Part shown: piece after piece, positions 1 to 64,000 of the stretch | How positions within the stretch are numbered: the first letter of the stretch is position 1 | Layout of the letters: every line of letters begins with the position of its first letter | Assembly (NCBI GenBank): GCA_964651395.1 | Contig: CAZYXZ010000005.1 | Coordinates: 5,007 to 69,006, forward strand | Source: an uncultured Frankiaceae bacterium | GTDB taxonomy: Bacteria > Actinomycetota > Actinomycetes > BP-191 | Direction of reading: 5' to 3' | Length of the DNA: 64,000 bases | Position numbers and translations under genes: made by a program | The notes under the pieces: model-generated | Seen by the model: only the letters and a program-made list of their open reading frames with translations | Database searches by the model: none | What the model was told of the DNA's origin: nothing

Positions 1-1
1 C

Positions 2-1474
2 AAGGCGTTGCTGCCGCTGGCCGACCGGGCCGGCCTGCTGGTCTATCAGGACTTTCCGCTGCAGTGGTCCTACGACCCTGCCGGCCCGCCCCTGCGTGAG
101 GGTCTGCCCGGATTCGCCGACGCCTCGACCCAGCTCGCCGCCGAGCTGGTCTACGACCTCTACAACCATCCCTGCCTCGTGTACTGGTGCGGCCACAACG
201 AGCCGGCGTACCAGCTGGCCGAGGCCTTCGCGACGGCGGAGATGCCGGAGCTGCAGAGCCTCATGGACAAGATGGCGGCGTATCCCGACGAGCGGGAGCT
301 CGACGAGCGCCGCGGCGCCGTCCTCGCCCACGTCGACCCGTCGCGTCCGTCGTTCAGTGCCTCTGGCCTCGGTGCCAGCCGCGACGAGGGCGACGTGCAC
401 GACTACGCCGGGTCGCTCTCCGGCGGGCACGTGACCCGCGGGATGGCCGGCAAGACGGCGTTCGTGAGCGAGTACGGCGCCTGGTCGGCGAACCCGTCGG
501 CGGTCGAGGCCGCCGTCGGGGCCCGCGGCGACTGGCCGCCCGGGCCCGAGAGCGAGCCGGACTGGCACGGGCGCACGCACCTCGTGGCGACGCAGTCGAT
601 GTTCGCCGGCCGCCCGGACCGCTTCGCCGACTTCCCGACGTGGTGCTTCGCGGGTCAGCTGTGGGCCGGATGGCACGCGAAGGTGTTCACCGAGGCCGCG
701 CGCCTCGCCAAGTACGCACCGAGCGGCGGCGCTCGCTACCACTTCTTCGTCGACCACTGGGGTCAGGGCGGCGCCGGTGTCGTCGACCGGCACCGCACGA
801 CCGGTCCGGCGTACCGCGGACTGGCCGCGGCCAACCGGCCGGTCATCGCGTTGGCACCGTTCCCCCCGGACGGGGTCGTGCGGCCCGGCACAGCCGTCCG
901 GCTACCGGTGTTCGCGGTCAACGACCGCCACGACGCGACGCGACGGGTGCCCCTGCACTGGCGGTTGGCACAGCTCGGCCCGGGAGACGCCTTTCTCGTC
1001 GGGCGCGACGTGCCGCATCAGCTGGGCGCGCTGCAGAGCGAGCTGGCCGCGGAGCAGCACTGCGCCGTCCTGCCGCGCGCCGGCGGGCGCACGCTGCTCA
1101 GCGGGGAGGTGGACGTCGAGCTCACCCCCGACTCGTGCCAGCAGGTGGCCGAGGTGTCCTGGACGGCCGATGTCGAGGGGCCGGTCGCGCTCTTCCTCGA
1201 GCTCGACGGACACGTCGGCTGGACCTCCTTCGTCGTCGCCGACGAGCACTGGCGTCCTGTGCCGGGGCTGGCCGGCCCGAGCCGTTTCTCCGTCGTGACG
1301 GAGCTGGCTCGGCCGCTGCGCCGGCGGTGGACCGGTGACGTGGTCGACCCGGCAGCCGCACCGCCCGACCAGTACCTGCTCGGCGACGTGGCGATCGACG
1401 TCTGGGACGACGTGACCGTCGACGCCTCCGGCGTCGTGAAGAGCAACCCCCTGCCCTGGCCGGACCCGCTGTAG
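2..1474 (+). CDS. Glycoside hydrolase family 2-like protein, C-terminal part (5' end lies outside the window)
   Basis: ORF 8..1474 is open to the window edge. The motif LVYWCGHNEP resembles the GH2 TIM-barrel catalytic region (NHPSIIMWSxGNE-type). GC3-rich codons. Confidence 0.55.
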   Translation, partial: KALLPLADRAGLLVYQDFPLQWSYDPAGPPLREGLPGFADASTQLAAELVYDLYNHPCLVYWCGHNEPAYQLAEAFATAEMPELQSLMDKMAAYPDERELDERRGAVLAHVDPSRPSFSASGLGASRDEGDVHDYAGSLSGGHVTRGMAGKTAFVSEYGAWSANPSAVEAAVGARGDWPPGPESEPDWHGRTHLVATQSMFAGRPDRFADFPTWCFAGQLWAGWHAKVFTEAARLAKYAPSGGARYHFFVDHWGQGGAGVVDRHRTTGPAYRGLAAANRPVIALAPFPPDGVVRPGTAVRLPVFAVNDRHDATRRVPLHWRLAQLGPGDAFLVGRDVPHQLGALQSELAAEQHCAVLPRAGGRTLLSGEVDVELTPDSCQQVAEVSWTADVEGPVALFLELDGHVGWTSFVVADEHWRPVPGLAGPSRFSVVTELARPLRRRWTGDVVDPAAAPPDQYLLGDVAIDVWDDVTVDASGVVKSNPLPWPDPL

Positions 1475-1484
1475 CAGGTTGCTC

Positions 1485-2366
1485 CTAGCGCTGGATGGCG
1501 TCCGAGTAAGGCGTCAGGTCGATGCCGGGGTAGCGCTCGCTGTTGCGCAGCACGGTCTCCTCGGTCCAGTACGGGTCGCCGGGCATCGGGATGCCGAGGA
1601 GGCTGCGCTGCTTGGGCGTCGCCTCCGTCACGAACTGCTTCATCGCCGGCAACGAGCTGGACTGCCAGAAGGACTGGAAGCCCATCCACTCCTTGCCGGC
1701 GCCGCGGAACGCGGTGTGCAGGCTGAGCCGCTGGGCCTGCGTCGCCAGCATTCGGGAGCCGCGGTGCAGGGTGCGCATCGAGTAGATGAGCACCGACCCG
1801 GCCGTGACGACGACTGGCTCCTCGAGCTCATAGAGCTCAGGCCGCTCCTCCCGCATCCGAAAGCCGAGCCCGTGGCTGTCCGACAGGTCCTCGTGCTGCC
1901 GCGAGAGAACGTGAGTGGGGCCGTCCTCGAGGGTGACGTCGCTCAAGTAGATGATCATCGGCAGGTAGGCGAACACACCGTCGTCGCGGGGCCAGAGCAG
2001 CGTGTTGTTGTGGTGGTCCGAGTGCAGCGGCTGCTCGAAGTCGTGCCCGCCCGGGTATTTCGACCACAGCGCCCCGACCGTCATGAACAGCTCGTCTGTG
2101 CCCATGACGCGCTCGGCGAAGTCGACGAGGTCGTCGTGGACGCACAGCTGGTTCAGCACCCGGCCGTCGAACGGGAAGTCAGCGTGGGCGAACGGCACGA
2201 GCATGTGCTCGTAGCGTGGCCGGTTTCGCGCGAACTCCTCGTAGGGCGGGAAGTAGTGGAACGCCTCGTCCCTGGCGGCCGCGACGGTGGCCGGGTCGAA
2301 CAGCTCGCTGATCACGACGTAGCCGTGCTTGAACCAGTGGTCGACGTGCTCGTCGTGGATCGGCAT
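1485..2366 (-). CDS. Phytanoyl-CoA dioxygenase (PhyH) family Fe(II)/2OG oxygenase
   Basis: 293 aa. PhyH-like layout with HSDHH (HxD) and a distal His. Compact ORF with GC3 bias. Confidence 0.65.
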   Translation of the reverse strand: MPIHDEHVDHWFKHGYVVISELFDPATVAAARDEAFHYFPPYEEFARNRPRYEHMLVPFAHADFPFDGRVLNQLCVHDDLVDFAERVMGTDELFMTVGALWSKYPGGHDFEQPLHSDHHNNTLLWPRDDGVFAYLPMIIYLSDVTLEDGPTHVLSRQHEDLSDSHGLGFRMREERPELYELEEPVVVTAGSVLIYSMRTLHRGSRMLATQAQRLSLHTAFRGAGKEWMGFQSFWQSSSLPAMKQFVTEATPKQRSLLGIPMPGDPYWTEETVLRNSERYPGIDLTPYSDAIQR

Positions 2367-2387
2367 CCTGATCCCCTGACCCGGAAC

Positions 2388-2415
2388 CTTGACGCTACCG
2401 ATGTTAGTGCATAAT
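2388..2415 (+). promoter_or_regulatory. Candidate sigma70-like promoter (TTGACG, 15 nt, CATAAT) in an unusually AT-rich patch
   Basis: cttgacgctaccgatgttagtgcataatagtt sits in the divergent region between the PhyH-like gene and the ABC permease. It also contains the 13-mer CGATGTTAGTGCA that recurs at 13291. Confidence 0.3.
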
Positions 2416-2436
2416 AGTTACCAACGTGGACAGGGG

Positions 2437-4521
2437 ATGTTGAGCGAGGCCTTAGCGGCGCGTCGGAGGACGCTCGTCACCGGTGCGGCGATCCTCATCG
2501 CCTACGTCCTGGCGGCGGGATATCTCCCCCACGGGCTGCCCTCCGGAATCGTCCTCCTCGGTGTGACGATCGGCCTGATCAACGCCCTCGGCGCGATCGG
2601 TCTGATCCTCGTGTACCGAGCCGGCAAGTACATCAACTTCGCACACGGCGGCATCGGCGCTGCGGGTGCCGTCCTCACCTTCCAGCTGATCAACTACTAC
2701 CGCTGGAACTGGTACGTCTCGGTCGCCGTCGGGCTCCTCGTCGCGGTCAGCCTGGCCGTGCTGGCGGAGGTCTTCTTCATCCAACGGCTGTTCAAGTCGC
2801 CCCGACTCATCCTCACCGTCGCGACGATCGGTATCGCCCAGTTCGTCGCGTTCTTCGAGTTCGGCTTCAAGCTTCTCAAGGGCAGCAACGTCACGTTCAC
2901 GAGCATCAAGACCGATCCGCCGCTCAAGGCCAGCTTCCACCTCACCGGCGTCAAGTTCAGCGGGGGGCACATCCTCGTGCTGATCGTGGTCCCGCTGATC
3001 CTGCTGGGCTTCACCGTCTTCTTCCGCCGTTCGCGCTACGGGTCGGTCGTCCAGGCGGCGGCGGAGAACTCCGACCGGGCCCGGCTGCTCGGCGTCTCCG
3101 TGCGCTCCATCTCGACGATGACCTGGCTGGTCATCGGTCTGCTGTCCGGACTCACCGCCATCCTCGCCGCGCCGGTGACCGGGCTGAACGTCGGTGGCGC
3201 CTCCGGCCCCGGCCTGCTGCTGCGCGCGCTGGCGCCGGCGATGATCGCGCGGCTCGAGCGGCTGCCGACGGCAGTCGTCGCTGCCATCCTGCTCGGCATC
3301 GGTGAGCAGGCGCTGGCATTCAACCTGCGGTCGTCCGGTCCGATCGACCTGTTGCTCTTCCTGGTCATCCTCCTGGTGCTCGTCACGCGTCGTGGCGCCG
3401 GGGGCCGCACCACCGAGGCCGAGGAGCGGTCGTTCGCCGTCTCCACCACGGTCCGCGTCTTCCCCCGCGAGCTGGCCCGTGAGCTCCCGTTGCGGATCGC
3501 GCGGATCGGCTGGCTGGTCGCCATGCTGCTCCTCGTCCTCGTCGTACCGGCCCAGATGCGGCTGTCGACGCAGCAGCTGGCGACGGCTCTGGTCGCCATC
3601 GCGATCGGCTGCCTGTCCATCACCGTCCTGACCGGCATGGCCGGCCAGGTGTCGCTCGGCCAGTGGGCGGTGGTCGGCGCGGGCGCGCTCTTCGGCGGCG
3701 CCCTGGCCAGCCAGCACGACCTGCCGTTCGAGCTCGGGCTGTTCTTCATCCCGCTGGCCGGCGCGCTGCTGTCGCTCTTCATGGGCCTGTCCGCCCTGCG
3801 GATCCGCGGGATCTTCTTCGGCGTGACCACGCTCGGGTTCGCCGTGGCAGCGCACTCCTACCTGTTCCAGCGTTCCTGGTTCCACGTCGACGGCTTCGTC
3901 GACCGGCCCGCCTGGCTGGAGGGCCAGCTGGCCTACTTCTACTTCAGCCTCGCGATGCTGCTGCTGTGCATGCTCATGGTCGGCAACGTCCGCCGCAGCT
4001 CCATCGGCCGGGCGATGGTGGCGGTCCGCGACAACGACCGGGCGGCGGCGTCGTACGGCATCGGCCAGGTCGGCGCGAAGCTGGCGGCCTTCGCGCTGAG
4101 CGGCTTCCTGGCCTCGCTGGCCGGCTACCTCTACCTCTACAACGACACGCGCCCCGGTGCTGGGAACTTCGCGCCGCTGACGTCGCTCCTGCTCTTCTCC
4201 GCCGTCGTCATCGGCGGGCTGGGCTCGCAGACCGGCGCCATCCTTGGCGCGATCTACTTCCGCGGCGTCCAGTACTTCTTCCCCGACTACATGCAGTTCC
4301 TCGCGACCAGCCTGGGTCTGCTCATGATCCTGCTGTTCCTGCCGGGCGGCATCGGCAGCCTCTTCTTCGGCGCGCGCGACGCGCTGCTCCGCCGGTACGC
4401 GAAGGCGCGGGGCATCCGCGTGCCGTCGCTGGTCGCCGACACACGCGAGGTCGACGACGACGACGGGCCCGACGAGCACAGCAACCGACAGCTGACGCTG
4501 GCGCAGGGTGACGCCTCATGA
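2437..4521 (+). CDS. Branched-chain-amino-acid-type ABC transporter permease, fused LivH-LivM-like double domain
   Basis: About 690 aa, highly hydrophobic, with two permease-like halves. Start moved to the ATG at 2437 (GACAGGGG RBS) because the 2389..2436 stretch is the AT-rich promoter-like segment. Stop overlaps the next gene start (ATGA). Confidence 0.7.
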   Translation: MLSEALAARRRTLVTGAAILIAYVLAAGYLPHGLPSGIVLLGVTIGLINALGAIGLILVYRAGKYINFAHGGIGAAGAVLTFQLINYYRWNWYVSVAVGLLVAVSLAVLAEVFFIQRLFKSPRLILTVATIGIAQFVAFFEFGFKLLKGSNVTFTSIKTDPPLKASFHLTGVKFSGGHILVLIVVPLILLGFTVFFRRSRYGSVVQAAAENSDRARLLGVSVRSISTMTWLVIGLLSGLTAILAAPVTGLNVGGASGPGLLLRALAPAMIARLERLPTAVVAAILLGIGEQALAFNLRSSGPIDLLLFLVILLVLVTRRGAGGRTTEAEERSFAVSTTVRVFPRELARELPLRIARIGWLVAMLLLVLVVPAQMRLSTQQLATALVAIAIGCLSITVLTGMAGQVSLGQWAVVGAGALFGGALASQHDLPFELGLFFIPLAGALLSLFMGLSALRIRGIFFGVTTLGFAVAAHSYLFQRSWFHVDGFVDRPAWLEGQLAYFYFSLAMLLLCMLMVGNVRRSSIGRAMVAVRDNDRAAASYGIGQVGAKLAAFALSGFLASLAGYLYLYNDTRPGAGNFAPLTSLLLFSAVVIGGLGSQTGAILGAIYFRGVQYFFPDYMQFLATSLGLLMILLFLPGGIGSLFFGARDALLRRYAKARGIRVPSLVADTREVDDDDGPDEHSNRQLTLAQGDAS

Positions 4522-6575
4522 GTATCCGGTCGCGACTGCGCGAGAGCCTGCACGGGACGTCCGGCTTCCCGGCCTTCGTCCTGTCGACGTACAACGGCAT
4601 CGACGAGTTCGACATGGCCGCGACGGCGATTCTCGCGCCGGAGATCGTTGCCGAGTTCCACTCCGATGCCGCCACGTACGGCTACCTGATCATCCCGCAG
4701 GTGCTCGTCGGGTTCCTCCTGCCCATCCTCATCGGCTACGCGGCCGACCGGCGCAGCCGGGTCAAGATGACCGTCGTCGGCGGCACGCTGTGGGTCGCGT
4801 CGGCGATCCTCAGCGCGGTCAGCCCCACCATCGCCGCGTTCGCTCTCTTCCGGTTGTTCTCCGTCGTGGCGAAGGGCTTCAGCCCGGTCCATCTGAGCCT
4901 GCTGGCCGACTACTACCCCACGAAGGTCCGTGGTTTCGCCTACGCGAGCTACAACGCGGCGAACCGCGTCGGGCACGCGCTCGGCCTGCTCGTGGTGGGC
5001 TTCCTCGGACAGTGGTTCGGCTGGCGGTGGGCGCTCATCGCCGTCGCGGTCCCCGGTGCCGTCTTCACTCTCCTCGCACTCCGGCTCAAGGAGCCGGTAC
5101 GCGGCCAGATCGAGGCGGACGAGGCCGGCGCCGACGAGGTCGCGGTGGCCAGCCCGATCGGCCCGATCCGGGCCGCGCGGTTGCTGCTGAAGACGCCGTC
5201 GTTCAAGCGCCTGTGCTGGGCAACCGCGTGGGTCTTCGCGGCCATCGCAGGCAGCGGCGTCGCGCTGAGCTTCTACTTCAGCAGCGTCTTCAACGTGTCC
5301 CCGTCGATGCGCGGCGTCTTCCAGTTCCTGACCGTCCCTGCCAGCGTGGGCACGCTTTACCTCGGCGGCGCGGTCGGCCAGCGGCTGCTCGCCCGGGGCC
5401 GGGCGGACCTCGTGGCCAAGCTGAGCGCTGTCGTCAACGTCCTCGGCGGAGTCTGCTTCGCGCTCCTCGCCTTCGCGCCCAACGTCGCGTCGGCCGTCCT
5501 CGTCATGGTGCTGCTCCAGGCAGTGCTGGCGCTGCCAGGCGTGGCACTGCAGCTGCTGGTCGCGCAGATCGTGCCGCCGCACGTCCGTTCGCAGGCGTTC
5601 GGGCTCTTCGGGTTCTTCCTCTACGTGCTCACGCCGGTCGCGCTCATCTTCGGCCTGCCGCTCGGTGACCGGGTCGGCTTCCGCTACGCCGTCCTGGTCT
5701 TCTCACCCTGCCTGCTCGTGGCGGCGTACTTCACCTTCCGCGCCGGGCAGAGCATCCGCGGAGACATCGCGCGGACGCAGGGTGTCGCCCTCGCGGCCGC
5801 GGAGGCGCGGCAGCGCAAGGCGGCAGGTGAGAAGGGCGCGGTGCTCGTGGCCCGGGGCATCGACGCCGGCTACGGCACGGTGCAGATCCTCTTCAACGTC
5901 GACATGTACGTCGCGGACGGCGAGATCGTGGCGCTGCTCGGAACCAATGGCGCCGGGAAGTCGACGATGCTCAAGGCGATCAGCGGCCTGCTCACACCGA
6001 CGTCGGGCGGCATCTTCCTCGACGGCGAGGACGTGACCGGCCTGGACGCCGAGGTGACGGCTTCCCGCGGGATCATCCAGGTGCCAGGTGGACGCGGCGT
6101 GTTCCCCGGTCTGAGCGTCCGGCGCAACCTCGACCTCGGCACCTACATGTACTGGGACGACAAGGACTACTGCGAGGCGGCGCGCGCCGACGTGATCGAG
6201 CTCTTCCCGCGCCTCGGCGAGCGGCTGGACCAGCTGGCCGGCACGCTCTCCGGTGGGGAGCAGCAGATGCTCACCCTGGCGCAAGCGTTCATGAGCAAGC
6301 CGCGCATCATGATGATCGACGAGCTCTCCCTCGGGCTCGCACCGGTCGTCGTCCAGGAGCTGCTCGTGGCGGTGCGCGAGATGAACGCGAGGGGCACGTC
6401 GCTGATCCTCGTCGAGCAGTCGGTGAACATCGCCATGACACTGGCGCATCGCGCGTACTTCATGGAGAAGGGCGAGGTGCGCTTCGAGGGGGCGACCTCG
6501 GAGCTGATGGGCCGCGACGACCTGCTCCGCTCGATCTTCCTCGAAGGGGCCACCTCGAAGATGGTGAAGACATGA
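4518..6575 (+). CDS. MFS-type membrane domain fused to a LivF-like ABC ATP-binding domain
   Basis: The N-terminal roughly 430 aa is polytopic with MFS motif A (GYAADRRSR). The C-terminal roughly 240 aa has Walker A GTNGAGKST, signature LSGGEQQ and Walker B MMIDE. Translationally coupled to both neighbours. Confidence 0.7.
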   Translation: MSIRSRLRESLHGTSGFPAFVLSTYNGIDEFDMAATAILAPEIVAEFHSDAATYGYLIIPQVLVGFLLPILIGYAADRRSRVKMTVVGGTLWVASAILSAVSPTIAAFALFRLFSVVAKGFSPVHLSLLADYYPTKVRGFAYASYNAANRVGHALGLLVVGFLGQWFGWRWALIAVAVPGAVFTLLALRLKEPVRGQIEADEAGADEVAVASPIGPIRAARLLLKTPSFKRLCWATAWVFAAIAGSGVALSFYFSSVFNVSPSMRGVFQFLTVPASVGTLYLGGAVGQRLLARGRADLVAKLSAVVNVLGGVCFALLAFAPNVASAVLVMVLLQAVLALPGVALQLLVAQIVPPHVRSQAFGLFGFFLYVLTPVALIFGLPLGDRVGFRYAVLVFSPCLLVAAYFTFRAGQSIRGDIARTQGVALAAAEARQRKAAGEKGAVLVARGIDAGYGTVQILFNVDMYVADGEIVALLGTNGAGKSTMLKAISGLLTPTSGGIFLDGEDVTGLDAEVTASRGIIQVPGGRGVFPGLSVRRNLDLGTYMYWDDKDYCEAARADVIELFPRLGERLDQLAGTLSGGEQQMLTLAQAFMSKPRIMMIDELSLGLAPVVVQELLVAVREMNARGTSLILVEQSVNIAMTLAHRAYFMEKGEVRFEGATSELMGRDDLLRSIFLEGATSKMVKT

Positions 6576-7552
6576 CCGCCGTACGCCGTGCCGCTGCTGT
6601 CCTGGGGCTCTCTGCTCTCGTGACGGGAGTCCTGCCGTTCACGTCGGCGACCGCCGCCGTGGCGCCGATGACGCTCAAGGTCAACAAGGCCACGTGGATG
6701 TGGACCGGCAGCGCGCAGCACCCCTACGGCACGTCGCATCCCGAGCTGCAGTACGTGATCTCGCAGGCCGACACGCCCACCGCCGAGACCCTCTACGCCT
6801 TCGACGTTGCGGCGCTCCGCGCCGCCGGCGCTGAGGTCACCCGGTTGACTCTGGTCGTCCCGGCCAGCACCGATCCGAGTGCCGGTGGCTTCGACCCCTT
6901 CAACGTCCCCGACGCGCCGGCGGACCTCAGTGCGCTGGTCTCCGACATCCGAGCGTGCCCGGTCACCTCCGACTGGGTCGCCGACCCGCCCGGACGCCCC
7001 GTCGACGCGGCCATCCAGTGGGACTGCAGCAAGGTGGCCTTCCCGGGGGCGCAGGCGCCCAGTGAAGCCGGGCCGACGTGGGTGTTCGACGTCACCGAGG
7101 CCGCCGCGGACTGGATCAACGGCAAGGCACCTGCGCAGGGATTGGTCCTGCTGCCGGTGCAGGGCCGCGGCACGTGGACCGTGCCGCTGATCGGCGCTCA
7201 GGCCACAGTCGTCGCCGAGTTCGGCGCGGCAACCTCCGGACCGGTCGACGTGCCGCCGCTGCCCGAGGTCGGACCGACCGGCCCGGTCGGTCCGGACACC
7301 CGGCCGGTGACCTCGCTCGGCGGTGGGGGTGGCTTCTCGCCCGCACCCGGCCCCGGGGTGGCATCGGCGGCGCCTGCCCCGGCCGTCGCCGCCGACAGCC
7401 CGCGGCCGGCCCTCGTCGCGGCGGTGACAGCGGCGCGAACCGTGCCGGCTGGCGTCGTCGCCGGGCTGCTCGTCCTGACCGGTCTCCTGGTCCTGGCCGT
7501 GCGCGAGCTGCGCCCGAGCCGTGCCGACGTCGATGACGAGGTGGCGCTGTGA
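6572..7552 (+). CDS. Secreted hypothetical protein with C-terminal membrane anchor
   Basis: Signal-peptide-like N-terminus (AVLGLSALVTGVLPFTSATAAVAP), a Pro/Gly-rich linker and a C-terminal hydrophobic segment. ATGA-type overlap with neighbours inside the ABC operon. Confidence 0.45.
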   Translation: MTAVRRAAAVLGLSALVTGVLPFTSATAAVAPMTLKVNKATWMWTGSAQHPYGTSHPELQYVISQADTPTAETLYAFDVAALRAAGAEVTRLTLVVPASTDPSAGGFDPFNVPDAPADLSALVSDIRACPVTSDWVADPPGRPVDAAIQWDCSKVAFPGAQAPSEAGPTWVFDVTEAAADWINGKAPAQGLVLLPVQGRGTWTVPLIGAQATVVAEFGAATSGPVDVPPLPEVGPTGPVGPDTRPVTSLGGGGGFSPAPGPGVASAAPAPAVAADSPRPALVAAVTAARTVPAGVVAGLLVLTGLLVLAVRELRPSRADVDDEVAL

Positions 7553-7905
7553 GGTCCCGTCCGACTCTCCCCGTCCTGGCCGCTGTCTTCGCCCTGGCCG
7601 GCCTGGTCGCCATCGTGCTCGGCCTCGACGCGGCCGCCGAGATGCCGTTGAACGCCGACCGGATCACCGTGCTGGTCGGCGTCTCGCTCGGCGGCCTCGC
7701 CTTCTTCGTCACCGCCGCGACGCTGTTCGCCGCCGACGCGCAGCGCCGGCTCGCGGAGCGCGCAGCCGAGTCGCGCGCCGCAGAGCTGGCGGCGCTGGTC
7801 GAGGCTGTGGAGGCGGTCGCTCACGTCGCGGAGCAGGCCACGGAGGTCGCGGCCGCGCCGCCGGTGAAGGCCGCGCCGCGACCCCGGCGCCGGAGCGGCA
7901 CATGA
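7549..7905 (+). CDS. Small membrane protein (hypothetical)
   Basis: 118 aa with two predicted TM helices. Its stop overlaps the start of the LivG-like gene (ATGA). Confidence 0.35.
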   Translation: MRSRPTLPVLAAVFALAGLVAIVLGLDAAAEMPLNADRITVLVGVSLGGLAFFVTAATLFAADAQRRLAERAAESRAAELAALVEAVEAVAHVAEQATEVAAAPPVKAAPRPRRRSGT

Positions 7906-8729
7906 GCGAGTGGTCGACCCAGGGCCCGATGGCCCTGCGCATCTCCGGGGTCGTCGTCCGCTTCGGCGGGCTCACCGCCGTCGATCTCGACGAGATGCTC
8001 GTACCCCGGGGCAGCGTCGTCGGCATCGTCGGCGCCAACGGGGCGGGGAAGACCACGCTCTTCGACGTCATCTCTGGGTTCGTCGAGCCGGCGGAGGGGT
8101 CGGTCGTGCTCGACGGCCGGACCGAGCTGGTCGGGATGAGCGCGGACGTACGTGCGCGTCGCGGTCTCGGGCGCAGCTTCCAGAACGCCTTGCTGTTCGA
8201 GTCCATGACCGTGGCACAGACGCTGGGTGTGGCGTACGCGCGCGCGTTGCGCGGTGGCAATCTGGTCGGCGCGATGCTCGGCCTGCACGCGCTGCGCGAG
8301 CGCGCGGTCCGCAGGCACGTCGACGAGCTCGTCGACCTCATGGGCCTCGGCTCGTTCTACGACAAGTTCATCCATGAGCTGTCCACCGGATCGCGGCGCA
8401 TCGTGGACCTGGCGTGCGTCCTCGCGCACAAGCCCCGTGTCCTGCTCCTCGACGAGCCGTCCAGCGGGATCGCGCAACGTGAGGTCGAGGCACTCGAGAG
8501 CCTGATCCGCCGGGTCAAGGAGTCCCTCGACTGCACCTTCCTCGTCATCGAACACGACATCCCGCTGATCCGCTCGCTCTCCGACGTGATGTATGCGATG
8601 GAGACCGGGCGGGTGATCGCCAGGGGGACACCCGACGAGGTGCTCAACGACGCGCGTGTCGTCGAGTCCTACCTCGGCACCGACGCGACCACCATCGCCC
8701 GTTCCGGCACCATGGGAGGCACCGCATGA
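7902..8729 (+). CDS. LivG-like ABC transporter ATP-binding protein
   Basis: Walker A GANGAGKTT, signature-like LSTGSRR and Walker B LLLDEP. Start set at the ATG at 7902, which overlaps the upstream stop; the longer 7521 ORF start gives a low-complexity Arg-rich leader. Confidence 0.75.
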   Translation: MSEWSTQGPMALRISGVVVRFGGLTAVDLDEMLVPRGSVVGIVGANGAGKTTLFDVISGFVEPAEGSVVLDGRTELVGMSADVRARRGLGRSFQNALLFESMTVAQTLGVAYARALRGGNLVGAMLGLHALRERAVRRHVDELVDLMGLGSFYDKFIHELSTGSRRIVDLACVLAHKPRVLLLDEPSSGIAQREVEALESLIRRVKESLDCTFLVIEHDIPLIRSLSDVMYAMETGRVIARGTPDEVLNDARVVESYLGTDATTIARSGTMGGTA

Positions 8730-9184
8730 CGGGAGCGATCGGCGTCCTGCGCTATCTGCAGGGTTGGCTCGGCATCGCCGTGATGGCCGCCGGCTACGCG
8801 ACGCTGGGCAGCTGCCTCGTCGGCTACCTGCTCGCCGAGGACGCGAACGACCGCATGGACCTGGCCATCGCCGGCGGCGCGACCGGACTCGGCCTGCTGG
8901 TCGTCGGCGCTGCGCTCGTGCTGAGCGAGCGATCGCGCGGCTTCGCCGAGGCGAGCGAGCGCACGCAGTCCGCGCTGCTCGAGCGGCTTCACGCCCTGAC
9001 CACCCGCGAGGCGCGGCCTGACCTGTTCTCGCTGCCGGAGCTGGTCCTCGCCTCCGGGCAGTCCTTTCACCGGCCGGACTGTCTGCTCGTCGCCGACAGG
9101 AGCGACCTGGCGGAGATGAAGTTCGTCGCGGCGCTGTCGAGTGGCCGGACCGCTTGCCGGCTCTGCCTGCGGGCGATCGCCTGA
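8726..9184 (+). CDS. Membrane protein (hypothetical)
   Basis: 152 aa with N-terminal TM helices. ATGA coupling to the LivG-like gene. Confidence 0.35.
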   Translation: MTGAIGVLRYLQGWLGIAVMAAGYATLGSCLVGYLLAEDANDRMDLAIAGGATGLGLLVVGAALVLSERSRGFAEASERTQSALLERLHALTTREARPDLFSLPELVLASGQSFHRPDCLLVADRSDLAEMKFVAALSSGRTACRLCLRAIA

Positions 9185-9654
9185 TGCGTCGCCTCACCGG
9201 CTGCCTGTCCGCCGTACTCGCCGTGCTCACGCTGGCGGCGTCGAGCGGGTGCTCGGTGGCGCTGCGGGCGGAGCAGGTGCAGGTGCGGGTGAACAACGAC
9301 GCCATGCTCCTGGACCTGCCGAAGGACCGCCCTATCAGGTCCGGCGAAGTCGTGATCAAGATCGAGAACTACACCTACGCCAAGCGGCAGATCGTCTTGG
9401 CCCGTACGTCGCTCGACCCGGGCGCGCTGCCGCAGAAGCTCGTGACGGCGCTGCGCGAGCAGGACCACAAGGACGTCGTGGCGGTCACCGCGGTCATGCG
9501 GTCGGCGAAGACGGAGCTGGTCGGCATCCTGCCGGGCACCGTGCCGTCGGTGACGACGCTGCACGTGAACCTCGTGCGCGGCGAGTCCTACCTGCTCTTC
9601 GACCGGCTCGGCGGCCTTGCGGCCGGCCAGGCGATCCGCATCACCGCCACCTAG
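9184..9654 (+). CDS. Putative lipoprotein
   Basis: Signal peptide followed by a lipobox-like AASSGC. 156 aa. Confidence 0.4.
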   Translation: MRRLTGCLSAVLAVLTLAASSGCSVALRAEQVQVRVNNDAMLLDLPKDRPIRSGEVVIKIENYTYAKRQIVLARTSLDPGALPQKLVTALREQDHKDVVAVTAVMRSAKTELVGILPGTVPSVTTLHVNLVRGESYLLFDRLGGLAAGQAIRITAT

Positions 9655-12600
9655 AACAGCAGGCGGGGGCGGGCGAGGAGTCCGGACACCCGCTGCTCCT
9701 CGGGGCCGAACGGCGTCGGGATGCCGCGCCCGGCCAGTGGGCCCAGCGTGTTTGCGACTTCGAGCTCGATGACGTTGTCGCCGTCCTCGAGGGTCACCGG
9801 CAGTGTCCAGGGCCGGCTGAACAGCACGCCTGCGGGCACGCCGTTGACGGTGACGGCGACGCTGCCGCGTACGTCACCGAGGTCGAGCACGGCGGGGCCT
9901 GCGGTCGCCGTCACGCACGCGCGGTGCAGGATCACGCCGGAGAAGCAGTCGAGGCCCTGCTGGTGCCATGACCGCCCCGCGACGATCGTGCCGTCGCCGA
10001 GCTCGAACAGCGGGTGCTCCCGGAAGCAGGCGGCGCCGCGGTACCCCGCCGGCGCCTGGACGCGCAGTGCCACCCGCGCGTGCTCGTGCAGTGTCAGTCG
10101 CTCGTCGCGCACGCTGACCGGCTCGCCGTCCACCCATGCCCGCACCTCGCCGGCGACGGGCAGCGTGACCGACCGGGCGCCGGGTGGCGCGGTGAAGCAG
10201 AACCAGGCAGGCGGTGGCGGGTCGGGTGAGTCCGACCAGCGTTGCCCGGGCAGGAGCCCGGCCAGGACCTCACTGCCTTCCAGCCAGGCCACGTCGGTGA
10301 GCGCGTGGCACCGCGGCACGGCGGGCGGGGAGTTCTCCTCGGCCGTCCAGGAGATGGAGCCGGCTTCGCTGATCGTGAAGGCGCCGGTCCAGGTGCCGTC
10401 CGGCTTCTGGTACTCCCACAGGTCGTCGCTGCCGAGTGTCACCGTCGTCGTGCCCATCCGCAGGGTCAGGGCGACCTGCAGCTGAGGCGAGGCCATCGAC
10501 CGGCCGGCGACCAGTTCGAGCACGTGCTCACCCGCGGCCAGCCGTGGCGGGATCGCATGCTCGACACCACCGGGCGCCGTGGCGAGCACGCTCACCATCG
10601 CGTCGCGCGGGAGGCTCAGCGCGCGCCGGAAGCGCATCGGGCCGGGCGCGCCCTTGTAGTCCGGGTGCACCGGCTTGCCTCCCCAGATGCCGCCGACCGG
10701 GCGCTCGTAGGGCTGGCCGAACGACCAGGTCAACCGGACCCGCGGCCCGGGACGCCAGCCCTCGAGCATGTTCGGCCCGAGGGTGCGCCGGGTCGCCTCG
10801 ATGCACACCTCGTGCCAGCCCGCGGTGAGCGACACGGGTACGGCGACCACGCCTGCGTCGACCGGTCCCGCGACCAGCGTGCCGTCCAGCCACACCGTGA
10901 CGACGGCAGAGCCCTCGACCACCAGGTGCGTGTCGGCGTCGGCCGGGACCCATCCCCACGAGGTCACCTGGCCGCCGGACTCCCCGAGATCGACCTTCCA
11001 CGGCTCCACGCGCCCCTTGAGCCCGATCGGCGTCGTGAGCAGCGCGTCCTCGATGCCCAGCCGCTCGGAGTACTCCGCGAGTCGACGCCCGTCGACGACG
11101 GCATGCGGGCCGTACGTCGACACGACCTCGTGCCACCCGTCGGGGAGCACCCGGTCGGCCGGTGCCGGCCGGCCGTTCTTGTCCCGCATCCGATCCTCGA
11201 AGCCGAGCTCGACGTGCGGGTGGTCGGCCTCCTCCGGGGTGACCGGGGCGCGCTGCCAGGCCGGGTCGTCGCCCTCGCGGAACGCGAACGTTCGCCTCTC
11301 GACGGGCGGCGTGCCGTCGTTCGCCGGCAGCCGGTAGTCGCCCCAGCGGTTCTCGCCCCACTCGAGGAACTCGCACTCCCATATCTCGGGGAGCAGCACC
11401 ACGTCGTACGCCGACTCCGTGGGCGCCACCGGCGTGCCGGTCGGCAGGGACAGGAGCAACGCGTTGCTGTCGACGGTGAGCAGCAGGTCGTCGCCGTCGA
11501 CCGTCGCCGGGTACGGAGCGATGCCGCCGGTCAGCGGGTCCCAGACCTCGGGCGCGCGGTCGGCGTAGGCACGGAGGCGTACCTGTCCGTGCGCGCCGAT
11601 CGCGACGACGTCGAGATCGCCGACCCGCCGCCACTGCGCCTGGCCGCCTTCGATGCGCGGCGGCGGCAGGTATCGGGTCACCTCGGCGGGGTCGGTCACG
11701 AACGCGGCCACGACCCGCAACCGGTCGACGAGCTTCGTGAACGTCGGGTCGTCGCGCCCGTTCTCGAACGACCAGGCCGGCGCAGGTTCGAGGACCACCA
11801 CCGGCCGGCCGGCCTCGGCCAGGTCCACCAGCTTCTGCAGCGTGGACGTGCGCAGCACCCGGCAGCCCGGCAGGACGACCGGCAGACCGATATCGACGTG
11901 GAACTCGTCGACGGCGATCCGGTCGTAGCCGGCCTCAGCCAGCGGGCTCGCATGGTGGGGTCGCTCGAGATCCCACCCGGACGGCACACCCTTCGTGCCG
12001 AAGACCGACACCCATGCCCGGTCGGACTCCATGGCTTCGTCGTCCCAGGTGAGCAACCCGGTCATGCCGGCCCAGACGGACGACATGGGGTAGAGCACGG
12101 CGACGTCCGGCCGATGGTCGCCGGCGGAGGACCACGACATGAGCCGGCCGACGAAGTCCGCGAACGCCGGGTAGTGGCGCGCGTACGGCTGGCGCCAGCC
12201 CATCTCCGGTGGCGCCCACTCCCACCAGAGCGCCCTCGTCGCGTAGTACCCGCCGTGGGGGAGGAACAGGCTCACCCCTTCGCGCGACCACTCGAGCAGC
12301 AGCCGCACCTGGTCGTCGAGCGTCATCCCGTAGCCCTGCGAGTGGAAGCCCTCGAGCCAGGTCCGCGCACCGCCGCCGAGATCGTTCTGCGACAGCGCGA
12401 ACCGCGCGTCGCCCATGTGGTCGGTGCCGTGCGCGTTGGCCCAGGCCATGGTGCGGAACGGGTCGTAGTAGTACGCGCTGTTCAGGACGGGGACGCCCTG
12501 ACGGCCGCACTGGTCGTAGCCCGCGAGCACCCCGGTGCGGTCGACGAGGTCGGTCTGCCACGCGGTGTACGCCGACACGACGCGTTCGACCGCGAGGTCC

Positions 12601-13286
12601 AGCACCTGGCAGCGGACGGCCGGCGTCGACGCTCCGATGTCCGTCGTCAGTGCGGCGAGCGGCACGTCGTAGCCGTAGCGGTCGCGGAACTCCGCGGCGA
12701 AGGTCGGCGCCCACCGCGGGAATCCTGGGAACTCGTCCTCGAACAGGGCGACCATCTGGTCGCCGACGAGCTCGCGGATCCCGTCCAGGTACGTCGCGCA
12801 CTTCGTGCCGGGTGCCGTCAGCGCGGCGAGCGCGTCGCGGTTGCCGTAGTCGACGCCGTACGGAATGACCTCGCCGTCCTCGACGACGAGCTCACCGCGC
12901 AAGTCGGGCCGGGCGGCCAGGGTCGCGTCGATGTCGTGCGCCTGGCCGACCTGCATCGGGCTCCACGCGCCGACGCCCATCCCGAGCTCGGCCGCGCGGA
13001 CGCAGGCGGTGCGCAGCAGGTCGAACCACTCCGGGGTCAGCGCGCGGGGCTCGTCGGCCCGCGACCCCGCGGACGGGCCGTGCATCGCCAAACCGGTCGT
13101 GACGAAGCCCCCGCAGCCGATCGCCGCCATCTGCTCTACCTGCCAGAGCATCCGTTCCCGCTCCACCGGCTCGCCCGACCACCACCAGAGCGTCAGTGGC
13201 CGGTAGCGGGCGTCGGGACGTCCCGGGAACGCCACACGCAGCTCCGCTGCGGTGCGGTACGTCGTCGTCCAGCTCCCCGTGCCCAC
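9651..13286 (-). CDS. Large glycoside-hydrolase-like protein (1211 aa)
   Basis: N-terminal PLTLWWWSGEP-type motif and a C-terminal region reminiscent of a GH2 sugar-binding/beta-sandwich domain. GTG start at 13286. Very long, uniformly GC3-rich ORF. Confidence 0.55.
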   Translation of the reverse strand: MGTGSWTTTYRTAAELRVAFPGRPDARYRPLTLWWWSGEPVERERMLWQVEQMAAIGCGGFVTTGLAMHGPSAGSRADEPRALTPEWFDLLRTACVRAAELGMGVGAWSPMQVGQAHDIDATLAARPDLRGELVVEDGEVIPYGVDYGNRDALAALTAPGTKCATYLDGIRELVGDQMVALFEDEFPGFPRWAPTFAAEFRDRYGYDVPLAALTTDIGASTPAVRCQVLDLAVERVVSAYTAWQTDLVDRTGVLAGYDQCGRQGVPVLNSAYYYDPFRTMAWANAHGTDHMGDARFALSQNDLGGGARTWLEGFHSQGYGMTLDDQVRLLLEWSREGVSLFLPHGGYYATRALWWEWAPPEMGWRQPYARHYPAFADFVGRLMSWSSAGDHRPDVAVLYPMSSVWAGMTGLLTWDDEAMESDRAWVSVFGTKGVPSGWDLERPHHASPLAEAGYDRIAVDEFHVDIGLPVVLPGCRVLRTSTLQKLVDLAEAGRPVVVLEPAPAWSFENGRDDPTFTKLVDRLRVVAAFVTDPAEVTRYLPPPRIEGGQAQWRRVGDLDVVAIGAHGQVRLRAYADRAPEVWDPLTGGIAPYPATVDGDDLLLTVDSNALLLSLPTGTPVAPTESAYDVVLLPEIWECEFLEWGENRWGDYRLPANDGTPPVERRTFAFREGDDPAWQRAPVTPEEADHPHVELGFEDRMRDKNGRPAPADRVLPDGWHEVVSTYGPHAVVDGRRLAEYSERLGIEDALLTTPIGLKGRVEPWKVDLGESGGQVTSWGWVPADADTHLVVEGSAVVTVWLDGTLVAGPVDAGVVAVPVSLTAGWHEVCIEATRRTLGPNMLEGWRPGPRVRLTWSFGQPYERPVGGIWGGKPVHPDYKGAPGPMRFRRALSLPRDAMVSVLATAPGGVEHAIPPRLAAGEHVLELVAGRSMASPQLQVALTLRMGTTTVTLGSDDLWEYQKPDGTWTGAFTISEAGSISWTAEENSPPAVPRCHALTDVAWLEGSEVLAGLLPGQRWSDSPDPPPPAWFCFTAPPGARSVTLPVAGEVRAWVDGEPVSVRDERLTLHEHARVALRVQAPAGYRGAACFREHPLFELGDGTIVAGRSWHQQGLDCFSGVILHRACVTATAGPAVLDLGDVRGSVAVTVNGVPAGVLFSRPWTLPVTLEDGDNVIELEVANTLGPLAGRGIPTPFGPEEQRVSGLLARPRLLF

Positions 13287-13333
13287 GGTCGCGATGTTAG
13301 TGCAGAGCCATTACGAACACCTGCCTGACGGGT

Positions 13334-14227
13334 CTAGAGCCCCTTGAGCAGCTCGGTCGTGCGTCGGACCTGGTCGGCGTCGCCGTAGCACGCGGCGCTG
13401 AACGTCGTGACGCCGGCTTCCGCCATCGCCGTGATTCCGGCACGCACGGCCTTCTCGTCGCCGACGATCGCGACGTCGGCCGGTCCGGCCGCGCCCTCGG
13501 CGTCGAGCATTGCGCGGTAGCTGGGGAGTCCGCCGTACACGTCGAAGGTCTTGGCCGCCTGCGCCCGGGCGGCGTCGGCGTCGTCGGTCACCGCGACGGG
13601 TAGCGCGGCGACGATCTGCGGGTCCGGCTTGCCGGCCGCCGCGGCCGCCTCGCGGACCTTGGGCGCCACATGCTCCGCCACGGTCTTCGGGCCGGTCATC
13701 CAGAGGACGGTGCCGTCGGCGACGGCGCCGGCCAGCTTGAGCATGACCGGGGCCATCGCGGCGATGAGCACCGGCGGGCCGCCCGCAGGGCCGATCCGGT
13801 CGAGCGGTGCCGCGACCTTGTACTGCTCGCCCTGGAACGCCACCTGCCCTTCGCGGAGCAGGGGCAGCAGGACCGAGAGGTACTCGCGCATGTGCGCCGC
13901 CGGCCGGTCGTACGAGAGGCCGAACATCGACTCGACGACGATCTGGTGCGACAGGCCGATCCCGAGCACCAACCGACCGCCGGTCGCATCCCACACGGTC
14001 ATCGCCTGCTGCGCCAGGGCGTGCGGGTGCCGCGGGAACGTCGGGACGACCGCCGTGCCGAGCCGGATGTTGGGCACCTCGTGCAGGGCGACCGCGATCG
14101 CGGTCAGCGCGTCCAGGCCGAAGATGTTCGACAGCCATCCGGACGTGAAGCCGGCCTCGGCCGCCGCGGCCGCCTGCCGTACGACGTCGTCGACCGTCCG
14201 GCCGCCGATCCCCATCCCTATCTCCAC
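13334..14227 (-). CDS. LLM-class (luciferase-like) F420-dependent oxidoreductase
   Basis: 297 aa with typical LLM features (AGFTSGWLSNIF..., TIM-barrel flavin/F420 family). Confidence 0.7.
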   Translation of the reverse strand: MEIGMGIGGRTVDDVVRQAAAAAEAGFTSGWLSNIFGLDALTAIAVALHEVPNIRLGTAVVPTFPRHPHALAQQAMTVWDATGGRLVLGIGLSHQIVVESMFGLSYDRPAAHMREYLSVLLPLLREGQVAFQGEQYKVAAPLDRIGPAGGPPVLIAAMAPVMLKLAGAVADGTVLWMTGPKTVAEHVAPKVREAAAAAGKPDPQIVAALPVAVTDDADAARAQAAKTFDVYGGLPSYRAMLDAEGAAGPADVAIVGDEKAVRAGITAMAEAGVTTFSAACYGDADQVRRTTELLKGL

Positions 14228-14290
14228 GGCGTACCCCTGTCCTCGGTTGCGTCGAGGCAGAGCGTGTCACCTGCGCCGTACCCTGCCCAC

Positions 14291-15148
14291 ATGTCGATCT
14301 CCGAGCAGCTGGGTGCGAAGTCGCGCGTGGACCTCTCCGGGGGCCCGATCGGCTACCGCGAGACCGGTGCCGGCAAGCCCATCGTGTTCGTCCACGGGGT
14401 CTTTGCGAACGGCGACCTCTGGCGCAATGTGGTGCCCGAGCTGGCCAGTGCCTATCGGTGCCTCACGCCGGACTGGCCGCTCGGCTCGCACGAGCTGCCG
14501 ATGAACACCGATGCCGACCTCTCGACGCCCGGGCTGGCCCGGCTGGTCGCGGAGTTCCTCGACGCGCTCGAGCTCGAGGACGTCACACTCGTCGGCAACG
14601 ACACCGGCGGTGCGGTCTGCCAGCTCGTGATGGCCGAGCACCGCAAGCGCCTCGGCCCTACCGTGCTCACGTCGTGCGACGCCTTCGAGACGTTCCCGCC
14701 GTCGCCGTTCGGTTTCCTGCGCCACCTGCCGCGCATTCCCGGCGCGACGATGCTTGCTGCGCAACCCCTGCGTCTTCGACCGCTGCGCCGCCTGCCGATC
14801 GCCTACGGACGGCTCATGCACGGCCAGCCGGAGGCGGCCATCTCCGACTCCTACGCCCGGCCGTCGCTGCGACCGGAGATCCGCCACGACGCCGGCAAGG
14901 TCTGTCTCGGCATCGACCCGGCGTACACCATCGCCGCGGCCGAACAGCTCAGGGACTTCCCACATCCCGTCCTGCTCGCCTGGGGCGCGGACGACCGGCT
15001 CTTCCCGATCAGCCTGGCTGAGCGGCTGGCCGCCGTACTGCCGGACGCGACGCTCGCACCTATCGCCGGCGCTCGCACGTTCATCGGAGAGGACCGGCCG
15101 CGCGAGCTCGCGACGGTGATCAGCGAGTTCCTCGGCAAGCACGCATGA
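14291..15148 (+). CDS. Alpha/beta hydrolase fold protein
   Basis: HGVFANGDLW and GNDTGG (nucleophile-elbow-like). Start placed at the in-frame ATG by counting residues from the ORF track; ±1 nt uncertainty. Confidence 0.7.
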   Translation: MSISEQLGAKSRVDLSGGPIGYRETGAGKPIVFVHGVFANGDLWRNVVPELASAYRCLTPDWPLGSHELPMNTDADLSTPGLARLVAEFLDALELEDVTLVGNDTGGAVCQLVMAEHRKRLGPTVLTSCDAFETFPPSPFGFLRHLPRIPGATMLAAQPLRLRPLRRLPIAYGRLMHGQPEAAISDSYARPSLRPEIRHDAGKVCLGIDPAYTIAAAEQLRDFPHPVLLAWGADDRLFPISLAERLAAVLPDATLAPIAGARTFIGEDRPRELATVISEFLGKHA

Positions 15149-15609
15149 GCTATCAGCGCGAGGAGATCCAGCGGGCCTTCGACCGCTTCCGCGAGGCGGC
15201 CGCGCAGGCCGGCCGCACCGGCGACTGGCGGCCTTGGGTCGAGTGCTTCACACCCGACGTCCACTACATCGAGCACCTGTACGGCGAGTTCCACGGTCGC
15301 GAGGAGGTGCTCTCCTGGATCACGAGGACCATGAGCGTCTTCCCGTTGACCCACATGCGCGAGTTCCCGTGGGACTGGTACACGGTCGATGCCGAGCAGG
15401 GCTGGGTGATCGGCCAGCTGCAGAACCGCTTCGCTGACCCTGGCGACGGCCAGGTGTACCAGGGTGCGAACTGGACCCGCCTCGTCTACGCCGGCGGCGG
15501 TCTGTTCTCCTCGGAGGAGGACGTCTACAACCCGACGGAGCTGGCGCCGGTCGTAGCGGCGTGGCTCGAGGCGTGGCAGGCGTACCACCCGGACCGGCCG
15601 GCGGGCTGA
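15145..15609 (+). CDS. NTF2-like/SnoaL-like small protein
   Basis: 154 aa. ATGA overlap with the upstream hydrolase. Confidence 0.5.
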   Translation: MSYQREEIQRAFDRFREAAAQAGRTGDWRPWVECFTPDVHYIEHLYGEFHGREEVLSWITRTMSVFPLTHMREFPWDWYTVDAEQGWVIGQLQNRFADPGDGQVYQGANWTRLVYAGGGLFSSEEDVYNPTELAPVVAAWLEAWQAYHPDRPAG

Positions 15610-15916
15610 GACAGGGATCACACCCGTGAGGTGACATCGTCCGGGCCCGCTGCGGCGTTGCACCCGGTGGGCGGACCAACCAGGCCGCCACCGAGGGAAG
15701 GCAGGGGCCATGAGTCATCTGCTGAGCGACGTGAAGGCACATTGGCGTGAGCGCCGCGACCTGTACGCGCGTGAGCGCGCGCTACTCGACGCGGTCACAC
15801 CCGCCCAGCGCAACGAGCTCGAAGTGATCTTCTCGCGAGGCGTGGGACAGGAGAACCGGGCGGCCTGACCCGGCAGGCATTTGGGCGACGCCCCGGGCGG
15901 GTGTCAGGCTGGCGCC

Positions 15917-18631
15917 ATGCGTATCGGCATCACCGGCGTCACCGGGCTCATCGGCAAGCGGCTGGCGACCGCCGCACTGGCCGCAGGCCACGAGGTGGTC
16001 GGCTTCAGCCGACGCCCATGGACCGGGGCGCCCTTTGTGCCCTTGGCGGACCGCCGCTTCCTGACCCTTCCGTCGGCGCCGTCTCCCGGCGACCTGAGCG
16101 GCGTCGACGCGGTCGTGCACCTCGCGATCGCCGCCCAGACGTCCAGCGCCGCACTCGCGCACGCCGTCAATTTCGACGGCACACGACGGCTCTACCAAGC
16201 GGCCGTCGTCGCGGGCGTCGGCCGCTTCGTCTTCGCCTCCACGCCGTCGGCGCACGCGGATGCGGTGTCCACGTACGGGAAGAGCAAGTACGCCGCGGAG
16301 CAGCTGCTGCGCGACGACCCGCGCGTCATCATCGTGCGACCTGGGCTGGTCTACGGCGAGAGCGCGGACGGCCTGCTCGGTAGAGCGGCGGGCATGGCCG
16401 GAAAGCTGCGCTTCTTCCCCGTGTTCGGCGGCACGATGGCCCGCGCGCAGCTCGTGCATGTCGACGACTTCTGCCGGGGCCTGCTCACGGTGCTGGAGAT
16501 GGCAGACCCGCCGCGCGACCTGAGCCTGGCCGAGCCGGACACGCGCCCGCTGGGTGAGATCGTGAGCGAACGCGCAGAGGCGCTGCACGGCGTACGCGCG
16601 CGCCCGATCAACATCGGTCTCAAGCCGGCCCGCGCCGCGCTGCGGATGGCCGACCGTCTGCACCTTCCGCTGCCCGTCTCCGAGGAGAACCTCGACGGCA
16701 TCGAGCAGTTCCGCGTCATGGACACTCGCCCGTCTCTAGAAGCTATCGGCCTCGAGCTGCGGTCGGAGACCGTGACCCCCCAGGCAGTCGGCCCGGTCCC
16801 GGAGGTCGAGCCGGCTCGGCTGCTCCTCGTCGGCGCCGGACGCATCGGCCTGGTGCACGCGCTCACCGCGCTGCATCATCACCGCCTCGTTCTCGCTGGT
16901 GTGGTCGACCTCGACAAGGCTGCGACCGGTCGGCTGGTGAGCCTGCTCGGCCGTCCGGTGCCGCGGTTCACGGACCTCGACGAGGCGATCCGCACGACCG
17001 GCGCGACCCTGGCCATCGTCGCGACCCCGCCGTCGTCACACGTGCCGCTCACGCGCAAGCTCATCGAGGCCGGCCTCGACGTCCTGATCGAGAAGCCTCT
17101 GGCGGCGCGCGCGGAGGACCGGCGCGAGCTCGAGGCGCTGCTTGCCGAGCGGCCCGGCCGCCATGTCGCGGTCGGCTATGTGGGACCTGTGCTGCCCCAC
17201 CTCGTCGCGGCGGGAGAGCGGTTGCGTGCAGGCCGGTACGGCACACCGATGTCTTTCGACGGGTGGGCGTTCGTCTCGCGGATCGAAGAGGGCGCGGCGG
17301 AACGCAAGGACATGTGGGAGCTCGACCCGGCGGTCGGCGGCGGCGGCGCCCTGATCAGCTTGGGAGTGCACGTGCTGTCGATGATCGACGTGCTCCTCGG
17401 GCCGATCTCGATCGACCACACCGTGGTCACGACCTCGGGCACGCGGCGGATCGAGGACGCGGCGGCCCTGGAGCTGACAGCGGGTGGCGTGAAGGGCCGC
17501 TTCGCCACCGCGTGGCACCTGCCGGGGTTCAACATGCCGGACAACACGCTGCGCATCACGACGGACCGCGGCGTCGTACTGCTCACCACGTCCTGTGCCG
17601 CCTTCCTCGGGAACGACGGCGAGGTCGATGTCATCCACCAGGTGGACGCGGACACCGGTTTCGACCTGGCTCCGCTCGACGCGGGTGGCGCCTTCTGGAC
17701 CGAGCAGGACGCGCTGGCACGCGCCGCCGATGCCGGCAACACCCCGCTGCTGGCCGAGCGGATCGAGTCCGCCATCGAGGGCGCGTACGCGGGTGCGGAG
17801 CAGCGCCGAGGGGCCCCGCTGGCTCAGACCACGCGACACCTCAGTCCGGCTCCGCGCACGCAGGACATCGTCGCCGACCTGCGGGGCGCGCCGGACGATG
17901 TGCGGCAGGCGCTGCGCGGCACCGGAGCCGTGCTCATCGGCAGTCCGGTCAGCGACGTGGACCGACAGCTGGTCATGGCTCCCGGCGCGATCGTGGCGGT
18001 GCCGGACGCACCGGCGCACTTCCGCACGCTGACCAACGACGGGCCGGTGGCACTGATTCGCGAGCTCGGTCCCGGGAACCTGACGGGGGCAGCGACCGGC
18101 CTCGCACCGTTGCGTGCCGCCAGCGCGGTGGATCGCCCGTGGGAGGCACTCCTCGTCCTCCTGCGCGCCGAGCTCCGACGGCTTCCCCGCGCCTACCGCG
18201 GCACAGTGGTCGTCGACGCCTACCTTGTCGACCTGGCCACGGCCAACGACCACGTCGCACCGATGGCTGCGGCGATCGCCGACATTCGCGGTCGGCTTCC
18301 GGGTGCGCGCGTCGGACTCGAGGTCAACGCCGTCGGCCGATTCGTCCCACACGTGCCTGCGCTGCCGCCCCTCGACATCGTGGTGGCGCTGGCCACCCCG
18401 GCCGGGACGGCGCTCGACGCGCTGCGCGAGGCGCTTCCGGAGACGACCGAGGTGGTGCTGAAAACCGGGACCGTCCCTGTCGAGGTCTCCGAGGTTGCCG
18501 CGGCCCGGCCAGAGCTCTGGCACAGCGGCGATGGCCGCCGGCTCGTCGTCGACTGGGCGGGCGCCGGTCTCGCGGACGCGCGCCGCGCGGACCTCGACGC
18601 GGCGCGCGCCGCGTCGGGCGCTGCGACGTGA
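15917..18631 (+). CDS. Three-domain fusion: NAD-dependent epimerase/dehydratase (SDR), Gfo/Idh/MocA oxidoreductase, and a C-terminal domain of unknown function
   Basis: GITGVTGLIGKRLA Rossmann motif and YGKSKYAAE (YxxxK). Central LLLVGAGRIGLVH plus an EKPLA motif (Gfo/Idh/MocA). About 300 aa of unassigned C-terminus with coding-like GC3. Confidence 0.6.
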   Translation: MRIGITGVTGLIGKRLATAALAAGHEVVGFSRRPWTGAPFVPLADRRFLTLPSAPSPGDLSGVDAVVHLAIAAQTSSAALAHAVNFDGTRRLYQAAVVAGVGRFVFASTPSAHADAVSTYGKSKYAAEQLLRDDPRVIIVRPGLVYGESADGLLGRAAGMAGKLRFFPVFGGTMARAQLVHVDDFCRGLLTVLEMADPPRDLSLAEPDTRPLGEIVSERAEALHGVRARPINIGLKPARAALRMADRLHLPLPVSEENLDGIEQFRVMDTRPSLEAIGLELRSETVTPQAVGPVPEVEPARLLLVGAGRIGLVHALTALHHHRLVLAGVVDLDKAATGRLVSLLGRPVPRFTDLDEAIRTTGATLAIVATPPSSHVPLTRKLIEAGLDVLIEKPLAARAEDRRELEALLAERPGRHVAVGYVGPVLPHLVAAGERLRAGRYGTPMSFDGWAFVSRIEEGAAERKDMWELDPAVGGGGALISLGVHVLSMIDVLLGPISIDHTVVTTSGTRRIEDAAALELTAGGVKGRFATAWHLPGFNMPDNTLRITTDRGVVLLTTSCAAFLGNDGEVDVIHQVDADTGFDLAPLDAGGAFWTEQDALARAADAGNTPLLAERIESAIEGAYAGAEQRRGAPLAQTTRHLSPAPRTQDIVADLRGAPDDVRQALRGTGAVLIGSPVSDVDRQLVMAPGAIVAVPDAPAHFRTLTNDGPVALIRELGPGNLTGAATGLAPLRAASAVDRPWEALLVLLRAELRRLPRAYRGTVVVDAYLVDLATANDHVAPMAAAIADIRGRLPGARVGLEVNAVGRFVPHVPALPPLDIVVALATPAGTALDALREALPETTEVVLKTGTVPVEVSEVAAARPELWHSGDGRRLVVDWAGAGLADARRADLDAARAASGAAT

Positions 18632-19008
18632 CGGCCACCATCTACCAGGCTTTCCTGCTCGCGATCGTGAGTGGCGTCGTACTCACGCTCACTGTCTGGC
18701 TCACCCGTCGTGGACTACTGTCGCTGCGCTTCGGGGTCAGCTGGCTGCTCATCTCGTGCCTGATGCTGCTCGGCGCGCTCATCGGTGCGGTTGACCTCGT
18801 GCGCCCACTGGCTGATGCACTCCATGTCACCCCCACCGGCCTGATCGTGGGAGGCCTGGGCGTCTTCCTTCTCGGCATGTCGCTGCACCTCAGCGTCGCC
18901 CTCTCCACTGAGGACCACGCCTCGCGCCGCCTGGCCCAGGAGCTCGCCCTCTTGCAGCAGCGCGTCGAGGAGCTGGAGGCGAAGCGGGCAAGCAAAGCGC
19001 GCCAATGA
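18628..19008 (+). CDS. DUF2304-like small membrane protein
   Basis: GTG start overlapping the upstream stop. Two to three TM helices plus a C-terminal coiled-coil (LAQELALLQQRVEELEAKRA). This architecture is typical of DUF2304 proteins found next to glycosyltransferases. Confidence 0.45.
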   Translation: MTATIYQAFLLAIVSGVVLTLTVWLTRRGLLSLRFGVSWLLISCLMLLGALIGAVDLVRPLADALHVTPTGLIVGGLGVFLLGMSLHLSVALSTEDHASRRLAQELALLQQRVEELEAKRASKARQ

Positions 19009-19118
19009 CGTGGACCGTGCCTGTAGTGAAGCCGGTCCCTACAGCAGCATGACCTAGAAACACACGCGACATGACGCCCACCCCGCCTACTCTGCAAAGC
19101 CGGAGATGGCCGAGTCGG

Positions 19119-19982
19119 CTAGCTGCGTAGAACACCGGCGATGGTGTGCCGGGCACGCTCTGGGAAGAGTCGATCAACGATCGTCCGATCGACGAGCCTG
19201 GCCGCACCGTCGGCATGCCGCCAGGGCAGCCTGCGGGCCAGCCCCGGGACACGACCGTGCACCACATAGGACGCGGTGATCACCAGAGTCTGGAAGAAGT
19301 CGACGACCTTCAGCTCGACGTCGTCGAAGCCGGCGTCCTGGCACAGCGCCACCAACTGCTCTTTTGTGAAGACGTGCAGGTTCGCGGCCATCGAGGCGAG
19401 CTCCCAGAAGTTCTCCTCTTCGCTCAGCGGGCGCTGCCTGAGCGCGAACAGGAGCCCACGGACGAGCACCGCGCCGTGCTTCTCGACCGTCGGGGTCGGC
19501 TCCGACAGCAGTACCACGCTTCCACCAGGGCGAAGCACGCGCCGCCACTCGACCAGCGCGGCACGCACGTCGGGCAAGTGGTGAAGCACCCCGCGCGCGA
19601 CGACGAGGTCGATGGACGCATCGGGGAATGGCAGCAGCTCCGCCTGGCACTGCAGAACCGGGTCCGCTCCCGCAGCTCTGGCTTTGTCGAGCATCCCGCG
19701 TGACAGGTCCGTGGCGATGGCGTGCACGTCGGGCCGTGCGCGCCTCAGTCCCGCGGCGACGAAGCCCGTGCCGCATCCGACGTCGAGGACTCGCTCGCCC
19801 GCTAGCAGTTCCCGACCGAGCAGGCCCTCGACTTCGCGTAGCGCCTGCGCCGCGCTCTTGTCGTCATGGCCGATTGCAAAGCGCTCGTCGTAGTAGGCGC
19901 ACTCGTGGTCGTGAAAGACCTTGTTGATCTTGACGGCGTCCCAGCCCTCGTCGACGAACCCCGTCGGCTCGGCATCACTCAT
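19119..19982 (-). CDS. Class I SAM-dependent methyltransferase
   Basis: VLDVGCGTG motif I. Confidence 0.7.
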   Translation of the reverse strand: MSDAEPTGFVDEGWDAVKINKVFHDHECAYYDERFAIGHDDKSAAQALREVEGLLGRELLAGERVLDVGCGTGFVAAGLRRARPDVHAIATDLSRGMLDKARAAGADPVLQCQAELLPFPDASIDLVVARGVLHHLPDVRAALVEWRRVLRPGGSVVLLSEPTPTVEKHGAVLVRGLLFALRQRPLSEEENFWELASMAANLHVFTKEQLVALCQDAGFDDVELKVVDFFQTLVITASYVVHGRVPGLARRLPWRHADGAARLVDRTIVDRLFPERARHTIAGVLRS

Positions 19983-20592
19983 CGCTGTACACCGCGTGCA
20001 CCCACAGGTCCGTCAGGCCGTCTACCAGGCGGCGGCTCTCGAGAGCCGGTCCCGGTGTGCGTCCTGCCTGCGCAAGCGCCACCGTCTGCTCGACCATCGC
20101 CGCGAGCGCCGCGGCAGCGACATCGACGTCGACCTCCGGGCGGGCACGCCCAGCGTCCCGTGCGGCGACAAGGTTGACGCGGATCCGCTGCACGAACTGC
20201 TTGCGCACCTCGTCCACCAGCTCGGCCAGGACCGGTTCCGACGGGGCCGCCGCGAACCACAGAAAGCGGATGTCCTGGTCACGCTCCGACAGCTCCACGA
20301 AACCAGTAATCACGGTGTGTACATCGTTGCGCACATCACCGCTGGTCCATGGCGCCTCGACGAGTTCGTAGAGCGCAGCGGCATGGCGCAGCACCAGTGC
20401 CTCGAGCACAGCCGTCTTGTTGGCGAAGTAGGCGTAGTACGTGCCGTGGCCAACGCCGGCAGCGCGGCACACGTCCTCGACGCGGGCGCGGCTCCAGCCG
20501 ACCTCGGCGAAGGCCGTCCGCGCCGCCTCGAGCAGGCGGGCGCGCGTGCGCTCGCCGCGGGACTGCGGCTGCTCCTCGGGAGCGATCGTCAC
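19975..20592 (-). CDS. TetR-family transcriptional regulator
   Basis: N-terminal HTH (ARVEDVCRAAGVGHGTYYAYFANK). GTG start at 20592. Confidence 0.8.
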   Translation of the reverse strand: MTIAPEEQPQSRGERTRARLLEAARTAFAEVGWSRARVEDVCRAAGVGHGTYYAYFANKTAVLEALVLRHAAALYELVEAPWTSGDVRNDVHTVITGFVELSERDQDIRFLWFAAAPSEPVLAELVDEVRKQFVQRIRVNLVAARDAGRARPEVDVDVAAAALAAMVEQTVALAQAGRTPGPALESRRLVDGLTDLWVHAVYSDE

Positions 20593-20601
20593 AGCCTGTG
20601 A
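20587..20601. promoter_or_regulatory. Perfect 7-1-7 palindrome GTCACAG-C-CTGTGAC overlapping the TetR start codon (candidate TetR operator)
   Basis: Read directly from the sequence. It lies in the divergent region between the TetR gene and the GT4 gene at 20660. Confidence 0.4.
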
Positions 20602-20659
20602 CCCTAGCCTGACGGCGCTTCCACCTCCGGCCTCAGCCCGCCCAATGCCTGGACGCCTT

Positions 20660-21766
20660 ATGCTCGCCGGGATGTCCGGTCCGCGCGTGGTGATCGTCCA
20701 CGACTACCTCAACCAGCTCGGTGGTGCTGAGCGAGTCGTGCTATCGATGCTGCGCGCGTTCCCCGGATCGCGAGTCGTCACCTCCGTGTACGCCCCAGAG
20801 CGCACCTACGACGAGTTCCGCGAGGTCGACATCGAGGCACTTTGGCCGAACCGGATCGGTGCGTTCACGCGGGACCAGCGGCGCGCGTTCCCGGTCCTGC
20901 GGCAGGCGTTCTCGCGGCACCTCATCGAGGATGCGGATGTCGTTCTGTGCAGCTCCAGCGGCTGGGCGCACGGCGTGCAGGCCGGTCCGGCGCGCAAGCT
21001 CGTCTACTGCTACACACCGGCTCGCTGGCTCTACGACAGCGACCGCTACACACGGGAGTCGTCGCGAATCGAGCGCTCGGCGCTGGCCGCGCTGAAGCCT
21101 GGGTTGATCCGTTGGGACCGAGCGGCCATGCGCACCGCGGACGACATCGCCGCGATCTCCAGTGTCGTAGCCGAGCGAGTGAACGAGACGTACGGCTGGC
21201 AGCCACGCGTGCTCGCGCCGCCGATGGTGCTCGACGCAGACGGGCCGACCGCGGCGCTACCCGGCGTGGAGCCGGGCTACCTGCTCGTGGTCAGCCGTCT
21301 GTTGTCGTACAAGCGCGTCGACCTGTTGTTGGACGCGATGCGTCGGCTGACCGAGCACCAGCTGCTGGTTGTCGGCGCCGGTCCGGATGCGGAGCGACTG
21401 CGCGGACTGGCGCCGGCGAATGTGACTTTCCGGGCGGGCCTCAGCGAGGCCGAGTTGCGGTGGGCGTATGCGAACGCTCGCGTGCTGCTCTCGGCAGCGC
21501 ATGAAGACTTCGGGCTCACGCCCGTCGAGGCCAACGCCTTCGGAGTGCCGGCGGCCGTAGTCCGTGAGGCGGGTTTCCTGGACACCATGGTGGAGGGCAA
21601 GAACGGCATGTTCTTCCCGTCGCTCGATCCCACGGACATCGCCGACACGGTCCGCGCGGTGCTCGACGCTGACTTCGAGACACACGTGGTGCGTGCACAC
21701 GCGGCGCGGTACTCCGAGACGTCGTTCATGCAGGAGCTGCGGGACTGGGCCGGGGTCGATCAGTGA
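20660..21766 (+). CDS. Glycosyltransferase family 4 (GT-B)
   Basis: GT4 layout with C-terminal [16 protein letters not shown]. Confidence 0.8.
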
Positions 21767-22716
21767 CAGAAGCGCTGTCACGACGCGCGGTGGTTACAGG
21801 GGGGGCCGGGTTTCTCGGCAGTCATCTGTGTGAGCGCCTGCTGGCCGACGGTTGGTCTGTGGTGTGCCTCGACAACTTCCTAACGGGTATCCCTGCGAAC
21901 GTCGAGCACTTGATGGAGAGGGAAGGGTTCCGGCTCGTCCGGTGTGACGTGACGAACTACGTCCACGTTCCAGGTGATGTCGACGCCGTGCTGCACTTCG
22001 CGTCGCCGGCCAGTCCCATCGACTACCTCCGGCTGCCCATCGAAACGCTGAAGGTGGGTGCCCTCGGCACATTGCACGCACTCGGTCTCGCGCGCGAGAA
22101 GCGGGCGCGCTTCCTGCTCGCCTCGACGTCCGAGGTGTACGGCGATCCGGAGATTCATCCGCAGCCGGAGACGTACTGGGGCAACGTCAACCCAATCGGT
22201 CCCCGCGGGGTCTACGACGAGGCGAAGCGCTTTGGCGAAGCACTCACCATGGCTTACCGACGTACGCACGGCGTGGATACGGCGATTGTCCGCATCTTCA
22301 ACACTTACGGCCCACGGATGCGGCCCAACGACGGCCGCGCGATTCCCACGTTCATTCGACAGGCGCTCGCGGGTGAGCCGGTCACGGTGGCCGGCGACGG
22401 CGGGCAGACTCGTTCCGTCTGCTACGTCGACGACCTCGTCACGGGGATCCTGGCGCTCCTCAACAGTGACCTGGCCGGTCCGGTGAACATCGGCAACCCG
22501 GCGGAGCTCTCGGTCCTCGATCTCGCGCGTGCCGTGATCGCGGCCGTCGGCAGCGAGTCGGAGATCGTGTTCGTGCCCCGACCCCAGGACGATCCCATGG
22601 TGCGGCAGCCCGCGATCGAGACGGCAACGGACCAGCTCGGCTGGAAGCCTCAGGTCGACTTGGAGGACGGACTGCGACGGACCATCGAGTGGTTCCGCGA
22701 GGCCGATCCGCGCTAG
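21763..22716 (+). CDS. UDP-glucuronate decarboxylase (UDP-xylose synthase)-like NAD-dependent epimerase/dehydratase
   Basis: [17 protein letters not shown] (YxxxK) and [15 protein letters not shown], which is UXS-like. ATGA coupling with the upstream GT4. Confidence 0.75.
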
Positions 22717-23801
22717 CCCTTCTGGATCAGACTCGTCGCGACCACGTCGTCGTAGATCTCGCGGATCCGCGGTCCCACGACGTCGGCGAGCATTGGGGCC
22801 GATGTGGCTCTGGCGCCGTCGGCGAGCCTCGCGCGCAGCTTCGGCTGGTGGGCGACCAGGCGGAGCGCCGACGTGAGCAGATCGGGTCGGTCACACGGCA
22901 CGAGCAGCCCATCGATCCCATCCGTGACCAGATCTGCTCCTGGGCCGGGCGACGTGGCGACTACGGTTCGTCCCGACGCCATCGCCGCGAGGATGAGGTC
23001 GTCGTGAGCGTCCTTCTCGTGCGTCAGGTCGACCACGACGTCCACGTCGGAGAGCCACTGGGGCAACCGGGCCACGGGAAGGTCGGCCGCCAGCACGACA
23101 TCTGCCTCATGTGACCGGTTCGGGAATGCGCGCTCGAACGAAGCCAGCGCCTCGCGGCGTGCTCCCTCTGTGGCACACCGCATTCCGAACTGGAGCGGCC
23201 GGTTCCGCGAGGACCGGTACTTGCTCGCCGGGAGCGGAGCCGTTGCGAACACGGGGCCGGGAATCACGACGCACCGTCGTGCGTATCGGGCCAGGGCGGC
23301 TGCGTCCACTGACGTGGCGATGACCGCGTGCGGCAGCCGCGGAACGAGGCGGCGCAGCGGGCCACGTGCCAATGCGTTGACGCCGGCGGCGCGGTCCTCG
23401 TCGCGTAGGTGCCAGACCAGCGGGACCTCCGCCAGCCGTGCTGCGATTCCGCCATACAGGGCCGAGCTCGCCGAGTTGGTGTGCACGACGTACGGGCGAA
23501 GGTGCTCGAGGCGTCGAGCGAGTCGCAGCACGTACGGAACGGTCGCCGCGGGCGCTGCGCCCTTGCGTCGGGGCAGCGGCAGGACCTCAGCGGAGATGCC
23601 ACGGTCGCGCATCACGCCGAGCAGCGGTCCGTCCTGACCGAACAGCACATGCGCGGCGATATCGGGAACTGAGTCGATCAAAGCGGCGAGTGCGAGACCC
23701 TCGCGCGATGCCTCGGCGGAAAGATGCACGTAGACGACACGCAGTCGCGGGTCATGGCCGCCGAGGTCATGGCCTCCGAAGATGTCGACCGGGTGTGTCA
23801 C
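22713..23801 (-). CDS. Glycosyltransferase family 4
   Basis: Only the C-terminal roughly 360 aa of the 556-aa ORF are GT4-like. The start is set at a GTG that overlaps the TGA stop of the upstream PT-rich gene (GTGA). The upstream 200 aa of that ORF is Arg/His-rich low-complexity. Confidence 0.65.
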
Positions 23802-24379
23802 CGCGCGGTGATGGTCGAGTGCACGCCGACGATGACGCCGCCGGCGATCAGTGCCAGCCCGAGAATGCGCAGTTCTGGACTCGAGGTGAATGGCGCCTCG
23901 ACGGTGTTGCCCACGGAGAGAGTCGCGGGCAGGGAGCTCGCCGATGGCAGCGGTGCCACGGTGTTGGGCGAGGCGGGCAGAGAGGAGACGGACACCGCCG
24001 GCGCCGAGGGCGACGGGGAGCGGGTCGGAGCTGGTGTTGGCGGCTTCGTGCTCGCCGCCGGGGCCGAGGTTCGCGTGGGAGTCGCTCGGGGTGACCTGGT
24101 CGGCGCGCGCGTGGGTGTGGGTCGTGGCGTGGGCGCCGTGCTGATCGACGTGACAGACGGCTTCGGTGACGGCGCCGGTGAGTTGCTCGACTGGGTCGGC
24201 GAGGGCACGGGTGATGCCGTCGTCGGCTCGGGCGACGGCGACTCGGTCGCCTGCGCGCGCTCCAGCGCGCGCCCCCCCGCTCCAGGCGCGGTCAGCAGCA
24301 GCAGTCCGCCGACCAGCAGCGGGGCCGAGCCCGCGAGTGCGGCGGCGGGTCCCACGCGCATCGACCTGCTCACTTCCAT
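23798..24379 (-). CDS. Secreted Pro/Thr/Ser-rich protein with C-terminal membrane anchor
   Basis: Signal peptide (MRVGPAAALAGSAPLLVGGLLLLTAPGAG), a long PT/S-rich linker, then LPATLSVG... followed by a hydrophobic segment and a basic tail (sorting-signal-like). Confidence 0.5.
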   Translation of the reverse strand: MEVSRSMRVGPAAALAGSAPLLVGGLLLLTAPGAGGRALERAQATESPSPEPTTASPVPSPTQSSNSPAPSPKPSVTSISTAPTPRPTPTRAPTRSPRATPTRTSAPAASTKPPTPAPTRSPSPSAPAVSVSSLPASPNTVAPLPSASSLPATLSVGNTVEAPFTSSPELRILGLALIAGGVIVGVHSTITAR

Positions 24380-24407
24380 TCACGGCTGACGACTGAACTG
24401 GTCCCCG

Positions 24408-25268
24408 TTACGGGATATCCAGCCGTCGGACTGCGGCAATCGGCCCCTCACGATAGACGTGCCACCGCCGTCGGGCAGCACGGCCCCGCTCGCCTGGGAG
24501 CATCGATCGCAACGCCGCCGCGGTCAGGGCGGCGGCGCGGTAACTCGCCCATCCGCGCGCCCCGTACCACTTGCGGATGTAGGTCTCGGTTCCCGCATGA
24601 GCCAGCCGCTCTCGCCGGGCGGGGTCGCTACTCGTTCCTCCACCGTCGTGTTCCGCGTGGATCTCGGGGCACAGGGCCACCCGCCACCCCCTGGCTTGTG
24701 CTCGGCGCTGCCAGTCCGTTTCCTCCGCGTACAGGAAGTACCTTTCGTCGAACGGCCCCACGTCCTCCCAGGCTGCTCGGCGGATCAGCAGGACCGAGCC
24801 GACGACGAACTGACGGCCCTCCCTCGGCGCGACCGGTACTCCGATCGCCTCGCGCCACAGGCGCCCCGGGGTGGGCAGCGGCCACAGAACCCTGTGCTCG
24901 CCGCTCGTGCCGTGCTGCGCAGGGGCCACGCAGGCCAGGCGGGCATCAACCAGCAGTCGTTCGTGCAGGGCGCGCAGGTCGCTCTCCTCGATGCGCGCAT
25001 CGGGGTTGAGTAACAGCACGTCAGCGCTGGAACCTGCCAGCATCGCCATGCCGGCGTTCACGCCGGCGGCAAAGCCCGGGTTGTTCGGTTGGGGCAGGTA
25101 GATCGCTCCATGTCTCCTTGCGAGGGGTTCAGCAGCTCCGCGGGGGTCGTTGTCGACGATGACGATCTTGTGGGGCTCCATCAGGGCGCCGAGAGTGGCG
25201 GCCAAGGGTGTTGGATCTCCAAAGGCGATGACGATCACGTCGGGTACCCCACCCCCATCGCCCACCAT
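24408..25268 (-). CDS. Glycosyltransferase family 2
   Basis: VPDVIVIAFGDP and the DXD region are typical GT2. Start set at the ATG at 25268; the upstream 126 aa of the ORF is low-complexity. Confidence 0.65.
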   Translation of the reverse strand: MVGDGGGVPDVIVIAFGDPTPLAATLGALMEPHKIVIVDNDPRGAAEPLARRHGAIYLPQPNNPGFAAGVNAGMAMLAGSSADVLLLNPDARIEESDLRALHERLLVDARLACVAPAQHGTSGEHRVLWPLPTPGRLWREAIGVPVAPREGRQFVVGSVLLIRRAAWEDVGPFDERYFLYAEETDWQRRAQARGWRVALCPEIHAEHDGGGTSSDPARRERLAHAGTETYIRKWYGARGWASYRAAALTAAALRSMLPGERGRAARRRWHVYREGPIAAVRRLDIP

Positions 25269-25310
25269 GCACAGACCCTCGCACAGCACTCCTGACCGAC
25301 CGAATACCTT

Positions 25311-26492
25311 GTGGGCGTGGGTACCCCGGTGACACCGCGACTGCGCGTTGTCTATCTCGATCACGCGGCGGCGATGTCCGGCGCGGAGATCGCTCTGTTG
25401 AACCTGCTGTCCTGCCTCGACGGTGTCGACGCCCACGTGATCCTGGCGGAGGACGGGCCCTTGGTCGCGGCTCTGGAGGAACGGGGGATCGCTGTCGAGG
25501 TGCTCGCGATGCCGGCGCGCACGGCCCGGCTGCGAAAGGGCCGCATTCGGCCCGGCAGCGTTCCCATGTTCGCCCTGTGGGACACCGGCGGGTACGTCTG
25601 GCGGCTCCGGAGTCGACTCCGAGCTCTGCGCCCCGACGTCGTCCACACCAACTCGTTGAAGGCTGGGCTGTACGGCAGCCTCGCTAGCCGGCTGGCCGGC
25701 CTACCGGTCATCTGGCACGTCCGTGATCGGGTCGCCAGGGACTATCTCCCTCGCGCGGCGGTATTCCTGGTTCGCAGGGCTCTCGCGTGGCTGCCCACGG
25801 CCGTCGTCGCAAACAGCCAGACCACCCTGGCAACGCTGCCGAGCACGAATGCACGGAGCGTCATCGCAAGCCCGGTCATCTATGACCCGGTTGCCCACCC
25901 CGGGCGAGTGGAGCGGGGCGATGGCGACGTCGTCGTGTTCGGGATGGTTGGTCGGCTTGCGCCCTGGAAGGGCCAGCATCTGTTTCTCGAGGCCTTCGCG
26001 TCGGCATTCAGTGAGCGGACGAACGTCCGGGCACGGGTTGTCGGGGGGGCGTTGTTCGGTGAGGACGCGTACGCGGCGTCACTGGTGCGACTCGCGGAGC
26101 GGCTCGCGGTCTCCGATCGTGTCGTGTTCACCGGCTTCCGCGACGACGTCTTCGCGGAGATGGCTCAGATGGATGTACTCGTCCATTGCTCGACGATCCC
26201 TGAGCCGTTCGGGCAGGTCGTGACAGAGGGTATGGCGACAGGACTCGCCGTCATCGCTCCGTCAGTAGGCGGTCCGGCCGAGATCATCACGCCCGATGTC
26301 AACGGTCTCCTGGTCCCGATCAGTGACGTGCCAGCCCTCGCCGCCGCGATGCGGTTCTTGGTAGACCGGCCTGATGAACGGCTTCGACTCGGCGACGCTG
26401 CGCGCTTGGCGTGCGAGACCTATCGACCGGAACGCATTGCTGAGCAGGTTTATGCGGCCTACTCGGAGGTGCTGCGCAAGCACCGGCGCTAG
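25311..26492 (+). CDS. Glycosyltransferase family 4
   Basis: LRVVYLDH N-terminus and EPFGQVVTEGMATGLAVIA C-terminal motif. Confidence 0.8.
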   Translation: MGVGTPVTPRLRVVYLDHAAAMSGAEIALLNLLSCLDGVDAHVILAEDGPLVAALEERGIAVEVLAMPARTARLRKGRIRPGSVPMFALWDTGGYVWRLRSRLRALRPDVVHTNSLKAGLYGSLASRLAGLPVIWHVRDRVARDYLPRAAVFLVRRALAWLPTAVVANSQTTLATLPSTNARSVIASPVIYDPVAHPGRVERGDGDVVVFGMVGRLAPWKGQHLFLEAFASAFSERTNVRARVVGGALFGEDAYAASLVRLAERLAVSDRVVFTGFRDDVFAEMAQMDVLVHCSTIPEPFGQVVTEGMATGLAVIAPSVGGPAEIITPDVNGLLVPISDVPALAAAMRFLVDRPDERLRLGDAARLACETYRPERIAEQVYAAYSEVLRKHRR

Positions 26493-27724
26493 GGCTGGTG
26501 AGTACCGGCGCTCCCATCGCGCACATTGCTGTGTGCCAAGGCCGCTCCGATGAGGAGCCAACCCGTGACGGGTGTGGAACGAACCCAGTACACATCGACA
26601 AGACCGTGGATGACGATCGAAAGCTGGACGGCTATGGCGACATCCGTCCAGACTCCGTGCCGTCGCCGGAACAGGAACAGCATCGGCAGCGACAGGAGCG
26701 CGAGAAGCGCACCTCCCAGCACCACCCCTCCCTCGGCGGCGTCAAGGAAGAGGACGTTGTGCGGATCACTTACGATGCCGGGGACACCCGCCAGGTTGCC
26801 GATGCCGACGCCCAGGATCGGGTCGCTGCGAAAGGCGCCGAGGGCCTGAACGCGATACACCTCTCTCTGGAGCAGTGCGCCATCCGTCGGCGAGGTTGGG
26901 TTCAGCACACGTGTCTGTGTGGTGGTCGGCAGGAACGGAAAGCTCACCGCCGCCAGAAGGAGTAGTGCGCTCAGGGACGCCGCGATCCGACCCCTTGCCA
27001 CGGTTCGTCCCCGAAGACTCAGCACGATCACCGCCAGGAGGAACCCCAGCATTGCCCCGCGGCTGTCCGAAAAGAGGAGCCCGAGCCCCATGACAGCGAG
27101 CAGGGCCGGTCGGAAGCGGGCGAATGCTGGCAGGACCAGGACGATCAACATGGCGTTCGCGATGCCCTGAGCCGCCGGATTCTTGTGCGTGACGAGGATG
27201 TTGGCCGCACTCGACTGCAGGGGACCGATGAAGATGAGCGAGACAGCGATCTCATAGCCCACGTAGAGCCGCAATGCCAGGGTCAGCAGACGACGGTCGA
27301 GGATCGCGGCACCGATGACGAGCGGTACCGCGGTCAGCTCGACGCGCTGTACGGCGTTGAGGATGGCCGTCAGGCTGAGGTGGTCGACGGTCACCAGTCC
27401 CAGTGCGCCGTAATAGACCGCCACGGGCAGGACGACTGGCCGGAGCTCTCTGAGCCTGGCGCCGACGTCGACATTCACGCGCGACGGCAGCAGGACCAGC
27501 CCGGTCACGGTGAGCACCATCAACAGGTCCGCGATCGTGACCCGCGCCCCGGTCGTGAACACGCTGCGGGTCATCGGCAGCAGCCCGATGGCGATGACGG
27601 CGATCGCCTTGGGGTAGAGGACCCCGGCTACGGCGGCGGCTGCGCCCGCAACGAGGAAGCCCATCTTCGGGCTGGCGACGCTCTGGCTGCCCGCGAGGTA
27701 CGCGCACACGCCGACGCCGAGCAT
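26489..27724 (-). CDS. O-antigen ligase / Wzy-like polysaccharide polymerase family membrane protein
   Basis: Polytopic (about 10-12 TM) with a large periplasmic loop. Start chosen at Met97 of the ORF; a GTG at 27778 is an alternative. Confidence 0.6.
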   Translation of the reverse strand: MLGVGVCAYLAGSQSVASPKMGFLVAGAAAAVAGVLYPKAIAVIAIGLLPMTRSVFTTGARVTIADLLMVLTVTGLVLLPSRVNVDVGARLRELRPVVLPVAVYYGALGLVTVDHLSLTAILNAVQRVELTAVPLVIGAAILDRRLLTLALRLYVGYEIAVSLIFIGPLQSSAANILVTHKNPAAQGIANAMLIVLVLPAFARFRPALLAVMGLGLLFSDSRGAMLGFLLAVIVLSLRGRTVARGRIAASLSALLLLAAVSFPFLPTTTQTRVLNPTSPTDGALLQREVYRVQALGAFRSDPILGVGIGNLAGVPGIVSDPHNVLFLDAAEGGVVLGGALLALLSLPMLFLFRRRHGVWTDVAIAVQLSIVIHGLVDVYWVRSTPVTGWLLIGAALAHSNVRDGSAGTHQP

Positions 27725-27762
27725 CGTGCACGCGGTGGGACCCCGTGCGCGGACCGCGTGGC

Positions 27763-29493
27763 TCAGGTCCGCGGTTGCCACGGTGGCTCGCCGGGATCTG
27801 TGCCCGTCGGCTGGACCGGGCGCTGGGGCGTTGCCCCGCTTCCTGCAGGCGCCGCGTAGTACGGCGGGGCGGCGACCGCAGTGCCGGTTGCGCCCGACGC
27901 CGATTCGCTGGCGTCCGGTTCCCCGGTCGTTTCGCGGCGCCACCGGGAGCGGGACATGTCGCGAAGAGCCTTGATGGCTGCTTGGGTCGTCTGGTCCGTC
28001 GGGAACTCCCACGCCGGATCGCCGACGCCCTTGCCGTCGGCTGGCGTCTCTGCCGTGACGGGCTGGCTCTGCGCCTTGGCAGCCTTGCCGCGCCGTCGTG
28101 CGGGCTGCAGCGTGCGGACGGGGCCGAGGGGAGCGGATTCCGACTTGCTGCCCTTGCTCGCGCCGTACTCGTACGCGTAGGCGTAGCCCGAGCCGGCCCC
28201 ACTGGCCGACACGCGGTTCGCCACCACGCCGATCACGTTCACGCCCACCGTTCGGAAAGCGGTGGACACGCGGCGCACGCCGTCGCGACTGGTGCGGCCG
28301 ACTCTGGCGACGAGTACCGCGCCATCGGTGTGGAGCGCGAGCAGGGACGCGTCCGTAACCGGAAGGGCGGGCGGGGTGTCGAAGATGACCAGGTCGTAGC
28401 GCGAGGCGAGCACGTCCACCAGTTCTTGCATGCGGTGCGAGCCGAGGATTTCACTGGGGTTCGGAGGTATGGGGCCGCTGGCGAGGACATCGATCAGGCC
28501 GTCGCCCCAGCGCTGGATGGCCACGTCGAGTGGCGCCTGTCCGAGCAGGACGGTCGTGAGACCGATGTTGCCTTCCAGGCCCAGGTTGTTCGCGACCATA
28601 GGTCGTCGTAGGTCCGCGTCGACAATCAGCACGCGGCTGCCGCCGCTGGCGATCACGATGCCGAGGTTCGTGACGAGTGTGGTCTTGCCTTCCCCCGGCA
28701 TCGGGCTGGTTACGACGACCGTCTTGAGGTCGAGGTCGATGGACGCGAACTGCAGATTGGTACGCACCTGACGGTAGGACTCAGCACGAACGGATCGCGG
28801 TTGGTAAAGGGCAACGAGCGGGTCTCCGCGGTCCTCGTCCGGTACGCCACCCAGCATCGGAGCGTCACCAGCAAGGCGCGAGAGCTCGTCACCAGACTTT
28901 ACGCTGACATCGAGGGCCTCGGCGATCGCTACGGCAGCCACGCCGAGCATCAAGCCTAGGAGCGTCCCGAGGGCGAGGTTGACCTTGGGACGAGGTGTGT
29001 AGGGAAGGCCGGGCAACGGCGCGGGTTCGAGCAGGCTGACGTTGACGGGGGCACGCCCGCCGGATCGCGGTCCGTCGACGCGGTCGACAGCTGCCTGCGC
29101 GACGTCGCCGAAAGCGTCCGCGACGTTCTTGGCCCGCGTCGGGTCGGAGTCGGTCACAGTGACCCTGAGCAAGACCGTGTCGGGGACGGCCTGAACCGAC
29201 ACCGCGGTGTCCCCGCCGACTGCGCCTGCCTTCGTGAGCGCCGCCCCAACGACCTGGTTGCTCCCCACGAGCTGGGCATAGGTGAGCATCTGCTGCTGGT
29301 ACAGGTAGGCGTTAGCGATCGTGGTATTCGGGTCGGTCGACGGGGGGCTGGAGAAGAGCAGCATCACCCCGGTGCGGTACCGGCGGGGCTGCTCGGCGGA
29401 CGCGTAGGCCGCCGCCCCGACGCAGATCAGCAGGGCCAGTGCGACGAGTCGCCAGTGCCGGCTGAGGCTGCGCAGCAGCTGGGGCAGGTTCAT
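27763..29493 (-). CDS. Polysaccharide co-polymerase / BY-kinase (Wzc-like tyrosine autokinase)
   Basis: N-terminal TM plus chain-length-determinant region. Walker A SPMPGEGKTT, Walker B VLIVDADLRRP, and a C-terminal Tyr cluster YAYAYEY. Confidence 0.8.
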   Translation of the reverse strand: MNLPQLLRSLSRHWRLVALALLICVGAAAYASAEQPRRYRTGVMLLFSSPPSTDPNTTIANAYLYQQQMLTYAQLVGSNQVVGAALTKAGAVGGDTAVSVQAVPDTVLLRVTVTDSDPTRAKNVADAFGDVAQAAVDRVDGPRSGGRAPVNVSLLEPAPLPGLPYTPRPKVNLALGTLLGLMLGVAAVAIAEALDVSVKSGDELSRLAGDAPMLGGVPDEDRGDPLVALYQPRSVRAESYRQVRTNLQFASIDLDLKTVVVTSPMPGEGKTTLVTNLGIVIASGGSRVLIVDADLRRPMVANNLGLEGNIGLTTVLLGQAPLDVAIQRWGDGLIDVLASGPIPPNPSEILGSHRMQELVDVLASRYDLVIFDTPPALPVTDASLLALHTDGAVLVARVGRTSRDGVRRVSTAFRTVGVNVIGVVANRVSASGAGSGYAYAYEYGASKGSKSESAPLGPVRTLQPARRRGKAAKAQSQPVTAETPADGKGVGDPAWEFPTDQTTQAAIKALRDMSRSRWRRETTGEPDASESASGATGTAVAAPPYYAAPAGSGATPQRPVQPTGTDPGEPPWQPRT

Positions 29494-29578
29494 GGGGAAG
29501 TCATCCGGTGTCAGTTGTCCAGATCAGAGGGGACAAGCCGGAGCAAGTATAGGGCCCGGGTCCGCTTCCTCGACCTTG

Positions 29579-30595
29579 TCAGGTGGCAGGGGAGATGACC
29601 GCCCCGTAGACACCCAGCAGGTCATCGACGTGACGCTCGAGATCGAACAGCTCACGCTGTCGGCGGTACCCGGCTTCGCCCAGTTCGCGACGGAGCTGTG
29701 TGTCCTCGGCCAGCTCTCGCAGGAACTGCGCGCCGATGTCCGGACGATCCGCGGGAAAGAGACCGGGGTGAGACGTGCCCAGTGTCTCGAGGTGTCCTGC
29801 GGCGGCCACTGCCACGACCGGACAGCCGGACGACATCGCCTCGAGGACGCTCAGCCCAAAAGCCTCGTCCGGCCGGGTTGCCAGGAACACCCCGGCGTCA
29901 TCGATGCAGGCCTGCACGTCCTGCACGTGCCCGAGCCACTCGACCGACTGGATCCCGTCCTGGCGCACAAGCGCGCGCAGGCGGTCGCCTTCGGCGCCGT
30001 CGCCCGCGATGCGCAGTACCCAGCCAGAGTCGGCCAGGCCGCTGAGCTGCCAGATGCGCAGCGCCAGCTCTGTGTTCTTCTCGCGCTCGAGCCGCTGTGC
30101 CACCAGGACCACGCTCGAGCGGCTGCTCGAGATCGGTCGCGCTGGCACTCCGGGGACGAGAACGGTTGCGGCCGGGCTGTCGATCATGTCGGCCACGAAC
30201 CGGCTCACCGCCAGCTCGCGAGTCAGGAAGCGCCGCAGCATGGGGGCCGCCGCTCGCCCGGCGAGCGTGCGTCCTCGTCGTCGGGCGATGTGCCTGGTCG
30301 CGACAACGGCGCCGCGATGTCTCGGGCGGCTGAGCAGACCTGCCACCTCGGCGGTGGTGAGGTGGGCGTGTACGACGTCCTGCTGCCCGCCCGCCCAGAG
30401 TGCGCGCATCGCCGATCCCAACGACACTCCGGGAACCCACGACACGCTCTCTCCTAATGCGACGGGCATGGCATCACGAGGACCGCCGACCACCCGGACG
30501 TCATGACCCCGATCCGCAAGCAGGGGACACACAGTGCTGACGTAGCGCTCGACACCTGCAAAGGCGTCCGTCACCACGACGTGTGTGATCCGCAT
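29579..30595 (-). CDS. Glycosyltransferase family 4
   Basis: MRITHVVV N-terminus and EAFGLSVLEAMSSGCPVVA. Confidence 0.8.
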   Translation of the reverse strand: MRITHVVVTDAFAGVERYVSTVCPLLADRGHDVRVVGGPRDAMPVALGESVSWVPGVSLGSAMRALWAGGQQDVVHAHLTTAEVAGLLSRPRHRGAVVATRHIARRRGRTLAGRAAAPMLRRFLTRELAVSRFVADMIDSPAATVLVPGVPARPISSSRSSVVLVAQRLEREKNTELALRIWQLSGLADSGWVLRIAGDGAEGDRLRALVRQDGIQSVEWLGHVQDVQACIDDAGVFLATRPDEAFGLSVLEAMSSGCPVVAVAAAGHLETLGTSHPGLFPADRPDIGAQFLRELAEDTQLRRELGEAGYRRQRELFDLERHVDDLLGVYGAVISPAT

Positions 30596-31748
30596 GAAGC
30601 CATTGTCCGCTCAGGCGGTGCTGGCCGGTCGGAGCGCACTGGGAAAGGATGCCGAGGTGCCGTCGCCGACCCACGTCATCGCCTTCCACCTGCCGCAGTT
30701 CCATCCGATCGCGCAGAACGACGAGTGGTGGGGCCCTGGCTTCACGGAGTGGACGAACGTGGTGAGGGCGAAGCAGTTGTTTCGCGGGCATGCGCAGCCG
30801 CGTTTGCCGTCCGAACTGGGTTTCTACGACCTTCGCAGTTCGGAAACCCGCGCGGCGCAGGCTCAACTTGCCCGCGAGCATGGCGTGACGGCGTTCTGCT
30901 ACTGGCACTACTGGTTCGCGGGTCGGCGGCTGCTCGAGCGTCCGGTGGATGAGGTCGTGCAGTCGGGCGAGCCCGACTTTCCGTTCTGTCTTGCCTGGGC
31001 CAACCAGAGCTGGACCGGCATCTGGCACGGCGCACCGGATCGCACTCTGATCGAGCAGACGTACCCGGGTCCGCACGATGATCGAGCTCACTTCGAGTCA
31101 CTGCTGCCGGCCTTGACGGACCCGCGCTACGTCACCGTGAACGGCTGGCCCCTGCTCTACGTCTTCCGGCCGGAGGATCTGCCCGATCCCGCCGCATTCG
31201 TGCGTCGGTGGCGCGAGATGGCGAAAGCATCGGGCCTGTCTGGTCTATATCTCGTCGCGGAGATTTCCGACCTGCTGGGCCGTGGTCCGAAGTACAGCCA
31301 CGTTGCCGAACACGGCTGGGATGCGGGGGCATACATCCGGCTCCCTGCGCGGCAGCGCCGGCAAGACATCTTGATCATGCGGCTGCGTCGCAAGCTTCGC
31401 GGTGGGCCCGAGGTCTATCCCTACAGCGAGGTGAGGTATCCGACACCGGATCTGGACGGACGGATCCTGCCCAGCGTCTACCCGAACTGGGACAACACTC
31501 CAAGGTCGGGGCGCAGCGGCTTGGTCCTGCAGGGGGCGTCGCCAGCACGGTTCCGTCAGCAGCTGCGTGCGGCTCTCGCGAGCCTCGAGCCGCTTCCCAG
31601 GGCTGAACGAATCGTGTTCATCAAGTCGTGGAACGAGTGGGCGGAGGGCAACCACCTCGAGCCCGACGTGGCCTATGGGAGGGGCTGGCTGGAAGCCCTA
31701 CAGGCCGAGGTCGCAGACTCGGTCAGCGCCGCCGTCGCCCGGAGCTGA
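30585..31748 (+). CDS. WbsX-like glycosyltransferase (GH99-like fold) family protein
   Basis: AFHLPQFHPIAQNDEWWGPGFTEWTNV is the hallmark WbsX-family N-terminal motif (from memory). Confidence 0.65.
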   Translation: MIRMKPLSAQAVLAGRSALGKDAEVPSPTHVIAFHLPQFHPIAQNDEWWGPGFTEWTNVVRAKQLFRGHAQPRLPSELGFYDLRSSETRAAQAQLAREHGVTAFCYWHYWFAGRRLLERPVDEVVQSGEPDFPFCLAWANQSWTGIWHGAPDRTLIEQTYPGPHDDRAHFESLLPALTDPRYVTVNGWPLLYVFRPEDLPDPAAFVRRWREMAKASGLSGLYLVAEISDLLGRGPKYSHVAEHGWDAGAYIRLPARQRRQDILIMRLRRKLRGGPEVYPYSEVRYPTPDLDGRILPSVYPNWDNTPRSGRSGLVLQGASPARFRQQLRAALASLEPLPRAERIVFIKSWNEWAEGNHLEPDVAYGRGWLEALQAEVADSVSAAVARS

Positions 31749-32535
31749 GCCGGCCGACGCCGCCACTAATGACCCGTCGCGCGATACGACCCCACGGGCG
31801 CGACCTGCGGCTGATCGAGGAGTTGACTGTCCAGCCAGCCGGGCACGTACCAGGGCCCCGGCGGAGCGCGATCAGGTCGGGGAAGACCATCATCTGATCG
31901 ATCAGGTCAGGCCGGCTGCCGTGCAGACGTACCAGTCGGTCGACGACTGGGTGCAGTGACGGGAGATGACCCCACGGATGGCGGGCCGCTTGGAACTCGG
32001 GCTGTAGCGCCCACGCCCAGTCCTCGATGACGTAGTGGGCGCCCGCCGGAAGCACCGGGAAGAGGATCTCGAAGCTCCGCATCGTCGGCTTCCGCATGTG
32101 AGAGCAGTCATCGATGATCAGATCCAACGGCTGAAGCCCGCGCTCGGCGATGACGCGCTGGAGCGACTGCGCATCGGTCTGGTCCACACCCCAGTACATC
32201 TTCAGGCGGTCGCGCCCACGTCTGCGCAGCCAGGCCGTGAAGTACTCGCTGTCTTCCTTGTTCCTGATGTCGATCGCTGCGTACTTCTCCAGGCCGAGCG
32301 CTTCGACCCAGAATGCCGCACTGCCACCGTCCCAGATGCCCAGCTCGAGAACTCGTCGTGGCGCGTGCTCGAGCGTGCTCAGAAATCGTTCGTACTGCTC
32401 GAGCTGGCTTCGATTCTTGTAGAAGTGGAATCCGTCGGTAGCGGTCTCGGCCACGGCTTGGTGCTGCAGGACGAACTTGCACCCGGCGAGAAGGAAGTGA
32501 TCGCCACGCCACTCCAGGGCTTCCGTCAACTGCAT
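31723..32535 (-). CDS. Class I SAM-dependent methyltransferase (CmcI/TylF-like sugar methyltransferase fold)
   Basis: Only the C-terminal 270 aa of the 569-aa ORF are methyltransferase-like (VLELGIWDGGSAAFW, IDDCSH). The start is set at the internal Met; the upstream part is antisense to the real + gene at 32602. Confidence 0.55.
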   Translation of the reverse strand: MQLTEALEWRGDHFLLAGCKFVLQHQAVAETATDGFHFYKNRSQLEQYERFLSTLEHAPRRVLELGIWDGGSAAFWVEALGLEKYAAIDIRNKEDSEYFTAWLRRRGRDRLKMYWGVDQTDAQSLQRVIAERGLQPLDLIIDDCSHMRKPTMRSFEILFPVLPAGAHYVIEDWAWALQPEFQAARHPWGHLPSLHPVVDRLVRLHGSRPDLIDQMMVFPDLIALRRGPGTCPAGWTVNSSISRRSRPWGRIARRVISGGVGRLSSGRRRR

Positions 32536-32601
32536 GCGGGGCACGCTACATCGAGGCAGCGAACGGGCTGACCGCCGAGTCCTCGCCGCTAGGCTTGCCG
32601 G

Positions 32602-33573
32602 GTGGAATCCAATCCGTGCCGGATCTGCCAGAGATCGGGTATGCGACCGGCACTGCGAGTGGCCTTTCCGTCGATCGGCCCGTCCGGCCGTCAGGCCTGG
32701 CGTCTGGACGAGGTTCCCGATGCGGACACCTGGCTGCTCGCCCGCTGCGACAACTGCGGCGTGTGTTACCCCGACCCGTTCCCCGCAGAGGACGAAATCA
32801 GATCGTTCTACGCGACCGGGGCAGACAGCAACCAGTGGGAAATCGAGCACTACGTGGCCATCCCCGAGGGAAAGGTGGCGGGTTGGGCCGACTTCGCAGA
32901 CCGGCTCACGAGACTCAACGGCGGGCCGGGCAGGGCCCTGGAGGTCGGATGCGCGGCCGGCCATCTGCTGGCCGCGCTGGCTGCACTCGGCTGGGAGGTC
33001 ATGGGGATCGAGATTGCGCCGAAGTTCACACGCGAGCTGGCGGCGCGCGGCCTGCCGCATGTGGAGGGCACCGTGCAGGACCTCGAGGAACGACACGGCA
33101 CGTTCGACGTGATCGTCATGATCGATGTCCTCGAGCACTTGACCGACCCGGTCCGGGAGCTGCAGGTCCTCGGCGAGCGTCTCACCGACCGCGGCCGCCT
33201 GGTCGTGGCCACGTGCGACGTCGGGAGTCTGGCCGCACGTTGGTACCGCACACGCTGGCGGCAGTACGTGGTGAGCCACACGTTCTACTGGACTGCGGCG
33301 AGCCTGCGGGCCGCATGTGCCCGTGCCGGGCTTCGTGTCATCGACCTGAGCTCGTTCCGCTATTGGGATCCGGACCCCGCACGCATGCGACGCAGGCGCA
33401 CCCGGGAGGCGCTCAAGCTCCTTGCTCGGCATGTGCTGACACGGTCATACGTGCCTGCCGCTGCACGGTGGCCGAAGCTGCACTCGGACAAGATGTCGTT
33501 CAAGGTCGGTGACCAGCCGGTGATGTCCGAGGTGGCCCTGGTCGTGGCTACCAAGATGCCGCCGCCCGATTGA
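32602..33573 (+). CDS. SAM-dependent methyltransferase with N-terminal CxxC...CxxC zinc ribbon (sugar C/O-methyltransferase-like)
   Basis: CRICQ...CDNCGVC zinc ribbon followed by LEVGCAAGHLL (motif I). Confidence 0.7.
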   Translation: MESNPCRICQRSGMRPALRVAFPSIGPSGRQAWRLDEVPDADTWLLARCDNCGVCYPDPFPAEDEIRSFYATGADSNQWEIEHYVAIPEGKVAGWADFADRLTRLNGGPGRALEVGCAAGHLLAALAALGWEVMGIEIAPKFTRELAARGLPHVEGTVQDLEERHGTFDVIVMIDVLEHLTDPVRELQVLGERLTDRGRLVVATCDVGSLAARWYRTRWRQYVVSHTFYWTAASLRAACARAGLRVIDLSSFRYWDPDPARMRRRRTREALKLLARHVLTRSYVPAAARWPKLHSDKMSFKVGDQPVMSEVALVVATKMPPPD

Positions 33574-33596
33574 GGTTGTCGAAGAGAGGGTCGCCG

Positions 33597-34652
33597 GTGC
33601 GTCTCACCGTCGTTCGCTCCCTCGAGACGGAGGGCTACGGCGCCGCGACGTACAACTCGCGGGTGGTTGCGCTGCTTGCGGATCGAATCCCAGACGGAGT
33701 ACGGGACATCGAGGTCGGGCCCCTGAGGGCGAGACACCACCGTGGCAGGCATCTACCGGCCGGGGTCACAGCACGGCTGCCGTTGACAGGTGCCCGGGCC
33801 TTGGGAGCATCCCTTTGGGGCGCTGGCCCGGTGCATCGGATGGATGTCCGGCTTCCCCCAGCACGCCATGAGGTCGTGACGGTGCTTGACCTTGCTCCCC
33901 ACCATTTCGCCGACGAGGGCACCATCCCCAGCTTCTCTCTGGCGTCCGTAGCCCACGCGCGGGGCGTCATTTGTCTGAGTGCATTCGTAGCCCGCGAGGC
34001 GACCGAGCTGCTCGGGGCGCGGAGGACGTGGGTAGCCCCCCCTGGGGTCGACGAGCGCTTCTTCACAGCTTGCCCACTCTCGCGCGACGAACGAACTCAA
34101 CTGGGCCTCCCTCCGGGCCGGTACCTCCTCCACGCCGGTGGAGGCACCCATCGCAAGGGTCTCGATCTGCTCGCGGCGGCCTGGCGTGAGGTTGCGGCGC
34201 GACACCCGGACGTGAGCCTCGTGATGACGGGTCCGACCGCGCCGGCGCGAGCGCGCTTCGACGCCCTGCCCCGGGCGTGCTTCCTCGGGCACGTCGACGG
34301 CGCTGCACTGGCCGGCCTCATGGCTGGCGCGGAAGGCGTCGTCGTGTCATCGCGCTACGAGGGGTGGGGGATGCCGGCGGCGGAGGCGCTCGCTGCTGGC
34401 ACGGCTGTTGTCGCTTGCGACGTGAGCTCATTGCCCGAGGTCGTGGGCGACGTTGGCATCCTGGTTGCGCCGGAGCCAGCAGCAGTGGCGGCGGGCATGG
34501 ACACCGTCTTGCGGGGCGGACCGAGTGACGAGCGTGAGGTGAGGGCTCGCCGCGGCTGGGCTGGACAGTTCTCATGGGACGCGACCGTGACCAGGCATCT
34601 CGAGGCATACGAGGCGTGCTTCGATTCGTGGCCACCTGGTCGCGGTGACTGA
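33597..34652 (+). CDS. Glycosyltransferase family 4
   Basis: GTG start with an AGAGAGG RBS. SRYEGWGMPAAEALAAGTAVVA C-terminal motif. Confidence 0.75.
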   Translation: MRLTVVRSLETEGYGAATYNSRVVALLADRIPDGVRDIEVGPLRARHHRGRHLPAGVTARLPLTGARALGASLWGAGPVHRMDVRLPPARHEVVTVLDLAPHHFADEGTIPSFSLASVAHARGVICLSAFVAREATELLGARRTWVAPPGVDERFFTACPLSRDERTQLGLPPGRYLLHAGGGTHRKGLDLLAAAWREVAARHPDVSLVMTGPTAPARARFDALPRACFLGHVDGAALAGLMAGAEGVVVSSRYEGWGMPAAEALAAGTAVVACDVSSLPEVVGDVGILVAPEPAAVAAGMDTVLRGGPSDEREVRARRGWAGQFSWDATVTRHLEAYEACFDSWPPGRGD

Positions 34653-36256
34653 TGGCGATGCTGCCGAATGAACCGCCGGGTGGGCACACGCCTGTGCAGC
34701 CCGTGCTGGCCGCGCGCGACGTGCAGTCCAGAACTCTGCGTGGGTCGCTGTGGGGCCTGGTGGCTGCAGCTGCGGGCGTGCCGCTCGCGGTCGTCTCCAC
34801 AGTCGTTCTCACTCGAACGCTCAGCCCACGAGACTTCGGCCGCTATGCACTCCTCGCATTCCTGGTACCCACGGCAATCAGCTTGACGGACCTGGGAGCC
34901 ACCAATGCCTTCCTGCAGCGGGGGGCAGCAGCGCTCGGCGCTGGTGACAAGGAGACGCTTCGCCGTACCTGTGGCCAGGCCACGACCTGGAGCCTGGCTC
35001 GGTGGCCAGCACTGGTGGTCGCCTCCGCATTTCTCTTCAGGGATGTTCTCGCCGTGGTGTTGATCAGCGTGGTCGGCGTGGTGGCTGTCGTCTGCGCCGG
35101 CAAGGGGATCGCGCTGCTGAGTTCCATCCGGAACGCCGACCTGGCGCGGATCTACCTGCTGGCCAACACTCTGGGAACGGCGACCACGGTCTTGCTGGCT
35201 GTCCAGAGATCGAGTCCTGAACGCGTGTTCCTCGGGGGTATGGCTGTCCACCACCTGGCCATGATCTTGCAATTGAGGCTGGACACGGCGGGCTCTGTCC
35301 GGACACGTGATTGCCTTCGCCCGGCTCGCCTCACTGGACTTGCCCAGGACCTGAGATTCGGCTCAGGGATCTATGCCAGTCAGACGATGACCAACCTGGC
35401 TTTGGGCAGATCGGAGTTGGCGTTCTTCGGAGCAGGTCAGGTGCAGGAGCGTGCTGTGTATGCGGGCGCCTTCACCATGGCCAGCCGTCTGACCCTCCCC
35501 TTCGATGCGCTCTTCGGCGCGCTCGCTCCGGGGCTGAGCGCGATCACGGCGGACGACGACGCTTGGCGTGCAGGCCGGGACCGCAGCCTTCGGCTCAGCG
35601 GGGGTTTGTTTACGCTGCTGGCAGGTCCCTTGCTGTTTCTCGTCGTCGTCGGGGCCGACCTGCTGTTCCCGTCGTCGTATGCCGGCCTTGGTGAAGCAGC
35701 TGTGCTGCTCGCCGGCGCCTCGCTGCTGGTCAGCAGCTGCAGCGCCATTCCCAACATCCACTTCGCATCCAGGCGAGTGGCGCCGCTATTGGTGGCCGCT
35801 GGCGTCGGCCTGGCCGTCAACGTCGCAGTGTGTGTCCTGCTCATCCCCGCGTTCGGCCTGGCCGGCGCTGTGGCCGCGAACGTCATCGGCGCGCTCGTCT
35901 ATTCAGTGGCGCTGCTCATACCGATGGCCGTCGGCGCTGACGGAGCTGCCGCCAGAAGGTTCGCCGCGGTGGTCCTGACCTCGCTCGGTTCTGCAACCAC
36001 CATCGCAGTGGCTGCGACAGCCATCGATTCACGGCCCGCCCGCTGGGTCGGGGCGGCGCTGGGGGGACTTGCCGCAACACTCCTTGTAGCGAGGCTCGGC
36101 AAGTTGCTGCTTCCTTCAGATGTTGCGGCTGCAGCTGGCGCGCTGCCGGCGAGGCTGTCAGTTCCGCTCGTTCGGCTCCTCGCGGGCGCCACGATTCCAC
36201 TTTCGCCGCATGACCCGGTAGGTGCTGGCGAGGAGCACACGGATGAGTCGCCGTAA
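34652..36256 (+). CDS. Wzx-like oligosaccharide flippase (MOP superfamily polysaccharide biosynthesis protein)
   Basis: 534 aa, about 12-14 TM helices. The position in the locus fits a Wzx flippase. Confidence 0.7.
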   Translation: MAMLPNEPPGGHTPVQPVLAARDVQSRTLRGSLWGLVAAAAGVPLAVVSTVVLTRTLSPRDFGRYALLAFLVPTAISLTDLGATNAFLQRGAAALGAGDKETLRRTCGQATTWSLARWPALVVASAFLFRDVLAVVLISVVGVVAVVCAGKGIALLSSIRNADLARIYLLANTLGTATTVLLAVQRSSPERVFLGGMAVHHLAMILQLRLDTAGSVRTRDCLRPARLTGLAQDLRFGSGIYASQTMTNLALGRSELAFFGAGQVQERAVYAGAFTMASRLTLPFDALFGALAPGLSAITADDDAWRAGRDRSLRLSGGLFTLLAGPLLFLVVVGADLLFPSSYAGLGEAAVLLAGASLLVSSCSAIPNIHFASRRVAPLLVAAGVGLAVNVAVCVLLIPAFGLAGAVAANVIGALVYSVALLIPMAVGADGAAARRFAAVVLTSLGSATTIAVAATAIDSRPARWVGAALGGLAATLLVARLGKLLLPSDVAAAAGALPARLSVPLVRLLAGATIPLSPHDPVGAGEEHTDESP

Positions 36257-37024
36257 CTCGACAGGTCGCACGCGTACCCGCGCCGCCAGCCACACGCCGG
36301 CGCGGGGCATGAGAACGGTGGGTCTGGGCCAGCCCGCCCAGTGGTAGACGGGACTGTCGTCAGGCCGGTCAAGCATCATTAGCGCCGAGACTGGTCGGTC
36401 CCCTCGCGTGAGCCGATCGGCGCGGATACCACCCTCGTCGATGAGGAAGTTGAAGAAGGGTTGCTCACCGGTCGGTGCAAATCCGCCCTTGCGAGACACC
36501 CCATCAGCGAGGAGGGATCTGGCCATCTCCAGGGACAGTGCTCCCCGGTTTGCTGCCCACACTCCGGTGTTCCAGCCGCGCGCGCCGTACTGCTGCTGCA
36601 TCTCTACGGCGAGCGCGCCGGTGTAGACAGCTGCCACGTCCTCGTCGGCGAACAGAAGTTGTGAGTCAGATTGAGCCAGCTCAGTCAACAGCCAGGACAG
36701 TGGCTGCCGCACTAGTACGTCGCAGTCGAGGAAGACGAAGCTCTGATATGGGCCGTCGAAGGTGGCCAGCTTGCGGAACAGACGTTGCCCGACGACGTTG
36801 TCGGCAAAGAACGCGGCACCCAGCTCGTCCCATTGTTCCAGCGTCCCCATGTCCTCCCAGTGACCGATCCCGTAGGTCTCAGCGACCTGGCTGATCAACC
36901 TGTTCGGGCCTCCGAACGGAATCAGCAGGACTTCCGCGTGTGGCTCGTGTCTTCTCAGGGTCGACATCGCCACGGACGCCCATTCGACAACGGCGTCGTC
37001 GCCCAGCAGGTAGTAGCCGTTCAC
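36158..37024 (-). CDS. Hypothetical protein, possible GT-A-like nucleotide-sugar transferase (DXD-like FLDCDVLV)
   Basis: 288 aa with coding GC3. ATGA-coupled to the upstream methyltransferase. Family assignment is weak. Confidence 0.4.
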   Translation of the reverse strand: MNGYYLLGDDAVVEWASVAMSTLRRHEPHAEVLLIPFGGPNRLISQVAETYGIGHWEDMGTLEQWDELGAAFFADNVVGQRLFRKLATFDGPYQSFVFLDCDVLVRQPLSWLLTELAQSDSQLLFADEDVAAVYTGALAVEMQQQYGARGWNTGVWAANRGALSLEMARSLLADGVSRKGGFAPTGEQPFFNFLIDEGGIRADRLTRGDRPVSALMMLDRPDDSPVYHWAGWPRPTVLMPRAGVWLAARVRVRPVELRRLIRVLLASTYRVMRRKWNRGAREEPNERN

Positions 37025-37833
37025 AGATGTGGGGAACAGACGGCCCAGCGCATCCGCTCCGGGCGATATTCGCTCAGAGCATGCTGGGCGTCGGCCACCG
37101 AGAGGAGGTCGAGGCTTTCCCGTACTCGCTCCGGACTCAGATGTGCTTCGTCGATCACGGTAACTAGGTGGGTTGGGGCGAGACGGTCCAGCACGACTGT
37201 TGTGATGGTCCGATCGACGAAGTCATGCAGCTCGACCACGATGTCGGCACTTGCGAGATTGGGCATCTTGTCTGGGCGCAGGAGCGTCAGCTCTGCGCCC
37301 TCCACATCCATGATCAACAAGCATCCGGGTTCCAGCAGTGCATCCAACTCAGTGGCGTCAACTTCGCCGCGAACGGCAACACGCTGATCGACTTCATTCA
37401 GCTGAGCCAGCCGGCGACACAGCTCACGGGCCCTCCTGTCTACGTCGATGGCGATGACGATGGCCTCCGGCAGGCGCCTGGCAAGCCCCACGGCGTAGTA
37501 GCCCTCAGCGGAGCCCACGTCGATGACCGTTCTGGGTCCCCTTTCGATGAGGTGCTCCAAGGGCTCGTGCAGCGCGCTCTCGTATGAACCCAGGACCTTC
37601 GGCCAGTAGGCGCTGCCGTAGGCTTCATCGATATACCTCATGCCGGCGAACGGCCCGGTGACAACGACGGCGGGCTGTCCGCGGAGAACGGCGCGGGAGA
37701 TGCGGCTGTTGCGAGCCTGAGCATGTCGACGCAGTAGACGTCTCCGCGGGTTCTGGTCCCACATCGTGGCAAGCCGTTCCACGACTGAAGTAGGGAGAGA
37801 TCGCGTCCCCCAGTTCTTGACCGCGTGACTCAT
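37021..37833 (-). CDS. Class I SAM-dependent methyltransferase
   Basis: VIDVGSAEGYY motif I. Start taken at the internal Met (MSHAVKNW...). Confidence 0.6.
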   Translation of the reverse strand: MSHAVKNWGTRSLPTSVVERLATMWDQNPRRRLLRRHAQARNSRISRAVLRGQPAVVVTGPFAGMRYIDEAYGSAYWPKVLGSYESALHEPLEHLIERGPRTVIDVGSAEGYYAVGLARRLPEAIVIAIDVDRRARELCRRLAQLNEVDQRVAVRGEVDATELDALLEPGCLLIMDVEGAELTLLRPDKMPNLASADIVVELHDFVDRTITTVVLDRLAPTHLVTVIDEAHLSPERVRESLDLLSVADAQHALSEYRPERMRWAVCSPHL

Positions 37834-37915
37834 TCGGTGCCAGGCAGGCGACGTCGGTGACGGTATGTGATCTTCGGTCACGCGCAGTTCTCCTTTGCCG
37901 ACAGCGGTGTGCGGG

Positions 37916-38749
37916 CTACCGCGATCGTGCGGCACGGTTGCGCAGCCGGCGAAGAGCGTTGAACACCGGAGCAGGTGCGTGATCGCGGATCACCGCGCGC
38001 ACGTAGCGCCCTAGAGGTCCGGGAATCGGCGGCACGACGTCCTCGCTCCCCGGCCGCTTCTGGAACCGGGTCGGATGGGAAACCCGGAGGCGCCTCACGG
38101 GCGCCGTGTAGTAGTACATCGCGATCGATCGCCGGCACCTCCCGGCCGGCGGAGTGAGCGGCTCCGGGTGACCGTGGTACGACGTCGACGTCGTGGAGAA
38201 AACCACGAGGCGGTTCAGGATTGGGAGCACTCGAACCGTAGGCTCCGTCAGCTGTTGGTCCCAGAGCTCCAGATGACCACCGAACTCTTCGTCCCAATCC
38301 GGGTTGAGGTAGAGGATCGCGTTCAGGCGCCGATCAAGCGCGAGACGCACGTGCTTGTTGAAGTCGGCATGCACCTTGAGAACGCCGCCCTCGGCGATCT
38401 GATGCAACCCACCGCCCTCCAGATGTGGGTCAGGAACAAGTCCGGTAATGCCGGTGAGCAGTTCGAGAAACTCCACGAATACCTGACCGTTGAGCTCGTG
38501 AATGAACTGCACGAGCGGACCAGGGATGAGCGCCTCGTCTCGCAATGAGTACTTTCGCTCGACCACGCTGTCGAAGCGATACCAGTCCTGTGTCGGCTCG
38601 GGGAACACCTCGGCGAGCTGATGGATGAGATCGTCAGGGAGGAAGTTGTCGATCACGACATGCGGGAACGGCACAGCCTGCGCATATGTCGAAGCAAGGT
38701 CCGCCGCTACCGGCAGCAGGTCTTCCCGGTCGAAGCGGAAGGTCGACAT
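37916..38749 (-). CDS. 2OG-Fe(II) oxygenase family protein
   Basis: HADF (HxD) followed by YHGHPEP (distal His). Confidence 0.6.
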   Translation of the reverse strand: MSTFRFDREDLLPVAADLASTYAQAVPFPHVVIDNFLPDDLIHQLAEVFPEPTQDWYRFDSVVERKYSLRDEALIPGPLVQFIHELNGQVFVEFLELLTGITGLVPDPHLEGGGLHQIAEGGVLKVHADFNKHVRLALDRRLNAILYLNPDWDEEFGGHLELWDQQLTEPTVRVLPILNRLVVFSTTSTSYHGHPEPLTPPAGRCRRSIAMYYYTAPVRRLRVSHPTRFQKRPGSEDVVPPIPGPLGRYVRAVIRDHAPAPVFNALRRLRNRAARSR

Positions 38750-38760
38750 GTCGCGCGAGT

Positions 38761-39972
38761 CTAGTGTCGGCGGCCGATGCGCATCCCGGGAACGGCGACC
38801 GGACGCCGGCGGCTGCGTGTGTGTGCAGGCGGGCCGAACTCGGCGATGGCGGCCTGTCGTCCGGTGGGTGCCAGCGGATGGGACTTGGAGACGGCGTCCG
38901 CGTAGAGGTCTGTCTGATCGCGGGCAATCACTGACCAGTCGAACTGTGCTGCTCGGCGGATTCCCACAAGCCGTCGGGTGGCGGTTTGATCCTTGTCCTG
39001 CGCAGCGACCAGCACGGCGTCTGCCAGCGCTCCAACGTCACCATCCGAAACCAATGTGGCGAGTTCCCCGGCAACCTCCGGGATGGCACCTGTGGCGTAA
39101 CCCGCGACGATCGCGCCGCAGGCCTGGGCCTCAACGGCCACGCGACCGAACTGCTCCACCCAGCTACTGGTGACGTGACTCGGCATGAGCAGGACATGCA
39201 TCCGCTGGTACTGCGCGACCAGTTGCTCGTGATCGGCCCACGGTTGGTGTTCTATGGTCAGGCCGGGACACTCGTCCGCTGCGCTCAGGGCCGACTCAAG
39301 CATGTCGCCTGCGCCGACGAGCAAGAGGCGACATGGTCGTTCCGCCGCAACGAGTCGTGCCGTCGTCACGGCATCCGCGACACCTTTGTGTGCCTCGAGT
39401 CGACCCACCAAGCCGAGGACGAGTTCGTCGGCGGACATGTCCTGCCGGCCAGGCGCGAAAAGGCTCGTGTCGAGGCCGAGCGGTATGACGGAGAGCGCAC
39501 CGCTGAAGCCCTTGCCGCGTGCAACCGACGCGGCTTGAGCGCTGCACGCGTAGATGCCGGAGACGCGTTGGAGGGCCCGTCGCTCCCACTGTGCGAAGGG
39601 CGGCGGGTAGCGCTTGTCGAGGTTTTGCGCCGTGTAACACGTCACGGGAAGGCGGGAGCCAACGAGGCGCAGGACTTGGCGCAGCACGGCGCTGACCGGT
39701 TCAGCGTGCACGTCGATCAGATCAGGTCGCACGCTGTCGATGACCGCCGCTAGCGGGCCGCGCTCGTACCAGTGCGCGTTGACGCTTCCCCCGCGCCGGA
39801 CTACTACCTCATGAATAGGGAACGCGTCAGTTGAGAGCCGACGCTCGCTCCCGGCGTCGGGCCACACGTTAGGCACCACGAGATGGATGTCGTTTCCGGC
39901 GTCGACCAGCGCTGCGTCACGCCGTCGGTGCGCGCGGTCACGACCCGCGTGGTAGATCCGCAATACGCGCAC
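38761..39972 (-). CDS. Glycosyltransferase family 4
   Basis: GTG start at VRVLRIYH, two nucleotides after the upstream gene's stop. EQFGRVAVEAQACGAIVA C-terminal motif. Confidence 0.75.
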   Translation of the reverse strand: MRVLRIYHAGRDRAHRRRDAALVDAGNDIHLVVPNVWPDAGSERRLSTDAFPIHEVVVRRGGSVNAHWYERGPLAAVIDSVRPDLIDVHAEPVSAVLRQVLRLVGSRLPVTCYTAQNLDKRYPPPFAQWERRALQRVSGIYACSAQAASVARGKGFSGALSVIPLGLDTSLFAPGRQDMSADELVLGLVGRLEAHKGVADAVTTARLVAAERPCRLLLVGAGDMLESALSAADECPGLTIEHQPWADHEQLVAQYQRMHVLLMPSHVTSSWVEQFGRVAVEAQACGAIVAGYATGAIPEVAGELATLVSDGDVGALADAVLVAAQDKDQTATRRLVGIRRAAQFDWSVIARDQTDLYADAVSKSHPLAPTGRQAAIAEFGPPAHTRSRRRPVAVPGMRIGRRH

Positions 39973-39974
39973 GA

Positions 39975-41039
39975 CTACCGCGCTGCCCGGAGTTCGTGAG
40001 CGAACTCGCGCGCGCGCGCCGCCCAGGACATTTCCTCCAGGTCTGCGATGGAAGGTCTGTCGGATGTGCGGTGAGTGGCCTCGAGCACGGCAGCGACGAA
40101 GCTCTGTCTGTCCGCGATATGCACGCGCGGATGGCTGATCAGTTGGAAGCCACTGCTGGGTGTTGCTACGACGGGCAGGCCGCTTGCCAGGTACTCGTAG
40201 GACTTGATCGCATCGAGGCTCAGCGTGAAGTCTGTCACCAGATGAGGGCAGATAAGAACATCGAAACCTGCCATCCATGACGGTACCGACGTCCCTTCCA
40301 CCGGCCCGTGAAGGGTCGTGTTGGGGAGTGCCGCGAGCAGGCCGCGGCTGCGTGCTGACAGGGCATTCGGCCCCAGGAGCTGGACGGAACCAACGCCGGG
40401 TGTCAAGGCGACCGCCTTGATAAGGTCGATGTCGAGGCGGTCCTCATGGAGTGTTCCGACGTAGCCGATACGCGGGCGGGCACCGTCCATGTCTCGAGCC
40501 TCGACGTCCGTCCAGCCTGCGACGTCGACGCCGTTGTGAACTACTGCTGCGGTGACCGAGTACCGCTGATGCCACAGCCGCTTCAGCTCGTCACTGCAGA
40601 CCACTGTTCGAGCCCTGGCAGCGAGCCGACGCTCCGCGCGAATGATCCGGCGAATGATGCGCGGCGGAAGCGTTGCGTGGCGCCAGTCGTCGGTCACGTC
40701 GTAGACGGCGGGCACGTGGGCGCCAAGGAGCAGCGCACCGAGCACCGGCTCGTTGATCCAGAGAACGTCGCTGTCGAGCAGGCCCGCTCGGGCGAGCGAC
40801 CGGCTGGCTGCCCGAAAGCCACCCAGCCGTTTGGGCAGGTGAAGCTCCGGGCGGAAGACCCGCACGCCCGGCACCGGGGCAGACTCCCGGGCCCGTCGTC
40901 CCAGAACGGGTGGGTCGATGAAGACGATCTCGCGCACGAGTTCTTGACGCAGCAGCTCGCTGGCGAGCCATTGGTTGCGTCTCCAGATGTCGTCCCAGCG
41001 CTCGTGGCTGATCACGGTGACGCGATCGAGTGACTTCAC
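39975..41039 (-). CDS. Glycosyltransferase (GT-B, GT4-like)
   Basis: 354 aa. C-terminal SYEYLASGLPVVAT is GT-B-like. Confidence 0.6.
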   Translation of the reverse strand: MKSLDRVTVISHERWDDIWRRNQWLASELLRQELVREIVFIDPPVLGRRARESAPVPGVRVFRPELHLPKRLGGFRAASRSLARAGLLDSDVLWINEPVLGALLLGAHVPAVYDVTDDWRHATLPPRIIRRIIRAERRLAARARTVVCSDELKRLWHQRYSVTAAVVHNGVDVAGWTDVEARDMDGARPRIGYVGTLHEDRLDIDLIKAVALTPGVGSVQLLGPNALSARSRGLLAALPNTTLHGPVEGTSVPSWMAGFDVLICPHLVTDFTLSLDAIKSYEYLASGLPVVATPSSGFQLISHPRVHIADRQSFVAAVLEATHRTSDRPSIADLEEMSWAARAREFAHELRAAR

Positions 41040-41041
41040 CT

Positions 41042-41881
41042 CTAGGTGCCTGCTCGCCAGTACGCGCCGGAACCGTCGATGTCCCTGATCTCGTCGTTGA
41101 TGTTGTGACGGTCGCGGAACTCCTGAACCGCGGCTTTGCAGGAGGAGACGCTTCCGTAGTCGTCGATGATGCAGAAACCGCCGGCTGACAACTTCGGGTA
41201 CAGCGCATCGAGCGCCTGCATCGTCGACTCGTAGAGGTCGCCATCCAGGCGGAGAACGGCGAGCTGCTCGATGGGAGCCGTCGGCAACGTGTCCTTGAAC
41301 CAGCCCACAAGGAACCGCACTCGCTCGTCGAGCAGGTCGTATCTGCGAAAGTTGTCTCTCACCTGCTCCACACTCACGGCCAGCTCATCGAAGCGGTCGA
41401 AGTGCGCCCCGGTGTCGGCGGGGTAGCGATGCGGATCCGGTGGCGGCAGCCCGCGGAATGAGTCGGCGACCCACACGGTGCGAGCCGTTTCCCCATGAGC
41501 CTTCAGGCACCCACGCATGAAGATCGTAGTGCCGCCGCGCCAGACCCCCGTCTCGATGAGATCGCCGGGCACCTGATCCGCAATCACACGGTCGATGCAC
41601 TCCTTGACGTTGCGCAACCGTCTGAGACCGACCATCGACTCGGCGCGCGCGGGCCAGTCGAGGCCGTTCTCTCTCGCGTGGGGGTCATAGGGGCGCTTGC
41701 GAACGAGTTCGTATCCGAGCCGATGAAGCGAGGGTCCAATGCGCTGACCGACCTTTTGCTTCCAGCTCGAACGCCCCATGCCCGTCAGCGCGCCGGCGAT
41801 CTCGTCGCTGTCCTCGAAGAGGCTCCGGGTGAGCGTCTTCATCAACAGGTCGAGGTAGAGCTCGCCTCCGGCATCCAGCAT
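41042..41881 (-). CDS. TylF/MycF-family (macrocin-type) sugar O-methyltransferase
   Basis: GDLIETGVWRGGTTIFM and DGDLYEST motifs characteristic of the TylF family. Confidence 0.8.
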   Translation of the reverse strand: MLDAGGELYLDLLMKTLTRSLFEDSDEIAGALTGMGRSSWKQKVGQRIGPSLHRLGYELVRKRPYDPHARENGLDWPARAESMVGLRRLRNVKECIDRVIADQVPGDLIETGVWRGGTTIFMRGCLKAHGETARTVWVADSFRGLPPPDPHRYPADTGAHFDRFDELAVSVEQVRDNFRRYDLLDERVRFLVGWFKDTLPTAPIEQLAVLRLDGDLYESTMQALDALYPKLSAGGFCIIDDYGSVSSCKAAVQEFRDRHNINDEIRDIDGSGAYWRAGT

Positions 41882-41910
41882 GCGAGAACTCTACGGTGCC
41901 AGGCCGCTCC

Positions 41911-42735
41911 TCACCGCGCGCGGTGAGCCACCACCTGGACGTACTCGGATGGGACCGCGAGCGCGCCATCGGTGGAGCGATTGCACTCGTCGGCAAGCGC
42001 GATGAGTTGGGTGCGCAGCGACTCACGTCCGGTGTCGTCGAGTGCCGCGGACGCCTTCACGATCGGTCCGTAGTAGGCCTGGAAAGTGTCGTAGAAGTGT
42101 GTGGCCGAGCGATAGCGGAATACGAAGTGTTGGCGCGTGATCTCCGCCGTGGCTCCGCTGCCGAGCAGTTGCTGGAGTCGCGCGTCCGTACCCCATAGCA
42201 GCGGCGACGGCACTCCGGTGGGCGGGGCGACGTGCGCCCCCACAATCTTGAACAGCCGCCCGATGAAGCCCTCGGGTGTCCAGTTGGCGAGGCCGATGCG
42301 ACCGCCGGGCTTACACACGCGCAGCAGTTCGGCTGCTGCACGGTCGGGGTCCGGGACGAACATCACTCCGAACGTCGAGAGAACGGCATCGAAGCTCGCA
42401 TCGGGGAAGGGGAGGTTCTCGGCATCTGCCACCTGCGTCTGGATGTCCAGCCCCTCGGCAGCGGCGCGTCGCGCGGCACACTCGAGCAGAGCCGGGACGT
42501 AGTCCGTTGCGGTCACCGCGGCTCCGCGCCGAGCGGCGGCCAGCGACGCATTCCCGTTGCCAGCGGCGACGTCGAGAACTTGCGAGCCGGCGACGATGTC
42601 GACGGCCTCGCAGACTGTCTCCCCGACGATCTGCAGTGTTGTGCCGATGACGGCGTAGTCGCCGCTGGCCCAGGTCGCCTGCTGGCGGGCCTTGACCGCT
42701 TCGAGGTCCGGCGTGGCGGTGATGGCGGTGGTCAT
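41911..42735 (-). CDS. Class I SAM-dependent methyltransferase
   Basis: VLDVAAGNGNASL motif I. Start at the ATG with an AAGGAG RBS (42735). Confidence 0.7.
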   Translation of the reverse strand: MTTAITATPDLEAVKARQQATWASGDYAVIGTTLQIVGETVCEAVDIVAGSQVLDVAAGNGNASLAAARRGAAVTATDYVPALLECAARRAAAEGLDIQTQVADAENLPFPDASFDAVLSTFGVMFVPDPDRAAAELLRVCKPGGRIGLANWTPEGFIGRLFKIVGAHVAPPTGVPSPLLWGTDARLQQLLGSGATAEITRQHFVFRYRSATHFYDTFQAYYGPIVKASAALDDTGRESLRTQLIALADECNRSTDGALAVPSEYVQVVAHRAR

Positions 42736-42748
42736 CTCTGCTGCTCCT

Positions 42749-43393
42749 TTAGCTGTTCGGGACGTGGCGTCCGCTGAATGCGACGAGTCGTTCGAGCGGG
42801 CTGGCACCCGCCGGCGGAGTGGTCTCGGCTGCGAAGGTGTCTCCGTTACGAAGCCCGGGCACCACGATCTGACGGGCAGCGGCTTCGATGTCGGCCACCA
42901 GTGCGTCGGAGGGCGCGTACTGCTGACCGGTGGCTGTGGCCAGGTCCCAGCCGTGGATCAGCCCGTCGAAGCACGTGTAGGCGGTGAACGTCGTGGCAGG
43001 CACGGTTCCGAAGGGCGCGTCCATGTCGCGCTCCTGCGATCCCGGGGTGTGTACCGCTGCGAGCAGCTCAGTCATCATCCGGTGCCAGTGCTCGGTGGTC
43101 GACTCCGGCGTGGTCGGGGCGGCCGGGGATGGACCACCGCGGAAGACCGGCGAGAAGTGCGTCGCGCCGTCGATCATGTGCTGGAGGACGCCGGTCACCG
43201 TGTACTCGTCGCACGGCGTGGGTGCGTCGAGCTGGTCCGGCCGGATGCCGTCGACCACGGGCCGGATCGCCTTGATGACCTCGTCGAGCTGTGCGACTGC
43301 GTCCATGCGGACTCCTCGGGTAATGGCGCTGGCGACGGCTTCCCGGTCGCGACCGAGCGTGATGAGCTGCTCCGTGGTCGGGATCTGCGTCAT
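42749..43393 (-). CDS. DinB/TIGR03086-like (mycothiol-dependent maleylpyruvate isomerase N-terminal domain) family protein
   Basis: Start at the ATG with an AAGGA RBS. Family call rests on overall similarity of the N-terminal helical bundle (H-x3-H-type region); moderate. Confidence 0.5.
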   Translation of the reverse strand: MTQIPTTEQLITLGRDREAVASAITRGVRMDAVAQLDEVIKAIRPVVDGIRPDQLDAPTPCDEYTVTGVLQHMIDGATHFSPVFRGGPSPAAPTTPESTTEHWHRMMTELLAAVHTPGSQERDMDAPFGTVPATTFTAYTCFDGLIHGWDLATATGQQYAPSDALVADIEAAARQIVVPGLRNGDTFAAETTPPAGASPLERLVAFSGRHVPNS

Positions 43394-43507
43394 GGCGTGA
43401 TCCTTCGCCGTGGTACGTGCCTGGTCATCGGCAGGTTCCGCCAGTGTTCGGCGGCGCCGATGGCGTGAACTACCCACAGACCGACTGCCGGTTCGTCCCG
43501 GCTATCG

Positions 43508-44683
43508 TTGAGCGGCCTCGCCGCGTTCGTGGCGGGACAGCTACGAGTTGACGGAGGCGGTGTGCCGACGGTGTCCGTTGTGTCGGCGGGCCGTGACCAG
43601 AGGCATCACATCAACGTGTTACGGGGTGCGTCTGCACTCGTCGTGATGCTTGTCCACATCTACATGGTCATCAGCGCACACCGCGACATCCACGGTGTGG
43701 CTGGGTACCGTGCGGTCGTCGTTGCTGCGCAGATGGCCGTGCGGTGCTTCTTCGTCCTGAGCGGCTATCTCTTGATCGACTCATGAATGCGTGAGCGCGC
43801 CGCTGGCCGGGGATGGGTGGCTCGGTTCTACTCAAGGCGTGGAGCGCGGCTCCTCCCGCTCTGGCTCGTAACCGGTCTCTGTCTCGTGCTGCTTCGCTCC
43901 TACAGAGACCTTTTCGATTTCTGGTCCACGCTTCAGTACTTCACGTTCACGCAGTTGTTCGCGCTTCGGCCACCGCTGCTGGATCCGGGATGGACGATCT
44001 ACTGCGAGGTGGTCTACTACGCGCTTCTCCCCATCGTCGTTGCGGCAGTGGCGCGCGTATCAGGCCGACCGATCAAGGCGCTGACCGTTCTTGGGTTCGC
44101 CGTCGCGGGAATCGCCCTGCGGCCTGTGCTGTCCAGCCTTGGTCTGGTGAGTCCGCGACTCCACGCACCCTTGTTCGCGGCCGATCTGTTCGTCATCTTC
44201 CTCGCGGGCGTGGCGCTCCGAATGGCTGAGCAGCGGCTCGTCGTGCTGCGGGGAAAGGGCACGCTCATGCTGGGCCTTGCCGGGGCAGCCGGCATCGTCG
44301 CAGTGTCAACGTACCCACCGCGACTCGGTGGCTCGGTGTTGTTCAATCTCGTCTCAATTCCGCCGCTCGTGGCCATTGTGGCCTCCGGAACGGCCCGCTC
44401 AAGAGTGTTGGCTTACGTCGGCCGCAGCGCCTACGGCGTGTACCTGCTTCATATGTTCTTCGTGGAGTGGGTGATCTTCCGTTTCGCCATCACGACGGAG
44501 TCGAGTCGAACCCGCGTCCTACTGATCGCAGTCACGATCGTGGCCGCCACCCTGCTCGCTGCCTTCATGCTGCACCGGACCGTGGAGCGCCCGGCCATTG
44601 AGTGGATGCGGCGCCGGTTGACTTCACGGCTCGCGAGGAGGCAGCTGGGCTCGGCGCCTGGCAGTGCTTCCAGCGTGGCGTGA
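43508..44683 (+). pseudogene. Acyltransferase-3 (OatA-like) family membrane acyltransferase interrupted by a single in-frame TGA at 43784..43786
   Basis: ORFs 43508..43786 and 43787..44683 are in the same frame, separated only by one TGA. The N-terminal piece carries the family motif (RHHINVLRGASALVVMLVHI...FFVLSGYLL) and the downstream piece has the remaining TM helices. Confidence 0.55.
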
Positions 44684-44801
44684 TCTACCCATCCGCGCAG
44701 CCGGTGTTGGCGGAAGTGGCCGATGTGGGCTGCTTCAGGTCGGCGCATCCTCGGGCCTGACGGCGCGGCACAGCCGGCCGCGAACGACCGGAGGCGAACC
44801 G

Positions 44802-45167
44802 ATGCGTTACAGCATTCAGGAGATCCCAATCGAGATGGAGCTCGACGGCATCCAGACGAGGGCGATCGAGGGCGGAGACATCCTCACTCGCGTCATCGAC
44901 CTGCCAGCGGGCGTGGACTTCACACCACTGTTCGTGGGACTGCCCGGCGACATGTGTCAGTGCCCGCACTGGGGCTACGTGGTGAAGGGGTCGATCAACC
45001 TGCGTTACGCCGACGGCCGCGAGGAGGCCAACCGGGCCGGCGACGTCTACTACTGGCCGGGCGGTCACACCGGCTGGACCGACGAGGGTGTGACGTTCGT
45101 GGAATTCAGCCCGACCGTCGAGATTCTTCCGGTGCTGGACCACTTGTCTCGGCAGCTGGCCGGCTGA
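44802..45167 (+). CDS. Cupin-domain protein
   Basis: 121 aa. GGAGG RBS and ATG at 44802. Confidence 0.55.
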   Translation: MRYSIQEIPIEMELDGIQTRAIEGGDILTRVIDLPAGVDFTPLFVGLPGDMCQCPHWGYVVKGSINLRYADGREEANRAGDVYYWPGGHTGWTDEGVTFVEFSPTVEILPVLDHLSRQLAG

Positions 45168-45193
45168 TCACGCACACGCAGTACCGTGACTGC

Positions 45194-46834
45194 GTGACCG
45201 TGAACACGTTGGCAGCCCTCGCCGAAGCCCGCGAGGCGCTGCAGCAGGGCGACTGGCAGGCGGCGCTCGACGGCGTCCAGTCCGTGGGTGTCACGTCCGG
45301 CATCGCGGAGGCGGACCGGCTCGATATCGCTGCGGAGGCGTTGTGGTGGCTCGGCCACCTCGATCGCTGCATCGCCTCGCGCGAGGAGGCGTATGCCTGC
45401 TACGAGTCGCTCGGTGAGTCGCTGTCGGCCGGCAGGTGCGCGGTAAGGCTCTGGGAGCACCATTCGATGAATGTGCGACCGGCCATCGCCGGAGCCTGGC
45501 TACGGCGTGCACGACGTGCGCTCGAGAGCGCTCCGCAGTCGGCGGAGTACTGCTCTTTGGTGCTGCGCGAGGCGGAGGTCGCCCATGGCGCGGGCGAACT
45601 TGACCACGCGGCGTCGCTAGCGGCTGGCGCCTTGGTGCTCGCTCGCGTGCTTGGATCACGCGACCTCGAGGCCGAGGCACTGCAGACGACCGGTCGTATT
45701 CTCATCGACGCGGGTCGGCTCGCCGACGGCTTGGGACACCTCGACGAGGCGATGCTCTTAGCGGTTGAAGGGCGACTGTCGGCCTACTCGACGGGCAAGG
45801 TCTACTGCAGTCTTATCAGCGCCTGCGAGTCGCTCGGCGATCTGCGCCGCGCGGCTGAGTGGACCGACGCCACCGCGCGATGGTCCGAAAAGCACCCGCT
45901 TGCCATGTGGCCTGGAATCTGCCGCGTGCATCATGCGGCGCTGCTGCAGCTGCGAGGGGACTGGGTCGGCGCCGAGCGCGAGGCACGGCAGGCATGCGTG
46001 GAGCTGGACGGCTTTCATGTGCCCAACGTCGCTGCCGGTTACGTCGAGATCGCTGAGATCCGACGCCGATTGGGTGACCTCGACGGCGCAGAAGCCGCCT
46101 TCGCGAAAGCCGAGGAGCTGTGTGGTCATCAGAGTCCTGGTCTGGCGCTCCTCCGCCTGGCGCAAGGACGGATCGATGCAGCGAGCGGCACCATCACGCG
46201 GATGCTGGCGGAGGAGACCTGGAACCACCTCGCACGCGCGAAACTGCTGCCCGCGCGAGTTCAAATTGCCGTGGCAGCGCAGGACTTGGACGCGGCCGCC
46301 GATGCCGTAGTGGAACTCGAGCAGATCGCCGCCGACTACGAGAGCCCGGCTCTCCGCGCCGCAGCGCTTTCGGCGCGGGGCCGACTCCTGCTCGCACAGG
46401 GCGAGGCCGGAGCTGCGTGCGCTTCGCTGCACGAAGCGCTCAAGCGATGGCAAGAGCTCGAGGTTCCCTACGAGGTCGCGACGGCACGCCTGCTCCTGGG
46501 ACAGGCCTGTCGCAACAGCGGCGACGAGGACAGCGCCGTCCGCTCGTTCACCAGCGCGGCGGCCATCTTCGACCGGCTGGGCGCAGCCACAGACGCGCGG
46601 CACCTTCGCGATCTGACGACGCCATCCGCTCTGCCCGCTGGCCTGACTGCACGAGAGGCGGAGGTGCTGTCGCTGGTCGCGTCGGGCCAAACCAACAAGG
46701 AGATCGCGTCAGTTCTGTTCCTCAGTGAGCGCACGGTCGCGCGTCACCTCTCGAACATCTTCACCAAGATCGGCGTGCCATCCCGTACTGCAGCGGCGGC
46801 CTTCGCCTACGAAAACAACCTCACGCTGACCTAA
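45194..46834 (+). CDS. LuxR-family transcriptional regulator with large N-terminal TPR-like/helical domain
   Basis: C-terminal GerE/LuxR HTH (LTAREAEVLSLVASGQTNKEIASVLFLSERTVARHLSNIFTKIGV). GTG start at about 45194, uncertain. Confidence 0.75.
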   Translation: MTVNTLAALAEAREALQQGDWQAALDGVQSVGVTSGIAEADRLDIAAEALWWLGHLDRCIASREEAYACYESLGESLSAGRCAVRLWEHHSMNVRPAIAGAWLRRARRALESAPQSAEYCSLVLREAEVAHGAGELDHAASLAAGALVLARVLGSRDLEAEALQTTGRILIDAGRLADGLGHLDEAMLLAVEGRLSAYSTGKVYCSLISACESLGDLRRAAEWTDATARWSEKHPLAMWPGICRVHHAALLQLRGDWVGAEREARQACVELDGFHVPNVAAGYVEIAEIRRRLGDLDGAEAAFAKAEELCGHQSPGLALLRLAQGRIDAASGTITRMLAEETWNHLARAKLLPARVQIAVAAQDLDAAADAVVELEQIAADYESPALRAAALSARGRLLLAQGEAGAACASLHEALKRWQELEVPYEVATARLLLGQACRNSGDEDSAVRSFTSAAAIFDRLGAATDARHLRDLTTPSALPAGLTAREAEVLSLVASGQTNKEIASVLFLSERTVARHLSNIFTKIGVPSRTAAAAFAYENNLTLT

Positions 46835-47757
46835 GCCGATGCCGCTGTCAGCACGGACAGCCGATCAGCGGGAGCGATGAGGATGTCGTCGAGTGGCAGC
46901 GGACTCTCGAACCGGTCGAGGCGCAACCACGTCCCATCGGTCTGGCGGCGGTGGAATGTGTAGTCCAGCCCGTCGAACTGATCACTGACCGCGCTGGTGG
47001 GGTCCACACCGCGCCGCTGGAACATTCCCACGTTCCACTCCGCGTAGATGACGGGCCTCATCTCGCGGATGGTCGCCGCCGCACCTTGCAGGAACAAGTC
47101 CTCATGGCCCTCAATGTCCACCTTGACGAAGTCGAGCCGGATTGTGGGTCGGCTCGACAAGTAGCCGTCCAGGGTGATCAGCCGCGTCCGCACGGTAGCG
47201 AAGCGGTCGTCGAGCCCATCCGCAACCAGCACCGACGCATTGCCGGTGCCGGCGCCTCGCTCGAAATCCTCGCGGAGTGTGATCACGGCCTCGGCCTCCA
47301 CGGACGACAGCCCTAGGCGTTCGACTGTGGCGGAGCCCAGTACGCCGTTCCGGCGAAGGTTGTCCTCTAGGCGGTCGGCATTGCGAGGAACCGGCTCGAA
47401 CGCGAACAAATGGCCACGTGCCTCGGCGCAGGTACGCGCCAAGGGCACCGACCAGAAGCCCACGTTCGCTCCGACGTCTAGGGCGCAGCCGCCCTGGCGG
47501 ATGAACCGACGTCCCAGGTTGATGCCGACGTCGTCATACTCGCCCGTGTAATAGGCGCGGAACTCGGTCCGTGCGCGTAGATCTACCAGCATCTCGTGCC
47601 CGAGCTTCATCTTCGCGATGACCTGCGCCGACGGCCCGCTCCCCTGTAGGTAGTCGTCGCAGAGATCGATCAGTCGTGTCCGGCCGCGCATGTCGCGTGG
47701 GGAGTGTCGTAGGAACGTGGCGGCAACCCACCGAGCGGTTCGCAAGGTCATCGGCAC
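46831..47757 (-). CDS. FkbM-family methyltransferase
   Basis: ALDVGANVGFWS and FAFEP motifs. Confidence 0.7.
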   Translation of the reverse strand: MPMTLRTARWVAATFLRHSPRDMRGRTRLIDLCDDYLQGSGPSAQVIAKMKLGHEMLVDLRARTEFRAYYTGEYDDVGINLGRRFIRQGGCALDVGANVGFWSVPLARTCAEARGHLFAFEPVPRNADRLEDNLRRNGVLGSATVERLGLSSVEAEAVITLREDFERGAGTGNASVLVADGLDDRFATVRTRLITLDGYLSSRPTIRLDFVKVDIEGHEDLFLQGAAATIREMRPVIYAEWNVGMFQRRGVDPTSAVSDQFDGLDYTFHRRQTDGTWLRLDRFESPLPLDDILIAPADRLSVLTAASA

Positions 47758-47775
47758 CGATCTAGCCTGCCAGAC

Positions 47776-48747
47776 CTAGCGCGCTGCACCCTCGCCGAGC
47801 CGGGATCGGACCTCGGCCTCGTAGGCCTGGACGGCGGGCCCGGCCCATACCTCCGTGAGGGCGTGCAGGGTCGGATGACCCGAGTCGCGCTCGGCGTCCC
47901 ACTCGTCCGCGAACGCGCCGGATGTGATCTCCGCCAGGACCTCGCGCATGGCGGAGACGACGTCGAGGTGGTCATAGCGCTCGCCGCGGGAGAGCTGGCC
48001 GTACTGGCTGATCGGCGAGTGATGCGCCATCTGCTTGGCATAGCCCTCGAGGCGCAGCAGCCGGTAGGTGCGCTCGACCTCACCAGACAGCACGAGCTCG
48101 GTCATGATCGCCTCGAGCGGGATCCCCTCTTCGAACATCACCTGAGCGAACGACGTGCTGACCCGCTTGAGCGCTGGTGAGAGGACCTGCTCGACGCCGA
48201 GGTCGAGCACCGCCTCCTGGCGCGGGGTGAGCTCGAGGGCACCCTGTCGCAGGCCGCCGAGAGCTCGCGCCAGCGCGAGCAGCCGAGCCTGGCACGTGCC
48301 CGTTGCGTCGCGGTGCACGCCAACCGCAGTGATGAAGCCCTTGTCCTCGGTGTAGCAGCTGCGCACCTCGGGGCCGAGCATCCGCGGCGCGATCATGCCG
48401 ACGTCGCACGCAGGGTCGTAGCGGCCGAACGCCAGGGTGTAGCCGCTGGCGACCACGACCAGCGCGTCGTCGCGGGGCGTGATCGGCAGCGTGGGGATCG
48501 CGTCGTCCGGCACGATCAGACAGAGGACGTCGTACGACGACGCCTCGCCGATGTCGGCCGCCGCGAAGCCGTCGGCGACAGCCGCCTCGCGGGTGGCATC
48601 GGCGCGCACGCAGGCGGTGACGTCGAGCCCGCTGTCCCGGAGGTTGAGCGCCCAGGACCGCCCCTGGTTTCCGTAGCCGACGACCGCGACCCGCTGCCCG
48701 TCGAGGGCGCTGAGATCGGCGTCGCGCTCGTACCAGATCGTGGTCAC
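47776..48747 (-). CDS. ilvC: Ketol-acid reductoisomerase (class I)
   Basis: VAVVGYGNQGRSWALNLRDSG NADPH motif. GTG start with an AGGGAG RBS (48747). The upstream 134 aa of the ORF track is a non-coding extension. Confidence 0.8.
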   Translation of the reverse strand: MTTIWYERDADLSALDGQRVAVVGYGNQGRSWALNLRDSGLDVTACVRADATREAAVADGFAAADIGEASSYDVLCLIVPDDAIPTLPITPRDDALVVVASGYTLAFGRYDPACDVGMIAPRMLGPEVRSCYTEDKGFITAVGVHRDATGTCQARLLALARALGGLRQGALELTPRQEAVLDLGVEQVLSPALKRVSTSFAQVMFEEGIPLEAIMTELVLSGEVERTYRLLRLEGYAKQMAHHSPISQYGQLSRGERYDHLDVVSAMREVLAEITSGAFADEWDAERDSGHPTLHALTEVWAGPAVQAYEAEVRSRLGEGAAR

Positions 48748-48840
48748 GTCCACTCCCTCTGTCCGACGACTCGCCCATCTTGCCCTTTGCTGCCTGGCCG
48801 GGCCCGGGCACAATCCGCGCAAAGCCCTGGGGGAGGGTTG

Positions 48841-50733
48841 ATGGGGGTGCGTACGACGCGGCGGCTGCTCGCCGTCGCCCCGCTCGTGATCGCCGCGAGC
48901 CTCTTCACCGGCCCGCCTGCGCAGGCCGCGGTCACGCTGACCACCAACGACCTCGCGGCCTTTCTCCAGGCTGGTGGCGCGCCGGTTCTCGTGACCTTCG
49001 ACCGAGACAAGCCAGGCTCGTTGTTCAGTGCCGAGAGCACGGGTGGGCTGACGGTCACCGCGCCCGAGGGGGCTGCGCGCCTCGTCGTGGTCCGCGCCGA
49101 CGACACCTTCACCCCGGTGGCGCCCGGGGCGCCGCCCGATCTCGTGCACAAGCTGCCGTCGACGTCGGGCGACAACGTGCTCTCACCCGGCGGACCGGAG
49201 CTGCGTCTCGCCGATCCAGCCTTCGACGACGACCGGATCACCCTGACCTTCGATCCGCCCGTGAGCGCGGTGGGCTTCGATGTGGTGTATCAGTCCTTCG
49301 ACTCGGTGCAGGGCATCGCGGTCACCGTCCTGGCCGCCGACGGCACCGTGCTGGCGACCGACGACGGCATCCCTGAGGGCGCGACCAACCCGGCGGATGC
49401 CCCGGGCGGCAGCGGGTTCGTCGGATTCATCGCCGACGCTGCGGAGATCGCCAGCGTCACGATCGTCGACGGTGACGGGGACGCCGTCTTCACGGACGGC
49501 AACATCGGCCTCGACACAATCCGTGTGGACCCGGCGTCCAGGTCGAGGGTTCGCCTCTCCACCAGTCCGGCGATCCGTCAGCGCCAGCCGGCCTTCGCAG
49601 GGTCACTCGCACCGCCTCAGCAGGTCGACCACTCGCCGAAGGCCAGTGCGATCAGCCTGGCTGTCGGCTCGCTGCTCCTCGCTCTCGTCTTCCCGGCAGA
49701 GCTGTTCAACGCCACTTGGGAGGCGAACTACGAGGTGGTGGCGCAGCGGTTCCGGCGACTGCAGCGACGACCTCGACGCAGCTGGCCCGTGCCGCTCGTC
49801 TTCGGACTCTGCCTCGTCGGGGCCGGGGCGCTGCAGGGACAGCTCGACCGCGAGATGGGCTTTGGCCGCCGCTATGTCGCGTTCATCCTCGGGGCCGCTC
49901 TCGCGGGTCTGACCCGCGTCGCCATCCCGTCGTTCACCGGCGACCGGCTCGACCGCGAAGGCCGTGTGGGCCTACGCCTTGAGCCGCTCCCGCTCGGCCT
50001 CGTCGTGGCTGCGGTCAGTGTCGGGGTGTCGTGGCTGGCGAGGTTCGAGCCCGGCTACTTCTACGGGGCGATCGGCGGGTTCGTTCCTGTGATCGCACTC
50101 ACGTCGCGGAGGGAAGGCCGACGCGTGGCCATCACGCTCGCCGCGACGGTGGCGCTCGGATTGTCTGCAGGATTGCTGCTCGGCTGGCTCGACGTCCTGC
50201 CCATCGTCGATGCCACGTTTCCCGAGCAGGTCGTGAGCGGCACGCTCTCCGCGATCTACATCGGTGCGCTGAGCGGACTCATGTTCGCGATGCTGCCGCT
50301 GACCTTCTTGCCCGGCCGGCAGCTCCGGCAGTGGAGCCACAAGGTCTGGCTCGCGGCGTTCGTCCTCTCCGCGGGCCTCTACATCAAAGAGCTGGTCGAG
50401 CCGGCCAAGGGTACGAAAGGCAGCGTCCGCGTCGTGGTCGTGCTCTTTCTCGCCTTCGGCAGCCTCAGCGTCGGGTTCTGGCTCTACTGCCGCGGGCTCC
50501 GCCGTACGCCTCGGCTCGTCCCGGCACCGGCAACGGCACCGAGTCCGCCAGTAGTGCGGGAGGCCGAGCCTTGGCCGGGGTACGACGGGATGACGGCGAA
50601 GCAGATCACCGCCCTCCTCGCAGAGGCGGACGACGAGCGGCGCGGTGTCGTTCATGCCTACGAGGCAGCCAACAAGGGCCGCCTCACGATCCTTCGGGCC
50701 AGCGCTACTGACGGGCACGAACCGTCGCGCTGA
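48841..50733 (+). CDS. Membrane protein with N-terminal secreted domain (hypothetical)
   Basis: Strong RBS (GGGGGAGGG) before the ATG at 48841. Signal peptide, roughly 250-aa extracytoplasmic domain, then about 8 TM helices. Confidence 0.55.
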   Translation: MGVRTTRRLLAVAPLVIAASLFTGPPAQAAVTLTTNDLAAFLQAGGAPVLVTFDRDKPGSLFSAESTGGLTVTAPEGAARLVVVRADDTFTPVAPGAPPDLVHKLPSTSGDNVLSPGGPELRLADPAFDDDRITLTFDPPVSAVGFDVVYQSFDSVQGIAVTVLAADGTVLATDDGIPEGATNPADAPGGSGFVGFIADAAEIASVTIVDGDGDAVFTDGNIGLDTIRVDPASRSRVRLSTSPAIRQRQPAFAGSLAPPQQVDHSPKASAISLAVGSLLLALVFPAELFNATWEANYEVVAQRFRRLQRRPRRSWPVPLVFGLCLVGAGALQGQLDREMGFGRRYVAFILGAALAGLTRVAIPSFTGDRLDREGRVGLRLEPLPLGLVVAAVSVGVSWLARFEPGYFYGAIGGFVPVIALTSRREGRRVAITLAATVALGLSAGLLLGWLDVLPIVDATFPEQVVSGTLSAIYIGALSGLMFAMLPLTFLPGRQLRQWSHKVWLAAFVLSAGLYIKELVEPAKGTKGSVRVVVVLFLAFGSLSVGFWLYCRGLRRTPRLVPAPATAPSPPVVREAEPWPGYDGMTAKQITALLAEADDERRGVVHAYEAANKGRLTILRASATDGHEPSR

Positions 50734-51121
50734 GCGCCTTGGGCGCCTGGAGGCAGTAGCTCTCGGTCAGCAACTCGCCGACCTCCACCCAGTCGACGCG
50801 ATTCCCGAGGACCAGGCCGACCTCGTCTGCACGCCATGGCGGCGCGAAGTACGGCGCGCCCATCGTGCGGAGCGCGTGGAGCTCCGGTCCGGACGCGCGG
50901 AACATCAGCACGTACGCCGGACCGCCAGTGCCGGCGGCGCGCGCGTAGCCGGGCGGCCACCCCTCTGCAATGCCGAGAACGTGCGCGAACGTCTTGCCGC
51001 GCACCCGCCACCGCCTGCCCACCCATGCGGCTTCCTCGTACGCGTCCGGCAGGGCGAGGCAGAGGTGGCGCAGCCTTGTCACCGTGGCCGCCGGCACGTT
51101 CCCGCCCACGGCGTCGTCCAT
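50705..51121 (-). CDS. MmcQ/YjbR-family putative DNA-binding protein
   Basis: 138 aa. The LRHLCLALPDAYEE...WRVRGKTFAHV pattern resembles the MmcQ/YjbR N-terminus (from memory). Confidence 0.45.
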   Translation of the reverse strand: MDDAVGGNVPAATVTRLRHLCLALPDAYEEAAWVGRRWRVRGKTFAHVLGIAEGWPPGYARAAGTGGPAYVLMFRASGPELHALRTMGAPYFAPPWRADEVGLVLGNRVDWVEVGELLTESYCLQAPKALSATVRARQ

Positions 51122-51124
51122 CGA

Positions 51125-52070
51125 TCAGGAGGCGACCAGGTGGACGGACTTCGACCCGAACAATGAGCCGGCCTGAGCGGAGCAGTAGACGACGTAGGTG
51201 CCGGTGCCGGTAGCCAGCCGGGGAGTGATCGACCACGCGCCTTGCGCGTTGGTCCGCGTCTCCCCGACGTAGGTGTAACGGCCCGTGGCGGTCGTCGCGA
51301 GCCCGACTGCCATGTTCGGCCGCGCAGGCAGTGTGGTCCCGGAGAACGTCACGCGCTGGCCGCGCATGAAGTCGGAGCCGGGAAGGGGCTGGTTGATCGT
51401 GAGCCGTTGGTGGACGCGGATGAGCACCGCTGGCGACGCGGCGTTGTCCACGCGCGCGACGAAGGCGGTCTGGGTCAGCTGTGAGACCGGGAACGTGAAC
51501 GCGCCGTCGCCGCCGGAGACCGTGCTGCCGAGCACCGAGTACTGGCTCGCGCCCCATGACTTGCCATGGATGACAACGGTCCGGCCGGCGACGTCGCCGC
51601 CTCCACCGCTCACGCTGACGACGCCGTACAGGGTGGGTCGGTTGCCGGCGGTGATCCGCGGGGCGCTCGTCTGCAGGCTCAGAGACGTGACAGGGGCGAC
51701 CGCGTGCCCGCAGACGTCGATCCGCTCGATCGGCGCGGGCAGGTCGACGATCGCGTCACCGGGACCGAACGACTGCATCGTCCCGTTCGTCATCTGCACG
51801 TATGCGGAGTCGATCACCTCGTTGCCGATGTGCTGGTACTGCGCCTTGTAGTCCTGCTGCTCAGGGGTGTTCGCCACCACGAGAGAGATCTTGTCGGTGT
51901 CACCGGTGACGGTAGAGGTAGGCCCGCCGTCGCTCACCCCCGTCACCTGGTCCTGCCCATTGGGGCACGTGTACGGCTGCGGGGCGGCCGACGCCGTGAT
52001 CGGTGCGGCAACGACGAGAGCAGGTAGCAGGCCCAGGGCGAGACGGGTGAACGTAGTCAGTCGCGGCATG
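51125..52070 (-). CDS. Secreted hypothetical protein (Ig-like/beta-rich)
   Basis: Start at the internal ATG (52070) with the signal peptide MPRLTTFTRLALGLLPALVVAAPITASA. The upstream part of the 507-aa ORF is Arg/Pro-rich low-complexity. Confidence 0.5.
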
Positions 52071-52116
52071 CCTTGAGTCTTCCACCGGGGTGGAGTTTGA
52101 AAAGCGGACCGCGGAA

Positions 52117-52686
52117 CTACTCCCCAGGCTTCCTGGCCAGGAAGCGGATCTGGTAGTCGCCGACGTCGATGGTCGCGTCCTGGAGTCCGGCGGCCGCCAG
52201 GCGGTCGGGAAGCGTCGCGGGGTCGACCGGCACGAACGTGTCCCCCTCGTGCCCGAGGCGGATGTAGTCGAGGTCGCGCGTGTCGACACCGATGAACAGG
52301 CCTCCGGGCCGCAGCACTCGGGCGACCTCGCCGAACAGCTTGTCCTGGAGCTCCGGCGAGGGCATGTGATGCAGCATCGAGAAGCAGGTCACGGCGGAGA
52401 ACCCGCCGGACGCCAGGCCCGAGTCGGTCGCGTCCCGGCGTACGACGTCGACGGTGGATTCCCCCAGACGGGCCGCGAGTGCCGTCGCCAGTGCCTCGTC
52501 GATCTCGATGGCCGTCAGCTTGCGCACACGGTCGCGGAGGAGGTCGGTCGTCAGGCCCGGTCCGGGGCCGACCTCGAGGACGTCGTCGCCGAGGTCGCCG
52601 ACGCTGTCGACCCAGGGCAGGAGGTCCTTCTCGAGCAGCGCCGCCCACTCGGGGCTCGCGAGGAAGGTGATGTGCGCGTCGTTCAT
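52117..52686 (-). CDS. Class I SAM-dependent methyltransferase
   Basis: VLEVGPGPG motif I. Confidence 0.65.
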   Translation of the reverse strand: MNDAHITFLASPEWAALLEKDLLPWVDSVGDLGDDVLEVGPGPGLTTDLLRDRVRKLTAIEIDEALATALAARLGESTVDVVRRDATDSGLASGGFSAVTCFSMLHHMPSPELQDKLFGEVARVLRPGGLFIGVDTRDLDYIRLGHEGDTFVPVDPATLPDRLAAAGLQDATIDVGDYQIRFLARKPGE

Positions 52687-52702
52687 GGAGCGGTTGTATA
52701 CC

Positions 52703-53104
52703 TCAGCCGGCGAGGAAGCTCAGGCGTACGACGCGCGTGCAGTTGTCGACGTTCGTGTCGACGAGGCAGATCCGTTGCCACGTGCCGAGCTGGAGCACGC
52801 CGCCGAGGACGGGCACCGACAACGACGGTGCGATGAATGCGGGAAGTACGTGGTCACGACCGTGCCCCGCAGTTCCGTGCGCGTGCTCGTAGGCGACCTC
52901 GCGCGGCCAGAGGCGGTCGATCGCGGCGGTCAGGTCGGCCTCGCTACCGGATCCGGTCTCCATGATCGCGAAGCCGCAGGTGGCATGTGGCAGGAACAGG
53001 TGGAGCAGCCCGTCCCCGCGCTGACGAGCGAACTCGCCGGCCTCGGCCGTGATGTCGGTGACCAGCTGGTCGCCGGTCATCCATCGCAGCTCGACGCTCT
53101 CCAC
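52703..53104 (-). CDS. YjbQ/UPF0047 family secondary thiamine-phosphate synthase-like protein
   Basis: 133 aa with the characteristic HGTAGHGRDH motif region. Confidence 0.65.
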   Translation of the reverse strand: MESVELRWMTGDQLVTDITAEAGEFARQRGDGLLHLFLPHATCGFAIMETGSGSEADLTAAIDRLWPREVAYEHAHGTAGHGRDHVLPAFIAPSLSVPVLGGVLQLGTWQRICLVDTNVDNCTRVVRLSFLAG

Positions 53105-53173
53105 ACGCCGACCCTACGAGGACCCGCCCGACGCCGCTTGACGCATCCGCAGCTAGTGGTAATCTACAACCAA

Positions 53174-53527
53174 ATGGTTGTACGAATGCTGGACACCGAG
53201 CAGGCGGACGGCGTGTTCCACGCCCTCGCCGACCCGACGCGCCGCGACATCGTGCGGCGCACGCTGACCACCGAGTACTCGGTGACCGCGCTCGCACGCT
53301 GCTTCCCGATGAGCTTCGCCGCGGTGCAGAAGCACGTGGCTGTCCTGGCAGCGGCAGGACTCGTCACCAAGGAGCGCCGCGGCCGGGAGCAGCTCGTCCG
53401 CGGTGACGTCCGCCAGCTCCGGAAGGCGGCGCGCATGTTGGACCAGCTGGAAGAGGTGTGGCGCAGCCGCATGGACAGGTTCGGCGAGGTGCTCGCCGAG
53501 ATCGACGAGGAAGAGGAGCAGTCATGA
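53174..53527 (+). CDS. ArsR/SmtB-family transcriptional regulator
   Basis: LADPTRRDIVRRL...SVTALA...FAAVQKHVAVLAAAGLV HTH. Confidence 0.75.
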   Translation: MVVRMLDTEQADGVFHALADPTRRDIVRRTLTTEYSVTALARCFPMSFAAVQKHVAVLAAAGLVTKERRGREQLVRGDVRQLRKAARMLDQLEEVWRSRMDRFGEVLAEIDEEEEQS

Positions 53528-54012
53528 CGGTCATCGATGTGACCAAGGACCCGGCGAGCCGATCGCTGACCATCACCTCGGAGTTCGACGCGACCCCAGA
53601 ACGGGTCTGGCGGCTGTGGGCGGAGCCGGCCCAGCTCAACCGCTGGTGGGGTCCTCCCGGGTGGCCGGCGACGTTCGTCGACCACGACCTGAGCCCGGGC
53701 GGCGACGTCCGCTACTACATGACCGGACCGGACGGCGAGAAGGCCGGCGGTTGGTGGCGGGTCAACGTCGTGGAGCCGCCCCACCGGCTGGAGGTGACCG
53801 ACGGCTTCGCCGACGAGTCCGGCAACCGCAACGATGCGATGCCCACCGTCGAGATGGTCGTGACGATCGCCGAGTCCGGCGGTCGTACGCGGATGACGAT
53901 CGCCTCGACGTACTCCACGCTCGAGGACATGGAGAAGGTCATCGCCATGGGCATGGAAGAGGGAATAACGCTGGCCCTCGGGCAGATCGACGCGCTGCTG
54001 TCGGAGGGCTAG
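53524..54012 (+). CDS. SRPBCC (AHSA1/Aha1-like) domain protein
   Basis: ATGA coupling with the ArsR gene. PERVWRLWAEPAQLNRWWGPPGW motif typical of the Aha1-like SRPBCC family. Confidence 0.7.
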   Translation: MTVIDVTKDPASRSLTITSEFDATPERVWRLWAEPAQLNRWWGPPGWPATFVDHDLSPGGDVRYYMTGPDGEKAGGWWRVNVVEPPHRLEVTDGFADESGNRNDAMPTVEMVVTIAESGGRTRMTIASTYSTLEDMEKVIAMGMEEGITLALGQIDALLSEG

Positions 54013-54039
54013 CTCCCCGTTCGGTCATCACGCCAGAGA

Positions 54040-54078
54040 ACCCCGGTCTTCAGGCTCTTGAAGACCGGGGTTCTGCTG
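54040..54078. terminator. Perfect 16-bp stem / 6-nt loop hairpin (AGAACCCCGGTCTTCA-ggctct-TGAAGACCGGGGTTCT)
   Basis: Read directly from the sequence. It lies just downstream of the SRPBCC gene and at the boundary of the integrative element. No U-tract follows. Confidence 0.45.
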
Positions 54079-54092
54079 TGTGGGGCGATGAG

Positions 54093-54139
54093 CGCGCTCG
54101 GAGGGACTCGAACCCCCAACCTTCTGATCCGTAGGTCCG
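54093..54139 (-). other. 3'-terminal tRNA fragment (T-arm GGGGG-TTCGAGT-CCCTC plus acceptor 3' strand CGAGCGC-G); putative att-site remnant
   Basis: The minus-strand reading gives a canonical T-stem-loop and a 7-nt acceptor 3' strand plus discriminator. No matching 5' acceptor strand or D-arm exists upstream, so this is not a complete tRNA. Confidence 0.4.
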
Positions 54140-54272
54140 CACGCCATGTGTCACCACGTATCAGAACGATCCCTGACCTGCGGTTTCACCGCACGAAGTG
54201 TCTCACGGTGCTTCACGACGTGTCACCGCGTTGCAGTAAGACTGCAGCACATCGCAGCGAAGGGCGATCGCT

Positions 54273-54851
54273 CTACGCGCCGCTCGCTCGTCCGAAGGCA
54301 GCTGCGCGGCGCCGCGCGATGAGCCGGGCGCCCGTGGCGTCCATCCGCCAGCGAGCGAGGTCGATGCTCACGCCGAACTGCAGGGCAACCTCCTCATTAG
54401 TTGCCCTTCGCCGAGCCAGTTGTTTGGCGGCCTCGAACGGGACGAGGAGCTCGCCCGCGATTTCAGCGGCTTCAGCTTCCTGCGCCTGGTCTGCGAGCCG
54501 GCAGCCTCGCTCGTTAACGAGGCTTGTCCCAAACTTGTGCTCTCCGAAGACGTGCGCCAGCTCGTGCCCCATTGTCGACCTGCGCCGCACCAAGGGATGT
54601 GAATCGTTCTCGACGATCACTGCTCCAGTTCCGAGCGGCACAAGGGCACCCGAAAAGCAATCCGGTCGGACGTTCATGAAGTAGTTGCGAACGTCGCTAG
54701 TGACCGGCAACAGGCTCAGCGAGAACACTTCGATCCCGTACAGCTCGGCGAGTTTCCACGGGTCCAGCGCATCCATCGGATCGAGGTCGATCTCCGTGCG
54801 TAGCTCACCGGCAAGCCGCTTGCACGCGGCCTTGTTGACGGTGCGCTTCAT
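54273..54851 (-). CDS. ImmA/IrrE-family metallo-endopeptidase
   Basis: HELAHV (HExxH). Sits immediately next to an XRE HTH gene in the same orientation. Confidence 0.75.
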   Translation of the reverse strand: MKRTVNKAACKRLAGELRTEIDLDPMDALDPWKLAELYGIEVFSLSLLPVTSDVRNYFMNVRPDCFSGALVPLGTGAVIVENDSHPLVRRRSTMGHELAHVFGEHKFGTSLVNERGCRLADQAQEAEAAEIAGELLVPFEAAKQLARRRATNEEVALQFGVSIDLARWRMDATGARLIARRRAAAFGRASGA

Positions 54852-54853
54852 CG

Positions 54854-55231
54854 TCAGACAGATCCTTTCCGCGCTGCCCGTGCGTGCTTTACCGTGGCCC
54901 GGATCACTTCCTCAAGGTAGGCGACATCGCGCTTGTCGAGGTCTTGGCGCGCCCGCAGCAGCGGGGCGAGCTGGGTCACGAGGTCAGGTTCAGGCTGGGC
55001 CGCCCGATCGGACTCGATGTCGATCATGAAGCTCTCGGCCGGCATGTTCAGCCAGCGAACCAGAGTCGCGAAACCGTCGGCGTCCGGACGCAAGTCATTG
55101 CCTAGACGCGACAGCAGCGACGGGCTCACGCCGATGTCCTTTGCAAGTTGTCGCCACGACAAGCCACGTGTCGTCCGTTCCGCATCGAGCGCGGCGTATA
55201 GGCCCTGCACGTCGATCTTCGTGGTTGCCAT
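54854..55231 (-). CDS. XRE-family helix-turn-helix transcriptional regulator
   Basis: LSWRQLAKDIGVSPSLLSRLGN HTH. Start at the internal ATG (55231); the preceding part of the ORF is Cys/Arg-rich. Confidence 0.7.
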   Translation of the reverse strand: MATTKIDVQGLYAALDAERTTRGLSWRQLAKDIGVSPSLLSRLGNDLRPDADGFATLVRWLNMPAESFMIDIESDRAAQPEPDLVTQLAPLLRARQDLDKRDVAYLEEVIRATVKHARAARKGSV

Positions 55232-55313
55232 GAGTCCCCTCGGCGGCCGACCGAGAGTGTCGCACTTCCGGGCCACTGCTTGAAAGTCGACACGCACTGT
55301 TCTACAGTCGGCG

Positions 55314-55337
55314 CAATGCGTCACAACCGACGCATTG
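55314..55337. promoter_or_regulatory. 9-bp inverted repeat CAATGCGTC-n6-GACGCATTG between the XRE gene and the Ubl-E1 cassette
   Basis: Read directly from the sequence. Lies in the divergent intergenic region 55232..55362. Confidence 0.4.
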
Positions 55338-55362
55338 TCGATCGTTGAGCAGAGGAGTGGAA

Positions 55363-55623
55363 GTGACGACCGCAGCCCAGAGCGATCACAAGACGAAGGT
55401 AGTCACGATCATCGTCAACACCAGGCCTCACGAGTGGCTGGAGAAGGACATCACCTTCGAGCAGGCAGTCGAGCTCGCGTTTCCGGGCCAGCCGTACGAC
55501 CCCGCCGGAACGACGGTCGAATACAGCCGGGGCCACGGTCCGGACAAGTCGCTGCGGCCCGGAGAGCGTGTGCATGTAAAGGACGGCATGGTCTTCGATG
55601 TCGAAGCCGCCAACCGGTCCTGA
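55363..55623 (+). CDS. Multiubiquitin-domain (beta-grasp, Ubl) protein
   Basis: AGGAG RBS 5 nt before the GTG. KVVTIIVNTRPHEW...ITFEQAVELAF...VHVKDGMVFDV matches the recalled consensus of the prokaryotic Multiubiquitin family (I-VNG--YEV---ITG-QIL-LAG...L--G--F-TVP). Confidence 0.55.
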   Translation: MTTAAQSDHKTKVVTIIVNTRPHEWLEKDITFEQAVELAFPGQPYDPAGTTVEYSRGHGPDKSLRPGERVHVKDGMVFDVEAANRS

Positions 55624-56758
55624 AGACTCGATCTCCAGGCTGTACTCAGACGGGTACGACGTTCTCCTCGAGAACGGTCACCTGAAGGTCCGCGTCCCCT
55701 ACCTGTCGCCGAGCGGACCCCGTGGCGACGGGCGCCTGGTGCTCCCCGTCAACGACACCGATGGTGTCCTGAATGATGCCCTCAGCGACCACACCATCTG
55801 GTTCTCCGGCGAGGAGCCGCGGGACGAACGTGGCGCACCGCTTGGTGGCGCGAACCAGCGCGACCTCGGCAATGGCGACACTGCCAACTTCATGCTGTCC
55901 TTCAAGCCGCCAAGCGGCAGTTACGCCAGCCTGTACGAGAAGGTCCGCGGGTACGCACGCATCCTGAGTACCCCGGCGGTACAACTGGATCCCGTTCTCT
56001 CGGCCACACCAGGCGCGGCTTTTCAAGTGGTGGAAGACGGATTGCCGTTCGTGTACCGCGACACAAACACCACGCGAGCCGGCCTCACGGAGCTAAGCAA
56101 TCTCTTTCGCGGCCATACCGTTGCGATCGTCGGGGTCGGAGGTACCGGGAGTTACATTCTTGATCAGGTTGCGAAGACGTGGGTCGATCGAATCATCCTC
56201 ATCGACGGCGACGTCTTCGAAAACCACAACGCGTTCCGAGCGCCGGGTGCTGCCTCACACGAAGCGCTTCAGAAGCGCCAGAGCAAGGCCGAGTACTTCG
56301 CGGCCGAGTACTCCCGTATGCACACCGGTATCACTCCGCACGCGGAACATCTGACGGCCGATAACCTGGACCTGTTGGCGGACGCAACGTTCGTCTTCCT
56401 CGCGGCGGCCGATGCGAAGGCGCGCCCTGACATCATGGTGTGGCTCCGGGAGCGCAGCATCCCATTCATCGACGTGGGAATGGGTGTGAGCATCGGCGAC
56501 AGTGGGCTCACCGGGCTGCTGAAGGTCACCTCGTACCCGATTGGCGCGGACGCGCTGCCACTGCAGAGTGCGGACACCGCGCCTGGTGAGGATGACTACG
56601 GCAGCAACATCCAAGTTGCCGACCTGAATGCCCTCAACGCGGTGCTGGCGGTCATCCAGTGGAAGCGTCAGCTCGGCTACTTCGCTGCCCATTCGTTGAC
56701 GACCGAAACCGTTTACAAGCTCTACCTCAACGAGCTGCGCAACGGCGACACCGAATGA
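55598..56758 (+). CDS. ThiF/MoeB-family E1-like adenylyltransferase with about 170-aa N-terminal extension; contains no cysteine
   Basis: IVGVGGTGSYILDQVAKTWVDRIILIDGDVFENHNAFR is the ThiF/E1 nucleotide-binding motif. The 386-aa translation has zero Cys residues. Confidence 0.75.
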   Translation: MSKPPTGPEDSISRLYSDGYDVLLENGHLKVRVPYLSPSGPRGDGRLVLPVNDTDGVLNDALSDHTIWFSGEEPRDERGAPLGGANQRDLGNGDTANFMLSFKPPSGSYASLYEKVRGYARILSTPAVQLDPVLSATPGAAFQVVEDGLPFVYRDTNTTRAGLTELSNLFRGHTVAIVGVGGTGSYILDQVAKTWVDRIILIDGDVFENHNAFRAPGAASHEALQKRQSKAEYFAAEYSRMHTGITPHAEHLTADNLDLLADATFVFLAAADAKARPDIMVWLRERSIPFIDVGMGVSIGDSGLTGLLKVTSYPIGADALPLQSADTAPGEDDYGSNIQVADLNALNAVLAVIQWKRQLGYFAAHSLTTETVYKLYLNELRNGDTE

Positions 56759-57153
56759 GTCGCGCGGAGCGCTTTGTAGCGCAGATTGTAGACGCTTTCC
56801 CGTCGCCACTGCAGCCGGGCGTGTTGTACGTCTCCACCGCGTACTCGACCGCGGCACACATCTGTCCTTGCGGGTGCGGAAGTGAGGTGGTCACCAAGCT
56901 CTCGCCAGCCCGCTGGAAGGTGATCTTCGACGGCGAGGTTTCGCTAAGCCCGTCCGTCGCAAGTACCGGACTCCCCTGCAACTCGCACTACTTCATCACC
57001 CGTGGTGCAGTGGATTGGCGTCGGAAGCTCGACTCGAGTGAGGCTGCGCTAACCCAAGCCGTCGATCGTGACGCACTTCATCAGCATCGGGTCCCATCGA
57101 AGAGCAACTGGTTCGCCAGACTGCGGCAAGGGATCGGACGCTTGTTCACGTAG
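56755..57153 (+). CDS. Small CPCGCG-motif protein (DUF6527-like; candidate non-canonical E2-like partner)
   Basis: ATGA overlap with the E1-like gene. 132 aa with AHICPCGCGSEVVT plus a fourth Cys (GLPCNSH). Confidence 0.5.
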   Translation: MSRAERFVAQIVDAFPSPLQPGVLYVSTAYSTAAHICPCGCGSEVVTKLSPARWKVIFDGEVSLSPSVASTGLPCNSHYFITRGAVDWRRKLDSSEAALTQAVDRDALHQHRVPSKSNWFARLRQGIGRLFT

Positions 57154-57168
57154 CTCGCGCTCGAGCAC

Positions 57169-58611
57169 CTAGTCACGGCCGGTCAATCGGTTGGACGTCG
57201 CCGGCTCAACATCTTGCTGTTGCTCGCCGTGACCTGGCGGCGACTCGGCGTTCTGTGTCTCTTCGAGCGCCCTGGCGTACGCGTCCATGGCCGCAGCGGA
57301 GGCGGCGGCTTGATCAAGGTTGGGGTCGAGGTAGCCGCGTGTGGTCCGGTCGTCTGAGTGGCCGAGGTACTCGCGGGCGAACTCGATCGGCAAGCCGGAC
57401 CGCACGATGATCGTCGCGCCAGTGTGACGAAGTCGATGCGGCGTGGCGCGAGCGACGCCGACGCTCGTAGCCACTCGTTGCCAAGCAGCACGCAAGTTGG
57501 CGTCGTCGAGTTGGGTTCCGATGTCGGTCGTGAAGACCAGGTCCTGGTCGGCCCACCGCAGCGGAGATCCGACAGCCGCCATGTGCTCGTTGAATGCCCG
57601 GATCTGCTCTTGCTGACGGGCGTGATGCTCAATCAGTTCGCGATGAAGGACCTCGGGCAGCTTCAACAGGCGAAGCTTGTGGCCCTTCGAGTCGCTCACA
57701 ACGCGCTCGGTCCGCAACGGTGAGCCGTCGCGTCGCTTCTGCCGCCGCACGTTGGCCCCGAAGTAGACCTCGCCGTTCGCCAGGTTGATGCGCGACCATC
57801 GCAGCTCGAGGATCTCGCCGATGCGAGCGGCGAGCATGAAGAGGGCGAGCCAGAGCGAACGGCGCGCGTCCGCGGCCATCGCCGGCCACAGCAATTTCAT
57901 CTCTTCCTTGGTGTGGCCGGTCACACGGGTGGCTGGCGCTCGCTTCCCGCCGGGGAGTTTGCAGTCCATCGCCGGGTTGTAGGGGATGCGGTTGTCGCGC
58001 TTGGCGTCCTGCAGCGATCGCCGGAGCGCCGCAAGCATCCCCTTCAGCGAGGAATATGAGCGCGTCTTCGTCGACGGGTTCTCGATCCGCCGCCGGGCGT
58101 TCGCCTGCCGCTTGGCGATCTCGTTCTTCGACCGATGACCCTTGCCTTCGCCGGTGCGTCGCGGTCCTCCCCGAACGACGACGTCGCGTGACTTCTTCGC
58201 GAGCCACGCCTGGATCAGTGGCGTCGTGAGCTCCTCGAGTTTCCACCCACCGAGTTCCGGCACGACGTGGTTCTCCCAGTCGGCCTCGTAGCCGTCGCGA
58301 GTGGAGGACTCGATGGCGCCGATCGTCACCTCGTCGTCCAGGATGGCGAACCAGCGAACGCCCCACTCGGTAATCGTCATCGACTCACTCGTGGTGGCGC
58401 CCTGCATGCGCTGCGCAATCCGCAGTTCGATGAGCTTGTCCGTGACTTCCTGCTTGGTCTTGCCGTACACCGTTGCGCGCCGCCGTACCCCATCTGGGCC
58501 CCGTACGCCGGTCAGCTGGCCGATCCACCTTCCGTCCTGGCGCTTGTGGATGGAGCCTTCGCCGTAGCCGCGCCTCTTCTTCGGCTTCTTCTCGTCCGCC
58601 TGCTCGGCCAT
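57169..58611 (-). CDS. int: Tyrosine-type site-specific integrase
   Basis: C-terminal catalytic region (RLRHTGATIIVRSG...LGHSDDRTTRGY has the R..HxxR..Y pattern). Start at Met106 of the ORF-track ORF (MAEQADEKKPKKRRGYGEGSI). Confidence 0.85.
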   Translation of the reverse strand: MAEQADEKKPKKRRGYGEGSIHKRQDGRWIGQLTGVRGPDGVRRRATVYGKTKQEVTDKLIELRIAQRMQGATTSESMTITEWGVRWFAILDDEVTIGAIESSTRDGYEADWENHVVPELGGWKLEELTTPLIQAWLAKKSRDVVVRGGPRRTGEGKGHRSKNEIAKRQANARRRIENPSTKTRSYSSLKGMLAALRRSLQDAKRDNRIPYNPAMDCKLPGGKRAPATRVTGHTKEEMKLLWPAMAADARRSLWLALFMLAARIGEILELRWSRINLANGEVYFGANVRRQKRRDGSPLRTERVVSDSKGHKLRLLKLPEVLHRELIEHHARQQEQIRAFNEHMAAVGSPLRWADQDLVFTTDIGTQLDDANLRAAWQRVATSVGVARATPHRLRHTGATIIVRSGLPIEFAREYLGHSDDRTTRGYLDPNLDQAAASAAAMDAYARALEETQNAESPPGHGEQQQDVEPATSNRLTGRD

Positions 58612-58805
58612 CAGCTGGCCTTCCGCATCGAGACGAGTTGATCGAGCGAACTGCGGGGGATACGCAGCTTGCCGCGGATCTGGATTCCCGGGAGCTCGCC
58701 CGCGTCCACCATGCGGTAGATCGACGAGCGCGAGATCGCGAGCAGAGCGGCCGCCTGGGCAGTGGTGCAGAGGAGCGATTCGTGCGGTTCGTTGAGCGTG
58801 TTCAT
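58611..58805 (-). CDS. xis: Excisionase-like HTH DNA-binding protein
   Basis: 64 aa. AQAAALLAISRSSIYRMVDAGELPGIQIRGKLRI is MerR-like/Xis HTH. Its stop overlaps the integrase start by 1 nt. Confidence 0.6.
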   Translation of the reverse strand: MNTLNEPHESLLCTTAQAAALLAISRSSIYRMVDAGELPGIQIRGKLRIPRSSLDQLVSMRKAS

Positions 58806-58897
58806 CGAGAGTCCTTCGTTCGAGGATCGCGTTTGCCGCGACGTCCAACCCCGGGCTAACCGCCGGCTTCACCGCGTGGGTGGGCCGGAGTTGGCGC

Positions 58898-59206
58898 TCA
58901 CGGCGGGGTATCTGTTGGCGACCCATCTCGGCCGTGGAGGAGCACTTCCAGTGCCTCGTAGAGGCCGGTCACGAGCCGCGTCGGATCGCGCTCGTGCGAT
59001 GCGTTGATGACGAGTGCGAGAAGCTCGGCAAGCGCGCCCGCGAGCCGTTCCGTCGCGGCCTCAGCCGCCGCGATGTTGTCCAGCACGTAGGAGTCGAGCC
59101 CCACGAGCCATGCCTCGGCGATCTCTGTGCGAAGCGCGTGGACGCCGTCCACGAGCCCGAGGAACGAGGGCAGCGCACCCTCGGCCGGCAGGACGAGGTC
59201 GGTCAT
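58898..59206 (-). CDS. Hypothetical protein (element-borne)
   Basis: Strong GGAGGTGAG RBS before the ATG at 59206. 102 aa, helical. Confidence 0.4.
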   Translation of the reverse strand: MTDLVLPAEGALPSFLGLVDGVHALRTEIAEAWLVGLDSYVLDNIAAAEAATERLAGALAELLALVINASHERDPTRLVTGLYEALEVLLHGRDGSPTDTPP

Positions 59207-59282
59207 GGAACTCACCTCCGACTCGACCGTGCCGCACTCAAGCCCCACGGCGACTCCCCGTGCCCGCGCATAAGCGACGGTT

Positions 59283-59300
59283 TTGGACACGCGTGTCCAA
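59283..59300. repeat. Perfect 18-bp palindrome TTGGACACGCGTGTCCAA flanked by GTTTTGG direct repeats
   Basis: Read directly from the sequence. Lies in the divergent intergenic region 59207..59415. Confidence 0.5.
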
Positions 59301-59415
59301 GGCGTTTTGGTCGCGGCAGAGCACGGACCCGTCACTCCGGGACCGCGGGCCTGCGCGTTGCCGACATTCCGAACCGAGAGCCGGCGTCGACGACGCCCAG
59401 AGCAAGGAGAGCCAC

Positions 59416-60576
59416 GTGGACGCGCGACGTGCACCCCGACCGAGCTCAGCCGGGATCCGCCAGCTGACGACCGTTGTCGACGTCGAACCGCCGCTAGTGG
59501 GCGTGCACGACGGCACTGCCGGGTGGTGGCCGCTTCGAGTGCTAGCGGAGTCCCGCTTGGTGACAGCTGGGCTGCGAGACGCGCTCGGCCAGGCCATGGA
59601 CCAGCGAGTGGAGGGCGGGCGCGCCGCAGTCGCCTGGACGATCGTCCAACTGGAACGTCTCGGCTGGGTCCGCCCGCTCGACCTGCCACCGCAGAAGCCC
59701 GTGGAGCGTTTCGCACTGCGTCAGGACGCCGAGCGCGTCGCTCGGTCGATGGGCGGGCTGCGCGGGGGGAAAGCAGCCGTGATTGCGGCGACTCTGATCG
59801 ACAAGCCGAAGGGCCTGACCGCAGACGACTTGCGCATCGCGGTCAACGGCGGCGACCCACAGAAGGTGCCCGCGTCCGAAGACCGGGCGTACTACTCGGC
59901 GCTCGCGGTCCTTCAGGCCAAGGGCGCGCTCACCAAGACGAGCTCCGATCGCGTGCCCAAGGTCCTGTGGCTCACACCCTTCGGTGCGGGGTGCTTGTCG
60001 TTGATGGCACGGAGCGGGCGGTGGGGTCTGCCGCACGGCGCGCGGGCCGTCACGATCAGCGCACACCGACGGCATGCTGTCCTCATCGCTGACGCACTAG
60101 CTGCGCTGCTGAAAGTATTTCCCGAGGCCGTCGACACCGTCGTCTGCGACCGAGTCCGCCGGTCCAAGCCCGTCGTCGACATGCCTAACGCGCCGACCAG
60201 CGGCCGTATGCGGCCCGATGTGTACGCGCCGGTGACCTTGGCGGACGGGTCGCGATGCCTGCTCGTCATCGAGTGGGAAACGAAGGGACGGGAGAGCGTC
60301 GAACGGCACCTGATCAACAGCACGAACCTGCTGCATTCCGAGGTACTCCGTGAAGACTCCCCCTACTACCGCATGGTCACGGTCGTCGCGACTGCCCGGA
60401 ACGGTGGGACGCGAGACGGACTTGTGAGCGACACCCTCGCGAGTATGGACCGGGCCGGGTACGGGCAGCTGACGCGATCGCTCGATGTCCGGGTGGCTAC
60501 CCGCGCTGCGCTGACGCGGGTGCTGCAGGACATCAAGGCTGAGGGGAGCTATTGGCGTGAAAGGAGGCTGTCCTGA
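59416..60576 (+). CDS. Hypothetical protein, possibly replication/relaxation-related (element-borne)
   Basis: AAGGAGA RBS 5 nt before the GTG. 386 aa. No firm family recognised. Confidence 0.4.
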   Translation: MDARRAPRPSSAGIRQLTTVVDVEPPLVGVHDGTAGWWPLRVLAESRLVTAGLRDALGQAMDQRVEGGRAAVAWTIVQLERLGWVRPLDLPPQKPVERFALRQDAERVARSMGGLRGGKAAVIAATLIDKPKGLTADDLRIAVNGGDPQKVPASEDRAYYSALAVLQAKGALTKTSSDRVPKVLWLTPFGAGCLSLMARSGRWGLPHGARAVTISAHRRHAVLIADALAALLKVFPEAVDTVVCDRVRRSKPVVDMPNAPTSGRMRPDVYAPVTLADGSRCLLVIEWETKGRESVERHLINSTNLLHSEVLREDSPYYRMVTVVATARNGGTRDGLVSDTLASMDRAGYGQLTRSLDVRVATRAALTRVLQDIKAEGSYWRERRLS

Positions 60577-60813
60577 TTTCTGCCCGGCTTCCCAACGAGC
60601 CAGGGCGACGGGGTTCAGGCCGCGCATCGTGCACGCCGCAGTAACGCCGCCCCGGGCTTGGCTACGCCCTCAAAGGGCGACTCGCCTGATCCATCAACGC
60701 GTCACACAGCAACGGCCCCGAGGACCTGGCGGAGCCAGGTCCATCGGCGAGTTCCAACTCGCCTGCGACGCTCCAGCGTCGCCTTCGGCCCGGCTCATCG
60801 CCGGCCCGCGGCT

Positions 60814-61635
60814 CTAGCTGCTCGACCCGGGACTGGGCACGGCTGTCACCCGGAGACAGTTCGGAGTTGCCGACGCCGAGGGGAACGGAGAGGCGGACGG
60901 CGAGGGGGACAGTCGGCGCGAGTCGAAGTCGGCCTCTGGGACCCGGACGTCTTCAGGAAGGTTGAAGTAGCCACCGGCATACGCCCGACAACTCGACTGG
61001 TCGTCAGGACCCGGACCGTAGTGATGCTGTGAGGAGTACTTCCAGAACTTGAAGACGTCGGTCTTGTCGTTGTACTCAGCTGTGAGACCGAGAGTGCGGT
61101 CGAAGCCGACCTCCCAGAGGCGGCCGTCGGAGCGGTCGCGTAGGAAGTAGTGCATGAGGCCGCGCCAAGTGATCTTCAGGTAGCCCTCGTCATCGACGGC
61201 GAGGGCGAACGTGCTGTGCCGAACCTCGACCGGGCGGAAGTACTCGAACCGGGCCGGCTGGAACCGCACGAGGAAGTTCAACGCCATCAGCGGGCGTTCT
61301 CGCATCTGCCTGACCAGGTCGGTTACGACGTAGGGCGAAGTGGGATCAGCTCCGTTCAGGACCGTGGCCGCGTCGAAGTGACTCGCCTGGACGAAGTCGC
61401 GGAAGAGGTTGAGGACGCGCGCCACGACGTCGGCCGGAAAGTCCTCGACCGCGGCAGGGGTCGGGAGCCCGAGGTCCGGCGGCGCGGCCAGCTCGGCTGC
61501 GCTGTACGACCGGGTGGGCGATGGTGGCGCAGACGGTTCGGCAGCCGGCTTGCCGGAGTCGCGCCCGCAGGCGACCACGCCCATGAGGGCCATCAGAACG
61601 ACGATGCTCCAGCCTCGATCGCGCCGGCTTCCCAT
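60814..61635 (-). CDS. Putative lipoprotein
   Basis: Start at the internal ATG 61635. Signal peptide with lipobox MALMGVVACG. The upstream 219 aa of the ORF is Arg/Pro-rich. Confidence 0.5.
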   Translation of the reverse strand: MGSRRDRGWSIVVLMALMGVVACGRDSGKPAAEPSAPPSPTRSYSAAELAAPPDLGLPTPAAVEDFPADVVARVLNLFRDFVQASHFDAATVLNGADPTSPYVVTDLVRQMRERPLMALNFLVRFQPARFEYFRPVEVRHSTFALAVDDEGYLKITWRGLMHYFLRDRSDGRLWEVGFDRTLGLTAEYNDKTDVFKFWKYSSQHHYGPGPDDQSSCRAYAGGYFNLPEDVRVPEADFDSRRLSPSPSASPFPSASATPNCLRVTAVPSPGSSS

Positions 61636-61696
61636 GCCGCCCCCGATACTTATCAGTCTGTAGACCGAAGAGTAGCGGCCCCGGGACGTTGAGTGC

Positions 61697-61909
61697 GTGG
61701 AAGGCGCACTGCAGAAGACGCTGGGGCGGAACCTGCGCCGCTGGCGGGAGCAGCGCGGTTTATCCCAAGAGGCACTCGCCGACCGCCTCGGGCTCCACCG
61801 CACGTACATCGGCGGAATCGAGCGCGGCGAGCGCAACCTGACGCTGCGCTCTGTGGAGCGCCTCGCAGCGGATCTCAAAGTCCAACCCCTGGATCTTCTG
61901 CAGGAATAG
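61697..61909 (+). CDS. XRE-family (Cro/C1-type) HTH regulator
   Basis: 70 aa. [38 protein letters not shown]. Confidence 0.65.
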
Positions 61910-62653
61910 GGCGCTCTGTTTCCGGCTGGCAACGGAGAACCGCCCGCGTCGCGAGGCCGAGCAAGCCCAGGTCGATCACGGCAAGAACCCGCCAGAGGCC
62001 GTGCTGGGCAGGGTTCGCGGCGAGCCGGGTCACGGCACGCGCGACGACGGCGATGCCGACGAAACAGAACGCCTTTCGGGCACGTGGACGGCGACAGCCC
62101 CAGTGGGCGCGGATCAAGTGCATCGGTACCTCCTGACGACGGCGGCGGGAGCCGGCCGGTCGACGATGCGCTCTTAGCTGGGGCAGTCGACTCCCCTGCG
62201 ATCAGCGATCGAGTGCGCGCTTGCGCTCGTTCAGGGCTCGCCGCGCGGCGGCCGTCGCATGGCCGACGTGCCAGCCACCGCAGAGCCGACACGCGTATGG
62301 CACGAGCCAGCTCGTCTTCGAACTCATCATCCGTTTGGCCGTTGCCATCGCAGCGGAGCGGTCGCGATGGCGAACCTTGCCGGTGCAGCTGCGCCGCCGC
62401 ACCCCGCGCTTGCTGCTCATGCCGCCATGCCTGCCACTCTTGAAGAGAAGCAGTCAGATGACGCTGCTCGACTCCCCGCTGAGCACCAACCCGACGCGCC
62501 AGCGGTCGCCCTCAACGCGTGCCGGTGATCTTCGGGAGCCCGTGCCCTTGCGGCGTTTGAAGTGGCACAACGAAGACGACCACGCGGCCCCACCCACCGT
62601 GGTTGTACCGCGGTTAGCCATCGAACAGAGCCGCGGCGCCCGCCGTGGCCAGA

Positions 62654-62974
62654 GAGATGGAGTGCCCAATGGGTGTCCAGGTTCCGCAGTGGCAGAAGGC
62701 AGGCCGCGCCATCGTGCGCGAAGCGGAGGAACGTGGGGAGTCGCTCGTGACGACGACGCTGCGCTTGCTCCCGAAGATCCCGAAGCGGCGCGAGTTCATG
62801 TTCTGCGACCTGCAGGAGTGGTTCGGCCTCCGGGAGAAGAGCGCTTCGGAGGAGTGGGGTGCCCTCGCCCGCTATCTCCAGTGGCTCGGCGTCACCGTCA
62901 AGACCGGCTGGGCGGAGACGTCCCCGAAGAAGTCCCGCGGCAAGGGCTACGCCCGGACCTGGCTGGTCGCGTAG
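62654..62974 (+). CDS. Hypothetical protein
   Basis: AGAGAG before the ATG. No recognisable domain. Confidence 0.3.
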   Translation, partial: EMECPMGVQVPQWQKAGRAIVREAEERGESLVTTTLRLLPKIPKRREFMFCDLQEWFGLREKSASEEWGALARYLQWLGVTVKTGWAETSPKKSRGKGYARTWLVA

Positions 62975-63253
62975 GGCTGAAGCGACCGATCTCCGGTGGG
63001 CGGCGCCAAAAGATCTTCCAGGTCTCGCCGCTCATCGGGGTCGGTGGATGGCCTTACCTGAGTAGGAAGCGCATCCGCCCGGTGCCGAGAGGACCCCGGG
63101 AGCAGTACGTTCGCCCGCACCACGACACAACTTCACACGACCCGAGAGTCCTGGGGAAAGGGCCTGGCCAACAGCGCCTCGCCGAAGAGAACCCGGGGTC
63201 TACCACCTCGCATGGCGGCAGCGCCATGGGGCTCTCCAGAACAAGGGAGACCC

Positions 63254-63763
63254 ATGGACGAAGCCGCTCTTTCATTAGCCGAGGACTTTGACCTCGTCCG
63301 CTTCAAGGCGGTGGTTGCCTCGAAGTGTCCGTCTTCTCTGTCCGAGCGGGACAAGGAGGACGTGGCCGCCGACATGTTGGCCGACGCGGTGAGAACTTCT
63401 CGCGCGACCGGCATTCCTGTCGGGGTCGCGGCCATCCAGAACCTGACGCGGCCGCGTTACTACGAGCGGCCAGCCGCGAAGGCCAAGGTCGCGCCGGGCC
63501 CGCTGCCCGGCGGAGAAGCCGGGGATGAGACAACACCCGACATCGAAGACCCGCGCGATCTGGTCGCGGACCTCGAGGTGCGAGACCTGGTTGAGCGGCT
63601 GCCGCTCCAGCAGCGCCGTGCCTACCTGCTCGTCGTGGAGTACGCGATGACGCACGCGGAGGCTGCAGTGGCCATGTCGGTGACGCCTTCTACGGTGCGA
63701 GAGCACCTCGGCAAGGCATGTGCCGCGCTGCGGCAAGCCTGGGAGGCCGCCCAACAGAGTTAA
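63254..63763 (+). CDS. Sigma-70 family region-4-containing protein (ECF-like sigma factor)
   Basis: AAGGGAGA RBS. C-terminal LPLQQRRAYLLVVEYAMTHAEAAVAMSVTPSTVREHLGKACAALRQ resembles region 4. Confidence 0.5.
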   Translation: MDEAALSLAEDFDLVRFKAVVASKCPSSLSERDKEDVAADMLADAVRTSRATGIPVGVAAIQNLTRPRYYERPAAKAKVAPGPLPGGEAGDETTPDIEDPRDLVADLEVRDLVERLPLQQRRAYLLVVEYAMTHAEAAVAMSVTPSTVREHLGKACAALRQAWEAAQQS

Positions 63764-63840
63764 CACAGACTCCCCTCCGAACCCGGAAGGGGCTCCCGCG
63801 CGGCGCAAGAGCCGCCGCGCCAAGTGACAAGGAGACAGCA

Positions 63841-64000
63841 ATGAAGACGACCAAGAACACGGCACAGCAGCACCTCGCGAGCCAGCGAGAGTTCGTCAAG
63901 AGTCGGCATCTGGAGAGCCAGCGAGCGTTCGCAGCTCGGAGCGAAGGAGGCTCCGGGCTGGTGGACGACACGATGCTCGCGGCGTCCATGCGCTCGGTGC
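63841..64000 (+). CDS. Hypothetical protein, N-terminal fragment (continues beyond the window)
   Basis: AAGGAGA RBS before the ATG at 63841. Open to the window end. Confidence 0.3.
   Translation, partial: MKTTKNTAQQHLASQREFVKSRHLESQRAFAARSEGGSGLVDDTMLAASMRSV

Follow-up and report, generated by a model that had tools for sequence, protein, structure and literature searches.

The open reading frame analysed here very probably encodes BubBD, the E2-E1 enzyme of a Type II Bub operon on a small integrated mobile element, and this cysteine-free BubBD adds a member to a described family, not a new mechanism. Gene content and order, domain matches, the conservation of the named residues, the structural match of the E1 domain, and the mobile-element context were all shown in the analysis of the window, the whole stretch of 64,000 nucleotides (Table 1). 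Type II Bub (formerly 6E.2) was described in 2024 as a BubA / BubBD / BubE operon, defined by a Ubl, an E2-E1 fusion, and a DUF6527 protein, without a JAB peptidase (bioRxiv 10.1101/2024.11.21.623953). An E1 without cysteine is already explained by this biology, as Bub pathways conjugate via oxyesters of the Ubl to a Tyr of the E1 crossover loop and to a Ser of the E2, with the published evidence for Type II limited to AF3 models and one in vitro assay (bioRxiv 10.1101/2024.11.21.623953). A literature search for follow-up work returned nothing beyond two preprints from 2024.

Table 1. Features of the Bub locus and its surroundings, with positions in the window.
Feature	Position	Strand	Basis
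tRNA 3'-part-like fragment, ~55 nt (T-arm GGGGGTTCGAGTCCCTC + acceptor strand)	54080..54134	-	by eye
CapP-like metallopeptidase, Peptidase_M78 / ImmA-IrrE family, 192 aa	54273..54851	-	Pfam PF06114 E=3.3e-14
CapH-like HTH regulator	54854..55231	-	Pfam HTH_31/HTH_3; weak PADLOC capH match
Promoter-like site TTGAAA-17-TACAGT	55280-55308	+	consensus match; function inferred
Perfect 9-bp inverted repeat CAATGCGTC-N6-GACGCATTG	55314-55337	+	after promoter-like site, before bubA
bubA, Ubl with one Multi_ubiq beta-grasp domain, 86 aa	55363..55623	+	Pfam PF14452 E=2.3e-16
bubBD, E2-E1 fusion, 386 aa, no Cys	55598..56758	+	ORF list, Pfam, NCBIfam, homologue alignment
E2-like domain, DUF6791 (aa 1 to about 156)	55598..56065	+	Pfam PF20590 E=3.1e-25
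H65 codon	55790-55792	+	codon checked
S101 codon, predicted Ubl~Ser oxyester nucleophile	55898-55900	+	codon checked; alignment
K103 codon	55904-55906	+	codon checked
E1 adenylation domain, ThiF (aa about 160-386)	56075..56755	+	Pfam PF00899 E=6e-13
R214 codon	56237-56239	+	Arg conserved in 143/143 diverse homologues
D292 codon	56471-56473	+	Asp conserved in 140/143 diverse homologues
Y334 codon, crossover loop, predicted Ubl~Tyr oxyester nucleophile	56597-56599	+	Tyr in 143/143 diverse homologues
bubE, DUF6527 protein, 132 aa, predicted BubA-specific deconjugating peptidase	56755..57153	+	Pfam PF20137 E=1.3e-21
Tyrosine recombinase, phage-type integrase	57169..58611	-	Pfam PF00589 E=2.2e-18
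Small HTH_17 protein, excisionase-like, 64 aa	58611..58805	-	Pfam PF12728 E=2.5e-14

A cysteine-free enzyme and its operon

The sequence-only reading had described an E1-like ThiF protein whose whole 386-aa translation lacks cysteine, and with it any catalytic cysteine or Zn CxxC pair, and this description stands (ThiF match; zero Cys in ORF 55598-56758 on the + strand). A 386-aa protein of identical sequence is present in a public collection (P0001), so the lack of Cys does not stem from a misreading of the window. That reading had also allowed for a mis-called start or an upstream Cys-bearing domain. The ATG at 55598 corresponds to a start shared by >140 homologues, which begin with ‘MS’ (consensus MSxxxI...), the NCBIfam PRK06153 models align to the product from residue 1 (score 305.8, below the curated equivalog cut-off of 352), and the DNA upstream is occupied by bubA in a different frame. 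A start-codon error or hidden upstream Cys domain was rejected because the homologues begin at the same position.

Cysteine makes up 0.75% of the residues in the 12 high-confidence ORFs of the window, a frequency at which the probability of zero Cys in 386 aa is ~0.054, such that its absence is by itself just mildly unusual for a high-GC genome. Cysteine is lacking in 60 of the 120 closest BubBD homologues (63–74% identity), while 143 diverse full-length family members have a median of 3 Cys, with none in 3/143; judged by these counts, complete Cys loss is a trait of an actinobacterial subclade. The crossover loop of the E1 domain has no conserved Cys column among the 143 diverse homologues. 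Two columns elsewhere are half-conserved, column 75 (the ‘P-C’ cysteine of the E2 domain; Cys in 87/143 homologues, 61%; Arg75 here) and column 269 (Cys in 68/143; Ala here). The actinobacterial example independently supports that no cysteine is needed, even the half-conserved one of the E2 domain.

Three successive, overlapping genes match Multi_ubiq, DUF6791+ThiF, and DUF6527 in Pfam; bubBD shares 26 nt with bubA and 4 nt (ATGA) with bubE, and no JAB peptidase domain was detected in the block (ORF list, Pfam). The start of bubA is a GTG at 55363 (the mechanical ORF begins at a TTG, 55345), and the resulting 86-aa form is present in the database (P0271), with a weak match to the E. coli ZDHYS365 BubA structure (PDB 9cd2). 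BubA ends in ...ANRS; RS is the terminal pair in 119/120 homologues and KS that of the E. coli, Runella, and P. aeruginosa proteins, and the C-terminus is hence both conserved and exposed from the outset, as adenylation without processing needs. A scan of genome contigs returned 5 loci. Runella pRUNSL03, a P. aeruginosa plasmid, and two actinobacterial MAGs carry this trio with identical overlaps, and BubBD is 34–41% identical to the Runella and P. aeruginosa members (tblastn). The Runella plasmid is among the listed BubBD members (bioRxiv 10.1101/2024.11.21.623953). In phage genomes, a tblastn search with BubBD found no match.

Predicted catalytic residues and relay

The Pfam match of DUF6791 spans aa 12–156 of BubBD, a domain assignment that makes the N-terminal ~160 aa the E2-like BubB part of the fusion. 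As had been noted from the sequence, GxGxxG is absent from the first 170 aa, the GVGGTG motif lying at G179-G184, but the proposal of an inactive adenylation-like or docking domain did not hold given the DUF6791 match and the near-invariant Ser. The further suggestion of a degenerate Rossmann domain was rejected on that Pfam match and on an AF2 model of the wrong fold class (alpha + antiparallel beta + long helix). Foldseek of the isolated domain against the PDB gave no significant match, and a profile of 35 N-domain sequences was negative against Citrobacter BubB and human UBE2D2 by hhalign and against all PDB sequences.

Within this domain, S101 is kept in 138/143 diverse homologues and the remaining five all have Cys, as expected where the position is the nucleophile. 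H65 is conserved in 142/143 and K103 in 122/143, and the few family members with Cys in place of the E2 Ser also lack the adjacent Lys. Alignment to E. coli BubBD, a sequence that was machine-read from a PDF with numbering 1–2 residues off, equates S101 with S106 and K103 with K108 (LSFKPPSGSY here, FSNKPPSGSY in E. coli), and R214 of the E1 domain with R219. In vitro, E. coli BubBD Y342F, S106A, and R219A abolish the BubA conjugate, while mutation of K108 has no effect (bioRxiv 10.1101/2024.11.21.623953).

The ThiF match (aa 162–295) and structural matches to ThiF (1zud) and UBA5 (6h78) establish a Rossmann ATP-binding adenylation core, with the glycines of the nucleotide-binding loop at G179/G181/G182/G184. 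The top PDB sequence match of BubBD is Citrobacter BubCD, the E1 domain of which is also the top structural match (E=2e-14), ahead of MccB/PaaA, UBA5, and ThiF. The AF2 model of BubBD is of high confidence overall (pLDDT 90.3, pTM 0.86), with low pLDDT at aa 326–331 of the crossover loop, which is thus predicted to be flexible. In the column of Y334, the Runella and P. aeruginosa plasmid members likewise have Tyr, but the machine-read E. coli reference (numbering 1–2 residues off) has V there, so Y334 is equated with E. coli Y342 on the strength of the invariant column together with these two plasmid members.

What follows on oxyester chemistry, on BubE as a peptidase, and on regulation is inferred from biochemical work published for homologues in E. 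coli and Citrobacter. By analogy, the ThiF domain would bind ATP and the C-terminus of the 86-aa BubA (...NRS) and adenylate BubA, using G179-G184, R214, and D292, after which Y334, located on the flexible crossover loop, would attack the adenylate through its hydroxyl and form a BubA~Tyr oxyester. BubA would then move to S101 of the E2-like domain, helped by H65 and K103, as a BubA~Ser oxyester; the receiving E2 domain is probably that of the other subunit of a homodimer. BubA would finally be joined to a lysine of a target protein. No catalytic step in this scheme requires cysteine, so a cysteine-free enzyme would be viable. Conjugation without an E1 thioester, one of two options raised by the sequence-only reading, is what has been shown for the family, with Y334 and S101 as the corresponding residues here, and the other option, that the enzyme only adenylates, is unlikely as the Tyr is invariant and the Ser nearly so.

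With the adenylation-only option, that reading had placed any transfer chemistry on the partner CPCGCG protein, which is instead DUF6527/BubE, from a family reported as Ser-His peptidases that remove conjugates and whose cysteines form a C4 zinc site (bioRxiv 10.1101/2024.11.21.623953). The C4 site (C37/C39/C41/C75) and the Ser-His pair (S67/H78) are present (codons checked) and align with Citrobacter C57/C59/C61/C99 and S92/H102, all six residues being conserved when BubE is aligned with its Citrobacter and E. coli counterparts and with four other loci. BubE, as a Zn-stabilised Ser67-His78 peptidase, would strip BubA conjugates.

Regulators and the mobile element

Upstream of the bub genes, and divergent from them, lies a CapH/CapP-like pair. 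The CapP-like protein matches the PADLOC capP model (E=3.7e-12), and its gene also adjoins the operon in two of the other loci, L003 (80% identity) and L004, with the CapH-like protein 73% identical in L003. As read from the sequence, translation of the CapH-like gene likely starts at an ATG, 55231 (MATTKIDV...), downstream of a GAGGGG ribosome-binding site, though the mechanical ORF reaches 55324. Such a pair adjoins 31% of Bub operons (bioRxiv 10.1101/2024.11.21.623953), and by analogy it probably represses the operon until DNA damage or phage infection; the HTH repressor may use the inverted repeat before bubA as its operator. In that study, no Bub operon was found to protect against phage (bioRxiv 10.1101/2024.11.21.623953).

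The block lies in a GC dip (~0.69 to ~0.63) together with an integrase that has MAEQADEKK... as its likely start. The tRNA-like fragment is probably what remains of an attachment site and would mark the left edge of the island; it was called by eye only, as no intact tRNA was detected in the window by ARAGORN and no tRNA by Rfam, and a second att or fragment copy was not found within the window. The locus is a further case of a Bub operon on an integrase-bearing element under CapH/CapP-type control.

Competing explanations and related systems

An adenylation-only ThiF-type enzyme, activating the C-terminus of a small protein for sulfur transfer or peptide modification without any enzyme-bound intermediate (ThiF/MoeB- or MccB-like action) and docking its partner through the N-domain, would fit an enzyme without Cys, an E1 domain that resembles MccB/PaaA, ThiF, and TcdA, and an N-domain for which E2 fold searches (Foldseek, hhalign) gave no match. 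It is nonetheless very improbable, as the Tyr of the crossover loop (143/143) and an N-domain Ser replaced solely by Cys point to covalent relay residues, conjugation is lost in the published Y-to-F and S-to-A mutants of E. coli BubBD (bioRxiv 10.1101/2024.11.21.623953), and the partner, a Multi_ubiq beta-grasp protein, has a peptidase of its own. There are no sulfurtransferase, rhodanese, or thiazole/molybdopterin genes nearby, and a sulfur-carrier ThiF role was rejected as its partner genes are absent. Very improbable, too, is a non-functional operon in decay, left over on an old integrated element, with Cys loss reflecting relaxed constraint. Such decay would account for a tRNA fragment for which the window has neither a matching repeat nor an intact tRNA, and Kribbella (L006) does carry BubBD in truncated, remnant form, but all three bub ORFs are intact, the 26-nt and 4-nt overlaps are preserved as in distant members, every catalytic and ligand residue is retained (including the four Zn cysteines of BubE), and half of the closest 120 homologues are Cys-free, as in a stable clade trait.

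It is scarcely credible that the protein is a Cap2-like E2-E1 of CBASS/Pycsar/MBL signalling that conjugates a nucleotide cyclase instead of a Ubl, even though the PADLOC ‘E1-E2’ (Cap2) models and the NCBIfam 6A-MBL cap2_3 model match it, the order of the E2-E1 fusion is identical, and a capP-like regulator is present. These matches are weak (E 1e-8 to 1e-10) and confined to the Rossmann core (aa 154–290), the cysteines that define Cap2 catalysis are absent, and a Ubl gene and DUF6527 occur instead of a cyclase, CD-NTase, effector, or JAB/Cap3 gene, none of which lies between 54.2 and 58.9 kb; by gene content this possibility is in effect refuted. Cap2 of Type II CBASS shares with the window system the single-polypeptide E2-E1 order, a defence or mobile context, and possible CapH/CapP control, but has catalytic Cys in both domains, a CD-NTase substrate, and the JAB peptidase Cap3. 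Membership in Bil (BilABCD) was rejected, as one adenylation domain is fused to an E2-like domain and there is no JAB peptidase or Cys domain.

The preferred assignment to Type II Bub agrees with the system of E. coli ZDHYS365 in its three genes, their order, the DUF6791+ThiF fusion, and the lack of a JAB peptidase, and both have the catalytic set of His, Ser-x-Lys, Arg, Asp, and crossover-loop Tyr (V at the Tyr column of the machine-read reference), the C4 zinc site and Ser-His pair of BubE, a BubA ending in a basic residue and Ser, CapH/CapP-type regulators, and a mobile element at a tRNA site. The two BubBD proteins are distant, with few invariant columns in a four-way alignment. Unlike in E. 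coli ZDHYS365, the host genome here is actinobacterium-like and high in GC, BubA consists of a single beta-grasp domain (86 aa) rather than three (222 aa), and BubBD has no Cys compared to several in the machine-read E. coli sequence, among them the ‘P-C’ cysteine replaced by Arg75.

Type I Bub (6E.1; Citrobacter BubAB / BubCD / BubE, PDB 9ea4, 9ea5, 9ea8, 9eae, 9eav) shares the crossover-loop Tyr nucleophile, the E2 Ser nucleophile, and the DUF6527 peptidase, but its E1 is fused to a JAB peptidase and its E2 to a Ubl, unlike the E2-E1 fusion here. Its Ubl ends in Gly after cleavage, compared to Ser in BubA, and its E2 Ser is accompanied by His and Asp (WSRHSW) in contrast to Ser-x-Lys with a distant His. 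UBA5, ThiF/MoeB, MccB, and TcdA share the Rossmann core, Gly-rich loop, Arg finger, and Asp (structural matches E=1e-9 to 1e-11). UBA5 has a catalytic C250, where BubBD has no Cys and a Tyr in the crossover loop instead; the structural Zn CxxC pairs of ThiF/MoeB are absent, the half-conserved Cys of the BubBD family being single residues (75, 269); and the minimal homodimeric E1s differ from BubBD, which carries an N-terminal fused E2-like domain.

It is conceivable, though unlikely, that Bub enzymes switch between oxyester and thioester over evolution and that the Cys-free form is an adaptation against thiol oxidation or thiol-reactive stress. If so, thiol-insensitive Ubl conjugation could be of use to actinobacteria when phages or mobile elements are induced, and this BubBD would be a clean natural test case for strictly cysteine-independent conjugation of a Ubl ending in Ser, not Gly. 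The compact Cys-free system could be a convenient biochemical model, since no thiol side chemistry would confound assays, and with its 86-aa single-domain Ubl ending in Arg-Ser the locus is a minimal form of the system.

Identity of the cysteine-free fusion protein

E1/ThiF enzymes normally have a catalytic cysteine, zinc-binding CxxC pairs, or both, and it is for this reason that a ThiF-domain protein with no cysteine in its entire 386-aa translation matters. By composition, the absence is only mildly improbable (cysteine, 0.75% of residues in the 12 high-confidence ORFs of the window; P ~0.054 for zero in 386 aa). The sequence-only reading had reported this absence, and both the translation and an identical protein in a public collection (P0001) bear it out. 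A mis-called start concealing an upstream cysteine-bearing domain had also been considered; homologues from many phyla share the ‘MS’ start (alignment consensus), alignments to the NCBIfam PRK06153 models begin at residue 1, and the DNA immediately upstream codes for another protein in a different frame, so there is no hidden cysteine-bearing N-terminal extension, and the same evidence gave no sign of a frameshift in bubBD.

In gene content the block corresponds to the Type II Bub operon as published (earlier ‘6E.2’ or ‘DUF6527’), composed of BubA (a ubiquitin-like protein, Ubl), BubBD (an E2-E1 fusion), and BubE (DUF6527), from which a JAB peptidase is typically absent (Ye, Gong, Chambers & Corbett, bioRxiv 10.1101/2024.11.21.623953). 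Within this family, a system of known kind, the locus represents a new member, actinobacterial and cysteine-free. In place of a catalytic cysteine, Bub E1 domains possess an invariant crossover-loop tyrosine (Citrobacter BubCD Y370, E. coli BubBD Y342), while the E2 has an invariant serine (E. coli BubBD S106), accompanied by a lysine and a histidine in Type II, and the E. coli substitutions Y342F, S106A, and R219A abolished the BubA conjugate in vitro (bioRxiv 10.1101/2024.11.21.623953).

Features of the Bub locus, its surroundings, and selected BubBD residues
Feature	Position	Location or E. coli BubBD equivalent	Evidence or motif
bubBD	55598-56758 (+)		
DUF6791	BubBD aa 12-156		Pfam, E=3e-25
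ThiF	BubBD aa 162-295		Pfam
H65		conserved His	DH
R75 codon	55820-55822		
S101, K103	55898-55906	S106, K108	LSFKPPSGSY vs FSNKPPSGSY
R214		R219	HNAFRAPGAAS
D292		conserved Asp	IDVGMG
Y334		Y342	EDDYGSNIQ
Multi_ubiq (beta-grasp) protein (BubA), 86 aa	from GTG at 55363 (+)	upstream, 26-nt overlap with bubBD	Pfam; matches P0271 (its database form)
BubA C-terminus	55612-55620		...NRS
bubA/bubBD overlap	55598-55623		
DUF6527 protein (BubE)	56755-57153 (+)	downstream of bubBD, ATGA overlap	Pfam
HTH regulator		divergent, upstream of Bub genes	Pfam
Peptidase_M78/ImmA-IrrE protein		divergent, upstream of Bub genes	Pfam; PADLOC capP model match
Inverted repeat CAATGCGTC-N6-GACGCATTG	55314-55337	just downstream of promoter-like site	perfect 9-bp
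Hairpin GAACCCCGGTCTTCA...TGAAGACCGGGGTTC	54040-54134 region	end of AHSA1-family gene	
Tyrosine integrase		right of Bub genes	Pfam
Small HTH_17 gene (excisionase-like)		right of Bub genes, beside integrase	Pfam

Conserved residues and the distribution of cysteine

Residues were mapped in an alignment of the window BubBD with the E. coli protein, machine-read from Table S2 of the published study, and with two plasmid-borne members, one from pRUNSL03 of Runella slithyformis (a species that appears in that paper's own alignments) and one from a P. aeruginosa plasmid on which ImmA/IrrE and HTH genes adjoin the operon. Because the machine-read sequence contains errors (the invariant Tyr column reads V, and numbering is off by 1-2), equivalences were also checked on the two plasmid genes, taken from DNA records. 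HMMER, run exhaustively over 1.84 billion cluster representatives, recovered 384 proteins at E<=1e-30, and conservation was counted in an alignment of 143 diverse full-length members. Y334 and R214 were invariant (143/143 each), followed by H65 (142/143), D292 (140/143), and K103 (122/143). The column of S101 held serine in 138 members and cysteine in the remaining five, a Ser-or-Cys-only pattern that would be expected for an acyl-carrying nucleophile.

The five members with cysteine at this position (P0135, P0137, P0144, P0146, and P0256) all keep the crossover-loop tyrosine. Four of them lack the lysine at +2 (Met in three, His in one), which is present in 121 of the 138 serine-bearing members (Fisher p=0.0016, kinship ignored). 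These proteins suggest that the E2 step has occasionally gone back to a thioester and that the lysine may be needed for serine chemistry only.

Cysteine-free BubBD proteins account for 60 of the 120 closest homologues, including those of Mycobacterium, Nocardioides, and Janibacter, and for only 3 of the 143 diverse members (median, 3 Cys); total cysteine loss characterizes a subclade rather than the family. Two single cysteines are half-conserved across the family, the ‘P-C’ cysteine of the E2 domain (87/143) and one in the strand that precedes the Asp of ThiF (68/143), and both are replaced in the window protein (Arg75 and Ala269, respectively). The cysteine-free subclade and these two replacements support the published view that no cysteine is catalytic.

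Predicted structure and proposed mechanism

The AlphaFold2 model of BubBD (149-sequence alignment; pLDDT 90.3, pTM 0.86) has low confidence at aa 326-331, directly before Y334, which would fit a mobile crossover loop. Foldseek searches of the PDB placed Citrobacter BubCD first (E about 2e-14), then MccB/PaaA, UBA5, and ThiF, and BubCD is also the best PDB sequence match. Modeled in isolation (pLDDT 85.9), the N-terminal domain runs through a helix, an antiparallel beta-sheet, more strands ending at S101, and a long helix, an order that is not that of a Rossmann fold. For the isolated domain, Foldseek gave no significant match in the PDB (BubB, 9eae_C, had the top TM-score of the list, 0.40/0.48, at E=0.61), and its profile matched neither Citrobacter BubB, UBE2D2, nor any other PDB sequence. 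As these comparisons gave no independent proof of a UBC-like fold, the E2 assignment is based on the Pfam family, the conserved Ser/His/Lys set, the Ser-to-Cys swaps, and the published E. coli work.

Given the anatomy and conservation observed at this locus, and by analogy with the E. coli and Citrobacter enzymes from which the chemistry is drawn, the ThiF domain would most likely adenylate BubA at its C-terminal carboxylate, the flexible crossover loop would accept BubA as an oxyester on Y334, and S101 of the E2-like domain, aided by H65 and K103, would take it as a second oxyester before its placement on a target lysine. Published models suggest that the E2 domain involved belongs to the other subunit of a dimer (bioRxiv 10.1101/2024.11.21.623953). 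Most likely, BubE would reverse the modification and the CapH/CapP-like pair would govern expression.

The sequence-only reading was correct that this E1-like enzyme is unable to form a thioester, and of the routes it offered, conjugation without an E1 thioester is the one supported, through the tyrosine and serine of Type II Bub. An enzyme that only adenylates is much less likely, as it leaves the conserved relay residues unexplained. Transfer chemistry on the partner ‘CPCGCG’ protein does not hold, as this partner is the DUF6527 peptidase, in which the cysteines bind zinc: BubE is described as a Ser-His peptidase of weak activity, holding a C4 zinc site, that strips conjugates (bioRxiv 10.1101/2024.11.21.623953), and C37/C39/C41/C75 and S67/H78 of the window protein align with Citrobacter C57/C59/C61/C99 and S92/H102. 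Also unsupported is the suggestion that the first 170 aa form a degenerate adenylation domain, for which structure prediction had been the proposed check, or a docking domain: this region holds the DUF6791 match, and its model is not Rossmann-like. A decayed remnant is likewise much less likely, being at odds with the intact ORFs and preserved overlaps, as is a Cap2/CBASS enzyme, which the gene content contradicts. Why oxyesters are used, which targets are modified, and what biological role results are questions of the whole Bub family, none specific to this locus.

BubA, operon conservation, and genomic setting

Ubiquitin-like proteins usually end in Gly or Gly-Gly. The window Ubl, of the minimal single-domain type, ends in Arg-Ser, as do 119 of 120 homologues (P0271-P0390), and the E. 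coli, Runella, and Pseudomonas proteins end in Lys-Ser; the exposed C-terminus is conserved, yet it is Ser rather than Gly. The main text of the published study mentions a C-terminal Gly of the Ubl for Type I only (bioRxiv 10.1101/2024.11.21.623953). Exactly 26 nt are shared, in different frames, between the end of bubA (8 sense codons plus stop) and the opening 8-9 codons of bubBD, an arrangement that links the C-terminus of the Ubl (...[KR]S) and the ‘MS’ with which the enzyme starts, both conserved. The same overlap is annotated in the Runella (Bacteroidota) and P. aeruginosa plasmid loci (L001 and L002, 3001-3026) and, from tblastn coordinates, occurs in two actinobacterial MAGs (L003 and L004, about 6001-6026), in which the operon and regulators are conserved. 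A chromosomal locus of Kribbella sp. CA-245084 (L006, 6034-7028) looks like a decayed Bub operon: a 199-aa BubBD remnant, starting within the ThiF domain and without the Gly-rich loop or E2 domain, adjoins a DUF6527 gene that looks intact, and the locus gave no match for BubA.

CapH and CapP adjoin 31% of Bub operons, those studied lie inside mobile elements at tRNA genes, and none has so far been found to protect against phage (bioRxiv 10.1101/2024.11.21.623953). The capH-bubA intergenic region contains a single promoter-like site, followed by the inverted repeat, a candidate operator for the CapH-like repressor. The Bub block looks like the cargo of an integrated mobile element, with G+C of 0.62-0.66 over 54.0-58.8 kb compared to about 0.69-0.72 in the flanks. 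On its left, a strong hairpin closes the upstream AHSA1-family gene and is followed by a ~55-nt minus-strand piece resembling the 3' part of a tRNA; neither an intact tRNA nor a second copy of this piece or second attachment site was found in the 64-kb window. Beyond the integrase/excisionase pair, on the right, are two long ORFs (59446-60576, +; 60814-61650, -) with no match in a Pfam search and an HTH_3 (XRE) gene (61697-61909).
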